Below, one piece after another: positions 1 to 64,000 of a DNA stretch of 64,000 nucleotides (the first letter of the stretch is position 1; every line of letters begins with the position of its first letter). The notes beneath the pieces were generated by a model. That model had not been told where the DNA came from and ran no database searches. It saw only the letters and a program-made list of their open reading frames with translations. The translations under genes and the position numbers were made by a program. The stretch spans positions 1-64,000 of the forward strand of contig CBDCTJ010000007.1 of assembly GCA_965222115.1 (NCBI GenBank). Reading direction: 5' to 3'. The DNA comes from Planctomycetota bacterium. GTDB lineage: Bacteria; Planctomycetota; PLA2; JAEUHO01.

Positions 1-1404
1 ATGCAATGCCTCGTCATGCACGGTACCAAACACGGGCGGTGAACCCGTTCGGAGCGCGCGCGCTACGGCGCTCGCACCGTGCGCTGCGTGCGTTACTCGA
101 ACCGCAAAACCCGGCAATCCGACGGTAGGTAACGATCCGGCACCCACCGCATCCTCGGCCTCGACTACGTCCACCGTCCAGGCATCGGCGTCTTCCGTGA
201 CCGCTCGTTGTAACGCATTCGCAACCTCATTGGCACGCGCAGCCAACGCGTCGTTGGACAATGTGAGCATGGCCGTGGTCGGATGATCGTCGTGCAGCGT
301 TTCGGGATTTAGGAACAGGCGCAGCGTGGCTTCCATCGCAATCAATGTGAGTTTGTCACAGCGCACAGCGCGGAAGTAAGGATGTGCGCGCACACGCGCC
401 ACGCTTGCCCGTGAACCGAGAACCAAACCCATCTGTGGCCCGCCAATCAACTTATCGCCGGAAGCCGTAATGAGGTCCACGCCCGCCTCAATGCTCTTGG
501 AAATCAGCGGTTCGTCGCCCGGAAGTCCGTGCTCCGCCAGAGAAATCAGCGCACCACTGCCAAGATCATCCACGGTGGGAATGCTGTAGGCGTCTGCAAG
601 TTTGACCAGCGCCTCAATGGACACCTCGCCATGAAATCCATCCACGCGATAATTGGACGTGTGCACGCGCATGATCGCTGCCGTGTTCTCGTTAATCGCG
701 TTTTCGTAGTCGTGAAGGTGCACGCGATTGGTGGTGCCGACCTCCCGGAGGGTGGCACCAGAAAGTCGCATGACATCGGGAATGCGATAGGCCCCACCGA
801 TTTCAACAAGTTGACCACGCGCCACAATGATCTCGCGCCCTGCACCTAGTGCGGCAAGCGCAACCATGGTGGCGGCAGCGTTGTTGTTGACGACGGTGGC
901 GGCATCGCAGCCCGTAAGTTGTTGCAGTAGTGCCTCGACATGGCGTTCGCGCGGGGAACGCGCACCGCCTTCGGCGTCGGCCGCGAGCAGTTGGTAGCCA
1001 CCACCGTGATTGGCAATAGATTCAAGCGCTTGCGCGGGCATGGCGGCGCGCCCGAGGTTGGTGTGCAGCACAACGCCGGTAGCGTTGATCACGCGTACGC
1101 AACCCGGATCGCGACGCCGTTGTATCCGTCGAAAGGCGCGGTCACTCAAGGCCTTGGTCGTAACCATGCCCGCCAACGCAACGGGACCCACACGTCCACT
1201 CAACACCGACGCGCGCACTTCGGCGAGCGCGGCGCGAATCTCGGAAACCCATTCTTCATGCGGCGCGGCGTTTCGCTGGCCTTCCTGAAGTTGCTCAAGC
1301 ACGTCATGGACTGCCGGCAGCGTTCGCAGCAACGCCTTGGGATCGCCCGCGCCTTCGGGCGCGATTGGACGAGGAGGAGGCGGAAGATCGGAGGACCGCG
1401 TCAT
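1..1404 (-). CDS. selA: L-seryl-tRNA(Sec) selenium transferase (partial, 3' end runs off window)
   Basis: Not in ORF track (no stop in window). Manual minus-strand translation gives VINATGVVLHTNLGRA, VVNNNAAA, RGQLVEIGGAYRIPDVM, EVGTTNR, VHTSNY, DDLGSG, SGDKLIGGPQ; ATG at 1404. Confidence 0.95.
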   Translation of the reverse strand, partial: MTRSSDLPPPPRPIAPEGAGDPKALLRTLPAVHDVLEQLQEGQRNAAPHEEWVSEIRAALAEVRASVLSGRVGPVALAGMVTTKALSDRAFRRIQRRRDPGCVRVINATGVVLHTNLGRAAMPAQALESIANHGGGYQLLAADAEGGARSPRERHVEALLQQLTGCDAATVVNNNAAATMVALAALGAGREIIVARGQLVEIGGAYRIPDVMRLSGATLREVGTTNRVHLHDYENAINENTAAIMRVHTSNYRVDGFHGEVSIEALVKLADAYSIPTVDDLGSGALISLAEHGLPGDEPLISKSIEAGVDLITASGDKLIGGPQMGLVLGSRASVARVRAHPYFRAVRCDKLTLIAMEATLRLFLNPETLHDDHPTTAMLTLSNDALAARANEVANALQRAVTEDADAWTVDVVEAEDAVGAGSLPTVGLPGFAVRVTHAAHGASAVARALRTGSPPVFGTVHDEALH

Positions 1405-1604
1405 GCCGCAAAGCATACTCGCGTGGCCGCCATTCGCCCGTTCTCCACGGGCATTCCACAGCCCTTCGACACATGCTTGAAGTCCCACGAGACGAGTGGA
1501 ATTCGTTCGCGCCCAACCAACGCACAAACCGCCGTCCGACACCGCCCCATGTAGGCGAACGCTGGTACCGTCTTGAGCCACAAGATCAAGGGAGGCAAAT
1601 TCAC

Positions 1605-4217
1605 TTGCGCGCAAAGACGCCCGCGATGGCTCAATACGAAGAGGCCAAACGACAACATCCCGATGCGCTGATCTTTTTTCGGATGGGCGACTTCTACGAG
1701 ATGTTTCACGAGGACGCCAAGCTGGCGTCCTCGCTACTCGGGCTCACATTGACGGCGCGCGACAAGAAACGCGAGATTCCGATGGCGGGCGTACCGGTGA
1801 AAGCCGCCACGGGCTATATGCAAAAGCTCTTGGCGCGCGGCCACAAAGTTGCGGTGTGCGAACAGATCAGCAATCCCGCAACGACCAAGGGGCTGCTTGC
1901 GCGCGAGGTCGTGCGCGTGCTCACGCCCGGCACGGTCATGGACGACGATGCGCTTGATCCGCGTATCAGCAACTACCTCATCGCGGTGCTGCCTGCGATT
2001 AAGAAGCGCGATCCGGTTGGACTTGCATGGGTAGATCTTTCAACGGGCCAGTTCGTCGTTGCTGAAGTGCTGCGAGATCGTTGGCTGGACGAGTTGGCGC
2101 GCGTGCAACCCGCCGAGGTGCTCGTACCCGACAATGAACGCGGACGTTCGCTGGAAGCGGATATCAAGTCTGTTCTGCCTACCACGGTGACGCACATCTC
2201 GCCGGTCCACTTGGATCGCGACGTGGCCGCGCGCTGTTTGAAGGAGCAGTTTCGCGTGGCGGGGCTAGGCGCATTTGGATTGGATGCAATGCCCCGCGCC
2301 CTGCGTGCGGCGGGTGGCGCGCTTCAATACTTGCGAGACACGCAGCGGGCTTCTCTGGATCACATCACGCGCATTGTGCGACACGAGCCGGCCAACATTT
2401 TAGTCATGGAACAAGGCACGCGACGACGCCTCGATCTCGTCATGCGACGCGACGGATCGCGTGGCGGCACATTGCTTGACACCATCGACAACACGAAATC
2501 CGCTGCAGGCGGACGTCGACTTCGGGAATGGGTGCTGGCTCCGCGTACCGACATGGCAACGATTTCGTTTCGCCATGAAGGTGTAGAAGAGTTCGTCAAG
2601 GACAGCTTCCTGCGCAATGACCTGCGCGAGTTAATGTCCGCCGGCCGAGACATTGAGCGCATTTGCGCACGGGTATCCACGAACCGCACCAACGCACGTG
2701 ACTTGGTGGGTCTGGGGCGCACGCTTGAATCCCTTCCGGCCCTTCGCGACTTGCTGACCCATTGCTACAGCAACACCCTCCACGAGTTATTGCAGCGCAT
2801 TCCGGATTGTGATGCGCTCGCTGGGCGACTTGCAGAGGCGTTGGACGAGGACCCACCGGCAGGACTGCGCGAGGGCGGCATGATCCGCGCAGGCTTTGAT
2901 CGCGATCTGGATGAATTGCGCACGCTGAGTCGCAGCGGGAAGGCGTGGATCTCGTCGTATCAAGCCGAAGAGGCACGGCGCACGGGCATCGCCAAACTCA
3001 AAGTCGGCTACAACCGCGTCTTTGGGTACTACATCGAAGTTCGTAACGCCAACAAAGACAAGGTGCCCGACGACTACATTCGCAAACAGACGCTCACAAA
3101 CGCCGAGCGCTACATCACACCTGAGCTCAAGACCTACGAAGAGAAGGTGCTGCGCGCCGACGAACGAGCCGTGTCGCGAGAGTACGATCTATTTCAAGAA
3201 CTCCGTGCGTTTGTTGCGGATCATGTGGAAACACTCCAATGCGTTGCTTCCACCCTTGCCACGCTCGACGCACTCGCGGCGCTTGCTACGTATGCGTCCA
3301 CTCACGGTTGTGTACGTCCCACAATGACTGAGGAGCCGGTGCTAGAGATTCAGGACGGGCGCCATCCGGTGGTGGAAGCCATGATGCCGTCCGGCGAACA
3401 GTTCGTTCCCAACGACACCGTGCTTCATCCCGATCGCCGCGTCGGCCTGATTACCGGTCCCAACATGGCGGGCAAGAGCACCTACATTCGACAAAATGCG
3501 CTGCTTGTTTTGCTAGCGCAAATGGGATCGTTTGTGCCGGCGACCAAGGCGCGCATTGGCATTGCCGATCGAATCTTTGCGCGCGTGGGTGCGGAAGACG
3601 ATCTCACCCGCGGCCAAAGCACCTTCATGGTGGAGATGAGCGAAACCGCCTACATCCTCAATCACGCCACGTCGCGTAGCTTGATCATTTTGGACGAAGT
3701 GGGTCGCGGCACCAGCACCTACGACGGCATCGCTATTGCATGGGCATTGACCGAGTACCTATCGGAAGTCGTGGGCGCTCGCACGCTTTTCGCGACGCAC
3801 TATCACGAACTCACACAGTTGGCCGATCAGCTGCCCGGTGTGTTCAATCTCAATGTCGCGGTTTCGGAATGGGATGACTCCATCGTGTTTCTGCGGCGCA
3901 TCGAAGACGGTTCAACGGATCGCTCGTACGGCGTGCATGTGGCACGACTCGCTGGGGTGCCCGATGCCGTGGTGGACCGTTCCCGCGTCATCTTGGCAAC
4001 GCTGCAAGACGAGCGCGCCGATGTTGGCGAGTCCACCGCGTTCGGCGAACCGAAGGCCAATGCACCACGCGACGTACAGTTGGGACTCTTCGCACCGCCC
4101 CCACCCGATCCAGTCACCGAGTCGCTGTGCGAACTCGATCTCAATGCCCTTACGCCGCTTGAAGCACTCAACAAACTCGCCGAGTTGCAACAACGCGCCC
4201 AGGGCAAAGACGTATAA
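1605..4217 (+). CDS. mutS: DNA mismatch repair protein MutS
   Basis: TPAMAQY..FFRMGDFYEMF N-terminus, Walker A TGPNMAGKST, STFMVEM, DEVGRGTS, FATHYHEL; TTG at 1605 with GGAGG upstream (track start 1365 overlaps selA). Confidence 0.97.
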   Translation: MRAKTPAMAQYEEAKRQHPDALIFFRMGDFYEMFHEDAKLASSLLGLTLTARDKKREIPMAGVPVKAATGYMQKLLARGHKVAVCEQISNPATTKGLLAREVVRVLTPGTVMDDDALDPRISNYLIAVLPAIKKRDPVGLAWVDLSTGQFVVAEVLRDRWLDELARVQPAEVLVPDNERGRSLEADIKSVLPTTVTHISPVHLDRDVAARCLKEQFRVAGLGAFGLDAMPRALRAAGGALQYLRDTQRASLDHITRIVRHEPANILVMEQGTRRRLDLVMRRDGSRGGTLLDTIDNTKSAAGGRRLREWVLAPRTDMATISFRHEGVEEFVKDSFLRNDLRELMSAGRDIERICARVSTNRTNARDLVGLGRTLESLPALRDLLTHCYSNTLHELLQRIPDCDALAGRLAEALDEDPPAGLREGGMIRAGFDRDLDELRTLSRSGKAWISSYQAEEARRTGIAKLKVGYNRVFGYYIEVRNANKDKVPDDYIRKQTLTNAERYITPELKTYEEKVLRADERAVSREYDLFQELRAFVADHVETLQCVASTLATLDALAALATYASTHGCVRPTMTEEPVLEIQDGRHPVVEAMMPSGEQFVPNDTVLHPDRRVGLITGPNMAGKSTYIRQNALLVLLAQMGSFVPATKARIGIADRIFARVGAEDDLTRGQSTFMVEMSETAYILNHATSRSLIILDEVGRGTSTYDGIAIAWALTEYLSEVVGARTLFATHYHELTQLADQLPGVFNLNVAVSEWDDSIVFLRRIEDGSTDRSYGVHVARLAGVPDAVVDRSRVILATLQDERADVGESTAFGEPKANAPRDVQLGLFAPPPPDPVTESLCELDLNALTPLEALNKLAELQQRAQGKDV

Positions 4218-4220
4218 GCG

Positions 4221-4853
4221 CTACGCGCGTTCAAACTCGAGGGCGTAAATCGAACGACCCATCTCTCGCCATTGAGTCTCAAAGGCCGTCATGTTGGCAC
4301 CGCGGGGACGTCGTGCGTAGCCAGGCGAGGGCACAGCGTTTGTGAGGGTCGCTACGTCGGTCGAGGCTTCAAGGACTTCTTCGGCGTAGGCATGCGAGTC
4401 GGTGGCAATCAAAACGCGGCCGCCTTCAACAAGGCTCTCGCCCACATCGCGCAAGAATGAAGATTTCAAGAGGCGATAGCGCGCATGGTGCGCTTTGGGC
4501 CACGGATCCGGAAAATAGATGTGATACGCCGCGACTTGCACGGGGGAGAGAAACTCGGCGATCACATCCCGCGCGGGACGCCAGAGAAGCCGTGTATTTT
4601 TCCATAGTGACGCACCGTCGGCGTCCATGCGTTCGAGGCGACGAATGTAGCGGCGCACTCGTTTGTGGCTGTACTCAATGCCAAGCCAGTTGTGTTCCGG
4701 AATCTGCGCGGCGCGACGCGCGAGAAAGCCGTCGTCGCCGGGCCCAATTTCCACCTCAAGCGGTGCATGCGGATCATGAAACTGGGCGTGGATGCCCTCA
4801 AGCAGGAGGGGTTCCCAGGTAACTTCGTAGGGATCAAGAACCGGATGGACCAT
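4221..4853 (-). CDS. trmB: tRNA (guanine-N7)-methyltransferase
   Basis: EVEIGPG SAM motif, WLGIEY, HIYFPDPWPKAHH, IATDSHAYA, TAFE; start 4853 or 4889. Confidence 0.88.
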   Translation of the reverse strand: MVHPVLDPYEVTWEPLLLEGIHAQFHDPHAPLEVEIGPGDDGFLARRAAQIPEHNWLGIEYSHKRVRRYIRRLERMDADGASLWKNTRLLWRPARDVIAEFLSPVQVAAYHIYFPDPWPKAHHARYRLLKSSFLRDVGESLVEGGRVLIATDSHAYAEEVLEASTDVATLTNAVPSPGYARRPRGANMTAFETQWREMGRSIYALEFERA

Positions 4854-4915
4854 GGCGCCGATATACGCCGTGTCGCAATCGATGCGCACAAAGATCCGTA
4901 GCGTTCACGTGAGGC

Positions 4916-4951
4916 TAGCCCGGATGTTGCACGAAGCGCGCGTCCGGGCTA
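4916..4951. repeat. 36-bp mini-element related to the ends of the 48141-48388 MITE-like element
   Basis: TAGCCCGGATGTTGCACGAAGCGCGCGTC matches the reverse complement of the MITE right end at 25/29 positions and is closed directly by CGGGCTA. Confidence 0.65.
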
Positions 4952-5974
4952 ATCATCAAATCCGACGGGGGCGTCATAGGCGCGGAGCGCAAGTTCAACG
5001 CGATTCCGTACTTGGCACTTGGTAAAGACAGACATCAGTACGTTCTTGACAGTCTTTTCGACGATGCCCAAGCGACCGGCAACCTCGGAGTTGGTACACC
5101 CGCGCGCAACGCCAGCCGCGACTTGGGCTTCACGCAAGGTGAGTCCAAAGCGTGATTGCAGACGGCGTACGGTGGGCTCGTTCCAAGGTGTGGCGGGATG
5201 AACGCGCAGAGCAACAAACGTGTTGACGCCCTGCTTGTTTGACTTGGTCCTGACCGATGAGGATTCAACCGATGGCGACTCGCCCGGTTGCAGCGTAACG
5301 GCCTCCAACGTAATGCGAAGGCGTCGGTCCTCTGCGCTGGGGTAGTAGATGTCCTCAAGCGCGGGACTGCGCTGCGTGCGCATGCGCTCCACGAATCGTG
5401 CCAACTGATGATCTATCGAAGAGGGCAAAAGGGCGTCGCGCCCGCGGGCCGTGCCATCGCGCAGGTGATTGCGTGCGGCGGGGCTTGCATAGAGCACGAC
5501 GCCATCGGTGCTTAGGAGTACGGCACCGCGATCTTGATCGGTGTCGAGCAAACCCTTCCCGATCGCATTGAGTTCCCAACCCTCAAGCATGAGCGCACCT
5601 CGACGATCGTGAGAACCTGTACCCGAGCCTCGAATTTGCGGATCCCGTTGCTGCGCGTCCCGTAGCTGCGAACTCGTTGAGTTAGCTGCGAACGCATCAT
5701 GGCGATCGGCGGGGGCGCTGGACAAGCGTCCATTGCTATTTGCTGCGTGGCCGTTCAACGCACCGCTTTGCGCGCCTTGTTGCGAGAACGGACCCTGTTG
5801 CGAGAACAAACCCTGTCGGGCCACGCCGTTTCGAGAATCGCCGCCCTCAATAGTTCGAATATCTCGAAGACGTTGAGGGGTAGGCCGAGTGGCACCTAGA
5901 TTCGAGTTACGCATATCCGTTTTGCGTAAATCTGAGTTACCCAAATCTGAGCTATTGCGGGAATCTCTAGCCAT
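4949..5974 (-). CDS. LuxR-family HTH transcriptional regulator with low-complexity N-terminus
   Basis: C-terminal FGLTLREAQVAAGVARGCTNSEVAGRLGIVEKTVKNVLMSVFTKCQVRNRVEL; PAS-like segment GAVLLSTDGVVLYASPAA. Confidence 0.85.
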   Translation of the reverse strand: MARDSRNSSDLGNSDLRKTDMRNSNLGATRPTPQRLRDIRTIEGGDSRNGVARQGLFSQQGPFSQQGAQSGALNGHAANSNGRLSSAPADRHDAFAANSTSSQLRDAQQRDPQIRGSGTGSHDRRGALMLEGWELNAIGKGLLDTDQDRGAVLLSTDGVVLYASPAARNHLRDGTARGRDALLPSSIDHQLARFVERMRTQRSPALEDIYYPSAEDRRLRITLEAVTLQPGESPSVESSSVRTKSNKQGVNTFVALRVHPATPWNEPTVRRLQSRFGLTLREAQVAAGVARGCTNSEVAGRLGIVEKTVKNVLMSVFTKCQVRNRVELALRAYDAPVGFDD

Positions 5975-6306
5975 GAATAGTGCACCTCACGGCGAGTGCA
6001 GGCAGGCACAAAATAGGGACCTCAGCGATGGGGCGCCCGGGTTTGGGGTCAACCGGGCTATCGCTGCGGTTCTTCCTGCCGCTCTCCGCCTCGGACCGTT
6101 TCGAATTCACTGGTGAATCAACGTAGATTGTTCGCGTTTTGTTAAAGCGCCCTTCCTTCGGCTTCGTCAATCACGGGCGCGTCGCCGCCAGCGGGCAACA
6201 CCCAATCTAAGAAGCTCTACGTATCTTCGCTGGTTGAACGTTTCCGTGTGCCCGAGTCACAAAGCACCGACCGCCTCACGGCGAAATCGGGAGCAATCTC
6301 GGCCCG

Positions 6307-7650
6307 CTACCCTCGGGAGGACGACGCCTGCGCGCCCGATGTTCCCTGCTGGCCGTGCGCCGGCACCCATGTCATGAGCAGCACGGCCGCCAAGAGAACG
6401 AGAAACGCAACGACATAGAAGAGCGACGCGTAGGTGCAGAACGCGAGCGCAAGACCCCCTAGAAATGGCATGGCGCCTTGCATGGCAGTGATCGCTGTTC
6501 CTACGGCACTGAGCGCCAATGTCTGATCTTCAACTTCACGATTGAGGCGCATGACTTCGGGTGAGTGGGCGCTCAAGCGTATGCCCATAAAGATGCCGCC
6601 GAGAACCGCAACAATGGAGTGGGGCAAGCTCCCGCCGCCGTGTGCGCTGATGAGCGCGGCTGCCACCATGAGAAGTAATGAAAGTTCGAGCCAACGACGC
6701 AGGGGCATGACGTGGCCGATGAGCGCAATGGCTCCACAAATGACCAACTGGCCCACGGCCGCGTACTGCACAAAGCGACCGGACCACGCTTCTTCAAGTC
6801 CATCTCGACGCAGCGCCGCATCACCGAAGTAGACAATGACAATGAAGCTCGCAACGCCTAAGAGATCGACGAGTACAAATCGTCGAATGGCTCGACATTT
6901 TCGAAAAACTGAGATGAGTTGTCCTGCATGGTGCCGCAACCGTGGACGTGGCGTGGGCATACGTTCGCGCTCGGCAAGACCCAGGAAGGGAACACTGCCA
7001 ATGCCGCCACAGATGGCGGCGGCCAGCAAGAGCAGGCTCCACGTGGCCGGAACATTCTCATGACTGCGAAGCGTGTGTTCGGCCCACCATCCACCGGCAA
7101 TGCCCCCCATGCGATTGGCCATAAACGACACCGCCAACAGTCGAGATCGATGGGCCTCGGAAAACAGGTCACCGACGATCGATAGCCAAACAGGAATGGC
7201 GATGCCGATCGATAGGAAATAGGTGAACACCAGCGTGAGGTAGATGGCCGCCAACAGTTCACCGTGTTGCGCTGCATCGATCGCGTAAAAGACGAACGCC
7301 AGGAGCGCCAGCACGAGAGCACACACCGTGTGTGAAAGGTAGACAAGACCGCGCTTGCCATGTCGGGGCGCCAACACATACGCCGACAAAAACATGCCAC
7401 TACTCAGGCCAATACCAATCAGTAGCTGCGCAGTGCCCACCAAACTCGAATCGCGGCCCAACGCCTTGACGAGCGTGGCCGGCATCGGTCCATCCCAAAC
7501 CAGCGCCCACGCGACGCCCCACAGCAGTTGGGGCACAATGAAACACGTCGCATTTCGTGCGAGGTAACGACGCCGAAAGGAGGAGACTTCGCGAGTCGGG
7601 TTCAACTGAAGATCCTTCCGGCGCTGCGCCGTCGGGTTGACGAACGTCAC
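6307..7650 (-). CDS. MFS transporter
   Basis: About 12 hydrophobic helices in two halves; WLSIVGDLFSEAHRSR loop motif; start uncertain (GTG 7650). Confidence 0.75.
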   Translation of the reverse strand: MTFVNPTAQRRKDLQLNPTREVSSFRRRYLARNATCFIVPQLLWGVAWALVWDGPMPATLVKALGRDSSLVGTAQLLIGIGLSSGMFLSAYVLAPRHGKRGLVYLSHTVCALVLALLAFVFYAIDAAQHGELLAAIYLTLVFTYFLSIGIAIPVWLSIVGDLFSEAHRSRLLAVSFMANRMGGIAGGWWAEHTLRSHENVPATWSLLLLAAAICGGIGSVPFLGLAERERMPTPRPRLRHHAGQLISVFRKCRAIRRFVLVDLLGVASFIVIVYFGDAALRRDGLEEAWSGRFVQYAAVGQLVICGAIALIGHVMPLRRWLELSLLLMVAAALISAHGGGSLPHSIVAVLGGIFMGIRLSAHSPEVMRLNREVEDQTLALSAVGTAITAMQGAMPFLGGLALAFCTYASLFYVVAFLVLLAAVLLMTWVPAHGQQGTSGAQASSSRG

Positions 7651-7765
7651 CCGCGAGCACAGCGAAGGTGGCCATCCTACGCCCCCCAAATCGAAATCGA
7701 ATTCAGTCCCTGGTTTCGCTTGGCCCACCCTCCCGCATAGGTATGCTCCCCGCTCCACTCATCGA

Positions 7766-7837
7766 CGCGGGGTGGAGAAGTGGTATCTCGTCAGGCTCAT
7801 AACCTGGAGGTCGCGGGTTCGACTCCCGCCCCCGCTA
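7766..7837 (+). tRNA. tRNA-fMet (CAT), initiator type; CCA not encoded
   Basis: CGCGGGGTGGAGAAGTGGTATCTCGTCAGG-CTCATAA-CCTGGAGGTCGCGGGTTCGACTCCCGCCCCCGCTA folds as a cloverleaf with unpaired C1; sigma70-like TTGGCC-N16-TATGCT upstream. Confidence 0.95.
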
Positions 7838-7856
7838 TTCCTTTAAAGGGGCGCAG

Positions 7857-8026
7857 CCCCTTTCGCTTCAGACTTGGATTGCGTCGCTTCGCGACTTCTC
7901 CAAGATCTGAAGCTAACCCCATGTTCGCAGTCGAACGCCGCTTGCGATTCGGGCAAGCCCCCTTTCGCGTTCAACTTGGGTCGGTGCGCCAAGGCACTCC
8001 TTACCAAGATTGAACGCTAACCCATG
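7857..8026. repeat. Two diverged tandem copies (period about 102 bp) of a bulged-hairpin element
   Basis: CCCCTTTC-GCTTCAGA-CTTGG..CCAAG-A-TCTGAAGC-TAACCCCATG and CCCCTTTC-GCGTTCAA-CTTGG..CCAAG-A-TTGAACGC-TAACCCATG. Confidence 0.8.
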
Positions 8027-8630
8027 CGTGCCAGATCGATCTGCATTTGAAGTACTCGACCGACCAAGTCTCCTTCTCTCTTCAGATACATGTACATCCG
8101 CGTCCTCAAAATTGAGCGCTGTCTCCATAGTTGTGGTTGGCGCTATACTTGGGGCTCTTCGCCCAGCCGCACTTTCCCCATTTCTGAACTTCTTGCCGAG
8201 TTGAACCCGCAGCTTCCAAGCATGGACGCCTGTGAAGTCACTAGTTCCTTGTAACTCGACGCGCCCAACAAATACACGGCCTGCCTCCATACTTCACAAA
8301 GCACGTGACAACCGCACCTCCCGCACCCCTCACCAAAATGACGCATCCCTTAGCTCGCGGTCGCCCCGCGTTCAATCACTCCCCTCAAAAAACGTCCCGC
8401 CCAAAACCCGAAGCCACAAGCGTTACCCCGAATCGCCATCAACAATCGATGGCCAAACAAGAAGTTCCCCCAACGTAACCGGATCGATGGGGCCCGTGTC
8501 CAATTCAATAAGACGATACTGTGCGCATGAGGAGAGCGACGCGTGGTCTTCCCACGCGAGCCTCGACGAAGGCGCGCAGGACCGAGCATCCATCGGTCAG
8601 CACGCCCACGACTCCAGTGGTGTTCGCAAG

Positions 8631-11600
8631 TTATGAGCAGCCGGAGGTGGCGCCGCAAGTCTCGCACTTGGTACACGATCCGTTACGCACCATCGTAAAC
8701 GAACCGCAATCGGTACACGCATCACCCGTATACCCCTGCAAACGCGCGCGCTCTTCCCGCGACATATCGCGCACGGCACGCGGCGACGCGCTGGAACGTG
8801 ACGTGAATCGGGGAGCAAAGGTCGGTGTCGACGCCGCCTCTTGCACAAACGAGGAGGCATCGGCTTCCTGCTCCAACACGTCGGCGCTGGTAACTCGGTC
8901 CTGCACCGCCATAGAAGACATGGAACCGTCGCTCGCTGCGGAAATTGCTACATCGGCGGCGAGCATCTCGGTGGCGCCATTCCCACAGCTCGTGCCATTG
9001 CCTGAGCCATTCCCCGCGCTAGCGGACTGAGACCTCGCCTGTGAACTTCTTGATTGTGAATTTAACGAGGGCGGCGTTGGTGCAACGCCGGGCGACACGG
9101 AATACCCTCGCTCGGCAGGCATTGAGCCATCGCCATGTGACGAGCCATCGCCATGTGACGAGCCATCGCCATGTGACGAGCCATCGCCATGTGACGACCC
9201 GGAAGACCCATTGCTACGGGATCGATCCAAACCACTGCTAGCCGGATGCATCTGTTGTTGCGAGAACACGCCGCGCGGCTGGCTCGACGACGGCCTCTCC
9301 GCCGCGGACTCATCGGAACGTACCGCATCGGGCTCGAGATCTTCAGACGTGACCTGCGAAAGATCGCGGCGATCCAAATAGGTGATCGCCAACTCCCGGA
9401 AGACGTAGTCGATCATGGACGTGGTCATCTTGATGCGATCGTTGCCCGATACTATGCCGTTGGGCTCAAAGCGCGTGAAGCAGAATGCATCGGTAAACTC
9501 GTCGAGCGGAACGCCGTATTGCAAACCGAGCGAAACAGCAATGGCGAAGCAGTTCATCAGGCTGCGGAAGGCCGCGCCCTCTTTGTGCATATCGATAAAG
9601 ATTTCGCCGAGCGTGCCGTCTTGGTACTCGCCAGTGCGCAAATACACCTTGTGCCCGCCAATCATAGCTTTCTGCGTATACCCTCCGCGACGCTGCGGCA
9701 AACGACGACGCTTACTCAAATAGCGCGTGACCACACGTTCGGTCGCCTCGGCCGCCACAGCCCTAATTGCATCTGCTGTAGATACGAATGTATCCGCTGT
9801 ACTCGGTACGGAGTCGCCTGCATCTGTGGCCGACGCATCCGATGCTTGCGTTTCTGGCGAGCCAGAGCGATCCAACTCGGCCTCCAGATCGTCGAGTTCA
9901 CCCACCGCCGAGCTAAGCGGCTGACTGAGCTTGCTGCCATCGCGATAGAGCGCCAGCGCCTTAATCATGAGTTTCCAAGACGCCGCGTAGGCCTCGCACA
10001 CGCCTTCCACCGTGGCCTCATGTGGCATATTGATGGTCTTGCTGATGGCACCCGAAATGAACGGTTGCGCCGCGGCCATTTGGCGAATGTGGCCCATGTG
10101 CGCAATGAAGCGCTTGCCATAACGACCGCAGCGATTGGCGCAATCAAAGACGGCCAAGTGCTCGTCTTTGAGGTGAGGCGCGCCTTCGATCGTCATGGTG
10201 CCGCAAATGTGATCGTTGGCGGCTTGCACCTGCTCGCTGTCAAAGCCCAAGTGATCGAGCAAATCAAACGATGGATCTTCGTAGACCACCTTTGGCAATC
10301 CCAACGTGGTGCCCAAGAACTCCTCACCCAGCGTCCACCGGTTGAATACGAATGAAATGTCGAATGCGGAGGGCAGTTGCTTTTGAATCTTGTCAATCGT
10401 CTTGTCGTCAAAGCCCTTCACGCGCAACGTGACATCGTTGATATGGGGCGCACCGTGAAGATCGCCGGTGCCCTTGATGTAGTGCACGATGTCGCCAACT
10501 TCGGTCTCGCTGTACCCCAACGCCGTGAGGGCGCGCGGCACCGAGCGATTGATAATGCGGAAATAGCCACCACCCGCGAGCTTCTTGAACTTCACCAATG
10601 CAAAATCGGGCTCAATACCGGTGGTGTCGCAGTCCATGACGAGGCCGATGGTGCCGGTGGGCGCCAACACGGTGGTTTGCGCATTGCGGTAGCCGTGCTT
10701 TTCGCCAAGCGACAACGCGCGGTCCCAAGCCTTCTTTGCACGCTTCAGCATGTACTTCGGGCACACGGATGGATCGATGCCCATGGGCGTAACGCTCAGT
10801 CCTTCGTATTCGGCATCCGATACATCGTAGGCCGCGCGGCGATGGTTGCGGATGACGCGCAACATGGACTCACGGTTGCGCTCGTAGGCCGGGAAGGGGC
10901 CCAACTCGTTGGCCATCTCTGCTGATGTGGCATACGACTGGCCACACAGCATGGACGTAATCGCGCCCGTCCACGCATTGCCTTCCTTGGAATCGTACGG
11001 AATGCCCATACGCATTAACAACGATCCGAGATTGGCATAGCCCAACCCGAGCGTGCGGAAGTCGTAGGAACGCTTCGCAATATTCTTGCTGGGGAACTGG
11101 GCCATCAAGACGGAGATCTCAAGCACGGTGGTCCAAATGCGTACCGCGTGCTCAAAATCGTCGACCTGGAACGTGCCCGTGGCGTCGTCGTAGAAACGCA
11201 CAAGATTCAAACTGGCCAAGTTGCAGGCCGTGTCGTCCAGGAACATGTACTCGGAACACGGATTGGACGCGTGAATGCGCCCGTCGGCCGGACATGTGTG
11301 CCACTCGTTGATGGTGGAATCAAATTGCACGCCCGGGTCGGCGCAAGACCACGCACTAAACGCAATACGCTGCCAGAGATCGCGCGCGTCAACGGTCTTG
11401 GACACGACCCCATCCGAACGGCGCAACAAATCCCACGGTCCGTCATTCTCAACGGCCTTCATGAACCGATTGGAAAGGCGAACGGAGTTGTTGGAGTTCT
11501 GTCCCGACACCGTAACGTAGGACTCGCTATCCCAATCGGTGGTGTAGGTGGGCACTTCGATGCCCGTAAAACCCTGCTGCGCGAGCGCAATGCAGCGCGA

Positions 11601-12632
11601 AACATAGTTGCTGGGAATGCATGCTTCCCGCGCGGCCAACGCCGCGGCACGCAAACGCTTGTTTTTGCGTACATTGAAACGCGCGTCGGCGTCGGGCCAC
11701 TCATTGCACGCGTCGAAGATGCCTTGGAGGCATCGCTGCATGGCGGTGGAACCGGCCACCAATGCGGCGACCTTTTGTTCTTCATTGACCTTCCAGTCGA
11801 TGAACGCTTCCACATCCGGATGATCGATGTCGAGACACACCATCTTCGCCGCGCGGCGCGTGGTGCCTCCCGACTTGATGGCGCCCGCCGCGCGATCGCC
11901 AATTTTCAAAAACGACATGAGCCCTGACGACTTGCCGCCTCCCGACAACGGTTCGCCCTCGCCACGAATGCGGCTGAAATTGCTGCCCGTGCCTGAGCCG
12001 TATTTAAAGAGGCGCGCCTCGCGGACCCAGAGATCCATGATGCCGTTCTCGTTGACCAAATCATCTTCGACGCGCTGAATGAAGCAGGCGTGGGGTTGCG
12101 GGCGTTCGTAGGCCGACTTGCTCTTGCGCACGCGACCCGTTTCGGGATCTACGTAGCTGTGACCCTGGGCGGGGCCGTCGATGCCATACGCAAAGTGGAG
12201 ACCCGTGTTGAACCACTGAGGGCTATTGGGCGCACAGCGCTGATCTGCCAGCATGCGGCAGAGTTCGTCATAAAAGGCCTTGGCATCGCTGTCGCGATCG
12301 AAGTAGCCGTAGCGCTTCCCCCAATCGGTCCAGCATCCGGCCAGGCGATGAAAGACCTGACGCGCGTCATGTTCGCCACCGAGGACGGGCTGACCGTCAT
12401 CATCTAGTAGCGGTTTACCTTTTTCACTTACTTGGGGGACACCTGCGCGCCGGAAATATTTCTGAGCAAGCACGTCGGTGGCCACCGACGACCACGTGGA
12501 GGGCACGTGAACCTGATCGAGCTTGAAGATGACCGTGCCATCGGGATTGCGAATCTCAGATGCCCGCGTCTCCCAGTTAATGCCCTCATACGGATCGCGA
12601 CCGGCAACCGTGAATCGACGTGCAAACTTCAT
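8631..12632 (-). CDS. nrdJ: Adenosylcobalamin-dependent (class II) ribonucleotide reductase
   Basis: [54 protein letters not shown]-like C-terminal region and terminal CxxC..CxxC..GCS; ATG 12632 with AGGAGG RBS. Confidence 0.97.
9124..9197. repeat. 4 x 18-bp perfect tandem repeat encoding (SSHGDG)4 in the NrdJ linker
   Basis: GAGCCATCGCCATGTGAC repeated four times, in frame. Confidence 0.95.
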
Positions 12633-12899
12633 GCATTCCCTCCTGAATCTTCGAATCGACTCGCCGCCCAAACCCGGGCACGCGACCAATCACGCGACGA
12701 AACGGGCCATTCGAATGACGGACATCCGGGCGCACGCCGCCCCGCCGCCTGCTATGGAGTAGCTGCGGCATGACTACGGCGTGGCTCGCGCTCGGAATCC
12801 GACGCTTGAACCAAGTCAAAGCAAGGGCCGAGCTGGCCCGACTTTGAGAAACTGCCTGACTTTGAGTATTTGCCCCAGAAATGAATCTGTGACACGAAA

Positions 12900-12947
12900 C
12901 CACAACAGGTTGTGGTATCAACCCTGCCTACCTACGACATCTCGTAG
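12900..12947. promoter_or_regulatory. Tandem NrdR-box-like operators
   Basis: 16-bp imperfect palindromes CCACAACAGGTTGTGG (12900-12915) and CTACGACATCTCGTAG (12932-12947), 32 bp apart, upstream of nrdJ; fits the NrdR box consensus and spacing. Confidence 0.8.
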
Positions 12948-13279
12948 CACGACCGATTCCAATCCCGTTCAATTAAATCGAACAAATCTGGGAATCGACC
13001 CCTCGCGAAACACACGGCCCTCACGGACCTTCGCGAGACGCGCGGCCCTCGCTAAGGAGGCATCTCCAAGGAGACTCACGCAGCGCCCGGGATTTCAAGG
13101 GTGCCCGGTCTCCAGTCGCGGCCTCATCAGCGTACGCACTCGATTTCGGGCCGAGCAACGTAGCAGTGGGCGGGGACAGTCTGCGTGGGGCCACGTTTTG
13201 CGGTTGCGCGGGCGGGGGCCCCACTCCCTATGCTCTTCTCCGCGCGTGCGACCCGCCGCTGCGCACTGAGGAGACGCCC

Positions 13280-13876
13280 ATGATTGCCAGCGACAAGTGG
13301 ATTCGTGAACAGGCGCAGAAGCATCGCATGATCGACCCCTTTTGCGAGGACTTGGTGACCGAGGGCAAGATCTCGTATGGACTCTCAAGTTACGGATACG
13401 ACATCCGCGTGAGCGATCACTTCAAGATCTTCCACAATCTCAACAACACGCTGGTGGACCCCAAGGCGTTTGACCCCAAGTCCTTCATCGATCACCGGGG
13501 TGACTGCATAATTCCGCCGAATTCGTTCGTATTGGCCGAGACGGTGGAGCATTTCCGTATTCCGCGAGGCGTGCTATGCGTGTGTGTTGGCAAATCCACC
13601 TATGCGCGCTGCGGGATGATTGTGAACGTGACGCCGCTCGAGCCCGAATGGGAAGGGGTGCTCACGCTTGAAATCAGCAATACGACGCCGCTACCCGCCA
13701 AGGTGTATGCCGGCGAGGGCATCGCGCAGATTCTCTTCTTCCACGGCGACCAAGTGTGCGAAACGAGCTATCGGGATCGCAAGGGGAAGTACCAGGATCA
13801 GCCGGGGCTCACGTTGCCCAAGATTGCTGGCGCAACCGCCGATGGGCAAGCCACCGCCGCGCCAATCACCCAATAG
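13280..13876 (+). CDS. dcd: dCTP deaminase
   Basis: [50 protein letters not shown]; ATG 13280 with GAGGAG RBS. Confidence 0.96.
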
Positions 13877-14452
13877 TTGCTCTCAATCTCGGCCGACACG
13901 TGCTTACTCAAATCCACCTACTCAGATGCACCCTCTCATACGCGCCTTCTCAAGTGCGCTAAGCCCATAAAACGGGCGAAATCAACGAGTTACAGCACTT
14001 TCGCTGCATCAATCGGGTCGGCCTACGTGCCGCATAGGATCCCGCGGTCACCTGGTTTGACGGGCACTCCATGGGGACGCCGTCCTGTGCATGGCACGCC
14101 GCCCCCTGCTGGGCACGCGTCTCGAAGTGCCACTTCCGAGTACGTACGAACGCGGTGAAACGATGCGCGCACATAATGGGCTCGCATCGAAAAGTACGAA
14201 AAACGAGTTCGCAGCGCCGCCTAGCCCTCAAATTTTGCATGAACACGTGTAGCTCCCGCCTGTTAGATTCCCTCGCACATGGGCGCTATTTGCCCATGGC
14301 GACCCGTTCGCGGCGCTTCTGCGTTGCACGCGGCGTCGCGCGGAAGGGCGGCTTGTCAGAACATGTCCGCACCTTGCAGTCAGGTTCTAGTCACACATTC
14401 CACGTCCCAGAAGGAACCTGCCTCGTTGTACGGAGGTGGGTAGGAGTCCGTT

Positions 14453-14698
14453 ATGGCAGCCAGAAGAAGAAAGAAGAAGAAGGCCCGTCGAAAGAAGAAG
14501 GCGTCACGTCGTCGTTCGACCGCAGCACTTAACGTCGTTGTGGGTTCAAAGGTCAAAGAAACCATCAAGAGTTACAACGTTCGTTGCTCCGGCGACATGG
14601 TTGAAGCACTCAACGCACACGTGCACGGCATTTTGAAGCAAGCCGTCGAGCGTTGCATTGCCAACAAGCGCGGTACGGTTCGTCCGCAAGACCTCTAA
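14453..14698 (+). CDS. Bacterial histone-fold protein (short alpha3 type) with basic N-terminal tail
   Basis: Core VVVGSKVKETIKSYNVRCSGDMVEALNAHVHGILKQAVERCIANKRGTVRPQDL shows the alpha1-L1-alpha2-L2 layout and the RxTxxxxD histone signature; AGGAG RBS; own terminator. Confidence 0.9.
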   Translation: MAARRRKKKKARRKKKASRRRSTAALNVVVGSKVKETIKSYNVRCSGDMVEALNAHVHGILKQAVERCIANKRGTVRPQDL

Positions 14699-14737
14699 GC
14701 CAACGCTTTCACATAGGCCTATCCAATAGGCAAATCC

Positions 14738-14774
14738 GAAACACCGCGTGGTACGGCACGCGGTGTTTCTTTTT
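14738..14774 (+). terminator. Rho-independent terminator of the histone gene
   Basis: GAAACACCGCGTG-gtacgg-CACGCGGTGTTTC followed by TTTTT. Confidence 0.85.
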
Positions 14775-14819
14775 GTTCACCCTGCGTAATGCGTCAAAAC
14801 ACCTGGTTTCTGTCGCGCA

Positions 14820-15677
14820 TTAGGCGAGGAAGGTGGCGTCTTCACGCAATGACATTTCGAGGCCGCGCCAGAGTGACTTGACGATGGAGGGGACGTCTTT
14901 GCCTTCATAGACCACGGTACGGTCGGTGTTGCCAAGATTGCCTTCGCCCGTTTCGAGTGCACGCGCGGCCATCTGACGACGGTGATAGTCCACTTCAATC
15001 GATAGCGGTGGCTCAAGTCGAAAGGGCTTACGTTCCTTGCGTGCTTCGACGGCTTCTTTCGCGGCGACGAGGATCAGTTCCTGTGCTCGCCTGGGTGTGA
15101 GGCTTGCACACGCCGTCGCTCCAAGTGCTTTCTTCGTTTCGACAACACGCAGATCCTTGCCAAGATCGCCTTGCACTTCGCGACACAAATCGTCAGCGCC
15201 TGTAACCAGCACCACCGGTACCCCGAAGTGGCCGACAATGGCGGCGTTAAGTGTGACTTCGCCCGCGGGCACCCCCTGCAAACGAATCTCGTGCACGCGG
15301 GCGCCCACCCACGTGTGAGACAAAAGGCCGCCGGGCGTGCCCGCACGGGAATGAAAGCCAATCATGATGCAGGCGTCAAAGGTGTCGTGTTCGATGCCGG
15401 TTACCTGAATCAGCGGCTTGTTGGACGACGTGGCAGGGCCTACGACCAGTCGAGAGGCGGGGTGCAATTCATCGATGAGGAGATTTCTCATCGTTGCGTG
15501 CCCATCGTTTACCCAAACTTCCTCAGCGCCCGCTTCGACCGCTCCTTTAACGGCTGCGTTCACCTCGCCCGTAAACCAGCGGCGCGCAGCGGCGTAGTCG
15601 TTGCCTCCGGGGACCAAATGGTCTCGATGCGAGACGCCGGCCACGCCTTCCATGTCGGCCGAAATGAACACCTTCAT
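14820..15677 (-). CDS. M55-family D-aminopeptidase (DppA-like)
   Basis: MKVFISADMEGVAG, VNDGH..MRNL, GFHSRAG, LLSHT, GE..LNA, VTGADD. Confidence 0.92.
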   Translation of the reverse strand: MKVFISADMEGVAGVSHRDHLVPGGNDYAAARRWFTGEVNAAVKGAVEAGAEEVWVNDGHATMRNLLIDELHPASRLVVGPATSSNKPLIQVTGIEHDTFDACIMIGFHSRAGTPGGLLSHTWVGARVHEIRLQGVPAGEVTLNAAIVGHFGVPVVLVTGADDLCREVQGDLGKDLRVVETKKALGATACASLTPRRAQELILVAAKEAVEARKERKPFRLEPPLSIEVDYHRRQMAARALETGEGNLGNTDRTVVYEGKDVPSIVKSLWRGLEMSLREDATFLA

Positions 15678-15792
15678 GGCGATTCTCCCAGTTGCACTCT
15701 GCGGAAGCTGGAGTATCTGTACCCCCAGCCATCCGGTAGGTCACGCGCGGACCGGGCGTACCCAACTGGACCGTGCTTCTGGAGTAGGTCAC

Positions 15793-16344
15793 GTGACGCT
15801 TGAACATCAACAGGCAAAGAAGATTCTCGGCGCGTTGCGCGACTGCGCGGCGCGTTCGGAATGCCCGGTTGAACTTAGCCGCGACTTTGTGTCCACGCTT
15901 CACGATTCCCTACCCCAGGCGACGCGCATCTCGATGGAGTGGATCGAAGACGAACCTCGCACCGGCGGCGACGACGACGCCACGACATCCATTCGCCATG
16001 AGACGTCCATGGATGAATCGTCACGCGTGCGCGAGGCATTGGCGGCCCACGCAGTTCCAGCCCATCTCAAGAAGCGCGCCTTGCTCGAGAACGAAGACGT
16101 CTACGCACCCCACGCCATGGGCGATGCCGAGGGCCAGGGTAGCCATCACATCTCACCCATTCGCAAAGGGCCACGCGTAGTGGGCTTGCTTTGCCTCACC
16201 AGCAATCGCCCGCGCGCATTTAGCGCCGACGAACGCTGCGTGTTGCGTGCGGTGGCCGATTGCTTTGGCGGCCTCTTGCACGACCACGGTACGTCGCGAA
16301 CAGACGCGCAAGAGCCCGAACCGGCCACGCGCGAAAGCGAGTAA
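15793..16344 (+). CDS. Small GAF-domain protein
   Basis: SHHISPIRKGPRVVGLLCLTSNRPRAFSADERCVLRAVA is a typical GAF C-terminal half; GTG 15793 after GGAG. Confidence 0.7.
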   Translation: MTLEHQQAKKILGALRDCAARSECPVELSRDFVSTLHDSLPQATRISMEWIEDEPRTGGDDDATTSIRHETSMDESSRVREALAAHAVPAHLKKRALLENEDVYAPHAMGDAEGQGSHHISPIRKGPRVVGLLCLTSNRPRAFSADERCVLRAVADCFGGLLHDHGTSRTDAQEPEPATRESE

Positions 16345-16370
16345 GCGCGTCCCGACGTTCGTGCCGACGC

Positions 16371-18275
16371 TTACTTCTTGGAGTTGTCCAGCAGCCCGAG
16401 CACCAGTGCGTGTTCCATCAACTTGATCTTGGCAACAGCTGAATGATCGGCGGGTAGTGACGCAACGATTTCCTTAAGCAGTTCAAGCGTTGCATTGGCT
16501 CCACGAAGCACGACAGGTACGCGGAATAGGTTTGCGGCAGACTCGGCGGTGTGCTCCTTTAGATCTTCGTCACTGAAGCGTTGCATGAAACGCCCAATAG
16601 CGCCTTCCAGATTCGCCATCTCTCCGTCGTTTAGACCCACATGTTGCTTTACGGCACTCTGAACGCGCGTCGTCAAGAACTCACGCGTGCCGCCAAACAG
16701 CGGATGCACGTGCATTTGCCAGATCAATCCCGATGACATGAGATCCAATCCGCAGAGGCCACGAATACTCTCGGGGTGGACGATTTCCACCTGCTCGGGA
16801 TCGAGCAACTTATCAAGTTCATCGAAGAAATTCTGCTTGATGGTGGATTCTTGAATGCGGGCTTCAAGGGCATAGGTGATCTTGTTGCGATTCTTCTCAA
16901 ACTCATCGATACGCTCGAGATACACGTTGCCGAGTTCGGAAACTGCCTTTCGCTGATCTTCGCTAAGCGGCTTCTCCGCTGCTGTGAGCGCGGAGTCCAC
17001 CAGATTCACGTAGATGGCGGGATGAGTAAACGCGCCATTGATGCCTTTACCAGGCACGCCTGCTTTATGTGCAGACGACGCCACGTGAATCAGGTTCATA
17101 TTTAGTTCCTGAAGTTTCCTGCTAAAGGATGGATCTTGCAACAACTTCATGTTCCCAGAAGCTTTTATCATCATTGGGACCATGGCCGTATAGGCGGAGG
17201 CCGCGCTCTTCCAGTCCACTCGCGCAAACACACCCTTGTACTTGTCGTACGCGAACGCCACGTCACTGCCCCTGTCTTCGCCATCGCCCCCCATCGCCTG
17301 AATGCGCGATTTCAATGTCTCGATCTCTTTGGCCAGTGCCTGAGCCTTGGATTCGGCTTCCTTGCGAAGCGCCGTTTCATTTGACAACTTGCGCGTGACT
17401 TGCGTCACTTCGTCGTCGCCCTCGAGCGTTGGATTGCCATGCTCTTCGTTCGATTGCGGTGCAGTTAGGGACTCGTCTTCATGGTGCGTATTCGCCTGAG
17501 CCTCGTCGGTTGAGTCAGCCGAACGCTTTTGCACCTCCGTGCCCGCAAAGAATCCAATCGCACCTACGGCGGCGGCGATGGCAACTACAGATTTGATACC
17601 CACGATAGAACCTCCAATGACTTGGGCCGCGGTGGCCGCGGCAGCTACGTGAGCTCCCGCGGTCCAGGCAGCGGCACCCGAACTGGCTGTTGTGGTCACA
17701 CTCGACGCCAAGGTTGCGCCCGTCGCGATGTCCTTCCACGCGCCCGCCATCGGCACCAGCGCGAGCTCCCATCGCATCGATCGATTCGCGTATACCGCAT
17801 CGAGCATCTCAGCGAGGCGCTTACGCGCGCGGCGAAGACGCGATTCGATCGTGCGCACCGAAACGCCGGCGCGCTGCGCGATCTCGGAGGGCGAAAGCCC
17901 ATCGAAGTAGCGCAACACGATGGCCGAGCGACCCGGCTCTTCGAGCTTCGCGATGGCGGTTGCCAAGTGTCGTTGCCCTTCGGTTCGCTCGGCGATCTCC
18001 GCTGTGGACGGAAGGCGCTCGGAACGCGCCACTCGCTGGTGGCGGGCGCGGCGACGCACACGCGTGCGGATGAGCTTCTTGGCCTTGTTACGCACCACGC
18101 CGCTCAACCACGCCGACGAACGTTGTTCGCTGCGATCTTCCAGGGCAGCCACATAGGCGTCCTGCACAACGTCTTCCGCAGCAAAGCGATCGCGCACCAT
18201 GCGCTGGGCCAAGCTCAGCAATACGGCGTGGTGCTTTACGAGCACGTCCGGGGCAATGCTCTTGCGACTAGACAC
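16371..18275 (-). CDS. ECF sigma-70 factor fused to a TM helix and a long C-terminal extension
   Basis: AEDVVQDAY and WLSGVVRN (region 2); IVLRYFDGLSPSEIA..VRTIESRLRRAR (region 4); hydrophobic segment near aa 215-245, then a coiled-coil/helical domain. Confidence 0.88.
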   Translation of the reverse strand: MSSRKSIAPDVLVKHHAVLLSLAQRMVRDRFAAEDVVQDAYVAALEDRSEQRSSAWLSGVVRNKAKKLIRTRVRRRARHQRVARSERLPSTAEIAERTEGQRHLATAIAKLEEPGRSAIVLRYFDGLSPSEIAQRAGVSVRTIESRLRRARKRLAEMLDAVYANRSMRWELALVPMAGAWKDIATGATLASSVTTTASSGAAAWTAGAHVAAAATAAQVIGGSIVGIKSVVAIAAAVGAIGFFAGTEVQKRSADSTDEAQANTHHEDESLTAPQSNEEHGNPTLEGDDEVTQVTRKLSNETALRKEAESKAQALAKEIETLKSRIQAMGGDGEDRGSDVAFAYDKYKGVFARVDWKSAASAYTAMVPMMIKASGNMKLLQDPSFSRKLQELNMNLIHVASSAHKAGVPGKGINGAFTHPAIYVNLVDSALTAAEKPLSEDQRKAVSELGNVYLERIDEFEKNRNKITYALEARIQESTIKQNFFDELDKLLDPEQVEIVHPESIRGLCGLDLMSSGLIWQMHVHPLFGGTREFLTTRVQSAVKQHVGLNDGEMANLEGAIGRFMQRFSDEDLKEHTAESAANLFRVPVVLRGANATLELLKEIVASLPADHSAVAKIKLMEHALVLGLLDNSKK

Positions 18276-18385
18276 GAGTCTCGGGCTCCAAATTCGGGTG
18301 TGACTACAGTCTAGTTCCCGTGAAGCCCTGAAACCCTCCCAGCAAAAGACGAGAAATCCCGGCAGGTCGCAGAGCCGCTCAATTG

Positions 18386-20149
18386 CTACATCGCATCAAC
18401 CGGCTGAATGCCGAGCAAGTCGAGCCCGTGAATGAACACCCGCCGAACAAGTGCGACGAGTTGCAGGCGCTTGGCGCGAAGTGCCGGTTCGGCCTTGAGT
18501 ACGGGGCAGGCGGCATAGAAATGTCCAAATGCGCGCGCGCCGTCGTAGAGGTAGCTCGCCAAACACGACGGGTCGTAGTCTTTGGCCGCGCGACGAACAA
18601 CCGCGGGATAGCCCTGAAGGTGCCCGAGCAACTCGCGTTCTTTTTCATGCCCCCACGCCTCGACCGGACTGGAGGGTTCGGCAATCAGCGCCGCCGCGTC
18701 TGCATCCGCCTTGCGAAGAATCCCCGAAATGCGCGCCAAGCTGTAAAGCAAGTACGCGCCGGTCGCGCCTTCCGGGTTGGTCCAAAGATCTAGATCAAAG
18801 AGCACGCGCTTCGTATTGCCCAAGTTGAGCATGCCAAACTTGAGACACGCCACAGCCACACGCCACGCGACGTCTTCTTGTTGTTCGGCCGTCATCGACG
18901 CCTTTGTGGACTCATTCATTTTGGCCCAAATAGCGTCGATGACTTTGCGGCGCAAGAGGTGGTACGGCGTGGCCGTTCCCTTGCGACTCGACATTTTGCC
19001 TTCGGGCAACATGACCAATTCGTACGCCACGTGATGGCAATCGCTGGCATGCTCATAGCCCATGCGTTTGAGCGTGGCAAAGAGCTGCCGAAAGTGATGC
19101 GACTGTCCGGCATCAACCACGTAAATCGAACGTTCAATGTCGTGAGATTCAAACTTCGCGCGCGCTAGAGCCAAGTCCCACGTCATGTAAAGACTCGATC
19201 CGTCACTCTTCTGCACAAGGCACGCGCCGAGCTTTTCTTCGGTCAGATCACAGATTACTGCGCCGCGGCTATGTTCGAATACACCCTTCTCTAAGTAGTC
19301 CGCGACGATTTTCTGGCCGGGCCCTTCCAGCGTTGACTCGAAGAAGTCGTGTTCGAAGCGCACATCGAGTTCGTCGTAGATGGTTTTGAACCCGTCCAAA
19401 CACCAACCACGGGTTTCTTCGTACAGTGCGCGAATCTCAGAACCCGGTTCGTCCATCCCCGCCAACACGATGCGTAACTCTGCCTCGATCTCAGCCGCGC
19501 GCTTCGGATCTTCCTCTTTGGCCGTTTCAAGCGCCGCGGTCGCCGCGGCATAGGCTTTGCCCAACCACGCCATGCGGTCGGCATCCGCGGGCGGCTTCGC
19601 GTCGGGATGCGTACGGAGCCACCATAAACACTTCGCTACGTCCACGCCAAAATCGCCGTAGTAGTTCACCGGCACCACGTTGTGTCCACGCGCGCGAAAG
19701 ATGCGCACCAATGCATCACCCAGCGCCACGTTTCGAAGATGGCCGACGTGAAACAACTTGTGGGTATTGGGTTGCGAAAACTCCACCATCATGCGTGTGG
19801 GTTGGCCTGTCTTGATGCGCCTAAACAACTCGCCGCTTTGTACGTCTGACCGAAGCTCTTCGAGTAGCGCACCGGCGTCGGCGAAGAAGTTGACGTAGGG
19901 ACCGGCTGCGATCACGCGTGAAATCGGTCCACCTTCGGGTAGCGAAGCCGCGAGCGCGGTAACCAGTTCGTTGGCGATCTTTGGCGGCGCTTGCTTTCGA
20001 ACCTTGGCAAGACTGAAACACGGAAACGACACATCGCCCATGTCGCGCTTGGGAGGCACGCCCAGCAGGGTGCGCAGCGAGTCAGGCGCGGGCGCGTCGT
20101 CGCCCAATACGGTCGTGAGGGCGGCCACAATGGCATCGTGAAAACTCAT
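18386..20149 (-). CDS. argS: Arginine--tRNA ligase
   Basis: GPYVNFF, VEFSQPNTHKLFHVGHLRN, KSDGSSLYMTWDL, KMSSRKG, GATGAYLLY, terminal M. Confidence 0.96.
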   Translation of the reverse strand: MSFHDAIVAALTTVLGDDAPAPDSLRTLLGVPPKRDMGDVSFPCFSLAKVRKQAPPKIANELVTALAASLPEGGPISRVIAAGPYVNFFADAGALLEELRSDVQSGELFRRIKTGQPTRMMVEFSQPNTHKLFHVGHLRNVALGDALVRIFRARGHNVVPVNYYGDFGVDVAKCLWWLRTHPDAKPPADADRMAWLGKAYAAATAALETAKEEDPKRAAEIEAELRIVLAGMDEPGSEIRALYEETRGWCLDGFKTIYDELDVRFEHDFFESTLEGPGQKIVADYLEKGVFEHSRGAVICDLTEEKLGACLVQKSDGSSLYMTWDLALARAKFESHDIERSIYVVDAGQSHHFRQLFATLKRMGYEHASDCHHVAYELVMLPEGKMSSRKGTATPYHLLRRKVIDAIWAKMNESTKASMTAEQQEDVAWRVAVACLKFGMLNLGNTKRVLFDLDLWTNPEGATGAYLLYSLARISGILRKADADAAALIAEPSSPVEAWGHEKERELLGHLQGYPAVVRRAAKDYDPSCLASYLYDGARAFGHFYAACPVLKAEPALRAKRLQLVALVRRVFIHGLDLLGIQPVDAM

Positions 20150-20246
20150 GGAGCAATCCAATCATCGCGCAATCTTCACGACGCAGCGGGCTGGAAGTGG
20201 GTGTCGGAATCGCGCACCCTGGGTGTATCGCGGGCGCGCGTGGCGT

Positions 20247-20636
20247 CTACTTGAGGGTGCTGAGATACGCCTCCAAGGCGTTGAGCTCAGGACTCCCCAG
20301 GGGCAACTCCTTGCCTCCGGATTTCGTCTTGATCATCTGATTGATCTTCTGCTGAATCGTGACGACTTTGCGCATGACCTTGTCGTACTTCGGATACTGC
20401 TTCACGCGTACACCCGTGAGCTTGTTGGGGCCGCGCGAATGGCACACGACACACGTCTTGGCGCCTGGCTTCCAGGACTTTCGATAGAGGGCCTTGCCCT
20501 GCTCGCGTGCCTTCTCGAGCGCGAGCTCGCCCTTGCTCTTCCCCTCACCGCGGGCAGGTACGACGAACATCGCAACCAATAGGACGCTTGCGAATACGAT
20601 GAGGGGGGCGATCGTGTGTCTTGAATTCGGCATCAT
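20247..20636 (-). CDS. Exported monoheme cytochrome c, SoxA/TsdA-like domain
   Basis: Signal peptide, CVVCH heme motif, YPKY..VVTIQQKINQM..ELNALEAYL. Confidence 0.75.
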   Translation of the reverse strand: MMPNSRHTIAPLIVFASVLLVAMFVVPARGEGKSKGELALEKAREQGKALYRKSWKPGAKTCVVCHSRGPNKLTGVRVKQYPKYDKVMRKVVTIQQKINQMIKTKSGGKELPLGSPELNALEAYLSTLK

Positions 20637-20684
20637 GGAACTCCGCGGGACGACGTGGGGAGTATAGGGCTGGAAGGAGGTGCC

Positions 20685-21197
20685 ATGGATTTGTGCGCAC
20701 TGATACGAGACGTCCCGGACTTCCCCAAACCGGGCATCTTGTTTCGCGATATTACGCCTCTCTTGCAACGACCCACGGCGATCAAGGCGTGCGTGGCGCG
20801 CATGACCCACGTGGCGCGCGGCCGCGGTATCACCCATGTGGCCGCGATTGAAAGTCGGGGCTTCCTCTTTGGTGTTCCCGTGGCACTCCGCCTCGGGGCT
20901 GGTTTCGTGCCGATTCGGAAAGCGGGCAAGTTGCCATGTCCAACCCATGCTGAGACGTATGCCCTCGAGTACGGGACAGGTGCGTTGGAGATTCATCAAG
21001 ACGCCTTCAAGCAAGGCGATCGCGTTTGGCTCATCGATGACGTGCTTGCAACGGGCGGCACGCTCGCGGCGGCAGCAGCGCTCGTTCGGCGTACCGGCGC
21101 CGCCGTGGTGGGCGCGGGCGTGCTCATCGAGTTGACGAAGCTCGGAGGACGTGCAGCGCTAAGCGAAATCGACCTGTTTCGTGTGCTTGAGTATTGA
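20685..21197 (+). CDS. apt: Adenine phosphoribosyltransferase
   Basis: IRDVPDFPKPGILFRDITPLL, ESRGF, RKAGKLP, YALEYG, IDDVLATGGT. Confidence 0.97.
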   Translation: MDLCALIRDVPDFPKPGILFRDITPLLQRPTAIKACVARMTHVARGRGITHVAAIESRGFLFGVPVALRLGAGFVPIRKAGKLPCPTHAETYALEYGTGALEIHQDAFKQGDRVWLIDDVLATGGTLAAAAALVRRTGAAVVGAGVLIELTKLGGRAALSEIDLFRVLEY

Positions 21198-21252
21198 ACC
21201 TCGCAGCTAGCGTGTCGCGCAACCACCCGCTTCCCTCCAAGGACCCCGTTCG

Positions 21253-22428
21253 ATGAGCGCCGCGAAGTCACCCCCACCGGAAGTCAAGCGCCAATTCATG
21301 CGCGGGTTCCGGGACGCGTTGCGCGATCCCGCCACCTACAACCCGGTCCGCAACCCGTCGGTGTGGCTGGGATTCGTGCTCGCCCTACCGATTCCCCTCT
21401 TCACGTTCTTCATTGAATCGCCGTGGTGGCTCAAGTTGATCGCGCTCGTTGCGCCCTTTACGTGGGCGGCCATTTTGGGCGCAGCCGGGCGCGTAGGACT
21501 TCGCGCGCAGCAAGAGACCGTGCGCATGAGTGAGCGTGTTGACGAGGTTGTTTCGCAAGTTGCGGGTGTCGAAGGCCACCTAGCCGAAACGGAAGAAGCG
21601 CTCGGCGAAGAAGTGCTCAAACGCCAACATCTTGAGGACCTGCGCGACGAAGTGGTATCGGACCTGCGTCTCGCAAAAGACGTGCAGCGCACATTGATTC
21701 CTCACGATATTCAACGCCCCGAGGCCAATGTCGTTACGCGTATGATCGCTTCACGCCTGATCGGCGGCGACTATGTCCACACCAACATTGTTGGCGATCG
21801 CTACCTCTATCTCATTGTGGCGGACGTCTCCGGCCACGGCATTGCCGCCGCGCTGGTCGTTGCGCGTTTTCACGGATTTATTCGTAGACTCACACTGCTC
21901 GGCCGCACGCCCATGACCATGTTGCGACGCATGAATGAAGCGGCCATGCAGCTCTTCATGCATACGTATTTCTTCATGACATGCGCCGTGGCGCGCATAG
22001 ACCTGTACACAGGCTTGATGGAGTACGCCACCGCGGGTCATCCGGATCAGTTTCTGCTGCGTGCCAACGGAGAGATTGAGCATTTGCGAACGCCGAATCG
22101 ACTGCTGGGCATCGACGCCGACATCTTCGACGCATCGCGGCCATCGGACCAAGTGCAACTTGAGCCCGGCGACAGCGTCATTTTCTTCACCGACGGCATG
22201 TTCGAGGTGCTGGCCGATGGCAGCGGCGAATTATTGGGTGAGGATGGATTGGAAGCGCGCATTCGCGAATTCGGACCGCTCGAGCCGAGCCTACTGATTG
22301 GCGAAGTCCTTCAAGAACTCGCCGAGTTTCAGGGACGCAGCGACTTTGAGGACGACGTAACCATCAGTGTGACGCAGTTCCTGGGAACCACGCCGCCACT
22401 CGCACGGCATCATGCAGAGCATGCGTAG
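21253..22428 (+). CDS. Membrane-anchored PP2C/SpoIIE-family Ser/Thr phosphatase
   Basis: Two TM helices, coiled coil, IGGDY, VADVSGHG, TAGHP, FTDG, DDVT. Confidence 0.9.
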   Translation: MSAAKSPPPEVKRQFMRGFRDALRDPATYNPVRNPSVWLGFVLALPIPLFTFFIESPWWLKLIALVAPFTWAAILGAAGRVGLRAQQETVRMSERVDEVVSQVAGVEGHLAETEEALGEEVLKRQHLEDLRDEVVSDLRLAKDVQRTLIPHDIQRPEANVVTRMIASRLIGGDYVHTNIVGDRYLYLIVADVSGHGIAAALVVARFHGFIRRLTLLGRTPMTMLRRMNEAAMQLFMHTYFFMTCAVARIDLYTGLMEYATAGHPDQFLLRANGEIEHLRTPNRLLGIDADIFDASRPSDQVQLEPGDSVIFFTDGMFEVLADGSGELLGEDGLEARIREFGPLEPSLLIGEVLQELAEFQGRSDFEDDVTISVTQFLGTTPPLARHHAEHA

Positions 22429-22563
22429 AGCCCATGCGCTCGTCACCGACGATCGCGCCTCCCATCACATGGTGCTCCCCACCGACACCAATGGCTAGCG
22501 CGCATCGCCAGCCCAGTACACCACTTGTCGCCGCATTCAGACTGGGCACCAAATTGCTGATGG

Positions 22564-23079
22564 ATGCTTGAACTCGAATGCGTTATAGATGGTATGCGAC
22601 ACGCCACGACATTTTCAGATGTATACCGACCGGGCATCAAGTCTTACCTGGGCATGACGTGGATTGCACTGTGCCTTTTGGCCGCCCATCTGCTTGGCGC
22701 CGTTTGGGACACGGGTACGCAATCACTCCTTGAGTCGACGCTCATTGCCTTGAGTTACACGGGGCTGCTCGCGATGGATCACGGGTATCGATTCTACGTT
22801 TCGACGGAAGGCATCGAGGCGCGACACTGGTTTCGAAAGCGACGCTTCGCACGATGGACTCAAATGGCGCGGGCAAGTCGCACGTCGCAGATGGGCGACT
22901 GGCTTGAGCGGACGATCATCGAAGATGCCGTAGGCAAGGAACTCCTCCGTATTGGAAGCGGAACGAGACGACTCGACGAGTTGCTTCAACGAGTCAAGCC
23001 TCACGTGATGAGGAACAATCGCGACAATCCTCATGCCTGGGGAGGAACAAAGAACCGTGTACGCGGCTGGCACGTGTAG
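22564..23079 (+). CDS. Hypothetical membrane protein (2 TM plus small beta domain, possibly bacterial PH-like)
   Basis: Two hydrophobic segments then YVSTEGIEARHWFRKRRFARW. Confidence 0.5.
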   Translation: MLELECVIDGMRHATTFSDVYRPGIKSYLGMTWIALCLLAAHLLGAVWDTGTQSLLESTLIALSYTGLLAMDHGYRFYVSTEGIEARHWFRKRRFARWTQMARASRTSQMGDWLERTIIEDAVGKELLRIGSGTRRLDELLQRVKPHVMRNNRDNPHAWGGTKNRVRGWHV

Positions 23080-23155
23080 CAAACTCATGCGTCGCAGGAG
23101 CGATCCTGTCGAACCCAGCGCTCGCTTGCGTCAACGATCTCGGCTGTCGTAACGC

Positions 23156-23232
23156 TGGTACCCCCGGCAGGATTCGAACCTACGACCCCAGCTTTAGGAA
23201 AGCTGTGCTCTATCCAACTGAGCTACGGGGGC
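23156..23232 (-). tRNA. tRNA-Arg (CCT)
   Basis: Reverse complement GCCCCCGTAGCTCAGTTGGATAGAGCA-CAGCT-TTCCTAA-AGCTG-GGGTCGTAGGTTCGAATCCTGCCGGGGGTACCA. Confidence 0.97.
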
Positions 23233-23267
23233 TCTTGGCAGCCTGAAGTATCGCCTAAGATTCGTGC

Positions 23268-23735
23268 GTGCCCACCCCCACGACCATCTTTTATGACGGC
23301 GACTGCTCGTTGTGTACACGCGTCGTACAGTGGTTGGTCGCGGAAGATCGACGGGGAACGCGATTCCGGTTTGGCAGGCTATACGGGCGAACGTTTGAAG
23401 AGACCTTCCCGGCAACAACGCAGGCATCGCTGCCGGACTCGCTAGTTGTTCACGCACCCGACGGTCGCGTGCTCGTGCGGTCGCACGCCGTGCTGCATAT
23501 CTTGCGACGGCTGGGTGGCTTTTGGGCTGCGGTGTCCTACGTAGCGCGCGTCATACCCACGACGTGGCTTGATCGTGTGTACGACGTGATCGCAAAGCGG
23601 CGAACCAAGACGTGTCGATTACCAGCCGCCACCGCCGCCGCCTCCGAAGCCGCCGCCGCTGAAGCCGCCTCCGCCACTCCAACTGCCACCACCACTGCTC
23701 GTTCCGCCGCCCCAACTGCGAGACCAACCGCCTGA
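23268..23735 (+). CDS. DCC-family thiol-disulfide oxidoreductase (DUF393)
   Basis: IFYDGDCSLC, PDSLVV, RS.AVL.I, LGG.W, D.VYD.IAKRR; 3' end overlaps the convergent gene. Confidence 0.85.
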   Translation: MPTPTTIFYDGDCSLCTRVVQWLVAEDRRGTRFRFGRLYGRTFEETFPATTQASLPDSLVVHAPDGRVLVRSHAVLHILRRLGGFWAAVSYVARVIPTTWLDRVYDVIAKRRTKTCRLPAATAAASEAAAAEAASATPTATTTARSAAPTARPTA

Positions 23736-25415
23736 AGATCGACTGCTTTGCACACGTGGCGCGGCGTAGAGCGAGTCGCCCACGGAGAAATGCAACCCAC
23801 GGAATCCTCGACCGAGGCGCACGTCGCTCCAGTTCTTGCCCCGCGTGTCATACCACTCGGGCGGTTGCTCGTAGAGCGGCTGAATGTGTTTGACCCACTT
23901 CTCGTGCAGGCCTAATGCAATCGCGTACGGCAAGAGTCGCTCGAGTTGGCGAAGTGTCATCTTGTCCATGCGATCGGACTCGGCCGTTTCCAAGTACTCC
24001 TCCATGCCCTTAATGCGTGCCAAGGCATCAAGCCCCTTCTTCGTGCGTTGTGGCATGTAGCGCGCTATCCAAAACATGATGACGGCGGCGACGGCGAGAC
24101 AAACGAAATAGGGCCAACCCCATCCGCGCCACATGCCAAGTACCACGGCAACGATAAGCAACAGCATGGTGCTTCCAATGGACGCGCCCGTCACATCACT
24201 AGGTGCCTTTGGGTAGTAGCCATCTTTCACCATACCGTTCGCAAGTTTTGTGCGCGCTTTGTCAATGCGCGCCGAGAACTTGCGGCGCAAGCTCGACAAG
24301 GGAATGAAGCCATCGTCAGCCTTCGTGCCCTTCTCGAACCCGTCGATCAGTTCCTGCTCCCACCCGCGTAGCGCATCACCCGCGGGCGGATCGTCCACAA
24401 TGCGCACTTCCATACCCGGCGTATCCGCATCGTCGGCCGCTTCACGAAGTTGCAAATGGCCGCGCACGGCCAAGTCAACGATCGCTGCGGTCATATCGTG
24501 CGGATGCACGGTGTTGTCGGCCAAGAAACCAACCTCTGCGGCGCGCAATTCTCCGGGTGGATCGTATTCAGGAATGATGGTGCGACCGGCCAAGCTATCG
24601 CGCCCGTCGTTCCACCAACGCCGAATCGCCAGCAAGAGCATGAGCATTGGAATGAGCAGAAACCAATTGGCTTTCAGCAATGTAAACGCACGTTTGATGG
24701 GGCCGGCATGCGCCACATGACCGGTGGGGAAAAACGTGCCGATAGTGAGCCCCTCACGCGGTCGCAACTCGCGCGTGGTTTCAAATTGAACGGTGTGCGC
24801 ATCACGCCAGGTGTGCTTGTAGTCCTTTCCTTTGCTGTATTCCGGACCCGTAAAACCGGTAATCTGTACTTCTTCTTGCTTCACGGTTTTCGGTAAGTGA
24901 ACGGTGGCGCCGGCCTTTCGAAAGGGAATCTCCCAGTCCACGCCCGTCACGTTCCACTGCAACTCATCGAGGTGCCCAAAGTTCTCATCTTCGGGCGTAT
25001 AGGTTCGAATTGCGCCTTGAACCGTGTAGGCGATCTTCACCACACGCGTTGCATCCTTGGCGCCAGGCACGCGAATCTTGAGTCGCATACGACCGCGGCG
25101 ATGCGCGCGTTCTTTCCAATATTCAAGCGCATTTCCACGTTCGTCGGTAACGGCGGTCACGTCGACCTTTATGGCATCTCGAAAGAATCCGTTGAGCCGC
25201 GTGCCATAAGGAATTACTCGAAAAATGCCGTTATAGAATCCGCGAAATGACACGCGGAAGGTCTCAACCACATCCAACGTGGAGTCCTTATTTACCGTGA
25301 GATCGGCGTGCATCTCCTCGATGACCATGGAACGCGCCACGGCCTCGGGCGCAAGCGCACCCCACAGCAGGGCACCGAGAATCAAGGATAGTAGAGAACC
25401 ACGAACGCAATGCAT
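23619..25415 (-). CDS. DUF2207-family membrane protein
   Basis: VNKDSTLDVVETF, NGIFRVIP, ELQWNVTG.DW, EYDPP, A.IVDLAVRGHL, LLPYAIALG, Gly-rich tail ending GGGGGW. Confidence 0.9.
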   Translation of the reverse strand: MHCVRGSLLSLILGALLWGALAPEAVARSMVIEEMHADLTVNKDSTLDVVETFRVSFRGFYNGIFRVIPYGTRLNGFFRDAIKVDVTAVTDERGNALEYWKERAHRRGRMRLKIRVPGAKDATRVVKIAYTVQGAIRTYTPEDENFGHLDELQWNVTGVDWEIPFRKAGATVHLPKTVKQEEVQITGFTGPEYSKGKDYKHTWRDAHTVQFETTRELRPREGLTIGTFFPTGHVAHAGPIKRAFTLLKANWFLLIPMLMLLLAIRRWWNDGRDSLAGRTIIPEYDPPGELRAAEVGFLADNTVHPHDMTAAIVDLAVRGHLQLREAADDADTPGMEVRIVDDPPAGDALRGWEQELIDGFEKGTKADDGFIPLSSLRRKFSARIDKARTKLANGMVKDGYYPKAPSDVTGASIGSTMLLLIVAVVLGMWRGWGWPYFVCLAVAAVIMFWIARYMPQRTKKGLDALARIKGMEEYLETAESDRMDKMTLRQLERLLPYAIALGLHEKWVKHIQPLYEQPPEWYDTRGKNWSDVRLGRGFRGLHFSVGDSLYAAPRVQSSRSSGGWSRSWGGGTSSGGGSWSGGGGFSGGGFGGGGGGGW

Positions 25416-25480
25416 GGCGTCCTCCAACGCGGCATGCGTCGCAGCCGCTTGCCTAGACGAAAATGGTCAGTCGAAAGTGA

Positions 25481-26071
25481 TTAGGCGAGTGTGACGCGCG
25501 GCGCGGCGCGATCGTCCTCGTCGACTTGAAAAAACAATGCGGACTCATGGCCCAACATGGCCGCGAACATATTGGTGGGAAAGCGTTCCAGCATGGTGTT
25601 GTAGTCACGCACGGTGCCGTTGTAATAGCGTCGCGCGTATTGCAAGTCGTCTTCCACCTTGACGAGATCCTTGCTCAACTGGATGAACCCCTCATCCGCT
25701 TTGAGGTCGGGGTAGTCCTCAACCAGAATCATCAACGAATCAATGCGTGCGCTCAACTCGCGTTCCGCGATTTCACGGACGTTCGTTTCGTGGGCACGCT
25801 GGGCTGCGCCGCGCGCCGCGGTCACACGCTCGAGCGTTTCTTGCTCGTGCTTGGCGTGCCCACCCACCACCTTGACCAAGTTGGGCACGAGGTCGTGGCG
25901 TCGCTTGAGCTGCACATCGATGTCACTAAATCCCTCGCGCACGCGGTTGCGTTGGCGAACGAGACGATTGAATGTCCACACAATCCACGCGAGAACGACG
26001 CCGACCGCAATGGCGATCCATGCGTTTTTGGATAGTGCGAGCGGAAGATGATGAACGGCGTGACGCAACAT
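25481..26071 (-). CDS. lemA: LemA family protein
   Basis: N-terminal TM, FSDIDVQLKRRHDLVPNLV, EDYPDLKAD, ARRYYNGTVRDYN, FPTN. Confidence 0.92.
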   Translation of the reverse strand: MLRHAVHHLPLALSKNAWIAIAVGVVLAWIVWTFNRLVRQRNRVREGFSDIDVQLKRRHDLVPNLVKVVGGHAKHEQETLERVTAARGAAQRAHETNVREIAERELSARIDSLMILVEDYPDLKADEGFIQLSKDLVKVEDDLQYARRYYNGTVRDYNTMLERFPTNMFAAMLGHESALFFQVDEDDRAAPRVTLA

Positions 26072-26221
26072 GATGGGCACTGTACCCGGCGGGGCACGCA
26101 GCGACCCCGGGCGTGCGGCCCCATCCAGATCCATGCGCCCCTCCAGCAAAAACCCATGCACGCCCGCGCCACTCGCGCGTCCGATTCGCTATAGTTCAGG
26201 ACGCCTTTATTGGAGCGCCCT

Positions 26222-26827
26222 ATGCCCACCCCGCCCGAGTCCGAATCCGACTGTCGAACGCCCGTTGCCGTGGATGGCACAGAGCCCATGCCTATCACCC
26301 ATCCGGCATTGGTTGCATTTGTGAAGCGCGTTTGCGAAATCCTTGACGAGCGGGAAGCGGGGACCCTTCGCGAAGACGACATCGCCCCGGCTGTGGCCGA
26401 AGCGCTCGCGCCACTGGTGCGAGCAGAAGGCCTATTGACGAAGAAGCAGAAAGCCGGCTGTGACGAGGGCTATACACGGCATCTCTTGTACGAAGATCCA
26501 GACCGGCGATTCACCGTGTTGTCATTGGTGTGGCAACCAGACCAAAGTTCGCCGATTCACGGCCACACATCGTGGTGCGCCGTCGGTGTGGTTCAAGGCA
26601 CACCCACGGAGATCACATTCAACATGAAATCCGATGCCAGCGGCGCGCGCACAGTCGAGCAACGCGAGTCGTCTACCTATAGTCCGGGCGACACGTGTTT
26701 CTCTCGTGAAGGTTGGGACGACGCCCACCGCGTCTACAACGCAAGCCGTGAGGACGTCGTTACGTTACACGTATACGGATTGCCCCTCGCAACAGACCCC
26801 GCAGCCATCAATCTACTGCTGGACTGA
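26222..26827 (+). CDS. Cysteine/thiol dioxygenase family cupin
   Basis: YTRHLLY, LVWQPDQSSPIHGH, DAHRV, TLHVYG (3-His Fe site and outer-sphere triad). Confidence 0.85.
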   Translation: MPTPPESESDCRTPVAVDGTEPMPITHPALVAFVKRVCEILDEREAGTLREDDIAPAVAEALAPLVRAEGLLTKKQKAGCDEGYTRHLLYEDPDRRFTVLSLVWQPDQSSPIHGHTSWCAVGVVQGTPTEITFNMKSDASGARTVEQRESSTYSPGDTCFSREGWDDAHRVYNASREDVVTLHVYGLPLATDPAAINLLLD

Positions 26828-26829
26828 GC

Positions 26830-28113
26830 ATGGGAAGCAATGACCAACCGTTCACCATCTTTCGCGACATTCCCGCGTCCGGCGTGGTGTATGCCGTGCA
26901 ACAGGCAACGGCAGCGGGTTACTCACGCGGCGATCCCGATTGGTGCAATTTGGGGCAAGGGCAGCCGGAGGTAGGCCCCATCCCGGATGCGCCGCCGCGC
27001 ATGGCCTCAATCGAACTCGACCCGCTAGACTATGCCTACGGCCCGTCTGGTGGACTTCCGGAACTTCGAGACGCGGTGGCCGAACACTACAACCGCCTGT
27101 TTCGCCAGGGCGCATCGTCGGCCTATACACGCAAGAATGTATTGATCGCAAGTGGCGGACGCGTTGCCATCACGCGGGTGTTTCGAACACTTCGCAAGCT
27201 CGCCCTGGGCTACCGCTACCCCGACTACACATCGTACGAAGACTCCCTGCATGCCCATCAACACGTCATTGATCCCATCGCCATTGGCGACAGCCACAAT
27301 CCGACAGCGTTTGGACCCGACGTGCTCGACAGCGCCATCAAACAACACGGTCTTGAAGCCGTGCTTGTCAGCAATCCCTGCAATCCGAGCGGACATACGA
27401 TACGCGGCGACGAACTCAAGCGGTGCGTAGACATCGCACGCACTTCGTCGTGTGCCCTCATAATGGATGAGTTCTATTCCCAGTTTGTGTACGACGACGA
27501 CGGACAGCCAAGTGCAGCACCCGTTTCCGCCGCTCGCTATGTCGAGGACGTCGAACTCGATCCAGTGATCGTCGTGGATGGCATTACCAAAGGACTTCGC
27601 AGTCCGGGATGGCGTGTGGGCTGGGTGCTTGCACCGTCGTCGTGGATTGCGCCCATGGAGCGTGTCGCAGGAACCTTGGATGGCGGTGCGTCAAGACCTG
27701 CACAGCGAGGCGCACTCAAGCTCTTAGATGCCCAGCACGTCGCCACAGAAACCGTGGTGATTCGCCAACGTTTCGCTGAAAAGCGAGGGGTCATGTTGAA
27801 GGGTCTGCGTTCGCTGGGAGTGGAGGTGCCGTACCCGCCAACCGGATCCATGTATGTGTGGGGAAACGTGAGCCGCTTGCCCGCGCCATGGAACACCGAC
27901 GAGGGCTTCTTTCGCGAGGCCCTAAACAAACGCGTCATTACGGTCCCGGGACGATTTTTCGTTTTACAGGCGGGTAAGTCCGAGCAGGTCCCGGAGCGAC
28001 CGTCGCCCTACCCCTGGGTACGGTTCTCCTTTGGTCCCCACCCCGAAGTCGTTCGCGAGGGCATTCGCAGACTTGGTGAGGCCCTTGGCGGGCAAGGCTC
28101 GAGCGCCTCGTAA
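26830..28113 (+). CDS. PLP-dependent aminotransferase class I/II
   Basis: NLGQGQPE, YGPSGGLPELR, SNPCNPSG, DEFY, GITKGLRSPGWRVGW. Confidence 0.92.
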   Translation: MGSNDQPFTIFRDIPASGVVYAVQQATAAGYSRGDPDWCNLGQGQPEVGPIPDAPPRMASIELDPLDYAYGPSGGLPELRDAVAEHYNRLFRQGASSAYTRKNVLIASGGRVAITRVFRTLRKLALGYRYPDYTSYEDSLHAHQHVIDPIAIGDSHNPTAFGPDVLDSAIKQHGLEAVLVSNPCNPSGHTIRGDELKRCVDIARTSSCALIMDEFYSQFVYDDDGQPSAAPVSAARYVEDVELDPVIVVDGITKGLRSPGWRVGWVLAPSSWIAPMERVAGTLDGGASRPAQRGALKLLDAQHVATETVVIRQRFAEKRGVMLKGLRSLGVEVPYPPTGSMYVWGNVSRLPAPWNTDEGFFREALNKRVITVPGRFFVLQAGKSEQVPERPSPYPWVRFSFGPHPEVVREGIRRLGEALGGQGSSAS

Positions 28114-28757
28114 ACGACGCACGCCCGTCGGTTTCCGTGGCGAGAATTCTCTTTCAGCAGACTATCAAAACAAGAACATGATGTACGGGACTATAGGCCT
28201 GTCGCGAGCGAATCCGCACAACGGACCTGAGCGCTAGCTAGTCAAGCAGCGCAACTGAACACCTCGCCCCGTCGAAGTTCCCACTACGCTGGCGAGAGTT
28301 CTCGACTCAATAACAGGGACAAATTGCCCAATTTTCGGCGACCAGCGGGCACAATTCGACCCCGTGGCGAATCGCCCCAATTGAGGCGATTGCCAAGTGA
28401 GGAGATTGCATGGAGACAACAGGGGTGGACACCATTGGGGGGTCGCGAATAGACTTTGGGTGGAAAGGCTCTTTGGATTCGCGCCACGCCCGTAGGGGAT
28501 GTGCGACGAGGCCCTGGGCCCATCCGGCGAGCATAGCGCGCCCGCGATCTACCTCGGACGTATTCAATTTCAATAGCGCAGTTGCGATTGAGTATCGACA
28601 TCGAGTTTCCCGGGCGGTGAAGCGTTTGCACGTTGCCGCGCACTACCGCGTGGGCCGGTAAATAGGGGTTCCACTCGGGTCCAATCCGAGGGATGCCCAA
28701 GATACTGGGGTTGGTCGCAGCATGAGAGCAGGTGATCCTGCGATTCGGTGAGCCCTT

Positions 28758-28773
28758 TGGCTCGCGTGTTGCA
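28758..28773 (+). promoter_or_regulatory. Putative sigma54 (-24/-12) promoter
   Basis: TGGCTCGCGTGTTGCA versus consensus TGGCACG-N4-TTGCW, one mismatch, within an 840-bp intergenic region. Confidence 0.55.
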
Positions 28774-28955
28774 TGACGAAGTATCGGGAGTTCTCCACGC
28801 GAGATGCCTCGAGCCAGTTTCGATTCGCGGCGGATGCACGCTCACCACTGGGCATGACCGTTTCGACAACGAACAACGCGAACACAAATAAGACAAACCA
28901 GCGATTTCAACGAACCAACCCTTCATTTCATTCATTCGTTTTTTGGAGAATACCG

Positions 28956-31154
28956 ATGCGTCGAACCGTACGCCTAGCCGGGCTATTCGTCTCCATCATC
29001 TCCCTGTCGTTTGCTAGCGCCGCCTGCGGCGGCGGTGGCGGCGGCGGTGGCGGCGGCGGAGCCCTCGAAGTCCTCACGTTCCAACCCGACGTGCTCTACT
29101 CGCATGAAGATGGCGCTGTGCGCATTCTTGGCTCGGGTCTCGGCTCCTGGCAGGACCGCGCAACGATTCGCCTCACGGCCACTTCGGGCACGCCATTCGA
29201 TGGCGGCACGTCGGCCACGTACGAGTTCGAAGCCGTTGTAGATAGCGCTCAGCAGATGCGCGCTACATTGCCCGCCACCTTGGTGGACATACCGGTAGAC
29301 GCCTACGTGACGGTCATTACCGCCGCAGGCGCCGAGTACACCACTGAGACTCCGATGGCGTTTCTGCAGCCTCAGCGCGTTCTGAGTGTTACGCCGGACG
29401 TGACGGAAGGCTCGGACCCCTCCGGTTTGGCGGCCCCCGTAACGTTTGAAATCAGCGGCGAAGGCTTCCAGCCCGTGGGCTCCGGCGTCACCGTGATCTT
29501 TGACGATCCAGGCCCGGGCGCATTCCTAAACGGAACCGCTCGTCAAGTACGCGCTTCCGGATTGGTTGAAAACGCCACAAAGATTGTGGGCACGTTCCCG
29601 ATCTCACAAGTGGACGCCACGATCTCGGCTAACGTTCAAATCGTGCTGCAGTCGGGCCAGGTCATCTCGAGCGCGAGCCCGCTAGTCACCTTTGAGCCTA
29701 CCACGTCATTCGTGTCCATCACGCCCGACGAGGTATACGACACCACAACGCCGGCATTCACGATCACCGGTACAAAGCTCATTCCGGGCCCCGCCACAAT
29801 TACATTCACCGCCAAGTTGGGCACACCCTTCAACGGCGGGACGTCGGCCACCGTCACAACGACGGGGAATGTGATTTCCGACTCGCAGATCGTAGGCAAC
29901 ATGCCCGATGCGGGCGGCATCGACTTCTCTGTCGAGTCCACCATCCTTATTGACATGGGCGGAACGCTCATCGGCTCGGGCTCGAACCCGGTCGTAACGT
30001 TCTTCCCGCCGCCGGAAATCTTAAGTGTGGATCCCGCGGCATTTGACAGCGGCAACCCATCACCCTTCCGCACGACGGGGCCAGCAGTCAACTTTGATAT
30101 CACGGGCGAAAACATGCCGGTAGGCAGCAATGCCGTAGTTACGTTCACCGCCGACAGCGGCACACCGTTCAATAATGGCACCTCGGCCACCACCGTGGTC
30201 AATGGCACGGTCACCGCACTGGACGCGATCGAGGTCACGAATATGCCCGATGTTGTGCTCGACGGCGCCATGAGTGCGGGCGACTTCGTCACCGCTTCGG
30301 TCAATGTCTTCTTCAACGACATCGGGACCAACGCAACGCTTCCGGCTGGCACGGTCACGTTTACGCAGCGCGGCGTGCCGTTCGTACCGCCGTCTTGGAC
30401 CCCGGGGAGTGCGTGGTTCAACGGATTCTCATCGTCCATCGGACCGGGAATGATGTATTGGGCTGGCTACGGAAGCGCGTTCTATTCGGAGAACTACAAC
30501 TTCCCGAGTTCGTTCACATTCCCGTATTACGGGACGAACATGGTCGCCATTCAAATGAACGGCCACGGCTTCGGCGACTTGAAGAGTTCCACATTAAGTG
30601 GGTCATTTATCTCTAACAACTCTGCAGTAGATAACCCGTCCACATCCGTGCTCTCCGGCAAGGATCGCTTGGCGATTAGCTGGACCCCAACGTTCGGTGG
30701 TTACTACTACGCGTACTACTTGCCGACGGCAACAGTGTATTACCACTGCCCGTTTGTTCAGTACGACGCGGGTACGGGGTCGATGTACTTCAGCCAAGCC
30801 ACATGGGCGCGGACCAATACCACATCGACGTCTACAAGCAGTGCCTATCGCATCTCGTCACAGAGCAAGGTGACACAGATGAGGATCTACAACACGGGGC
30901 GCATCGACATGATCTACCCCTTCACCAACACCATCACGGGCTCGCGCCTAACGGGTATCAGCAACTCGAGCGGAACGTCGGGCCATTCGACGGACTACTC
31001 GTCGTATGTCTATGGCACGAGTTTCGATAACGCAGGATCCGGCAGCTACATCTACGAGATCAAGTCCGGAACCCAGGACTTCGAAAGTGCCGATTGGATT
31101 GTGTTCCACCCCGATGGCATGGGTGGCATGGACTTCGCCAAGGGCAACCTGTAG
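28956..31154 (+). CDS. Lipoprotein with four Ig-like (IPT/TIG-type) repeats and an aromatic/Ser-rich C-terminal domain
   Basis: Signal peptide ending SAAC plus poly-Gly; repeats of A.xTFTA..GTPF.GGTSAT about every 105 aa; FTFPYYG..MNG motif; ATG 28956 after GGAG. Confidence 0.75.
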   Translation: MRRTVRLAGLFVSIISLSFASAACGGGGGGGGGGGALEVLTFQPDVLYSHEDGAVRILGSGLGSWQDRATIRLTATSGTPFDGGTSATYEFEAVVDSAQQMRATLPATLVDIPVDAYVTVITAAGAEYTTETPMAFLQPQRVLSVTPDVTEGSDPSGLAAPVTFEISGEGFQPVGSGVTVIFDDPGPGAFLNGTARQVRASGLVENATKIVGTFPISQVDATISANVQIVLQSGQVISSASPLVTFEPTTSFVSITPDEVYDTTTPAFTITGTKLIPGPATITFTAKLGTPFNGGTSATVTTTGNVISDSQIVGNMPDAGGIDFSVESTILIDMGGTLIGSGSNPVVTFFPPPEILSVDPAAFDSGNPSPFRTTGPAVNFDITGENMPVGSNAVVTFTADSGTPFNNGTSATTVVNGTVTALDAIEVTNMPDVVLDGAMSAGDFVTASVNVFFNDIGTNATLPAGTVTFTQRGVPFVPPSWTPGSAWFNGFSSSIGPGMMYWAGYGSAFYSENYNFPSSFTFPYYGTNMVAIQMNGHGFGDLKSSTLSGSFISNNSAVDNPSTSVLSGKDRLAISWTPTFGGYYYAYYLPTATVYYHCPFVQYDAGTGSMYFSQATWARTNTTSTSTSSAYRISSQSKVTQMRIYNTGRIDMIYPFTNTITGSRLTGISNSSGTSGHSTDYSSYVYGTSFDNAGSGSYIYEIKSGTQDFESADWIVFHPDGMGGMDFAKGNL

Positions 31155-31204
31155 TCCCCAACGCGTGCGCGTGGCCCACTGTGTGGGCCGCGCGAGTATC
31201 GCCT

Positions 31205-31243
31205 CGAGGCCTCTTCGTAAGGAAGGGGCCTCGCTTCATTTTT
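31205..31243 (+). terminator. Probable intrinsic terminator
   Basis: CGAGGCCTCTTC-gtaag-GAAGGGGCCTCG then CTTCATTTTT. Confidence 0.55.
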
Positions 31244-31316
31244 GGGACTCGGACGCCTTGAACGTAACAATAGGCCTTGAAGTCGTACGTTCACATGGAA
31301 CACCTTGGAGCTACAG

Positions 31317-31814
31317 ATGAGTCCCACCGAATCCCCTCGCGTCGCCGTGCTTATGGGATCCACTTCCGACTGGGAAACCATGCAGCATTGCAGCCTAATG
31401 CTCACGTCATTGGGTGTCGCGCATGAATGCCGCGCAATTTCTGCCCATCGGCAGCCCGCAACACTGCACGCATTCGTTGAGGACGCAGAGAAGCGTGGCG
31501 TGTGTGTATTCATCGGCGCGGCGGGTGGCGCGGCACACTTGCCGGGCGTGCTTGCAAGCCTCACGGCGAAGCCCGTCCTTGGCGTTCCGATGAAGGGGTG
31601 GTCCACCGGAGGGCTCGACGCGCTGTTGGCCATTGCACAGATGCCCGGTGGTGTACCGGTGGGGACGCTAGCCATTGGCAAGGCCGGGGCAAAGAACGCG
31701 GCCATCCTGGCTGCGCAGATTCTGGGACTGCAAGACGACGTCGTCGCCAATGCCGTAGACACGTTTCGGGCAGAACAAGCGGCGCGCTCGACGGAGTTGC
31801 CCGCTGCATCGTAG
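31317..31814 (+). CDS. purE: N5-CAIR mutase
   Basis: VAVLMGSTSDW, SAHR, GAAGGAAHLPG, PVLGVP, QMPGGVPVGT, GAKNAA. Confidence 0.97.
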   Translation: MSPTESPRVAVLMGSTSDWETMQHCSLMLTSLGVAHECRAISAHRQPATLHAFVEDAEKRGVCVFIGAAGGAAHLPGVLASLTAKPVLGVPMKGWSTGGLDALLAIAQMPGGVPVGTLAIGKAGAKNAAILAAQILGLQDDVVANAVDTFRAEQAARSTELPAAS

Positions 31815-31823
31815 GCGGTCGCC

Positions 31824-32525
31824 ATGACACAGCCTACCCGCAAGCCCATGCGCCAAACGGGCCACGCGCCGCGCTGGATCCGTTGGCTGCGCCCCACAAC
31901 CTCGAAAGTCCTGCTGCTCGTAGGGCTAGGCATTGTCGCGGGTGGGCTCTACTGGTATTACGACGGCGGTCGCTACCGTTGGGTGAAGAAGCGATGGGGC
32001 GAAGTCGTGCCCGGTGTGATCTATCGAAGCGGCCAGTTGCACGCCAACTTGGTTGAAGAGACACTGCGTGACTACGGCATTCGCATCGTGGTGGATCTCG
32101 ACGAGGACAGGCCCAACGAGCCGTCGCCCAAGGCGGAACGAGCAGCCATCGCCAATTTGCGGATTCGCTCGGTCAACGTAGAGGGTTTGGATGGCTCGGG
32201 AATCGGAAGCCTCGATGCGTACGTCGTGGCCCTGCGCGAAATGAAGCAAGCTCATGACGGAAGGTTGCCCATCTTGGTTCACTGTGCGGCAGGCTCGAAG
32301 CGAACGGGCGCTGCTGTCGCATTCTATCGCATGCTGGTTCAAGGCTGGGACGGACCCACAACACACGCAGAGTTCGAACGCTACATCCGCTGGCATTCCA
32401 GGAGCACGCGACTGGCACGATTTATCCAGGCCTCGCTCAAGCCCCTGGCGACGAAACTCGTGGCTGCCGGAGTCCTACCTCACCTGCCTACCCATACGCC
32501 GCTCTTTGAGCCCGGTACACGGTAG
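31824..32525 (+). CDS. Membrane-anchored protein-tyrosine/dual-specificity phosphatase family protein
   Basis: N-terminal TM, VVPGVIYRSGQ, CX5R loop VHCAAGSKRTG. Confidence 0.88.
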   Translation: MTQPTRKPMRQTGHAPRWIRWLRPTTSKVLLLVGLGIVAGGLYWYYDGGRYRWVKKRWGEVVPGVIYRSGQLHANLVEETLRDYGIRIVVDLDEDRPNEPSPKAERAAIANLRIRSVNVEGLDGSGIGSLDAYVVALREMKQAHDGRLPILVHCAAGSKRTGAAVAFYRMLVQGWDGPTTHAEFERYIRWHSRSTRLARFIQASLKPLATKLVAAGVLPHLPTHTPLFEPGTR

Positions 32526-32534
32526 CCCGCCGAG

Positions 32535-33299
32535 CTAGTCGTCTTCGGTGGGCAGTGGTGTTGGCTCATTGGCGGGCGGCTCTTCCGTGGGCATGGCTTG
32601 GGCCTGCGGCGGAATGAATCGGCGTAGGAAGCTCTCTGCGTCTGCTACAGTCAAATGGCGGTTAAAGACGCGGCGGTACTCGTTGGCAAGCTTGATCTTC
32701 TCTTCCCGGATCGCCTCAATTGGAAGCTGTTCTTCTGCGCCACGTCGGCGCAACGCGTTGAGCTTACCACGCAGTTCTTGCCCGCGTCGAACGAGCCGGG
32801 GCTTGTCTTCCTCGCTTATCTTGATACCGCTCTGTTTAATTATGGCGTCGTACCGCCTTAGCTCTTCGGCAACGGCTTCTTCACGACGAACTTCGGCGAT
32901 CAAACGCTTGATCACCTTGACCGCCTCAGGGTCCGTGGACTCTTTCGTAATCAAACGCGTAATCTCAAGCTCCCGAGGCGACGGAAGACCCTTGGGTCGC
33001 TTCACACTAGCGTCGCTGCCGCCTTTGGCTTGAAGCGCCTTATGCGCCTTGTCCATGAGCTGTGCCATCTGCATTTCGAGCTGCGCGAGTTTGCGACCGA
33101 AGTGCTTGGGCGACTGCTCGCCCTCAAGCCGGCTCGACTGCAACGTCTGGAGTGCGCGAAGTTCATTTTCAAGTCGCTCAAGACGATCGGCATCGATTTC
33201 CGTAGGTGCGCCCGCGGTGGGCTCCTTGAGCGCGTCGTAGGTGAAGATTCCAGCCGCGACCAAGGCTGCGGTAAGCAGGAACGTTTGAACGAAATTCAT
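32535..33299 (-). CDS. Hypothetical membrane-anchored helical protein
   Basis: N-terminal TM then coiled coil; GGAG RBS before ATG 33299. Confidence 0.65.
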   Translation of the reverse strand: MNFVQTFLLTAALVAAGIFTYDALKEPTAGAPTEIDADRLERLENELRALQTLQSSRLEGEQSPKHFGRKLAQLEMQMAQLMDKAHKALQAKGGSDASVKRPKGLPSPRELEITRLITKESTDPEAVKVIKRLIAEVRREEAVAEELRRYDAIIKQSGIKISEEDKPRLVRRGQELRGKLNALRRRGAEEQLPIEAIREEKIKLANEYRRVFNRHLTVADAESFLRRFIPPQAQAMPTEEPPANEPTPLPTEDD

Positions 33300-33530
33300 G
33301 GCTGTGCTCCGCGTGGCTGCCTGGGAAGACGGGTTCACCTCCGGCAGCGTCCATTCGATATCCGTAGCCTCGCTGAAAATTACCCTAAGAAGGGGCGTCC
33401 TTCTTCGTTGAACAGATGGAACGGGCGGAACCAGGCGAGTTTTCTCGTTGTTCGGTCACCGCCTACAAACCCAACACGCTCAGCTCCGTTCAGTCTAGGT
33501 GAGTCTTGATGACTCGTTGGAGGGTCTCTC

Positions 33531-34193
33531 GTTTCCTCGTCATCCTCACCGCCCGATATCAGCCGCCCCTCGGCCTGGATCGAAGACGCGCTTGAGCGAC
33601 TCGAGGCACCGCTTGTGCGCTACGCCAAGCGGCTGCTTGGCGGCGATACGGAACGGGCGCGTGACGTGGTGCAGGAGTCGTTTCTGCGACTCTGTCGTGA
33701 GGCACGACGCCTGGGGGTTGAACCCGAGCGACGCGAGCAGTTGATCAAGCATGCGGATGAGTGGCTCTACCGGGTTTGTCGCAATCACGCCATCGACATT
33801 TTACGGAAGGAGAAGCGTATGCACACGCTCACCGACGCACTACTCGTTGCGAACGAGTCGCCGACGCCGGACGCTGCGGTCTCACGATCCGCCACGTCGA
33901 TATCCTCACCACCGGGAGCACTGCTCGAAGAACAGGAACGTCGCCGAACGATTCAAGCGTCGATACGACAACTCAATCCGCGCCAACAAGAACTCGTGTT
34001 CCTCAAGTTCGAAAGCGGGCTTAGCTACAAGCAGATCGCGTCCATTACCCAGCTCTCTACGAGCAATGTGGGCTACATCCTGCACACCGCAATGCGTGCC
34101 CTACGGCAATCGCTATCGACTTCATCCGCGTCCCCACCAACATCAACTTCCATGGCCGCCGCTTCGATCGCCGCCACCGAAAGGAGTGCCTAA
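33531..34193 (+). CDS. ECF sigma-70 factor (start uncertain: GTT 33531 or GTG 33615)
   Basis: ARDVVQESFLRL, WLYRVCRNHAID, QQELVFLKFESGLSYKQIA..NVGYILH; TAATG coupling to the next gene. Confidence 0.88.
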   Translation, partial: VSSSSSPPDISRPSAWIEDALERLEAPLVRYAKRLLGGDTERARDVVQESFLRLCREARRLGVEPERREQLIKHADEWLYRVCRNHAIDILRKEKRMHTLTDALLVANESPTPDAAVSRSATSISSPPGALLEEQERRRTIQASIRQLNPRQQELVFLKFESGLSYKQIASITQLSTSNVGYILHTAMRALRQSLSTSSASPPTSTSMAAASIAATERSA

Positions 34194-37051
34194 TGTCTCT
34201 CCCTACTAACAGTTCGCCATTCGACGACGCGCGCCTTACCGCTTATGTGCTTGGCGAGTTGAATGAATCCGATCGATCCGCTTTCGAGATCGAGTTGAAT
34301 TCGAATCCGGCGTTGCAGACAGAACTCGAAGCGATGCAGTCAATTTCTGGCGATCTGCAAGCTGTGCTTGGGCAGGCTGTGATCGGACGGGCTGTGAGCG
34401 GAACGAGCGGCGAATCGCTCGGGCAGTTACAACGTGCGTCGGTGTTGAATGAAGCTACTGTCGCGGAAGAGGCCACACCAAGAACAACCAATCCCTGGTC
34501 GTGGGTGCCCATGGCTGCCGCGGCGATGATGTTGTTCATGGTGGGTGCCGTCGCAATGCTTGCGAGTAAACAACAGTCATCTGTTTCGCGAGAGGAAGCG
34601 AGACAACAAGGCGTCTACTTCAGCGTAAACGATGGCGATGTTGAGGGGCGCGTACTTGACAGCATGAAGCTCGATGAGTTTCGCGAGGTCGACCGCGCGT
34701 TGAAATCGTCGAAAAAGGGCGGGGCTGTGATGCATGACGATTCGACGGAGGTCACCGAACAAGAGGTCGTAACCGAAGAGCCTCTAATTGAGGATGAAAG
34801 TCTGGCCGACCATCCTGAAACCGACAATGATCTCCCCTACCAAGAATCGTTTGGCGAAACGACAGGGACGGCGCCCGCCCCCTTCAATGGCCCATCGACG
34901 AATGGTGTGATTGGCGTGTCAGGAGGCAGTGGCGGCGCGTTTCAAGGACGAGGAGCAGGGCGCGCTCCAGCTGCCGACCGAAGAATTCCTACAGCAACTC
35001 GGCCTGTGGGTAAGGCGGCGCCTAACCCACACATCAACTCGGGTCCTATGCCTGCTACGACTCCCGCGCCAGGCTCATCTCCGCTTCCCCTGGGCCCGAC
35101 GACGCCTCCTGTGTCGCCTAGCCCTATGTTTCGGCGAGGGCCAGGCTCCGGATCGGGGAAGGCCGCCTCGCCCGTCGCTGGAACAATTGTGCTTGATCCG
35201 CGTTCGCAACCTGTGGAGTCAACGGTATCCACACGGGTTCTCTCTCGCCCGGTGTCTGCTCGCACCGAGACCATACCGGCCGAGTATCGAACGATTCAAG
35301 AGCGGGTGCGATTGGCTGACGGCACGTATGGGACTCGCGAGCGACAAGTCCTTGTTCGCCCTGCAAGTACTCGCCAGATTCCTATACCCGCACAGTACAT
35401 GACGATTCAAGACAGAGTCAAAGTGCAACGGGGCCTCCATGGAGGATTGTTTGTTGTAGCGCGACTTCAATCCGTGGACGGCAAGCAGGTTTGGGTGCAG
35501 CTTCCGACGCCCGTTCCTCATTCGCTCGCGGGCGAGGCTCCCGGCACCGAACAATACGATCCGATTCCGGAGTCGCCATTCGTTGACGCGAAGACGCACC
35601 ACACCTCAACGTTTAGCGTTGACGTGGATACAGCCAGTTACGCCAATATGCGCCGTTTCTTGAGCTCGGGTCGTTTGCCGCCGCACCACGCGCTGCGCCT
35701 CGAAGAGTTGATCAACTACTTCGACTACGGCTACGACGCCCCCACGGCGAAGGACAAGCACCCCTTCAATACGCATGTGCAGATCGTTACGTGCCCGTGG
35801 AATCCACGTCATCGCTTGGCGCGCATTGCCTTGAAGGGACGCGAGATTGACCGCAAGGCGCGGCCCGCCAGCAACTTGGTGTTCTTGGTGGATGTGTCGG
35901 GCTCGATGGCCGCGGCCAACAAGTTGGGCCTTGTCAAGAAGAGCCTCACCATGCTCGTCGAGCAACTCGATGAACGCGATCGCATTGCCATTGTGACGTA
36001 TGCCAGCTCGTCGGGCGTTGCACTTGCCTCCACACCGTGCAATGAGCAGGGCAAGATCATGGCGGCCATCAACGCGCTTTCCGCGGGTGGCAGCACCAAC
36101 GGCGAAGCGGGCATCAAGACGGCCTACGAGACGGCCAAAGCCCACTTCATCAAGGGCGGCACCAACCGCGTGGTGCTCGTGACCGACGGCGATTTCAATG
36201 TGGGCACCACCGACAACGACGAGTTGACCGCGCTCATCAATCGCAACGCCAATGAGAAGAAGATCTTTCTTTCGATTCTTGGCTACGGCATGGGCAACTA
36301 TCAAGATGGTCGCATGGAGGCGCTGTCCAACAAGGGTCAGGGCAACTATGCCTACATAGACTCAGTTGACGAAGCTCGCCGTGTGTTGGTTGAGAAGCTC
36401 ACCGGCACGTTGCTCACGATTGCTAAGGATGTGAAGGTACAGGTCTTCTTCAATCCACAGAAGGTGGCGTCGTATCGTTTGATTGGGTATCAGAACCGCG
36501 CCCTTGCCGCCGCCGACTTCAACAACGATCGCAAAGACGCAGGTGACGTCGGTGCGGGACATGAAGTGACGGCGCTGTATGAGTTGGTGCCTGTAGGCAC
36601 GCCCCCGCCGTCTCCGGAGGTGGATCCCAATCCTTTTGTGAATGCACCCAAGCAGGACGCCACCACGCCCGTCAAGGCCGAGAAGGACGACGCGCCCGCG
36701 CGTCCCGAAAGCTTCCGCTTGCGCCTGCGTTACAAGCTGCCCGAGAGCGACACGAGTGTGCTCATGGAGCAGGACGTAGCCGATCAGGGATTGACGTTTG
36801 ATAAGGCCGATCGTGCGTGTCAGTGGGCCGCCTCCGTGGCCTTGTTCGGTCAAGTGCTTCGCGGTTCGCGCCATGTGGGCAGCGGTGCGCTCGACGCAGT
36901 ACTCGAGACGGCTTCCGCATTAGCCGAAGACGCCGACACGCTCTACGAAGTCGCGCCGGAAGACGAATCGCTGCGCGGCAAGGGCGCCGAACTCAATCAG
37001 TTTGTCGAACTCGTGAAGCGCGCCAAGCAGCTAGGTGCAGGCAGCCGGTAG
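34193..37051 (+). CDS. Anti-sigma-like N-terminus, TM and YfbK-like vWA domain protein
   Basis: DARLTAYVLGEL; TM; STFSVDVDTASY, EELINYF.Y, NLVFLVDVSGSM (MIDAS), TDGDFNVG, TIAKDVK.QV.FNP, DFNND.KDAG. Confidence 0.9.
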   Translation: MSLPTNSSPFDDARLTAYVLGELNESDRSAFEIELNSNPALQTELEAMQSISGDLQAVLGQAVIGRAVSGTSGESLGQLQRASVLNEATVAEEATPRTTNPWSWVPMAAAAMMLFMVGAVAMLASKQQSSVSREEARQQGVYFSVNDGDVEGRVLDSMKLDEFREVDRALKSSKKGGAVMHDDSTEVTEQEVVTEEPLIEDESLADHPETDNDLPYQESFGETTGTAPAPFNGPSTNGVIGVSGGSGGAFQGRGAGRAPAADRRIPTATRPVGKAAPNPHINSGPMPATTPAPGSSPLPLGPTTPPVSPSPMFRRGPGSGSGKAASPVAGTIVLDPRSQPVESTVSTRVLSRPVSARTETIPAEYRTIQERVRLADGTYGTRERQVLVRPASTRQIPIPAQYMTIQDRVKVQRGLHGGLFVVARLQSVDGKQVWVQLPTPVPHSLAGEAPGTEQYDPIPESPFVDAKTHHTSTFSVDVDTASYANMRRFLSSGRLPPHHALRLEELINYFDYGYDAPTAKDKHPFNTHVQIVTCPWNPRHRLARIALKGREIDRKARPASNLVFLVDVSGSMAAANKLGLVKKSLTMLVEQLDERDRIAIVTYASSSGVALASTPCNEQGKIMAAINALSAGGSTNGEAGIKTAYETAKAHFIKGGTNRVVLVTDGDFNVGTTDNDELTALINRNANEKKIFLSILGYGMGNYQDGRMEALSNKGQGNYAYIDSVDEARRVLVEKLTGTLLTIAKDVKVQVFFNPQKVASYRLIGYQNRALAAADFNNDRKDAGDVGAGHEVTALYELVPVGTPPPSPEVDPNPFVNAPKQDATTPVKAEKDDAPARPESFRLRLRYKLPESDTSVLMEQDVADQGLTFDKADRACQWAASVALFGQVLRGSRHVGSGALDAVLETASALAEDADTLYEVAPEDESLRGKGAELNQFVELVKRAKQLGAGSR

Positions 37052-37162
37052 GGCCTTCGAACCGAATTCACAATTGGTGCCGGGAGCGAATTGTGTGAAG
37101 CGCGCCAAGCAGTTGGGTGCCGGTACCCGACAATCTCGAAAAAGGTGCCGGGTGCTTTTTTG
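37013..37162. repeat. Diverged direct repeat of the vWA gene 3' end interleaved with GGTGCCGG-core palindromes
   Basis: GTGAAGCGCGCCAAGCAG at 37013 and 37095; AATTGGTGCCGGGAGCGAATT, GGGTGCCGGTACCC, AAAAAGGTGCCGGGTGCTTTTT. Confidence 0.7.
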
Positions 37163-37203
37163 CAGGACAAGCACGCGTAGACGAACGCCCCTATCATGGC
37201 GCG

Positions 37204-37722
37204 ATGCGCTACCTGCTTGTACTCGCCGGACTGTTGGTCGCCGCGTGGGCGGTACATACGTTCGTCCTAGACCGTGAGGACACAGCGAACGAGCAGAATC
37301 CGGATGCGCCGCCGGGGTATCGCAAGCATGTTGCAGTCATCGATCCGTTTGCCGGTGACCGTGCCGCAGCCGAAGCCCTGGAAGCCAGCGCGGAAGGTAC
37401 CTACTTTGGCCAAGTAATCGTTGAGGACAACGACAAGGGACGCATCACAACAAACGTTACGCTTGAGCTTCGTGCGGAGAACGGGTTTCGACTTACGACC
37501 CAACGCGCTTGGAACTCCGGGCGCGACGGCAAAGTGCTCTCGGGCAAGTGGCACTTGCGCGGCGACCACTGTCGGCTCACCTACACCCACGTAAACGGCG
37601 AACCGATGAAGGAACGCCTGTCGGTCAAGAACCCATACGAGACCGACAAGATTACGTTCCCCGACGTTCCCGGCGCCGGATCTGTCGTGTTGCGTCGAAC
37701 AAAAATTTTGAATGTTCGTTGA
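37204..37722 (+). CDS. Hypothetical membrane-anchored beta-rich protein
   Basis: N-terminal TM; GTY..TLELRAENGF..SGKW pattern suggests a small beta-barrel. Confidence 0.6.
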   Translation: MRYLLVLAGLLVAAWAVHTFVLDREDTANEQNPDAPPGYRKHVAVIDPFAGDRAAAEALEASAEGTYFGQVIVEDNDKGRITTNVTLELRAENGFRLTTQRAWNSGRDGKVLSGKWHLRGDHCRLTYTHVNGEPMKERLSVKNPYETDKITFPDVPGAGSVVLRRTKILNVR

Positions 37723-37926
37723 GGTCCCCCGCCGTAGCGCGCCAACGTTTGTCCCATCCCTTCCCTGAATCCGAATCCTTTGCCGAACCCTCTCCCCCAA
37801 CCCTGCAAATAAGTGCCGGGTGTAAATGTTTGGGGATTTCACGAAAAAACGCGCGACGAGCACATGCCTCGCCGCGCGTTGCTTGGGATTTCGCGCGATC
37901 ATATGCCGAGCGATTCGTCTAAATGG

Positions 37927-38130
37927 CTAGTCCTTGACGATAAAGCTGACCTTCATGTTGACGCGGTACTCGACAACTTTGCCGTCTTTGACCTCCACCT
38001 TTTGCTCGTTAATCCAGGCACCGCGAATGCCTTTAATGGTCTTGGACGCGCGGGCGATGCCCTCGTCGATGGCTTCCTGGAAGCTCTTGGGCGAGGACGA
38101 GGAAATTTCTACTACCTTGGCTACGGACAT
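37927..38130 (-). CDS. Dodecin family protein
   Basis: SVAKVVEISSSSPKSFQEAI..GI.RASKT..EYRVNMKVSF. Confidence 0.92.
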   Translation of the reverse strand: MSVAKVVEISSSSPKSFQEAIDEGIARASKTIKGIRGAWINEQKVEVKDGKVVEYRVNMKVSFIVKD

Positions 38131-38253
38131 GCTGTCTCCTTCATTGAACTAAACCCTAAGACGCATCACTCGTGCGGAGTGAGTGACGAGACGGAACGCG
38201 CCCCTCATGCGGGGGTGCGGAAATCGTTTTGGTTGGATCGACCGGAAAGCGCT

Positions 38254-38835
38254 CTACGCGCGCTCACGGCCTTGCGTGGGGAAACCCTTCCAACGCTTGC
38301 GGCGGGTGGTAACGGTTTCGAAGTCATCATCGTCGGACGTGGTCGAGCCTCCCGAACGCGCAGAGAGCGCACGGTCGATCGATAGTGCGCCGGAACCGCG
38401 CCACATGAGGGCTACGGCCATGGCGACCGCGAGAATGTGAAACTCGATGCCGTGATCCAAGCCTTCCTTACCCATCCAGTTAATGAACAAGCCGTTGTTC
38501 CAGTGGGCAAGGTAGGCAGCGGTACCCATTGTTGCGGCGATGCCGAGCGCTGCGACGCGACCAAAGAGCCCGAAGATGAGCGCGAGGCCTCCCAACGCTT
38601 CGGCGGCGATGGCGCAATAGACTTGCCATGGCTCGAGACCATAGCTTGCCGTCATGTGCTCTACGGTCTTTTCCAGTCCCTGCTGCATCTCGGCGGGGAC
38701 ACCCGTCATACCAATCTCGTCATAGATGCCTTCAATGACTTTGCCGGCACCGTGCGCCAACATCACAACGCCCAGTCCGAGGCGCAGAATCATGGTGGAA
38801 AACTCGTTGCGGGTTCGCATCAGGGCACGAAACAT
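38254..38835 (-). CDS. DoxX family membrane protein
   Basis: LRLGLG..M.AHG..K, E.LGGL.LI.GL.GR.AA, GIEF, GSGALSID. Confidence 0.9.
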   Translation of the reverse strand: MFRALMRTRNEFSTMILRLGLGVVMLAHGAGKVIEGIYDEIGMTGVPAEMQQGLEKTVEHMTASYGLEPWQVYCAIAAEALGGLALIFGLFGRVAALGIAATMGTAAYLAHWNNGLFINWMGKEGLDHGIEFHILAVAMAVALMWRGSGALSIDRALSARSGGSTTSDDDDFETVTTRRKRWKGFPTQGRERA

Positions 38836-39014
38836 GACAGCACTCCGGGACTGTGCCCGGACGATCCCGGCGCACGAAAGGCGAGGGATAACACGAATCG
38901 AGGGTCGGACCGACGTTCGCCCGATGCGGACACGCCCCAGGTGCTATGCGGGCCCCCCATCGAGCCCTGCGGAGCCAAATTCGGCCCTTCCGGATGGCGT
39001 GGGCGCTGCCTGGG

Positions 39015-40757
39015 TTAGCGCCTGGCCGGCTGCTTTTTGGGCGCGCCTGCACGCCGCGCCCGCATGCGGACAATGCGCAACTCCCCGCCTTCCACGACCC
39101 AGTTGAGGAACATGAGTCCCACCACTTTATCGGCTTCGACGACGGACGCCATGCCGTGTTTGACGCGCAGACTCACGCGGTCGTAAGGCAGGGCGCGAAT
39201 GTTCTGGCCAATCTGGCGAAATGACTCGCGACGGCTGGCGAGAGCTTTTCGTGCCGCCGCTTGGCTGGCGGCGGGAAGGTAGTTGATGGCACCGGCATCC
39301 GACGTCATGGGGAGCCCCGTAGGCTTCTTCGGATCTCTTAAGGCTTGAAACGATGCCACGAGCCAGGTGCGCAATGCGGTCGCCGTGCCTTCAAGAAACG
39401 GATCGTTGGCGTCGTTGTAGACGGCAGCTTGGTCCTTTTCCGTGGCTTTGTGCCACTTGACGAACAAGTAGGAGGGATCCCCACCGCCGATGGTGATGGT
39501 CGCATCGAGGCGAGCATTCGCAGCACCGCCCTGACTAAAGATCACATCCAACGCAAGGGTCGATGGCGCTACGCGCGACGCCCTCGGGAACACGGCTTTC
39601 ATGGGCGCAACAACATTCTCGTACTCGCCGGGCACGCGCTTGGCCTTTGAGATATGCCCAACGAGTGTGGGGCTTCCATCCAGTGCCGCGTCGAAGGCCG
39701 CTTTGAGATCTTCCGCCCAACTGCGCACCTGGGCCGAAGCCTTCTGCCGCTTGAAGACCGACACCTTATGCGTTTCAGGTCGACGCGATGCCGCTTTCGC
39801 CGATCGTGTGGCCGCAGGCAAGTCTTGCAACTCGAGCGAAAACGCGTCGGGTGAGTTGGCTCCGTGATCGGGCCACGGCGTAGCGCGAGGCTTGGCGATG
39901 GGAATCGCGCCTTCGTACTTGCCGCTGGACGCCACCACGCCTTGAACATGTAGCACGGACAACACTTGAATCTTGGGACTTGCGGGCAAGGCACCAATGA
40001 TAGTTCGAACGCCAACACATCCGCCGCGGCGCAGGTAGTCCATGACGGTCACGGCGTCTTGCAATTCACAGTTCTGAGCAAAGCGACAAACAGCCACCAC
40101 GGGGCCCAGTCCCTCCTTTGCCGCTTTCTCCACCGCGAGTTCCGCAGCGCGATAGGCGAACTTTAAGTTCGAGGGCTTCTCCTGCTTATGAAGTTTGTGT
40201 TTCTTCTTCGCTTCGGTTGTGAGATCGGCGGTCTTATCGAGCACGGTCCGTAGTCGCACCGGCAATTTGGCGCCCCGTTTGCCCGTTGCGTCCCCCGCAC
40301 CCTTGCTGGGCAGAAAGAGCGGAAAGCCATACACCTTCCCATCCCCTTCGTGTCGTACGCGAATGCCAACTCGAAATATGCCCGCGCGTTGTGCCATCAA
40401 CCGCACCTGAACGACGTGACCCCAACGATGCCGCGCTGACGCGGTAATCCATAGCGAGTGCCCCGGCGTCTTTCCACGTTCTTTGAGTAGGGCCATCAGC
40501 GCTTTGGCGTCGTGCGTTCCCGGTACGCCACCCACGCGAAACGCGCCCCACTCATCGGTACGCCCCACCATTACGTGGGTCACGTTCTCTTTGCGAAGCG
40601 GCGCGCAAGTACCCGCCACGGGCAGATCTTGCGTGTAGATGGTCGGCACGCGCTCGGCGGCGTCGGCACTTGACGGGGAGAGCACGAATAAGAGTGCCCC
40701 CATCCATGCGGCCAGCATGAGAGGTCGTCGTCCGGGGTATGGGCGTTGAACGAGCAT
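39015..40757 (-). CDS. Secreted hypothetical protein with ExbD/TolR-like segments
   Basis: Signal peptide (ADA); LWITASARHRWGHVVQVRLMAQRAGIFRVGI and a second weaker copy. Confidence 0.6.
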   Translation of the reverse strand: MLVQRPYPGRRPLMLAAWMGALLFVLSPSSADAAERVPTIYTQDLPVAGTCAPLRKENVTHVMVGRTDEWGAFRVGGVPGTHDAKALMALLKERGKTPGHSLWITASARHRWGHVVQVRLMAQRAGIFRVGIRVRHEGDGKVYGFPLFLPSKGAGDATGKRGAKLPVRLRTVLDKTADLTTEAKKKHKLHKQEKPSNLKFAYRAAELAVEKAAKEGLGPVVAVCRFAQNCELQDAVTVMDYLRRGGCVGVRTIIGALPASPKIQVLSVLHVQGVVASSGKYEGAIPIAKPRATPWPDHGANSPDAFSLELQDLPAATRSAKAASRRPETHKVSVFKRQKASAQVRSWAEDLKAAFDAALDGSPTLVGHISKAKRVPGEYENVVAPMKAVFPRASRVAPSTLALDVIFSQGGAANARLDATITIGGGDPSYLFVKWHKATEKDQAAVYNDANDPFLEGTATALRTWLVASFQALRDPKKPTGLPMTSDAGAINYLPAASQAAARKALASRRESFRQIGQNIRALPYDRVSLRVKHGMASVVEADKVVGLMFLNWVVEGGELRIVRMRARRAGAPKKQPARR

Positions 40758-40896
40758 GGGTGCCTCGAGTATCGGCGTTGAGAAAGTAGGGAATCGGCCG
40801 CACGGCAGCCGCCAGAGCGGACGCGCAGTGAGCAATTAGCTACTATCGGCCCGTCATGGCCGTGTTTCAACCATCGCCCAAGGGACAAAGATCTCC

Positions 40897-43407
40897 ATGA
40901 AACCCTCTCATTCGTTGCGGCCGGTGTGGCGCCGTTGCTGTGATGTTTTTGTCTTGGCCTTACTGCTCGGCCTCGCGCCGTATGCGGACGCGAAAGAGGC
41001 CCCCAAGCACGTGCCGCTGGATGCCCGCACGCGTGACTACGAGCAAAAGCACCTCGACATTCATGTACAGCCCACGATGGAACAGGGGACTGTCGCGGGG
41101 CACGTGACGATCACGTTTACGTCCCTGGTGCCCACGCTCGAGGTCTTGCGGCTGCACGCCAAAGACATGAAGATCACCGCCGTCAATGGCGACGAGAGCC
41201 AAGCGCTCAAGTCCACGCTGAAGCACGGCGAGTTGCACATCACGCTAGCGCAGCCCCTGCCGAAGGGTGAAACCAGCAAGGTCAAGATTCACTACAACGC
41301 CAAACCCACGCGCGGATTGTTCTTTCACAAGCCCAGCGATCGCCACCCCGATCGCCCGCTCTTTCTCTATAGCCAAGGACAGGGCACGGAGAACCGACGC
41401 TGGATTCCTTGCTACGACAATCCGGATGCGCGCTGCTCGTGGGATCTGCGCGTGCGCATTCCCAAGCAACTGACATCGGTGTCCAACGGCGTGGCGAAGG
41501 CATCGGAGGAGCACGCAGACGACACGCGCACGGACCACTGGCACTACGCGAGACGTGCACCGAGTTATTTGATTTCGCTCATCGTGGGTGAATTCGAAAC
41601 CGTCAAGACCCAGTGGAAACACGTGACGTTAGAGTTCAACGGTCCTAAGGGTCGTAAAGAGGAGCTCACGACGTCGCTTGCCAACACCGCCAAAATGATG
41701 GAATTCTTCGGCACCTACTTGAAGTTCGACTACCCATGGGAACGCTATGCTCAAACGTATGTGTGGGACTTCGTCTACGGTGGCATGGAAAATGTAACGG
41801 CCACCACGCTCAATATGCGCGCACTGCACTACAAACGCGCCCAACCCAACTACCGCAGCGATGGCCTTGTGGCGCACGAACTGGCCCATATGTGGTTTGG
41901 TGATCTTTTGACCTGTCGCACCTGGCAACACATGTGGCTCAATGAGGGCTTTGCCACCTACTTCACGGACCTCTTCTATGAGGATCACTACGGGAAAGAG
42001 GAATTTCTCGTTCGTCGTCGCGGCCAGAACCGCGGCTACATGGACAAGAACAAGACGCCCCACACCTTGGGACTCAAGAAGAGTCCGCGGGGCGACATTC
42101 CCCTTGAGCTCAGTGGCGGCAAGGCCTACAGCCGCGGTGCCGCCATATTGCACATGCTCCGGCGAGAGCTCGGTGACGAAGTATTTCAAACGGCCATTCG
42201 AGACTACGTAAAACGCTTTGAAGACAGCGCGGTGCGCTCCGAGGATCTTCGATTCGCCGCCGAGGCTGCCGCCGGACGTGACCTCCGCTGGTTCTTTGAT
42301 CAATGGGTCTACGGCGCGGGCTATCCACAACTCGATGTCCGCTATGACGACCGGGCCCAGCAGTTGATTGTGAGACAAACGCAGCCTGTGAAGGGCGGCC
42401 AAGGCCTCTTCCGCATACGCGTACCTATTCGCTGGGGACCCACGGGTAAGGCCCAGGAGCTTCTGATCCATCACGTGCACCACGCGTTTCCCATGAAGCG
42501 CGAAGGTAAGTTTCTGCGTTTCGGCGTGAACGGCGACTTGCTCATGCGCGTCAAGCAAGCGCAGACGCCCGCCGCATGGTCGGCCGCTCTACTTGAAGAT
42601 CCCGATTTCACCGGTCGCATGGACGCCGCGGAAGCACTTGAGTATTTTGGATCCTCGGGCCTCACGGCACTCACCTCGGCGGTGCGTCAAGATGCGTCGT
42701 GGCCGGTGCGAAAGCTTTGCGCCGAGATTTTGAGTCGCCTCTATAGCACGACATCAGCTGCGATCATCGCACCCGCACTTGTTTCTGCTGCGACCGATAC
42801 GGATCCCCGCGTGCGCGAATCCGTCATGCTGGCACTCGGCAAAGCCACCCGCAAAGAGGCCGGTCCCACATTGATGCGCGCCCTTGAGGATCCGCATCCG
42901 TACGTAAAGGCCGCGGCCGCAAAGAGTGCGGGACGACTCAAGTGTGACGGATGTTTTGACGCCCTGAAGGCACTTCTGAGCCAAGACAGTCACAATGAAG
43001 TCGTTCGCATGGGTGCAATTGAGGGACTTCGCCACTTGGGCGATCCGCGGGGATTCGATCTCGCTGTTCCCTATGTCGACTACCGCTGGGGCCGAGGAAC
43101 AAATCACAAAGTTCGCGAAGAGGCCTTGCGTTGCCTTGGTGCATTGGGCGCTGACCGACGGGCATTGCCCGATCTTGTGCGCGAACTCTTGAGCGACCCC
43201 TACCACCGCATGCGCCAGTGGGCGGCCGACACCGCAGGTAAGTACGAGTTGAAATCGCTCACACCCGAACTACGCACGCTTGCGGAGAAGGATTGGAATG
43301 GCGGTGTTCAGGGCGCCGCCAAAAAGGCACTCAAAGCGTTTGGCACGCCCTACAAACCCGAGAAGAAGGACCGCAAGAGCGACAAGAAGAAGACGTCGAA
43401 TCGTTAG
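40897..43407 (+). CDS. M1-family aminopeptidase with C-terminal HEAT repeats
   Basis: Signal peptide, GGMEN, HELAHMWFG..WLNEGFA, HEAT-like repeats (D.DPRVR). Confidence 0.93.
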   Translation: MKPSHSLRPVWRRCCDVFVLALLLGLAPYADAKEAPKHVPLDARTRDYEQKHLDIHVQPTMEQGTVAGHVTITFTSLVPTLEVLRLHAKDMKITAVNGDESQALKSTLKHGELHITLAQPLPKGETSKVKIHYNAKPTRGLFFHKPSDRHPDRPLFLYSQGQGTENRRWIPCYDNPDARCSWDLRVRIPKQLTSVSNGVAKASEEHADDTRTDHWHYARRAPSYLISLIVGEFETVKTQWKHVTLEFNGPKGRKEELTTSLANTAKMMEFFGTYLKFDYPWERYAQTYVWDFVYGGMENVTATTLNMRALHYKRAQPNYRSDGLVAHELAHMWFGDLLTCRTWQHMWLNEGFATYFTDLFYEDHYGKEEFLVRRRGQNRGYMDKNKTPHTLGLKKSPRGDIPLELSGGKAYSRGAAILHMLRRELGDEVFQTAIRDYVKRFEDSAVRSEDLRFAAEAAAGRDLRWFFDQWVYGAGYPQLDVRYDDRAQQLIVRQTQPVKGGQGLFRIRVPIRWGPTGKAQELLIHHVHHAFPMKREGKFLRFGVNGDLLMRVKQAQTPAAWSAALLEDPDFTGRMDAAEALEYFGSSGLTALTSAVRQDASWPVRKLCAEILSRLYSTTSAAIIAPALVSAATDTDPRVRESVMLALGKATRKEAGPTLMRALEDPHPYVKAAAAKSAGRLKCDGCFDALKALLSQDSHNEVVRMGAIEGLRHLGDPRGFDLAVPYVDYRWGRGTNHKVREEALRCLGALGADRRALPDLVRELLSDPYHRMRQWAADTAGKYELKSLTPELRTLAEKDWNGGVQGAAKKALKAFGTPYKPEKKDRKSDKKKTSNR

Positions 43408-43410
43408 CGA

Positions 43411-44529
43411 TTGATGCTCTACACCCTCATCCTTCTTCTCGACGTCATTGGCCTTGCAGGCGGTGCGTGGCTGCTCTGGCGTGCCTACCCAGAGAAGCCG
43501 CGCTCGATTTTGCGAGACGTCGCATTGGGCATGCTCTGGGGTTGCTTTCTCGGTGTGATCTCAGCCGTAGCAGGCTTTGTGCTGCTGAAGTACTTCGGCG
43601 TGCCGCGGCTTTGGTGTCATGTGATCTTCTGTATCACCGCGCCGCTGATGATCGCACGTGGGTTCTGGTGGATGCGCAAGGGCAACCGCACCGGTGGCTT
43701 TATGTTGGCGCTGCTCGGCCTGCTCATGGTCGGCACCTACTTCTATGCCCGCCGTATTGAGCCCTACGCACTTGAGATCAATACCCACCATATCGCTTCC
43801 GCGCGCCTCGCCGAAGCCGGATTTGAAGAGACGGTTCGCGTCGTGATCCTGGCCGACATTCAAACCGACACCATTGGCGACTATGAGAAGCGCGTGTTTG
43901 ACGAAGTGAATCGCCTCAAGCCCGACTTGGTGTTGCTGGCGGGGGACTACCTTCAGTGTTTGACGTACGAGGCGTACAAGTCGTTGCGCCCGCAATTTCA
44001 GGAACTTTTCAAACGAATCAAACACCGACCACGGTTTGGCATGTTCGCCATTGAAGGCAATGTGGATGGCGATGATCGCCTCTTCAACAACACGCCCGTG
44101 CGCGTGCTGCACGATGAAGCCATAGCGCTTGAAGGTGCACCGATTCAAGTCCTGGGGCTGACCGACGCGACGAGTAGGTTTCCTCTAAATGAGGCGCGCC
44201 TCGCGTCAATTCGCGCATTTCACGGCCTGACCATCGTGGTTGGCCACCGCCCCGACTATCTCCTTGAATTTACGAAGTTTGGATCCGACGTTGAGTTCAT
44301 TAGTACGTCGGGCCATACACACGGGGGGCAAATTGTGATCCCCGGCGTGGGTGCAATCGTGACCCTCACGAATCTACCGCGCAAATACGTGAGCGGTATG
44401 CATCGGCTGGGCAAGGCAATACACTGCCCGAGCCGCGGTACCGGCATGGAACGAAACTATGCACCGCGCATTCGTCTATTCTGTCCGCCCGAGATTGTAG
44501 TGCTCGAGATTACGGCTGCTGCACAGTGA
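43411..44529 (+). CDS. Membrane-bound metallophosphoesterase
   Basis: Four TM helices, then ADIQ, GDY, GNVD, HRPD, SGHTHGGQ, R..CPPEI. Confidence 0.88.
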   Translation: MMLYTLILLLDVIGLAGGAWLLWRAYPEKPRSILRDVALGMLWGCFLGVISAVAGFVLLKYFGVPRLWCHVIFCITAPLMIARGFWWMRKGNRTGGFMLALLGLLMVGTYFYARRIEPYALEINTHHIASARLAEAGFEETVRVVILADIQTDTIGDYEKRVFDEVNRLKPDLVLLAGDYLQCLTYEAYKSLRPQFQELFKRIKHRPRFGMFAIEGNVDGDDRLFNNTPVRVLHDEAIALEGAPIQVLGLTDATSRFPLNEARLASIRAFHGLTIVVGHRPDYLLEFTKFGSDVEFISTSGHTHGGQIVIPGVGAIVTLTNLPRKYVSGMHRLGKAIHCPSRGTGMERNYAPRIRLFCPPEIVVLEITAAAQ

Positions 44530-45029
44530 ACCCCCCTCCCCTTCGAGTCGATCGCCGTGCATCGTTTAGTGCGGACCGCCGCTATCGCTACTCCCTTACG
44601 CGAACGTGGACCAAGGGATCGCGACTTGTAGCGGTGCTACTCAATCCAAGCGTTGCCAATGAGACCCGTGACGATCCAACCACCACATTTTGCATGCGCC
44701 GCGCGGCGGCGTGGGGCTTTGCTTCGTACGAAGCTGTAAATCTATTCGCACTGGTGGATACCGATCCGCGCGGGCTGCGAACCGTGAGCGATCCCGTGGG
44801 CCCAAGAAACAACGCCGCAATACGTCGCGCAGTACGTCGGGCCGACGCGATATTGGTTGCATGGGGTAAGCACGGAATGTTGTTGGATCGCGCCGAAACG
44901 GTGCTGGCCATGCTCGGGGATTGCGAATTGCTTTGCTTTGGCCGTAACACCGATGGGTCGCCTCGCTTTCCGCGTGCCTTGCCACGTACGATCACGCCGC
45001 AGGTGTATCGGGCCGCGCGATCGAGATAG
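44526..45029 (+). CDS. DUF1643 family protein
   Basis: YRYSLTR.W, LNPS.A...DDPT, VNLFA..TDP, VGP.N, AWG. Confidence 0.85.
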   Translation: MNPPPLRVDRRASFSADRRYRYSLTRTWTKGSRLVAVLLNPSVANETRDDPTTTFCMRRAAAWGFASYEAVNLFALVDTDPRGLRTVSDPVGPRNNAAIRRAVRRADAILVAWGKHGMLLDRAETVLAMLGDCELLCFGRNTDGSPRFPRALPRTITPQVYRAARSR

Positions 45030-45120
45030 TCAAGGGACCCGATCAAACGACGTGGCTGGTCGTCGTGAAGCAAATAGGGCTAAGAGCCAAAAGGAGGACA
45101 AGCCAAAGAAAAAAAGCCAA

Positions 45121-45159
45121 AAAGAAAAAAGAAGGCGCCGGGAGGGATCCGGCACCTTC
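45121..45159 (-). terminator. Minus-strand intrinsic terminator with no annotated upstream gene
   Basis: Reverse complement GAAGGTGCCGG-atccctc-CCGGCGCCTTC-TTTTTTCTTT. Confidence 0.75.
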
Positions 45160-45384
45160 GACCCGGTCCATGGACTCCCTACGCCTGGACGGAGGGCGTC
45201 CCGACTACGTGAGCGTTGGTCCCATTCGTGCGCCTACGGACACACAGCGGACAAACCGCGACTGAGAACCATCAGTCAGCGGGATCCTCGACCCACCAAG
45301 GCTGCGGAAACCTTAGTGCGGCCAACCGACAACAATCCCAAAGCAAGGCCGGTGGCCGGAACAGACGACGGCGAATCAACCAAA

Positions 45385-45399
45385 TGAGAATGAGTCTCA
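45385..45399. promoter_or_regulatory. Fur-box-like 7-1-7 palindrome
   Basis: TGAGAAT-G-AGTCTCA resembles TGATAATnATTATCA; about 135 bp upstream of a ferredoxin. Confidence 0.55.
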
Positions 45400-45532
45400 A
45401 TCCCTACGGCAACGCCTCGAAAGCCCACGTAATTGCGGGCGAAGTCCACTTTCGTAGGGCACCTCGCCCTGTATGCTCCACGCGTCTCGAGCGGACATCG
45501 GTCCGCTCGCGCGTTCTCAGGAGTTCACTGAA

Positions 45533-45892
45533 ATGACACACGTCGTCACCGGCCGTTGCGTCGATTGCCGCTACACCTACTGCGTAGTGGAATGCCCCGT
45601 TGACTGCTTCTATGAGGTCAAGGATCCACACATGTTGGTGATTGATCCCGGCACGTGCATCGACTGTGAAGCGTGCGTTCCGGCGTGTCCCGTCAACGCC
45701 ATTTGGCCCGACCACGAGTTGCCCGAAGAGTACGCCGATTGGGAAGCCAAAAACGAAGAGCTCTTCGAACAGGGCGAAGTGTTTACCGAAGGTTCCGATC
45801 CGCTTGACTCCGCCAAACTGCTTGACGAGATTCAAGACGAAGAGAAGGAAAAGGGCTGGGACATTGCCGAACCGTCCAAGGCCTCGGACTAA
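45533..45892 (+). CDS. Dicluster ferredoxin (FdxA-type)
   Basis: [47 protein letters not shown]; AGGAG RBS. Confidence 0.93.
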
Positions 45893-45943
45893 AACAGCGT
45901 ACGGCTACCGTCGCGTGCCGACCGGTCGCGGCACAAAAACAAC

Positions 45944-45981
45944 ACGAGGCGACGCAATCCTGCGCCGCCTCGTCTTTATTT
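45944..45981. terminator. Probable bidirectional terminator between convergent genes
   Basis: ACGAGGCGACGCA-atcc-TGCGCCGCCTCGT with A-rich left and T-rich right flanks. Confidence 0.6.
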
Positions 45982-46009
45982 CGACTCGTCTTAACTTCGA
46001 TACGCGAAC

Positions 46010-46732
46010 CTAGTTGGTCGTGGGGCAATCGCAGTCAAGTGCGCCACCGGGGATGGGCTTGCTAAAGATGCGGTGATCCTTGGTGCAGCCGCCAATGCCC
46101 TTACGCACCCAGCGGTAGTGACCGGGCTTATACACTTCCTTGGTCATCTTGACTTTGTACTTGGGGGGCACGTACTCGCGGCGCGTGCGCTTTACGCGCA
46201 CCTTTTCCACCACGGTCTTGTACTCGGGCGGATCTTCGACGCAGTATTCAACGCCGTTTTCACGGATCTTCTTGTTGCACCACTTGAACTCGGGCATGCG
46301 CTCTTTGTATTCCCAGCAGTTGCCACCTTCGCAGTCGCGGGCGCGCTCCCAACGGAATCCGCCGGGCTTGGTCTGCACGACTTCTTGGTTGCACGAGATG
46401 CCGGCACGCTCCACTTTGCGGCGGGTGCGGGGCTTGACGAGCACTTCCTTGGCACGCAGCTCGTACTCGTAGGAAACGCTCTTCTTCTCGCTAGCACAGC
46501 CCACACGAACGAGCTTGGGCTTGGCACGATAGGTGGGCTTCACCCACTCTTTGCAGTAACGCACACCCGGCTCGGGATCGTCGGGCAGATCCAACGGCGG
46601 TGGGGCTACTGCGACATCGTCGCGCCAAGCGCCATCAAAGACTGCGTTGTTCTGGCACGCGCAAAGCGCGCTTCCGACAAACGCCAAAAGCAACGCCGAC
46701 ACAAGCCGACCTGGAACCATCCGTTGCCGCAT
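46010..46732 (-). CDS. Cys-rich lipoprotein with PxxY(K/R) repeats
   Basis: Lipobox-like LCAC; LPDDPEPGVRYC, KPTYR, PPEYKTV, PPKYK; GGAGG RBS. Confidence 0.7.
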   Translation of the reverse strand: MRQRMVPGRLVSALLLAFVGSALCACQNNAVFDGAWRDDVAVAPPPLDLPDDPEPGVRYCKEWVKPTYRAKPKLVRVGCASEKKSVSYEYELRAKEVLVKPRTRRKVERAGISCNQEVVQTKPGGFRWERARDCEGGNCWEYKERMPEFKWCNKKIRENGVEYCVEDPPEYKTVVEKVRVKRTRREYVPPKYKVKMTKEVYKPGHYRWVRKGIGGCTKDHRIFSKPIPGGALDCDCPTTN

Positions 46733-47003
46733 GGATCCTCCTCCCGTATGAGTGTGGACAGCGTCTCACGACGCCCGAAGCCGAGCCCCCTCCCAGGCGC
46801 ACGACCCGCGGCGCTTGTGATTCAAGCCGCTGCGTAGGGCGTAAAGCTATCACGCGGGCCCCTTGCGGGAAAGCCGGGCCCGTCGCTCGCCGCCGCGCCG
46901 AGGCGCGCGCAGACGGCCAATTTCGGTCGTCTGTTACCAATTTGATAGGCCAAATTCGAATCGGCAGGCAATTCCGAAGGTAGACCCGTGACGCTCCGAT
47001 TGC

Positions 47004-48131
47004 ATGAAGGGCAGGTGTGGCGTTTTATCTCCGCCTCAGCGCCGAGACGTTCCCTGGCGCAGCCCGTCGTCCAACCACGTTTTGAGTACGCCCGTGTCGC
47101 CGATTTTCACGCTGAATCGTGAGTTTCAACTGGATGACATCTTCGCACGGCGCGAAGTGGACGTGGCCCTTGCACTCAAAACATTCGCCGACAGCTACGA
47201 AGGCCCCCAGCGCAACGACCTGCACCATGCGATTGACCACGGCGTAAAGAGTCTTGCGTCCATTGCCCTTTCCTTGGAGAGCTACCCGTCATTGAGGGAC
47301 AAAGGCACGCTCGGTCGACGCGAACGCTCCGGGGAAACGTTGATGCACAAATTGCTCGCCGCGGGTGAACACGGCATGGAATGGTCGCTCCCCACCAAGG
47401 CATTGCTTTCGCGCACCTTCGGCATCGCCAAAGTGAATTTCTGGACGGCAATGAAGTATGCGGTGCAAGCGTGTACGGATGATGAGTCGCATCCGCTCCT
47501 GGCCGACATCGAAGGCGCCATTGAAGAAGCGGTCTACACGCGACTGGCCGAAGAGCTCTACGGTTCGTTCGTCACGACCAAGACAACACCGCGTCCTATT
47601 CGATTGGCGGCCGTACAAGCGGGCATCGATTTGTGGGAAGGTCGCGTGCGATTTGCTACGCATCGATTCTGTCCCATTCTGCGTTCCGCATGGGCGGCGC
47701 GCTGTCGTGCACCGCGCACCTTTGGCACCATGATGGGTGCCTCCGAGATGTTTCAACTCATCTTTGAGGACTGCGATCCCAAGTTTGTTGAGTCGTTCAT
47801 GTCGTCGGAAGCCGATGGCGAAAAGACGCAGGCCTTTGAGGAGTTTCTCTTCGATATCTCGTTTGAAGGACTTGAACTCGTGCGCTTGCGCATGCGGGAA
47901 GACGGTAAGGCATGCATTGGTGAACGCGATGTGGCCCGTTACCTCGGCCTGCCAGGTGGCTTGCGGCCCATGGTGAATGCGCCCAAGGCGGTCTACAGCT
48001 CGTTTCGTACGCGCCGCGTAAAGGCGCAGTATCGCACCTCGACCGCTGCGCCCGGCCCCAAACGCGTAGCTGAGTCCTATATGCTCGAAACCTTGCTGCG
48101 AGAACAACTCGAACGCGACGCCGCGTCGTAA
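47004..48131 (+). CDS. Hypothetical helical protein (start may be 47082 or 47094)
   Basis: Long ORF with genome-typical codon usage; no family recognised. Confidence 0.7.
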   Translation: MKGRCGVLSPPQRRDVPWRSPSSNHVLSTPVSPIFTLNREFQLDDIFARREVDVALALKTFADSYEGPQRNDLHHAIDHGVKSLASIALSLESYPSLRDKGTLGRRERSGETLMHKLLAAGEHGMEWSLPTKALLSRTFGIAKVNFWTAMKYAVQACTDDESHPLLADIEGAIEEAVYTRLAEELYGSFVTTKTTPRPIRLAAVQAGIDLWEGRVRFATHRFCPILRSAWAARCRAPRTFGTMMGASEMFQLIFEDCDPKFVESFMSSEADGEKTQAFEEFLFDISFEGLELVRLRMREDGKACIGERDVARYLGLPGGLRPMVNAPKAVYSSFRTRRVKAQYRTSTAAPGPKRVAESYMLETLLREQLERDAAS

Positions 48132-48140
48132 TCTGCCGTA

Positions 48141-48388
48141 TAGCCCGGATTATTCATGAACTGACGTAAATCGCGCGGTTCTCGCTGGTCTTCGTCCCCA
48201 ATCTCTTTGCGAAGAACCGCTCGACGATGCTTTGCTACATCGCCTCGGAACCTTCGCTTCGACCTTGAACCCGAATCCTTCGCGAGAACAGTCTGTAACA
48301 TGGCGAGGGACCCGAGTCTTAACGCAAGTCTCTGCTGAAGGCGAACTTCAGTTCACATCGACGCGCGCTTCATGAATAATCCGGGCTA
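48141..48388. mobile_element. 248-bp non-autonomous MITE-like element
   Basis: Perfect 20-bp inverted termini TAGCCCGGATTATTCATGAA / TTCATGAATAATCCGGGCTA (or 18-bp TIR plus TA duplication); no transposase. Confidence 0.75.
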
Positions 48389-48409
48389 GCCCGCGCGAGG
48401 AGATTAACG

Positions 48410-49072
48410 ATGCCGCTCAACTTGGATCGACTCGGCCAGCGTGTGATCGGCACGCTCATCGAAAAGGGCCTCACGGTCCCCGAAAGCTATCCTCTCACGC
48501 TCAATGCCTTGGTTGCCGGATGCAATCAAAAGAGCAATCGCGATCCCAAGATGCAGGTCGAGGACTACGAACTCGAAGGTGCGCTACGCAAACTCATGGA
48601 CGATGAATGGGTGATCCGCCGTGAACGCGCGGGATCACGCACGATGCGCTATTCCCATGCCGCCAAAACGCAACTCGGTGTGGAACGTGGCGAGTTGGCG
48701 ATCCTCTGTGAACTCTTATGTCGAGGACCCCAGGCACCCGGTGCACTCAAGACCCGCATTCAGCGCATGCACCACGTAGACAGTGTGGACGAGGTCGTCG
48801 ATTTGCTCCGTGGCATGGCATCACGGCCGGTGCCCTACGTGGTCGAACTTCCCAAGCGTCCGCGCGAAAAGGCCTGTCGCTGGATGCATCTTTTGGATGG
48901 TTCAACACCCGATGACGCGCGAAGCGCTGCGCCACAAGCCGAAACAACATCCGCATCGCCCGTAACAAGTACGCCGGCGCCACCGGCCCCTTCGCCAGAT
49001 GAACTCGATGCGTTGAAACAGCGGTTGGACGAACTCGAAGAACGCGTTCGTCATCTCGAAAACCGCGAATAA
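48410..49072 (+). CDS. DUF480 (YceH-like) protein
   Basis: RV.G.LIEK..T.PE.YPLTLNAL..GCNQKSNRDP.M, LLCRGPQ.PG.L. Confidence 0.9.
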   Translation: MPLNLDRLGQRVIGTLIEKGLTVPESYPLTLNALVAGCNQKSNRDPKMQVEDYELEGALRKLMDDEWVIRRERAGSRTMRYSHAAKTQLGVERGELAILCELLCRGPQAPGALKTRIQRMHHVDSVDEVVDLLRGMASRPVPYVVELPKRPREKACRWMHLLDGSTPDDARSAAPQAETTSASPVTSTPAPPAPSPDELDALKQRLDELEERVRHLENRE

Positions 49073-50878
49073 CTACATGAGCGCCAACATAATGAGCGTG
49101 CTGGTGGCCACCACAAGGCTCATGCCCACGCCTACGCGCACAAAATCACGCGTTTCATAACGCCCGGCGCCCTGCACCATCAGATTGCATTGGTGGGCAA
49201 AGGGAAAGATGAACGTACACGACGCACCAAACGCTACGGACAGGAACGCCTTGTGAGGAGGCATGCCCAGCGCTTCCGCCGCCTTCCATGCAACGGGCGC
49301 CAAAATCACGGCCGTGGCTACATTGTTGCTGGTCGTACTCAGTAGCGCAGCCAGCAGGTAGAGCGCCGCCAACACGCCGAGCGTTCCGAAGGGTCCTCGA
49401 AACGCCATCACGCCGCCAGCAACGTGTTCCGCCACACCGGTTTGGTCAAGTGCCAATCCAAGCGGCAGCGTACCGATGAGCAAGAACAACACCGTCCAAT
49501 TGATGGATTGACCGGCTTGTTGCGGCGTAATGCAACCTGTCAGCACCGTCAACATGCATGCGGGAATGACGCTAACGGCCAAGGGAAGCCACCCAACCAG
49601 CGGCGGAATGAGCGCAACACATACGGCGAGTATTGCAATCGGTGCAAGGCGATAGTCCTTCTCCATTCCCCCGGCGCCAAGTGCAATGAAGTCGGTCTGT
49701 TCACGGAGTCTTCGCACGCGATCCACGGGTCCGCTTACCAGGAGGGCGTCTCCCAAGCGCAAGGGCATGGTGGATATGCCAGACGTCTTCGGCGTATCGC
49801 CGCGCCAAATCGACACCACGTTCAACCCATAGTTTTTGCGAAACTCAAGCTCCTTGAGCGTCTTACCAATCGCACCCGAGCGTGGATCCAGCGTGATCTC
49901 GGCCAGCGTGCTTCCAAAGTGAATCAACCGACGCGCCGCCTCTTGACCAACCAAACCTACATCCACCGCTTGTTCGCGCGAAAACCGCTTGACGTCCTCA
50001 TCCGCACCTTCCACATACAAGCTAAGGCCGGGCTGCATCAACATGTCGGGGCGTGGATCGCGATACTTGTGACGAACCCCGCCGCGCCGACGAATCAACA
50101 CCACTTCGAGATTATACTCTTCGCCTATCTTGGCGTTGCGGAGCGACAATCCGCTCAGCTTGGAAGCTGCACTCACATCGGCTCGATAAAGATGGGAATC
50201 AAACCCATACGCCATGGCCAAATCTTCGGGACGCCGTGCGCTAGGCGTTTGGTCTTTGGCTTCCCGCTCGGGGAGCAGTTTCCCGCCCACAAATACCATG
50301 TAGAGCGTGCCCATAATGGCGACGGGCACGCCAACTGCAGAAAACTCGAATACACCAAAACCCTCAGCGCCTCGAGCACGCAGTAAGGAGTCGAGCACCA
50401 ACTGCGGGGCAGCGCCGATCAACGTCAACGTGCCGCCGAGAATGGTCGCGTAGGCCAGAGGCAACAACAACTTGGACGGCGCCATGCCGGTCCGTCGCGC
50501 CGAGAGTGCAATGGCGGGCAACAATACCGCGAGCGTGGCCGACGTGGACGCGAAGGCGCTCAACACAATCGACACCACCATGACGAGTACGAGCACACGA
50601 AACTCGCTGCGCCTGCCAAAGCGTTCAATACCATTGCCCATCATGGTGGCCACGCCGGTTGCTTGCAACCCGGCACTCAATACGTGGATCCCCGCCAGGG
50701 AAATGACGGCTACACTGCCAAAGCCCGCAAGTACCGATTCGGCCGGATGCACCACACCAAAGGCCGCCAACACAACCGGTATGCACAAGGCTGTTACCGC
50801 CAGAGGAATCGGTTTGGTGATAAACAGCACCATCGCGACGAAAAGCACTGCCACCGCGATCCATCCGTGCATGTCCAT
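49073..50878 (-). CDS. SLC13/DASS-family permease with TrkA-C domains
   Basis: SKLLLPLAYATILGG.LTLIG, two central RCK-C-like domains, SNNVATAVILAP, H.CNLMV.G.G.Y...DF.RVG. Confidence 0.88.
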   Translation of the reverse strand: MDMHGWIAVAVLFVAMVLFITKPIPLAVTALCIPVVLAAFGVVHPAESVLAGFGSVAVISLAGIHVLSAGLQATGVATMMGNGIERFGRRSEFRVLVLVMVVSIVLSAFASTSATLAVLLPAIALSARRTGMAPSKLLLPLAYATILGGTLTLIGAAPQLVLDSLLRARGAEGFGVFEFSAVGVPVAIMGTLYMVFVGGKLLPEREAKDQTPSARRPEDLAMAYGFDSHLYRADVSAASKLSGLSLRNAKIGEEYNLEVVLIRRRGGVRHKYRDPRPDMLMQPGLSLYVEGADEDVKRFSREQAVDVGLVGQEAARRLIHFGSTLAEITLDPRSGAIGKTLKELEFRKNYGLNVVSIWRGDTPKTSGISTMPLRLGDALLVSGPVDRVRRLREQTDFIALGAGGMEKDYRLAPIAILAVCVALIPPLVGWLPLAVSVIPACMLTVLTGCITPQQAGQSINWTVLFLLIGTLPLGLALDQTGVAEHVAGGVMAFRGPFGTLGVLAALYLLAALLSTTSNNVATAVILAPVAWKAAEALGMPPHKAFLSVAFGASCTFIFPFAHQCNLMVQGAGRYETRDFVRVGVGMSLVVATSTLIMLALM

Positions 50879-50887
50879 GCGGCGATG

Positions 50888-51535
50888 CTACTCCTTCGCT
50901 GCGTCAGACTTGAGGACGCGCTCGAGTCGAATCGCAAGTTCACTGAGCGCCATTGCGGTGGCACCCCAAACAGGAAACGGACCCAGATCCATATACGGCA
51001 CGGTGCGGGTCTTCCCTTGATGGGCCCGCACCTCTACGCGCCGACGATCGCTATTCAATAGGTCTTGGAGCGGAACGGGTTGGGTCTCAACGACTTCATC
51101 GTTGGGAGGTCCAAAGGTGGTTGGGGCAGGTCCGGTGGCAATGAATACATGCAGCCACGTGTGCGTCACCGGAATATAGACCGGCGTAAGCACCCCCAGT
51201 TGCCGCGGCCAGTCCAGAGGAAGCGCAATCTCCTCACAGGCTTCGCGAATCGCGGTTTTCCATAGCGACTCGCCCGCCTCAGGACGTCCTCCTGGTAGGG
51301 AAATCTGTCCCGCATGTTCCCGAAGTGAGCTGGCGCGACGCGTGAGTGGCAACAAGAGCGTGTCATTTGACGCATAGATATAGGCCAGCGCCGCTGCGGA
51401 GCGCGGGATGGGTCCGTCTTCGGGCGGCTTTTCTCGACCGGACGGTGAAAACGCGCGTTGCGCTGCGAGCCCATCCACGTGGCCCACGTCGAAAAGACGC
51501 TCGATATGTGCGAGATCGATGTTTGGAATCTCCAT
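50888..51535 (-). CDS. Nudix hydrolase, CoA pyrophosphatase type
   Basis: LTRRASSLREHAGQISLPGG, TAIREACEEI, WGATA. Confidence 0.9.
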   Translation of the reverse strand: MEIPNIDLAHIERLFDVGHVDGLAAQRAFSPSGREKPPEDGPIPRSAAALAYIYASNDTLLLPLTRRASSLREHAGQISLPGGRPEAGESLWKTAIREACEEIALPLDWPRQLGVLTPVYIPVTHTWLHVFIATGPAPTTFGPPNDEVVETQPVPLQDLLNSDRRRVEVRAHQGKTRTVPYMDLGPFPVWGATAMALSELAIRLERVLKSDAAKE

Positions 51536-51627
51536 GGTGGAGTTTCTACTCTCCGGTTCGGCAGGGTCGGAACGGGTCGGTAGACGCGCGCCGGTCAATA
51601 ATCTCACATCGCAAGACGGAGATCACC

Positions 51628-53106
51628 ATGTCCAAGATCCAGTATTCAGCAAGTCCCGCGGCAGCGTGGAAAACGGTCGAGGCCGTGCTCTTTCTCGCCC
51701 CCGAAGCCATGTGGAAGAACGGTTGGTTGGCCGATGTCTGCAGCGAAAGCTGGGCCACACCGCTCCATGCCCACGCGCGCGACGCCAAGTCGGGGAGCAA
51801 CGGCAAGTTGCTTCGTAGCCTCGGTGGCAAGGGTGAGCCCAAACACATCACGCTCGGTGTACTGCCCGACAAGCGTTCGCATCACAACACGCCCGCGCGC
51901 ACGGAAGCCATTCGCAGCTTGGTTGCCAAATCTGAGATTACGGGCCAGCGCAAGGCCGCCATCATCCTAGGGATTGACGATCCCGACTACACGCTCGCCG
52001 TCTTGCGCGGTGCCGTGTCTGCCTTGCCGATTCACACGCTTCGCGCCGATCCCAAGCCCAAGCCGTGTGCTATTCGCATTGCTGCGGCCGATAGCGACGG
52101 CGTGCGCCTCACCATTTCCAAACGCGATCGCACCACCGCCGACTTCTCGCGTTTTGCCGCGCAACTTGTGGACATGCCCACGGCCGACTTACACACACCC
52201 GACTTTGTGCGTCTAACGCGCCGCGCCGCGAAAGACATTCCTGGTTTGACCGTTTCGGTGATGTCGGGCAAAGAACTGCTCGACAAGAAGATGGGTGGCC
52301 TCCACGCCGTGGGTCGCACCGCCATTCATCCGCCCAAGCTCATGATTCTTCGTTATCGACCGGCAAAAGCCAAGCGTACCATAGCCTTGATTGGCAAGGG
52401 CATTGTGTATGACACCGGTGGTTTGAGCATCAAAGTGGGCAACAACATGCCCGGCATGAAATGCGACATGGGCGGTGCGGCGGCCGTAACGGGTGCCGCA
52501 CTTGCCCTCGCGGCAAACAAGCACAAGGATGCGATCGTTGCTGCCGTGGCCTTGGCGGAAAACGCCATTGGCCCCAACGCCTATCGACCCGATGACGTTC
52601 TCGAAATGCATTCCGGTCACAGCGTAGAGATTTACAACACCGATGCCGAAGGCCGACTCGTGCTTGCGGATGCGGCCTCCTATGCAGCGCGTAAGTTCAA
52701 GCCCGACGCCATCATCGACATGGCCACACTCACGGGCGCGCAACTCATTGCAACCGGCGTGCGCCATGCAGGCATTGTGAGCAATCGTCAAGGGCTTGAG
52801 AACGCTGCAGTTCGTGCTGGCAAGAAGAGTGGCGACCTGGTCTTCCCCATGCCCTTCGCGCCGGAGTTTTATCAAAGCAACTTCGCCAGCAAGATTGCTG
52901 ACATGAAGAACTCCGTGATCAATCGCATGGACGCGCAGTCCTCGTGCGCGGGGCAGTTCATCTACAACCACATTGACGATCTCGACATTCCGTGGCTGCA
53001 TGTGGATCTCGCCGGACCTGCGTTTCGCGATGAGCGCGGTACGGGCTTTGGTGTGGCCCTGGCTGCTCAGTTGCTTCAGGATTTGCAACGCGACGACTTA
53101 AAGTAA
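51628..53106 (+). CDS. M17 leucyl aminopeptidase family, NPEPL1-like
   Basis: GKGIVYDTGGLSIK, MK.DMGG, NTDAEGRLVLAD, ATLTGA, ADMKNS, TGFGV. Confidence 0.92.
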   Translation: MSKIQYSASPAAAWKTVEAVLFLAPEAMWKNGWLADVCSESWATPLHAHARDAKSGSNGKLLRSLGGKGEPKHITLGVLPDKRSHHNTPARTEAIRSLVAKSEITGQRKAAIILGIDDPDYTLAVLRGAVSALPIHTLRADPKPKPCAIRIAAADSDGVRLTISKRDRTTADFSRFAAQLVDMPTADLHTPDFVRLTRRAAKDIPGLTVSVMSGKELLDKKMGGLHAVGRTAIHPPKLMILRYRPAKAKRTIALIGKGIVYDTGGLSIKVGNNMPGMKCDMGGAAAVTGAALALAANKHKDAIVAAVALAENAIGPNAYRPDDVLEMHSGHSVEIYNTDAEGRLVLADAASYAARKFKPDAIIDMATLTGAQLIATGVRHAGIVSNRQGLENAAVRAGKKSGDLVFPMPFAPEFYQSNFASKIADMKNSVINRMDAQSSCAGQFIYNHIDDLDIPWLHVDLAGPAFRDERGTGFGVALAAQLLQDLQRDDLK

Positions 53107-53160
53107 TTCACGGAGATTCGACAGACCTTGTGGCGCTGAGCAACACGGAGACTTGTCCTC

Positions 53161-54504
53161 ATGACGCCCGACCCAGCATCGGCCAGTGCGCTTGAGCGAT
53201 TGCTTCGCGACGGGAGCGATGCCGATGTTGGGCGTTTCTTTCTGTTGCTTACGCCGCCCGAGATCGCCGACCTGCTTGAGACGTTAAGGAACGATGAAGA
53301 TCGCGCGCGCGCGTTTCGCGCCATTGTCTCGAAAGATCAGCCGCGTGTACTTCGTGGGCTGGAGGAGGGCGAGCGCGCGGGCCTTGTCGAGGAACTCGCG
53401 CCTGAGCGCGCCGCCGATCTCTTGGAAGCGTTGCGCACCGACGACGCAGCGGACGTCTTGCAAGAACTCGACGAATCCACCAAGGCCGATGTGTTGCAAC
53501 ATATTGAGCCGGAGGAACGCCGGGCGATTGAATGCGTCATGGACTACCCGCCGCAATCGGCGGGTGGCATCATGCAGACCGAACTCGTGCGTGTGAACGA
53601 CTTTCAAACAACGCGCGCTGCGGTCGAGGAAATTCGCCGCACGCGCGACAAAGTTGGTGAGCTCCACGAAGTCTTTGTTGTGGATCGCAACTCACGGCTC
53701 AAGGGTTGGATCAAAGCGCGTGATTTAATTCTCGCCGAAGACGACACATTGGTTGCATCCATCACGACGCCCGTGCCGGTGACCGTGCCGGTCACCGAAG
53801 ATCAAGAAGAGATTGCCTCCTTGGTGCAGGACTATGACGCCTCATCGGTGGCAGTCGTGGACCACGACGACCGACTTGTGGGTCGTATTCTGATCGACGA
53901 CATTGTGGACGTCTTGGAAGAAGAGGCCACGGAAGACATTGTGCGACTTGGCGGAACGGCGCCGGGCGAAATCTATGAACCGTCGGTAGGGATGGCGTTG
54001 CGCGCGCGATCGCCGTGGTTGGGAATCACCTTTCTCGGTGGCATTGCCGCGGCACTCATCATGGACGCGGGTGATGACTTGATCAAACACGCCGGTGCAC
54101 TGTTCGCGTTCGTCCCCGTCATATTGGGCATGGGCGGCGCATCCGCTACGCAAACGGCAACGGTCACAGTACGTAGTCTCGCCCTGGGGCGTATCAGCCC
54201 CGGTCAACTTGGCGCGGTGATCGGAAAGGAACTGCTGGTCGGCTTCGTACTGGCTATTGCCGTGGGGTCGTTGCTATTCCTTGTGACGCGTGTTGTGGAC
54301 GCCGATACAACCGTGGCATGGATCGCGAGCCTCGCCATGTTCGGCACGGTGTCATTCGGCACACTCTTTGGCGTGATTACCCCTCTCGTGCTCGACAAAT
54401 TTGGCGTGGACCCGGCCGTAGCCACCAGCCCGTTTGTCACAACGGTCAATGACCTGCTTGGTTCGGCGCTGATCTTGGGTCTCTGCTGGTTCGCCGCGAC
54501 GTAA
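53161..54504 (+). CDS. mgtE: Magnesium transporter MgtE
   Basis: MgtE_N (DDAADVL), CBS pair, DDIVDVLEEEATED, R.PWL, GMGG, DPAVATSPFVTTVND. Confidence 0.94.
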   Translation: MTPDPASASALERLLRDGSDADVGRFFLLLTPPEIADLLETLRNDEDRARAFRAIVSKDQPRVLRGLEEGERAGLVEELAPERAADLLEALRTDDAADVLQELDESTKADVLQHIEPEERRAIECVMDYPPQSAGGIMQTELVRVNDFQTTRAAVEEIRRTRDKVGELHEVFVVDRNSRLKGWIKARDLILAEDDTLVASITTPVPVTVPVTEDQEEIASLVQDYDASSVAVVDHDDRLVGRILIDDIVDVLEEEATEDIVRLGGTAPGEIYEPSVGMALRARSPWLGITFLGGIAAALIMDAGDDLIKHAGALFAFVPVILGMGGASATQTATVTVRSLALGRISPGQLGAVIGKELLVGFVLAIAVGSLLFLVTRVVDADTTVAWIASLAMFGTVSFGTLFGVITPLVLDKFGVDPAVATSPFVTTVNDLLGSALILGLCWFAAT

Positions 54505-54717
54505 GCGGGCCGAAATCGAGGCGCCCAATTCGACTCGCGTGCAGATTCGCTCTAAAGCCCAACCTTTTGGCCTTTCGAGTCTTCATCGTTTCAAGCAACA
54601 CGCACCCGATGCCGCTGCCCTCTTGGTAACCTGAGAGGGCATGCACGCCCCGTGGCAGTCGGACCGGCCCATGCCGGGGCGATGAGTTCTCCATGGAGGG
54701 CTCAGAAAGGAAGATCT

Positions 54718-55143
54718 ATGCGCAAACTTGGACTCTCGCTGTTTACCGCGGTTGCGGTCGGCGCTATGGCTTTGTGTGCGGCGCCGACTGCCGATGCCGC
54801 TCCTATCTCCGCCAAGATGCCCACCATGGACATCTCGATTGGCTTTGGGTACAGCACAGGCTATGGCTACGCACCACCAGCCTACGCACCGCCCGCGTAC
54901 TATGCACCCGCACCCGTCTATGCAGCACCCGTATACGCTGCGCCCGTGTACTACCCGCGTTATTACCGTCCGCGGTATTACCGTCCCTACTACCCGCGCT
55001 ACTACGCGCCATCGGTTAGCTTTGGCATTGGCTACTACGGTGGCAGTCGCGGCTACTACCGCGGTAGCCGTGGCTATTACCGTGGACGTGGTTGGCGTTC
55101 GCGCTCACGCGCCGGTGGACGTGTGATTGGCCGTCGTCGCTAA
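54718..55143 (+). CDS. Secreted Tyr/Pro/Gly/Arg-rich low-complexity protein
   Basis: Signal peptide (ADA), YAPPA/YAAPV repeats, YYRP and RGYY repeats; AGGA RBS. Confidence 0.75.
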   Translation: MRKLGLSLFTAVAVGAMALCAAPTADAAPISAKMPTMDISIGFGYSTGYGYAPPAYAPPAYYAPAPVYAAPVYAAPVYYPRYYRPRYYRPYYPRYYAPSVSFGIGYYGGSRGYYRGSRGYYRGRGWRSRSRAGGRVIGRRR

Positions 55144-55174
55144 GCGGCACGTCAAATCACTAGTCAAACGATTC

Positions 55175-55209
55175 AACAGGTCGGCAATCGCCGGCCTGTT
55201 TTCATTTTT
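55175..55209 (+). terminator. Intrinsic terminator
   Basis: AACAGGTCGGC-aatc-GCCGGCCTGTT then TTCATTTTT. Confidence 0.7.
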
Positions 55210-55332
55210 GGGTGTTTCTCGCGTGCGGCGTAGATGCGCGTGTCCGTTTCTTCGAAGTAACGAGCACGGTGCGAGGTTCTCTGACGACGCTAGCGCCCCA
55301 TTTCGGCCAAGGGTTGTGCTACGCTCGGAGGC

Positions 55333-57552
55333 ATGAAAACTGGCATCGTGTCGGCTGTGCTCTTGGCCGTGCCCGTGGCCATGATTTGGTTTGCGATGGT
55401 TCCGCGCAAATCAGCGTCGAAACACTCAATCGAGACGATCCACCGATCACAGACGCCTGCAAAGGCGAGTCCAGAACTCATCGAGACCGTGCTACGTGGC
55501 ACCAATATCATGCGCTGGCCGGTGCGAAATGAAGGACACGGCATGCCGCCGAATGGCAGCTTGGTTCTTCTACGTCAACACACTTCGGAGCATGATGGCA
55601 GCGTACCGTCGCGCGGCATCGTGCATGACGGCCACATCGTAGTCGCGGACTGGACTTCGGGATTTTGGCAAGCACGGGCCATCATCCCCGGCTTTGGCTG
55701 TGCGCTGCTTCGTGCCGTGGATCCGGGTAGACAGGGATCACCCGTCGCATTTCGACCACTGGGTTCGGTAACGGTTACGGTCAAGGCCATCACGGGCAAG
55801 CCTCTTCGCGGCGCGCGTGCCACAGTGCTTGAGACCCATGCACAGGGCATGAATCGTTTCGCTAAGACCGACGCGCAGGGTCGCGCTCACATTACCGATC
55901 TTTATAGCGGGCCCGATGCGATCGTCGCATGCCGTATTACGGGCTGGGGCAATCTACCAATCGACCGCACATTTCGAGACATTGACTTGCACATAGGAAA
56001 CGCGTCACTGGAACACATCGTTCCGGCGTTCGTTTCGATCCCACTCCACCTTCGAGTCACCGTGAATGGAGCGCCACCGCCAGCCGACTTTGATGAGCTA
56101 GCGAACATCTACATTCATCGCGCAGAGGATCCCAAGGCGAAGCAGGGCGATGATGACCAAGAGTCGTTGGAAGATGCACTCAGAGAGACACTTGAGAAGC
56201 GCGCTGACTATCCGCGGGGCAATCTGAACTGGCACGACGGGCAGCAGGTGCGGCTGCGCCCGGACAGTCACGGCGTATGTAGCTTTCGTATCACCGCATT
56301 CGCCAGTGCAAACCGCATTGAGCTGTCGTTGGAAAGCAGGCGGTATCGAGACCCAGACCTGAGCGCCTTTGAGATCAAGGACGATCAACCAGTCCAGGTT
56401 GAACTAGCGCTCGCAACCGAGGGTTCTGCGCACGTCCACGTACGCCCGCCCAAGGATGGCTTTCACTACATCACCCTTGAACGTTGGAACGACGACGCAG
56501 GCGCCTGGATGGTTGGACGTAGCCACAATGAGACGGTGGACGAGATCGTTCCCGATGCGCGTGGCCTAGCCATGTTTTGGGACCTCCCTGTCGGTCGCTA
56601 TCGCGCGGTCGATACGATTTCTCTAACTGCGTCGGCGCCGTTCGACGTGACCGCGGATGGTGGCGCTGCTAAGGCAGATCTCGATCTCAGTCAGTGCGGC
56701 TGGGCGCGCGGCGTGGTTGAAGTACCTGATGGCGGAGCGTTGGCAGCCGTACGGCTCCTCCGCAGCGACACCGTGGGCTACAAGTTCGCTATGCCGCACC
56801 GCAAATGGAAGCGTATGAGATTCAGTCGAGAAACAGGAGCGTTTCGTTGCCGCGTTCCAACGGGTCGCGCCATCGATCTCGCGGTGCGACATCCGATATT
56901 GAGCCCGCATCAAACGCAAGGATCCATTCGTATCGAGCAACCCGGAGATGACCACCGGCTTCAGCTTGTGCGCACGGCGGGTACGCTCCTTCGGTTTAGT
57001 GAACCCCTTCCTGAGCCATCCGACACACTTCGCGTGAGCAGACGACCCCGTCCCGAAGGTGCGCCCAACTGCCATGAGGTATCGCTAGTTTCACGTACGG
57101 GAGTTAGGAAGACCTCCGTCAGTTACCTCAACGCCGCTAGAGATACATTGGAGTTCGGCGCAGTGCCTACGGGCCAGTATACGATTGAGATCGACTCGCA
57201 AACAACGGCACCTATCATCGTTCCCAACGTAACGATTACCGACGGAATCAATGAGGTCGAAGATGTTCAGTGGTCACCCGGCGCCACGCTGCGCATCACA
57301 TTCACATACAGCGACTCGCGTTTGAAGAAAGAAACACCGATCCATCTACTGAGCCTCGATGCCACACCAATCAATCCGCCTCGGTTCAAGAGGTTTGGTA
57401 CGCTCACGCGTGACGGCGGCGAAATTCGTGGACTCGCTGCCGGTATGTACCGCGTATCATTTCGCGACATACTTGGCGAGCTCGATTCTCAGACCGAAGT
57501 TATCGAGTTTGACGGGAAGACAGAAATTAAGCGGAGCTTTCCCATTCGCTAG
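55333..57552 (+). CDS. Membrane-anchored protein with carboxypeptidase-regulatory-like beta-sandwich domains (paralog A)
   Basis: N-terminal TM; GSVTVTV..GKPLRGARA..TDAQGRA, LPVGRYR, VPTGQYTI, GLAAGMYRV. Confidence 0.7.
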   Translation: MKTGIVSAVLLAVPVAMIWFAMVPRKSASKHSIETIHRSQTPAKASPELIETVLRGTNIMRWPVRNEGHGMPPNGSLVLLRQHTSEHDGSVPSRGIVHDGHIVVADWTSGFWQARAIIPGFGCALLRAVDPGRQGSPVAFRPLGSVTVTVKAITGKPLRGARATVLETHAQGMNRFAKTDAQGRAHITDLYSGPDAIVACRITGWGNLPIDRTFRDIDLHIGNASLEHIVPAFVSIPLHLRVTVNGAPPPADFDELANIYIHRAEDPKAKQGDDDQESLEDALRETLEKRADYPRGNLNWHDGQQVRLRPDSHGVCSFRITAFASANRIELSLESRRYRDPDLSAFEIKDDQPVQVELALATEGSAHVHVRPPKDGFHYITLERWNDDAGAWMVGRSHNETVDEIVPDARGLAMFWDLPVGRYRAVDTISLTASAPFDVTADGGAAKADLDLSQCGWARGVVEVPDGGALAAVRLLRSDTVGYKFAMPHRKWKRMRFSRETGAFRCRVPTGRAIDLAVRHPILSPHQTQGSIRIEQPGDDHRLQLVRTAGTLLRFSEPLPEPSDTLRVSRRPRPEGAPNCHEVSLVSRTGVRKTSVSYLNAARDTLEFGAVPTGQYTIEIDSQTTAPIIVPNVTITDGINEVEDVQWSPGATLRITFTYSDSRLKKETPIHLLSLDATPINPPRFKRFGTLTRDGGEIRGLAAGMYRVSFRDILGELDSQTEVIEFDGKTEIKRSFPIR

Positions 57553-57588
57553 CAAGACCGCCCTTTGCAATCTGATAGACTGGCAGGC

Positions 57589-59046
57589 ATGAGGGCGGGC
57601 ATCCTATCGGTCATTCTTTCGGCCATCGTGTTGGCCATCACGTGGATGGGTATTCAGTACGGCTTCGTACCGATCCGAGATACCGCACGCACGAACGCAT
57701 CATCGACGCGGTACGGCGTCACCGATGAGTCGGTCGGTCCAGACATGGCGAGTTCGGCATTGATCGAAACGACGCTACGTGACGAAGGCGCCGTGCGTTG
57801 GCCGATCGTCAACGGAGGACACGGCATACCGCCCAATGGGTGCCTCGTGCTTTTGAGCGACCATCGAACAAGCGAGTTCGCGACTTTGCCATCGAGTGGT
57901 ATTGTGCACGATGGCCACGTCGTCGTGCCTGCATGGCCGCGTGAGATTCAGTACGCCCGGGCAATGATTCGAGGCTTTGGCTGCGCGCTTCTTGAAATAA
58001 ATGAACAGGCAACTGCGGCAAAGCCGGTGTCCTTTCGACCGTCCGGATCCGTGTTCGTAACCGTGCGGGACACTGCGGGTGTGCCGCTATCGGGCGTGCG
58101 CGTTTCGCTGTTCGAGCGCTATACGCTCGGCACCGCCTTCATGACCAGAACCGATGGCCAAGGACGCGCTCGAATATCAGATCTTTACAATGGGCCGGGT
58201 GCCCGGGTGGAGTGCCGTCTTACGGGATGGGGCAACTTGCCCATTAGTAAGCGTTTTAGGAACATCAAGCTTGATGAGGGCGACGCCGTCATTGAGCATG
58301 TCGTCCCTAAGGTTGTGACTCTTACGGTTTCACTCGACGTAACTACCAACGGCCATGTTCCATCGCGCGCTTTTACGGAACTCGCCGACGTGTATGCCTA
58401 TCGCAGTGAGGAAACCAAAGGCACCGTCGAACACGCCCTGAGAAAGGCGCACAAGTTGTATAGAGAGCGGCTTCGCTCGGTCGGCAGGTCGTTTCCTCTG
58501 GAGACGGACGTCGAGCAATTGGAGCGACTGCGCAACGTATTCGATGATTTCGGTGGATTGGACCGAATCCTCAGGGCGCGCGGCGGAGCCGTCGTACAAC
58601 TGCGACCCGATACAGACAGTGTATGCACGTTCAAGGTGCGCGCATTCGAGACGGCCGACCGGCTGCGCGTCGTCGTTCAACATGACCAATACATGTTGCC
58701 GGAGCCGTGTGATGTGGCGCTCGATGGGAAACGCCACGTACGCGCCCGCCTTGGACTCGCCACGATGGGTGTTGTCCGCGTACACGTTTCGTTACCGGAC
58801 GACGAAGAGCACGGGCTCGTACTTGAACGCTGGAATGTCGATAACGAGGAGTGGGAGGTGTGGACAGGTTCGGAGGGTTTGAATCGCCACCCGATCCGAG
58901 CCGAACGAGGCAAGGTCGCTACGTTTTGGGATGTGCGGGCGGGGCGATATCGGGCTGCCGACGCCTTGTCGGGCAAGCACTCTGCCCCGTTCCAGGTCAA
59001 CACGGTGGAGCGCCCCATCACGGTCGCTCTAGATCTGAGTGAGTGA
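57589..59046 (+). CDS. Tandem paralog B of 55333-57552, C-terminally truncated (possible pseudogene)
   Basis: Shares RWP..NxGHGxPPNG.LVLL, GIVHDGH, GFGCALL, CR.TGWGNLPI, FWD..GRYRA.D; ends at LDLSE where A continues LDLSQCGWARG. Confidence 0.7.
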   Translation: MRAGILSVILSAIVLAITWMGIQYGFVPIRDTARTNASSTRYGVTDESVGPDMASSALIETTLRDEGAVRWPIVNGGHGIPPNGCLVLLSDHRTSEFATLPSSGIVHDGHVVVPAWPREIQYARAMIRGFGCALLEINEQATAAKPVSFRPSGSVFVTVRDTAGVPLSGVRVSLFERYTLGTAFMTRTDGQGRARISDLYNGPGARVECRLTGWGNLPISKRFRNIKLDEGDAVIEHVVPKVVTLTVSLDVTTNGHVPSRAFTELADVYAYRSEETKGTVEHALRKAHKLYRERLRSVGRSFPLETDVEQLERLRNVFDDFGGLDRILRARGGAVVQLRPDTDSVCTFKVRAFETADRLRVVVQHDQYMLPEPCDVALDGKRHVRARLGLATMGVVRVHVSLPDDEEHGLVLERWNVDNEEWEVWTGSEGLNRHPIRAERGKVATFWDVRAGRYRAADALSGKHSAPFQVNTVERPITVALDLSE

Positions 59047-59204
59047 GGGCCGGGCGCTCCCAGTACACGGACGCGGTGCACATCGCGTCTCGATTTCGAC
59101 CAGCAATGACAACGACATCTCGTTCGATAGGGTCTTAATGTTCGATGAGAAGACCGACGTCATAGGAACGATAGACGTTCGATAACACATGTTACTGACA
59201 CGAT

Positions 59205-60215
59205 CTAACGCCGACTCCGAATGTGGCGTGAGAAACTGGCATCCATCGACGTGGCCGTTCGTGCCAACTCGTCGATGCGATAGTGATTCATGGCTTCCTG
59301 CAGTGGCAAATCGGTGTCGATCAATCCGAGTTCGTGCGCCAACTCACCGGCAAAGCCAGGCAGGAGAATACGCCAATCGAAGGGGATGCGTTTCGGGGCA
59401 AGCTCCAACACGTGGTCCACCATGTTGGTGGTGCAATTGTTTGTGAGCGTGTGGTAGTACTCGGGTTGGATACCCAATGCCGCGGCGCGCGTAAGCATGT
59501 CTACGAATAGCAAGCGCATGCGCTCGCGCGTGGTGCGGATGGGATAGAGCCATACGTCGGACTTGCGATGGTTGGTGCGTAGCCCGATTAGGTCTTGCTC
59601 GGTGCCCACGACGTAAACGAGCTCATACTGTCTGTAGAGACCAGCGAGCGGGTGGTACGACTCGCCTCGTTCGCGGCGTATCTCTACGCTAACGCAAATG
59701 TGTTGCCCATCATCGAAGCCAAAGGAAAGTAATGTGTGCGCAATGCCCTTGAACGGATGAAATCGCTCGACCATAAAATCGACGCTTGAAAGCGCATGGA
59801 GATCCAGTGTTCGCTCTTCGTAGCGCACATCAAAGTCATTGCTGCTGCGGTAGTGACAATTCCGAACGCCCGTCACGCGGAGCTGGCTCCCCACCGGAAC
59901 GAACGTCGAGACCACCTCGACATCGGGCTCCCAGTCGCGCTTCGCTTTGGGCGGAGTCAACACGAGTTCAAACACCATGCACCCGAAGCAAATCCCCAGC
60001 AGCCATGCCGCGACCACGCGCTTCCCTCGAAATAGCAATACGGGAACACCGAGGAGTAGCGCGATGGCCACGATTGAGCCGATGGGGCTTCCAACGCCTG
60101 AAAACCAACACGCGCCGATCGTCCACAGCCAGACGATCCCAAGCCCGATCCACAAGAGCCCACGCGCCATCGTGACGCCAAATCGCCTTAATCGAGGGTG
60201 CCCGCGCAGTGCCAT
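59205..60215 (-). CDS. DUF4105 family membrane protein
   Basis: Three TM, GVRN..YRS, IAHTLLSFGF, SVEIRRERGE.Y, YELVYV, YHTLTNNCTTN. Confidence 0.88.
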   Translation of the reverse strand: MALRGHPRLRRFGVTMARGLLWIGLGIVWLWTIGACWFSGVGSPIGSIVAIALLLGVPVLLFRGKRVVAAWLLGICFGCMVFELVLTPPKAKRDWEPDVEVVSTFVPVGSQLRVTGVRNCHYRSSNDFDVRYEERTLDLHALSSVDFMVERFHPFKGIAHTLLSFGFDDGQHICVSVEIRRERGESYHPLAGLYRQYELVYVVGTEQDLIGLRTNHRKSDVWLYPIRTTRERMRLLFVDMLTRAAALGIQPEYYHTLTNNCTTNMVDHVLELAPKRIPFDWRILLPGFAGELAHELGLIDTDLPLQEAMNHYRIDELARTATSMDASFSRHIRSRR

Positions 60216-60361
60216 GCGCCGGTTGTAGCGCAAGCCCTCACAATCCCCACGCCACATTCGTGCGGTGCCGAGAGAAAGCAGCGAACATCCCGCCGAGCCG
60301 CGTCGTCAGCAGGAAAACACTAGAAACGAATGAACCACAGAACTGAAACGAAGTACACATC

Positions 60362-61171
60362 ATGCCCTCTACACAGGCCCTGATCGACATTGGCGTGAAT
60401 CTCACCCACCGCTCCTTTGCACAAGACCTCGACACGGTGATCGCCAGCGCCCGCGCGGCTGGCATCGTCCATATGGTGCTCACCGGCACGTCGATCGCAG
60501 GAAGTCAGCGCGCCGAAGCGCTTGCGCGCAAGCACAAAGGACTCATGTCGTCCACCGCGGGCGTGCATCCCCACGACGCCAAGTCGTGCAACGACGAGAC
60601 AATCGACGCGCTACGAGAACTATTGAAACACACCCACGTGGTTGCGGTTGGTGAGTGCGGTCTCGACTACAACCGCGACTTCAGTCCCCGCGACGTTCAA
60701 CGCAGATGGTTCGAGGAGCAACTCAAACTCGCCGTCGAAACGCAGCTCCCGATATTCCTGCACGAACGCGATGCCCACGAAGACTTCCATCGCATCCTTT
60801 CAACATACCGAGACGACCTCGTGGGCGGCGTCGTCCATTGCTTTACCGGATCCGAGCAGGCTCTCGATGCCTATCTCGCGCTCGACATGCACATCGGGAT
60901 CACCGGTTGGATCTGCGACGAACGCCGCGGCAAACACCTTTTCGATCTTGCAAAGAAGATCCCCTCGGAGCGTCTCATGATCGAGACCGACGCTCCGTTC
61001 CTCATGCCCCGCGTACCTGCGCTCAAATCCAAAGGTCGCCGCAACGAACCAGCATTCCTTCCGTATGTCGCCCAAGCCGTGGCGTCGGCGCGAAACGAAA
61101 CCGCCGAAACGATCGCTTCCACCACGACGGAAACGGCACGGGCGTTCTTCAACATTGCCACGCGAAGATAA
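60362..61171 (+). CDS. tatD: TatD family DNase
   Basis: IDIGVNL, TAGVHPH, AVGECGLDYNR, FLHERDA, VVHCFTG, GITGWICDERRG, ETDAP, RNEP. Confidence 0.95.
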   Translation: MPSTQALIDIGVNLTHRSFAQDLDTVIASARAAGIVHMVLTGTSIAGSQRAEALARKHKGLMSSTAGVHPHDAKSCNDETIDALRELLKHTHVVAVGECGLDYNRDFSPRDVQRRWFEEQLKLAVETQLPIFLHERDAHEDFHRILSTYRDDLVGGVVHCFTGSEQALDAYLALDMHIGITGWICDERRGKHLFDLAKKIPSERLMIETDAPFLMPRVPALKSKGRRNEPAFLPYVAQAVASARNETAETIASTTTETARAFFNIATRR

Positions 61172-61193
61172 TGTGACAATCGTCGAGTTCTCT

Positions 61194-61952
61194 CTACTTC
61201 GATGCACCCGCTGCCGCGGGCGTATACGCGCGACCGCGAGTCGTTTCAGGCAAATGCTCTGTCAGCTTTGCACCAAAGGCGTGCTTTGCTCGTAGCCCTA
61301 AATCGGACTTCAACCAGTTGAGGCGATCGAGCGAGTTGCTAGTAGCCGCTGCGCCATGTACCGTGATCGAGTCTTCGTTCTTGGCAGCAATCCGAACACC
61401 ACCTAAATACTCGCCGCCATCCAACTTGTAGAGCAGTGCCTCGGCCTTCACCAACCCGGGAACAAATTTTGTTTTATCCGTTGCAAGTGCAGGGAGAACT
61501 TCTCTCTTCATACGCACCAAGAAGACATGCTTGAGTGCCAAGAACTTCTTCATGATCTTTAAGGACGGCGGCCTCGACCCAGGCTTCTCCAGCCATCGCT
61601 GAAACGACTGCAGATCATTGCGGTTTGAGCCGATCAAGATTCCAATTGGCCTGGGCTTAGATTCGAAATAGCCCAACTGCCACACTTCAGTATCACCCAT
61701 CGGCTCCTTGAGCACAACTCGTCCCAATCGCAGATCGAGTTTGGGACGTTCATGAAACCCGTCGCTCGTCAGACTGTCTCTCGATCTGGCATCGGATACT
61801 ACCTTCTTAAGTCGCTCGTGAACAATACGCAACTCGGCACGCTTCTCGCGGGCAAACTTCTTTGCGGGACTCTCCGGCTTGCCATCGCCGCCACAAGCAA
61901 TCAGAGTCATTGATGACGCGCCGACGATCAGGAGGTATACGAATCGTTTCAT
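61194..61952 (-). CDS. Hypothetical lipoprotein
   Basis: MKRF..LIAC lipobox; Lys-rich body; no family recognised. Confidence 0.65.
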   Translation of the reverse strand: MKRFVYLLIVGASSMTLIACGGDGKPESPAKKFAREKRAELRIVHERLKKVVSDARSRDSLTSDGFHERPKLDLRLGRVVLKEPMGDTEVWQLGYFESKPRPIGILIGSNRNDLQSFQRWLEKPGSRPPSLKIMKKFLALKHVFLVRMKREVLPALATDKTKFVPGLVKAEALLYKLDGGEYLGGVRIAAKNEDSITVHGAAATSNSLDRLNWLKSDLGLRAKHAFGAKLTEHLPETTRGRAYTPAAAGASK

Positions 61953-62090
61953 CGCCCGAGTCTACCCTTCACTCGATGTGATGTCTTCGTGTGCGTCGAG
62001 CACTGCTTGGAGCAAGGCAGTCCACGAGATCGAACACAGCCGCCGCCACGAATTCCTAGGTTCCGCCGTGTGCGAACACCTCCGCGCACT

Positions 62091-62927
62091 ATGATCGGAT
62101 TGATGGACGTCACCCAAATTCACCCAGACGTTTCTATGGTGCTTCGTGATGTAGGCAAGCGCGTTCTACTTGGTGGGCTTGGGGATGCACCTTCGTCGGC
62201 TCGCTACAAGGCGCCCTGCGAGATCGTCACGGATGTCGATATACGAGCGGAGCGCGAGATTGGCATTGCACTCGATAAAATCACGCCCGGCATACCCATT
62301 GTGGGCGAAGAACGCGCCACCAATGAACCTAAGCTTCTCACCGACCTCGAATCGCACGAATGGGCATGGCTTGTCGATCCCCTGGACGGAACCAAACACT
62401 ATGCACAAGGGCGCGGCCCGTTCGGCACCATGCTCGCGCTACTACATCGTGGAATAGCTCACGCGTCGTGGATCCATCTTCCCCTCGAAGACACAACCGC
62501 CTTTGCGGCGACAGGCAACGGTGTCACCATCAACGGTGACGCCGTCACATTGAAATCGAAGGCACGCGCAGAACCGCAGCGCGGAGGGCTTCACACGCAC
62601 TTCATGCCCGAGCCAATGAAGTCGAACGCCGCGACGCCGAACGACTTAGAACGCACAGACGGCATGCATTCGTGCGCCGCCAAGCGCTACATTGACATTC
62701 TTCGCGGTAACGAACACTTCGCGGCGTACTGGCGAACTCTTCCGTGGGACCACGCACCGGGCGCCTTCATGATCCAAGAAGCCGGTGGCATCGCGCAACG
62801 CTTTGACGGGTCGCCGTTCGTTGCGAGCGATATCAAAGCGTCCGGATTGATTGTGGCCCAAAATGAAACTACATGGAACGCGGTCCATCGGGCCTTAACG
62901 CGGCGATCGGATGACCTGTCACGTTGA
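62091..62927 (+). CDS. Inositol monophosphatase family protein
   Basis: VTDVD..AE, VGEE, WLVDPLDGT, PWDHAPG..I.EAGG. Confidence 0.92.
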   Translation: MIGLMDVTQIHPDVSMVLRDVGKRVLLGGLGDAPSSARYKAPCEIVTDVDIRAEREIGIALDKITPGIPIVGEERATNEPKLLTDLESHEWAWLVDPLDGTKHYAQGRGPFGTMLALLHRGIAHASWIHLPLEDTTAFAATGNGVTINGDAVTLKSKARAEPQRGGLHTHFMPEPMKSNAATPNDLERTDGMHSCAAKRYIDILRGNEHFAAYWRTLPWDHAPGAFMIQEAGGIAQRFDGSPFVASDIKASGLIVAQNETTWNAVHRALTRRSDDLSR

Positions 62928-62982
62928 AATTCCGGCTTGAGCGCACGAAAGCCACATGCTCCATCCGTTGGCGGAATCGAGC

Positions 62983-63867
62983 CTATTTCTTTGCCGCCTT
63001 CTCCAACGCGGAGATGGCCTCGCGATAGTCGCGCCCCTTGTCTTGGAGCAGCCCGTCCTTGAGATCTGGGCTGAGTTCGAGGGCACTGAGGTGAAGCACG
63101 AGGGCTTCGCGAGCGATCTTTAGCGCGGGCTCGTGTTTACCAAGCGCCGACAATGCGCGTGCTTCACCAAGTTTGGCGAACGCCAACATCTCTTTGGGCT
63201 CGCCCTTCACGCCGGCAAGGGGCTGAAGTCTGGTTTCAATGAACCGGATGATGGAGCGACACACGGTGAGTGCACGGGCGTGTTCGCCGCGGATCATGTA
63301 CATGTCTACAGCATTCATACCCCAGAGGGGGTAGAGCCGGGTTGGGTGGTATCGTTTCGAGGCGTCAGCAAGCGACTTCGCATAACGCATAGAGCGTTCA
63401 AAACAATCGATGGCCTCAGCGTGACGTTTCAACGCCTTCAACACCAGGCCTGCATGGTTCTCTAGCTTGCAGAGAAGACGCTCGTATTCACCAGGAGGTC
63501 CGGACGAGCCATCGATCCCATAGGCCGCAGCACGAGCCTCGTATACCGGGGCAAGAGCGTCTTCGTACTTCTCGTTTTCAAAGCAGAGGATCGAGTACGA
63601 GAATAGAGCACTGATGTACCCTGTCACCAGATGATGGTTATCGGGCGTCTTCACTTGATGGGGGCGAAGCATGTGCGCTGCCTGCTTCGCAAGTCTGCAG
63701 GCACCTTCCAAATCCTTCTTGCTGGCGAGCTCATAGGCACGGCTCATGATTTTGTCGGATTGCGATCTCGCTTCGCCCCATCCGTTCGCCTGCGCAGGCC
63801 CACCAAACGGTAGAAACAAGGCAAGGGCCAAGCAGGTCAGCGTGCTGCATCGATGTGATTTGTTCAC
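62983..63867 (-). CDS. Exported TPR-like repeat protein
   Basis: Signal peptide (AQA), helical repeats such as AGLVLKALKRHAEAIDCFERS and ARALSALGKHEPAL; GTG 63867 after GGAG. Confidence 0.65.
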   Translation of the reverse strand: MNKSHRCSTLTCLALALFLPFGGPAQANGWGEARSQSDKIMSRAYELASKKDLEGACRLAKQAAHMLRPHQVKTPDNHHLVTGYISALFSYSILCFENEKYEDALAPVYEARAAAYGIDGSSGPPGEYERLLCKLENHAGLVLKALKRHAEAIDCFERSMRYAKSLADASKRYHPTRLYPLWGMNAVDMYMIRGEHARALTVCRSIIRFIETRLQPLAGVKGEPKEMLAFAKLGEARALSALGKHEPALKIAREALVLHLSALELSPDLKDGLLQDKGRDYREAISALEKAAKK

Positions 63868-64000
63868 GACAGGGCTCCGCGTGGTCGGCAGACAATCTGG
63901 ACCATTCAGAATCCTGAGCCGCGAAGACGGTCGAATTTCAAATTGGGTCTTCGTCCGGATCACAATGTGCGCATACTCTTCTGCCCCAGGTCGTCTAACT

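Follow-up and report, generated by a model that had tools for sequence, protein, structure and literature searches.

A short open reading frame in the window, by which we mean the whole 64,000-nucleotide stretch of Planctomycetota DNA analysed here, raises the question of whether this bacterium encodes a histone with a basic tail and, if so, what the tail might do. The frame starts with ATG and its product has 81 residues (9.1 kDa, pI 11.6). A sequence-only reading of the locus had placed a histone fold at residues ~26–81, preceded by a tail that could help to compact or bridge DNA and be regulated through modification of Lys, Arg and Ser. The gene is present as a single copy in the 4.55-Mb genome, which was searched with the protein, and neither a second histone nor a ZZ-type histone was found there with the protein, the family profile or PF00808.

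The histone fold is well supported. In the AF2 model, residues 28–81 have pLDDT values >90 and form helices α1 (31–40) and α2 (49–70) and a one-turn α3 (78–80), the truncation that marks the face-to-face (FtF)/α3 superfamily. The best phmmer match in the PDB is HLp of Leptospira perolatii (9qt0, E 1.2e-8). A family profile built from 34 homologues reaches HLp at E 4e-20, HTkC of Thermococcus kodakarensis (9f2c) at 1.7e-12, HBb of Bdellovibrio bacteriovorus at 3.5e-10 and NF-YB at about 8e-3. Foldseek returns the same order for the model, with HLp first (9qt1/9qt0; TM 0.95, rmsd 0.7–0.8 Å, 43% identity over the fold), followed by HTkC (0.92) and HBb (0.83–0.86). The fold proposed by the sequence-only reading is thus confirmed by both the HLp matches and the superposition.

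The HMM comparison suggested in that reading gave a divided result. The matches to HLp and HTkC are strong, but the Pfam histone models CBFD_NFYB_HMF (PF00808; 14.0 bits against a gathering cut-off of 21.4, E 0.061) and Histone (PF00125; 15.7 bits against 26.4, E 0.018) stay below their cut-offs. PF09123, which covers the DUF1931 pseudodimeric histones, is absent from the matches at E up to 10; the protein is a single fold of 54 residues, and the term "DUF1931" comes into the 9qt0 record only as a label chosen by its depositors. We consider the Pfam models too distant for this family, whose homology to histones is shown by the matches to HLp and HTkC and by the profile matches to NF-YB.

In the sections of Schwab et al. 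2024 (PMC11390915) drawn on here, FtF histones are defined by a predicted closed tetramer and the signature R-x3-N-x-R-x-T-x4-D, with the C-terminal carboxylate one residue further on. The present protein carries R67, N71, R73, T75 and D80, all invariant in the 34 aligned homologues, followed by L81 as the last residue. In the alignment the five correspond to HLp R49, N53, R55, T57 and D62, of which R49, N53 and R55 make dimer-dimer contacts (Hu et al. 2025, PMC12701072). The RxTxxxxD motif, combining the RD clamp and the L2 threonine, reads R73-G-T75-V-R-P-Q-D80. The chain ends one residue past the clamp Asp (D80-L81-stop), and 29 of the 34 aligned sequences stop at the same column; four subclade members in the alignment carry three extra C-terminal residues. 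In HTkC, a toroidal tetramer that wraps and compacts DNA, a conserved Arg binds the opposing C-terminal carboxylate, and the R45A change yields a dimer.

A four-copy model of residues 24–81 scores 0.92, while the best of three controls scores 0.02. At least 98% of contacts are common to the runs, and the partner pLDDT is no lower than 94. In calibration of the tool, 20 of 30 solved pairs attained the mark, as did 1 of 23 single chains. The modelled dimer-dimer contacts lie at residues 66–67, 70–71, 73 and 77–80, which are the HLp interface positions. We read the score as a sign of likeness and not of assembly, since the model may have been drawing on FtF tetramers already solved. Structure prediction had been proposed as a check, and the single-chain model bears out the fold.

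Six of the nine HLp DNA-contact residues are identical in the present protein (S32, K33, K35, K39, G47 and T75). The three that differ are A13, T27 and T56 of HLp, replaced by G31, C45 and G74, and two secondary tetramer contacts change as well (S52 to A70, T61 to Q79). On the combined weight of sequence and modelling, we assign the protein to the bacterial FtF histones of the α3-truncated superfamily. The dimer histones, according to the same sections of Schwab et al. 2024 (PMC11390915), have neither the FtF Arg nor the Asn and carry RKT in L2. Assignment to this HBb-like type was rejected, as R67 and N71 are present and L2 contains RGT.

Table 1. Features of the histone gene and its flanks, in window coordinates.
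Feature	Position	Strand	Description
Spacer between dcd and histone gene	13877..14452	none	576 bp
Shine-Dalgarno sequence AGGAG	14442..14446	+	6 nt before the ATG; read from the sequence
Histone gene	14453..14698	+	81 codons plus stop; from the ORF list, with PDB and profile matches to HLp
N-terminal tail, residues 1–27 (MAARRRKKKKARRKKKASRRRSTAALN)	14453..14533	+	15 K/R, no D/E; low-confidence prediction
Imperfect 21-nt (7-codon) tandem duplication in the tail	14469..14511	+	RKKKKAR / RKKKASR; found with TRF
Histone fold, residues 28–81	14534..14695	+	AF2 model, Foldseek, invariant columns and four-copy model
Intrinsic-terminator-like hairpin and T-run	14738..14779	+	13-bp stem with 8 G-C pairs and a 6-nt loop, then TTTTTGTTCA

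The surroundings of the gene largely match the earlier description, which had named an AGGAG ribosome-binding site, some 575 bp of non-coding DNA upstream and a dedicated terminator; all three are found (Table 1), the last as a terminator-like element. Its hairpin proper spans 14738–14769, 40 nt 3' of the gene, and is followed by TTTTTGTT. On the 5' side lies the dCTP deaminase gene dcd (Pfam DCD) on the + strand, ending at 13876, and on the 3' side a gene for an M55 D-aminopeptidase on the opposite strand, convergent with the histone gene. The claim that the gene is monocistronic is plausible, given its own Shine-Dalgarno sequence and terminator and a convergent downstream neighbour, but a consensus scan of the upstream region found no sigma-70-like promoter site, and the stretch scanned showed no terminator behind dcd.

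The spacer presumably holds the promoter and a 5' leader. A scan of 13700–14900 gave no Rfam match at E up to 1, and the spacer neither recurs in the genome nor has a counterpart of similar sequence in 80 related loci. The gap between dcd and the histone gene is just ~150 bp in loci L007 and L008. Because the spacer is not conserved and can be this short, the long upstream region is not a feature of the family.

The count of 15 K/R in the first 21 residues, on which the idea of a tail was originally based, is correct (8 R and 7 K). The tail has a net charge of +15, the fold one of +4. Its pLDDT is about 55 over residues 1–20, so that by charge and by prediction it resembles a basic N-terminal extension of the disordered type; disorder is likely on the strength of the model. 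TRF reports the tandem duplication with period 21, 2.0 copies, 81% matches and a score of 58, a weak signal in low-complexity sequence. This duplication may account for the extra length of the tail.

Conservation of the tail had been named as a check, and the tail passes it. Among 117 matched database homologues, 115 could be scored, and 114 of these have a basic tail, with a median of 22 residues and 10 K/R. Length ranges from 11 to 36 residues and varies by whole codons, and the number of K/R ranges from 3 to 16. With 27 residues and 15 K/R, the present tail is among the three most basic of the 115. The first seven residues are strongly conserved, as a start of the type MAAR[KR]KK is found in 112 of the 115.

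Could the basic frame be an annotation artefact, with translation starting internally, for example from a GTG at V30? There is a precedent in HLp, where Hu et al. 2025 (PMC12701072) rejected a 77-residue form since the Shine-Dalgarno sequence fits a shorter start. Applied to the present gene, the same test supports the longer product, because AGGAG lies 6 nt before the tail ATG and the ATG-GCN-GCN start is kept. We examined the 17 closest loci; in all 16 retrieved, ATG-GCN-GCN is preceded by GGAG at most 20 nt upstream, and the seventeenth was missed by the search pattern. The seven-residue motif and the codon-wise changes in tail length speak against an internal start as well, and we regard it as highly improbable. 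The tail is, as far as comparative sequence evidence goes, translated and conserved.

Within its own order, the gene is close to universal. Among the order's other genomes it turned up in 34 of 35 (23 of 24 and 11 of 11 in two families), and the single miss is a genome that is 57% complete. It was not found in five genomes of other families searched alongside. In a sample of the phylum Planctomycetota, 118 of 251 genomes have it. The pattern in the order is one of vertical persistence, judged from these sequence searches.

To follow the tail more widely, 80 related loci were taken from one-genome-per-species contigs, with group labels that we assigned. An ATG-based rule finds a basic tail in at least 51 of the 80: 30 of 35 loci in Planctomycetota, 6 of 6 in Acidobacteriota, 11 of 18 in Myxococcota, 3 of 4 in Bdellovibrionota, 0 of 4 in Patescibacteria, 0 of 4 in Archaea and 1 of 9 in other or unclassified groups. 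This rule undercounts, as it misses the basic tails of L020, L061, L069 and L085; a start-agnostic rule gives 62 tailed loci of 81, window included. On a tree of the fold, the tailed state clusters, requiring 7 changes where shuffled states need 17.3 (none of 500 shuffles goes as low), although with 56 columns this tree is poorly resolved.

The histone neighbourhood contains a class II ribonucleotide reductase (RNR) gene in 14 loci, dcd in four and an M55 peptidase in four. In 14 close loci (among L007–L021 and the window) the histone gene is divergent from the RNR gene and lies about 1–2 kb from its start, with dcd between them in only four; the arrangement is synteny at the level of the clade. 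In the window, the RNR gene occupies 8631–12689 on the - strand, farther out from the histone gene. It contains a perfect 18-nt tandem repeat of 4.1 copies at 9124–9197, encoding GSSHGD repeats that belong to a long insertion, rich in Ser and Gly, close to the C-terminal part of the enzyme. On the other side of the histone gene, 16371–18275 (- strand) encodes an ECF-type sigma factor, with regions 2 and 4 in the first 160 residues, fused to a C-terminal extension of ~470 residues that has no Pfam match.

The homologue searches also returned many relatives of 117–130 residues (P0118–P0131 and others) with two FtF-like folds in tandem, which from their sequences appear to be doublet or pseudodimeric forms of this histone type. 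They match Pfam DUF1931 only below threshold. One is encoded in a genome of the same family (G013, contig C21:405814-406170), beside the normal single copy. P0127, a protein of 2798 residues with a type IX secretion CHU_C signal domain, has 8 stretches that match the histone query (E 8.6e-12); these matches probably stem from repeats or from segments of low complexity. Outside the window, a 48-kb contig of the assembly (C6, with L090 = C6:19000-38999) has 37–44% G+C against 59% for the genome. Its large ORFs all share a strand; among their products are a family A DNA polymerase that has a 3'-5' exonuclease, and a large protein carrying a DnaG-type zinc ribbon. The contig has the look of foreign DNA, from a phage or another source, that ended up in the bin of this genome.

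High expression had been suggested from codons rich in CGT, GTT and GGT. The counts themselves stand (CGT for 7 of 12 Arg, GTT for 4 of 9 Val, GGT for 2 of 4 Gly), but the conclusion drawn from them is weak, as the CAI of the whole gene is 0.57, the 27th percentile of 1554 long ORFs. The reference set comprised 23 ORFs of the ribosomal-protein cluster, located through a Pfam L2 match and otherwise assigned by position and sequence. The result depends on the part that is scored: the fold part reaches 0.71 (96th percentile, equal to the ribosomal-protein mean), the tail, with three rare AGA codons and one CGA, only 0.35. At 54–81 codons it also lies within about one sd of random windows, and we give it no weight as support for expression.

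Low codon adaptation of the whole gene counts against a role in chromatin, as does the presence of two ordinary HU/IHF-type genes in the genome. Because of the latter, the histone may not be the chief protein of the nucleoid, in contrast to the situation in Leptospira. The same two observations would fit a protein that uses the histone fold for a different purpose, for example as a specific regulator of low abundance or to bind RNA. Against this, the FtF architecture is kept in full together with most DNA-contact residues. The gene also resembles the Leptospira homologue, which published papers describe as essential, in being single-copy and carried by almost every genome of the order. We consider a function other than general DNA architecture very unlikely.

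While the tail itself is clearly conserved, its proposed regulation by modification of Lys, Arg or Ser finds little support. If the tail were a regulated platform, phosphorylation, methylation or acetylation of its Ser/Thr or lysines would tune DNA binding. The pattern [RK][RK]x[ST] is indeed found in 69 of 115 tails, compared with 35.8 (sd 4.5) in shuffled tails, none of 1000 shuffles being as high, and Ser/Thr in the tails peaks 8–10 residues before the fold. The shuffle test overstates this signal because the sequences are kin, and the exact RRRST site of the present protein, which had been singled out, is not conserved in homologues. Potential writers are also at hand, with 49 Pkinase matches in the genome, 45 of them above the cut-off, and two small proteins with a SET domain. 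The kinases are numerous and generic in the genome, and a census of 1176 neighbouring ORFs in the 80 loci found no conserved modifier-like neighbour. Neighbour clusters present in at least eight loci are all confined to the close Planctomycetota loci L007–L023, and their representatives are class II RNR, DUF1573, an epimerase, a GAF protein or proteins with no Pfam match.

The two SET-domain proteins are encoded at L088:1342-1881 (- strand, contig C1; 179 residues) and L089:1486-1893 (- strand, contig C7; 135 residues as called). In the second ORF a basic MAAKKRASSKRK stretch comes after an internal Met, which may be the true start. The family is found in 64 of the 251 Planctomycetota genomes sampled and in 1 of 14 control genomes. 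A SET methyltransferase as a dedicated writer of the tail was rejected, as the domain is found in 24 of the 118 genomes that have the histone and in 40 of the 133 that do not (odds ratio 0.59); in the sister family it was found in none of five genomes, though all five have the histone.

A tail serving as a regulated platform is, on this evidence, unlikely. The enrichment of Ser/Thr in a basic context, which is seen in sequence comparison, is a weak lead for modification. In a more specific form, the semi-conserved Ser/Thr in a basic context, located 8–10 residues ahead of the fold, and lysines in the MAAR[KR]KK head would be modified reversibly, for instance by one of the many Hanks-type kinases of the genome, switching the tetramer between tight and loose packing of DNA. 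We rate this as distinctly unlikely; if true, control through histone tails would have arisen in bacteria independently of Asgard archaea and eukaryotes.

It is probable that the protein forms an FtF toroidal tetramer that wraps DNA, with tails that most likely raise affinity, stabilise wrapping and help packing. On this view two handshake dimers would join to give a toroidal homotetramer, held together by R67, N71 and R73 and by the carboxylate at the C-terminus of L81. DNA would be bound non-specifically on the α1/L1/L2 surface and wrapped round the ring, as was measured for HTkC and for the bacterial FtF histone HLp, a tetramer that takes about 60 bp of DNA around it (Hu et al. 2025, PMC12701072). 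To this ring each subunit would add a roughly 25-residue, probably disordered tail of charge +15, predicted to leave the fold at the N-terminal end of α1, a site of DNA contact in HLp. Together the four tails would bring +60 to each tetramer. Most likely they would strengthen its hold on DNA and neutralise phosphate charge, making the wrapped state more stable and helping neighbouring complexes to pack closely. Of the role first proposed for the protein, compaction of DNA is likely by homology to HLp and HTkC. We infer the part played by the tail from its charge and position alone, as we infer wrapping and abundance.

It is also conceivable, if somewhat unlikely, that the tails act mainly in trans, like protamines or the basic domains of linker histones, bridging separate DNA segments or condensing the nucleoid, and that they, and not the wrapped tetramer, produce the main architectural effect of the protein. 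A charge of +15 in 27 probably disordered residues with no acidic residue would suit this, as would the arrangement of four tails pointing away from one ring. Free variation in length and charge among homologues is what would be expected if bulk charge outweighs exact sequence. HLp and HTkC, in contrast, compact DNA without such tails. Action in trans is compatible with our preferred explanation, a wrapping tetramer whose tails add affinity and help packing, and the two are not exclusive.

How does the protein compare with known histones? The closest is HLp (PDB 9QT0/9QT1/9QT2), with which it shares the short α2, the one-turn α3, the tetramer residues, the RD clamp and the position of the C-terminus. 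HLp as characterised has only ~10 residues before the fold, 6–7 of them unseen in crystals, whereas the present protein has 27. Leptospira also differs in having no HU, and its histone is syntenic with SMC and MAP, an arrangement not seen here. HTkC is likewise of the FtF type but has no tail. Archaeal FtF histones are generally tail-free in the sections of Schwab et al. 2024 (PMC11390915) used here, in line with the four archaeal relatives above. HBb (Bd0055) has the α3-truncated fold and the RD clamp in common with the present protein, which differs from this dimer type at the positions described above and matches it more weakly than the FtF histones.

The tailed histones of eukaryotes and Asgard archaea share with the present protein a basic, probably disordered N-terminal extension before a histone fold. 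Their tails show no detectable sequence relationship to the present one, and they assemble into octamers or hypernucleosomes, whereas the predicted assembly here is a closed homotetramer. Writers, erasers and readers, as known for eukaryote-type tails, were not found tied to the present histone. The Asgard chromatin paper does not mention bacterial histones, and the literature searched contained no bench study of a bacterial histone tail.

The sequence-only reading had assumed that FtF α3 histones are essentially tail-less. This is true of the bench-characterised bacterial histones, HBb and HLp in its 63-residue form, which are nearly so, and a portion of Hocher et al. 2023 reports that histone genes persist in Planctomycetota and that most bacterial singlets have no long tails. 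As a general premise it is refuted by the sections of Schwab et al. 2024 (PMC11390915) cited here, which list FtF histones in Planctomycetota among other phyla and describe tails as common, mostly positively charged and H3-like. The MAAR[KR]KK tail of the clade may already appear in Supplementary Figs 13, 19 and 20 of that paper. Tailed bacterial FtF histones were thus described in 2024, and the present protein adds a good example to them without introducing another type of chromatin; where histones and their tails are known to occur among organisms stays as it was. It belongs to exactly the class catalogued there, and is set apart from the tails in the cited sections by the strong conservation of the first seven residues within its clade. 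With +15 in 27 residues, a well-supported start, intact tetramer residues and a gene that is near-universal in its order, it is a clean, strongly tailed example, and for these reasons a convenient one for asking what the tails of bacterial FtF histones do.
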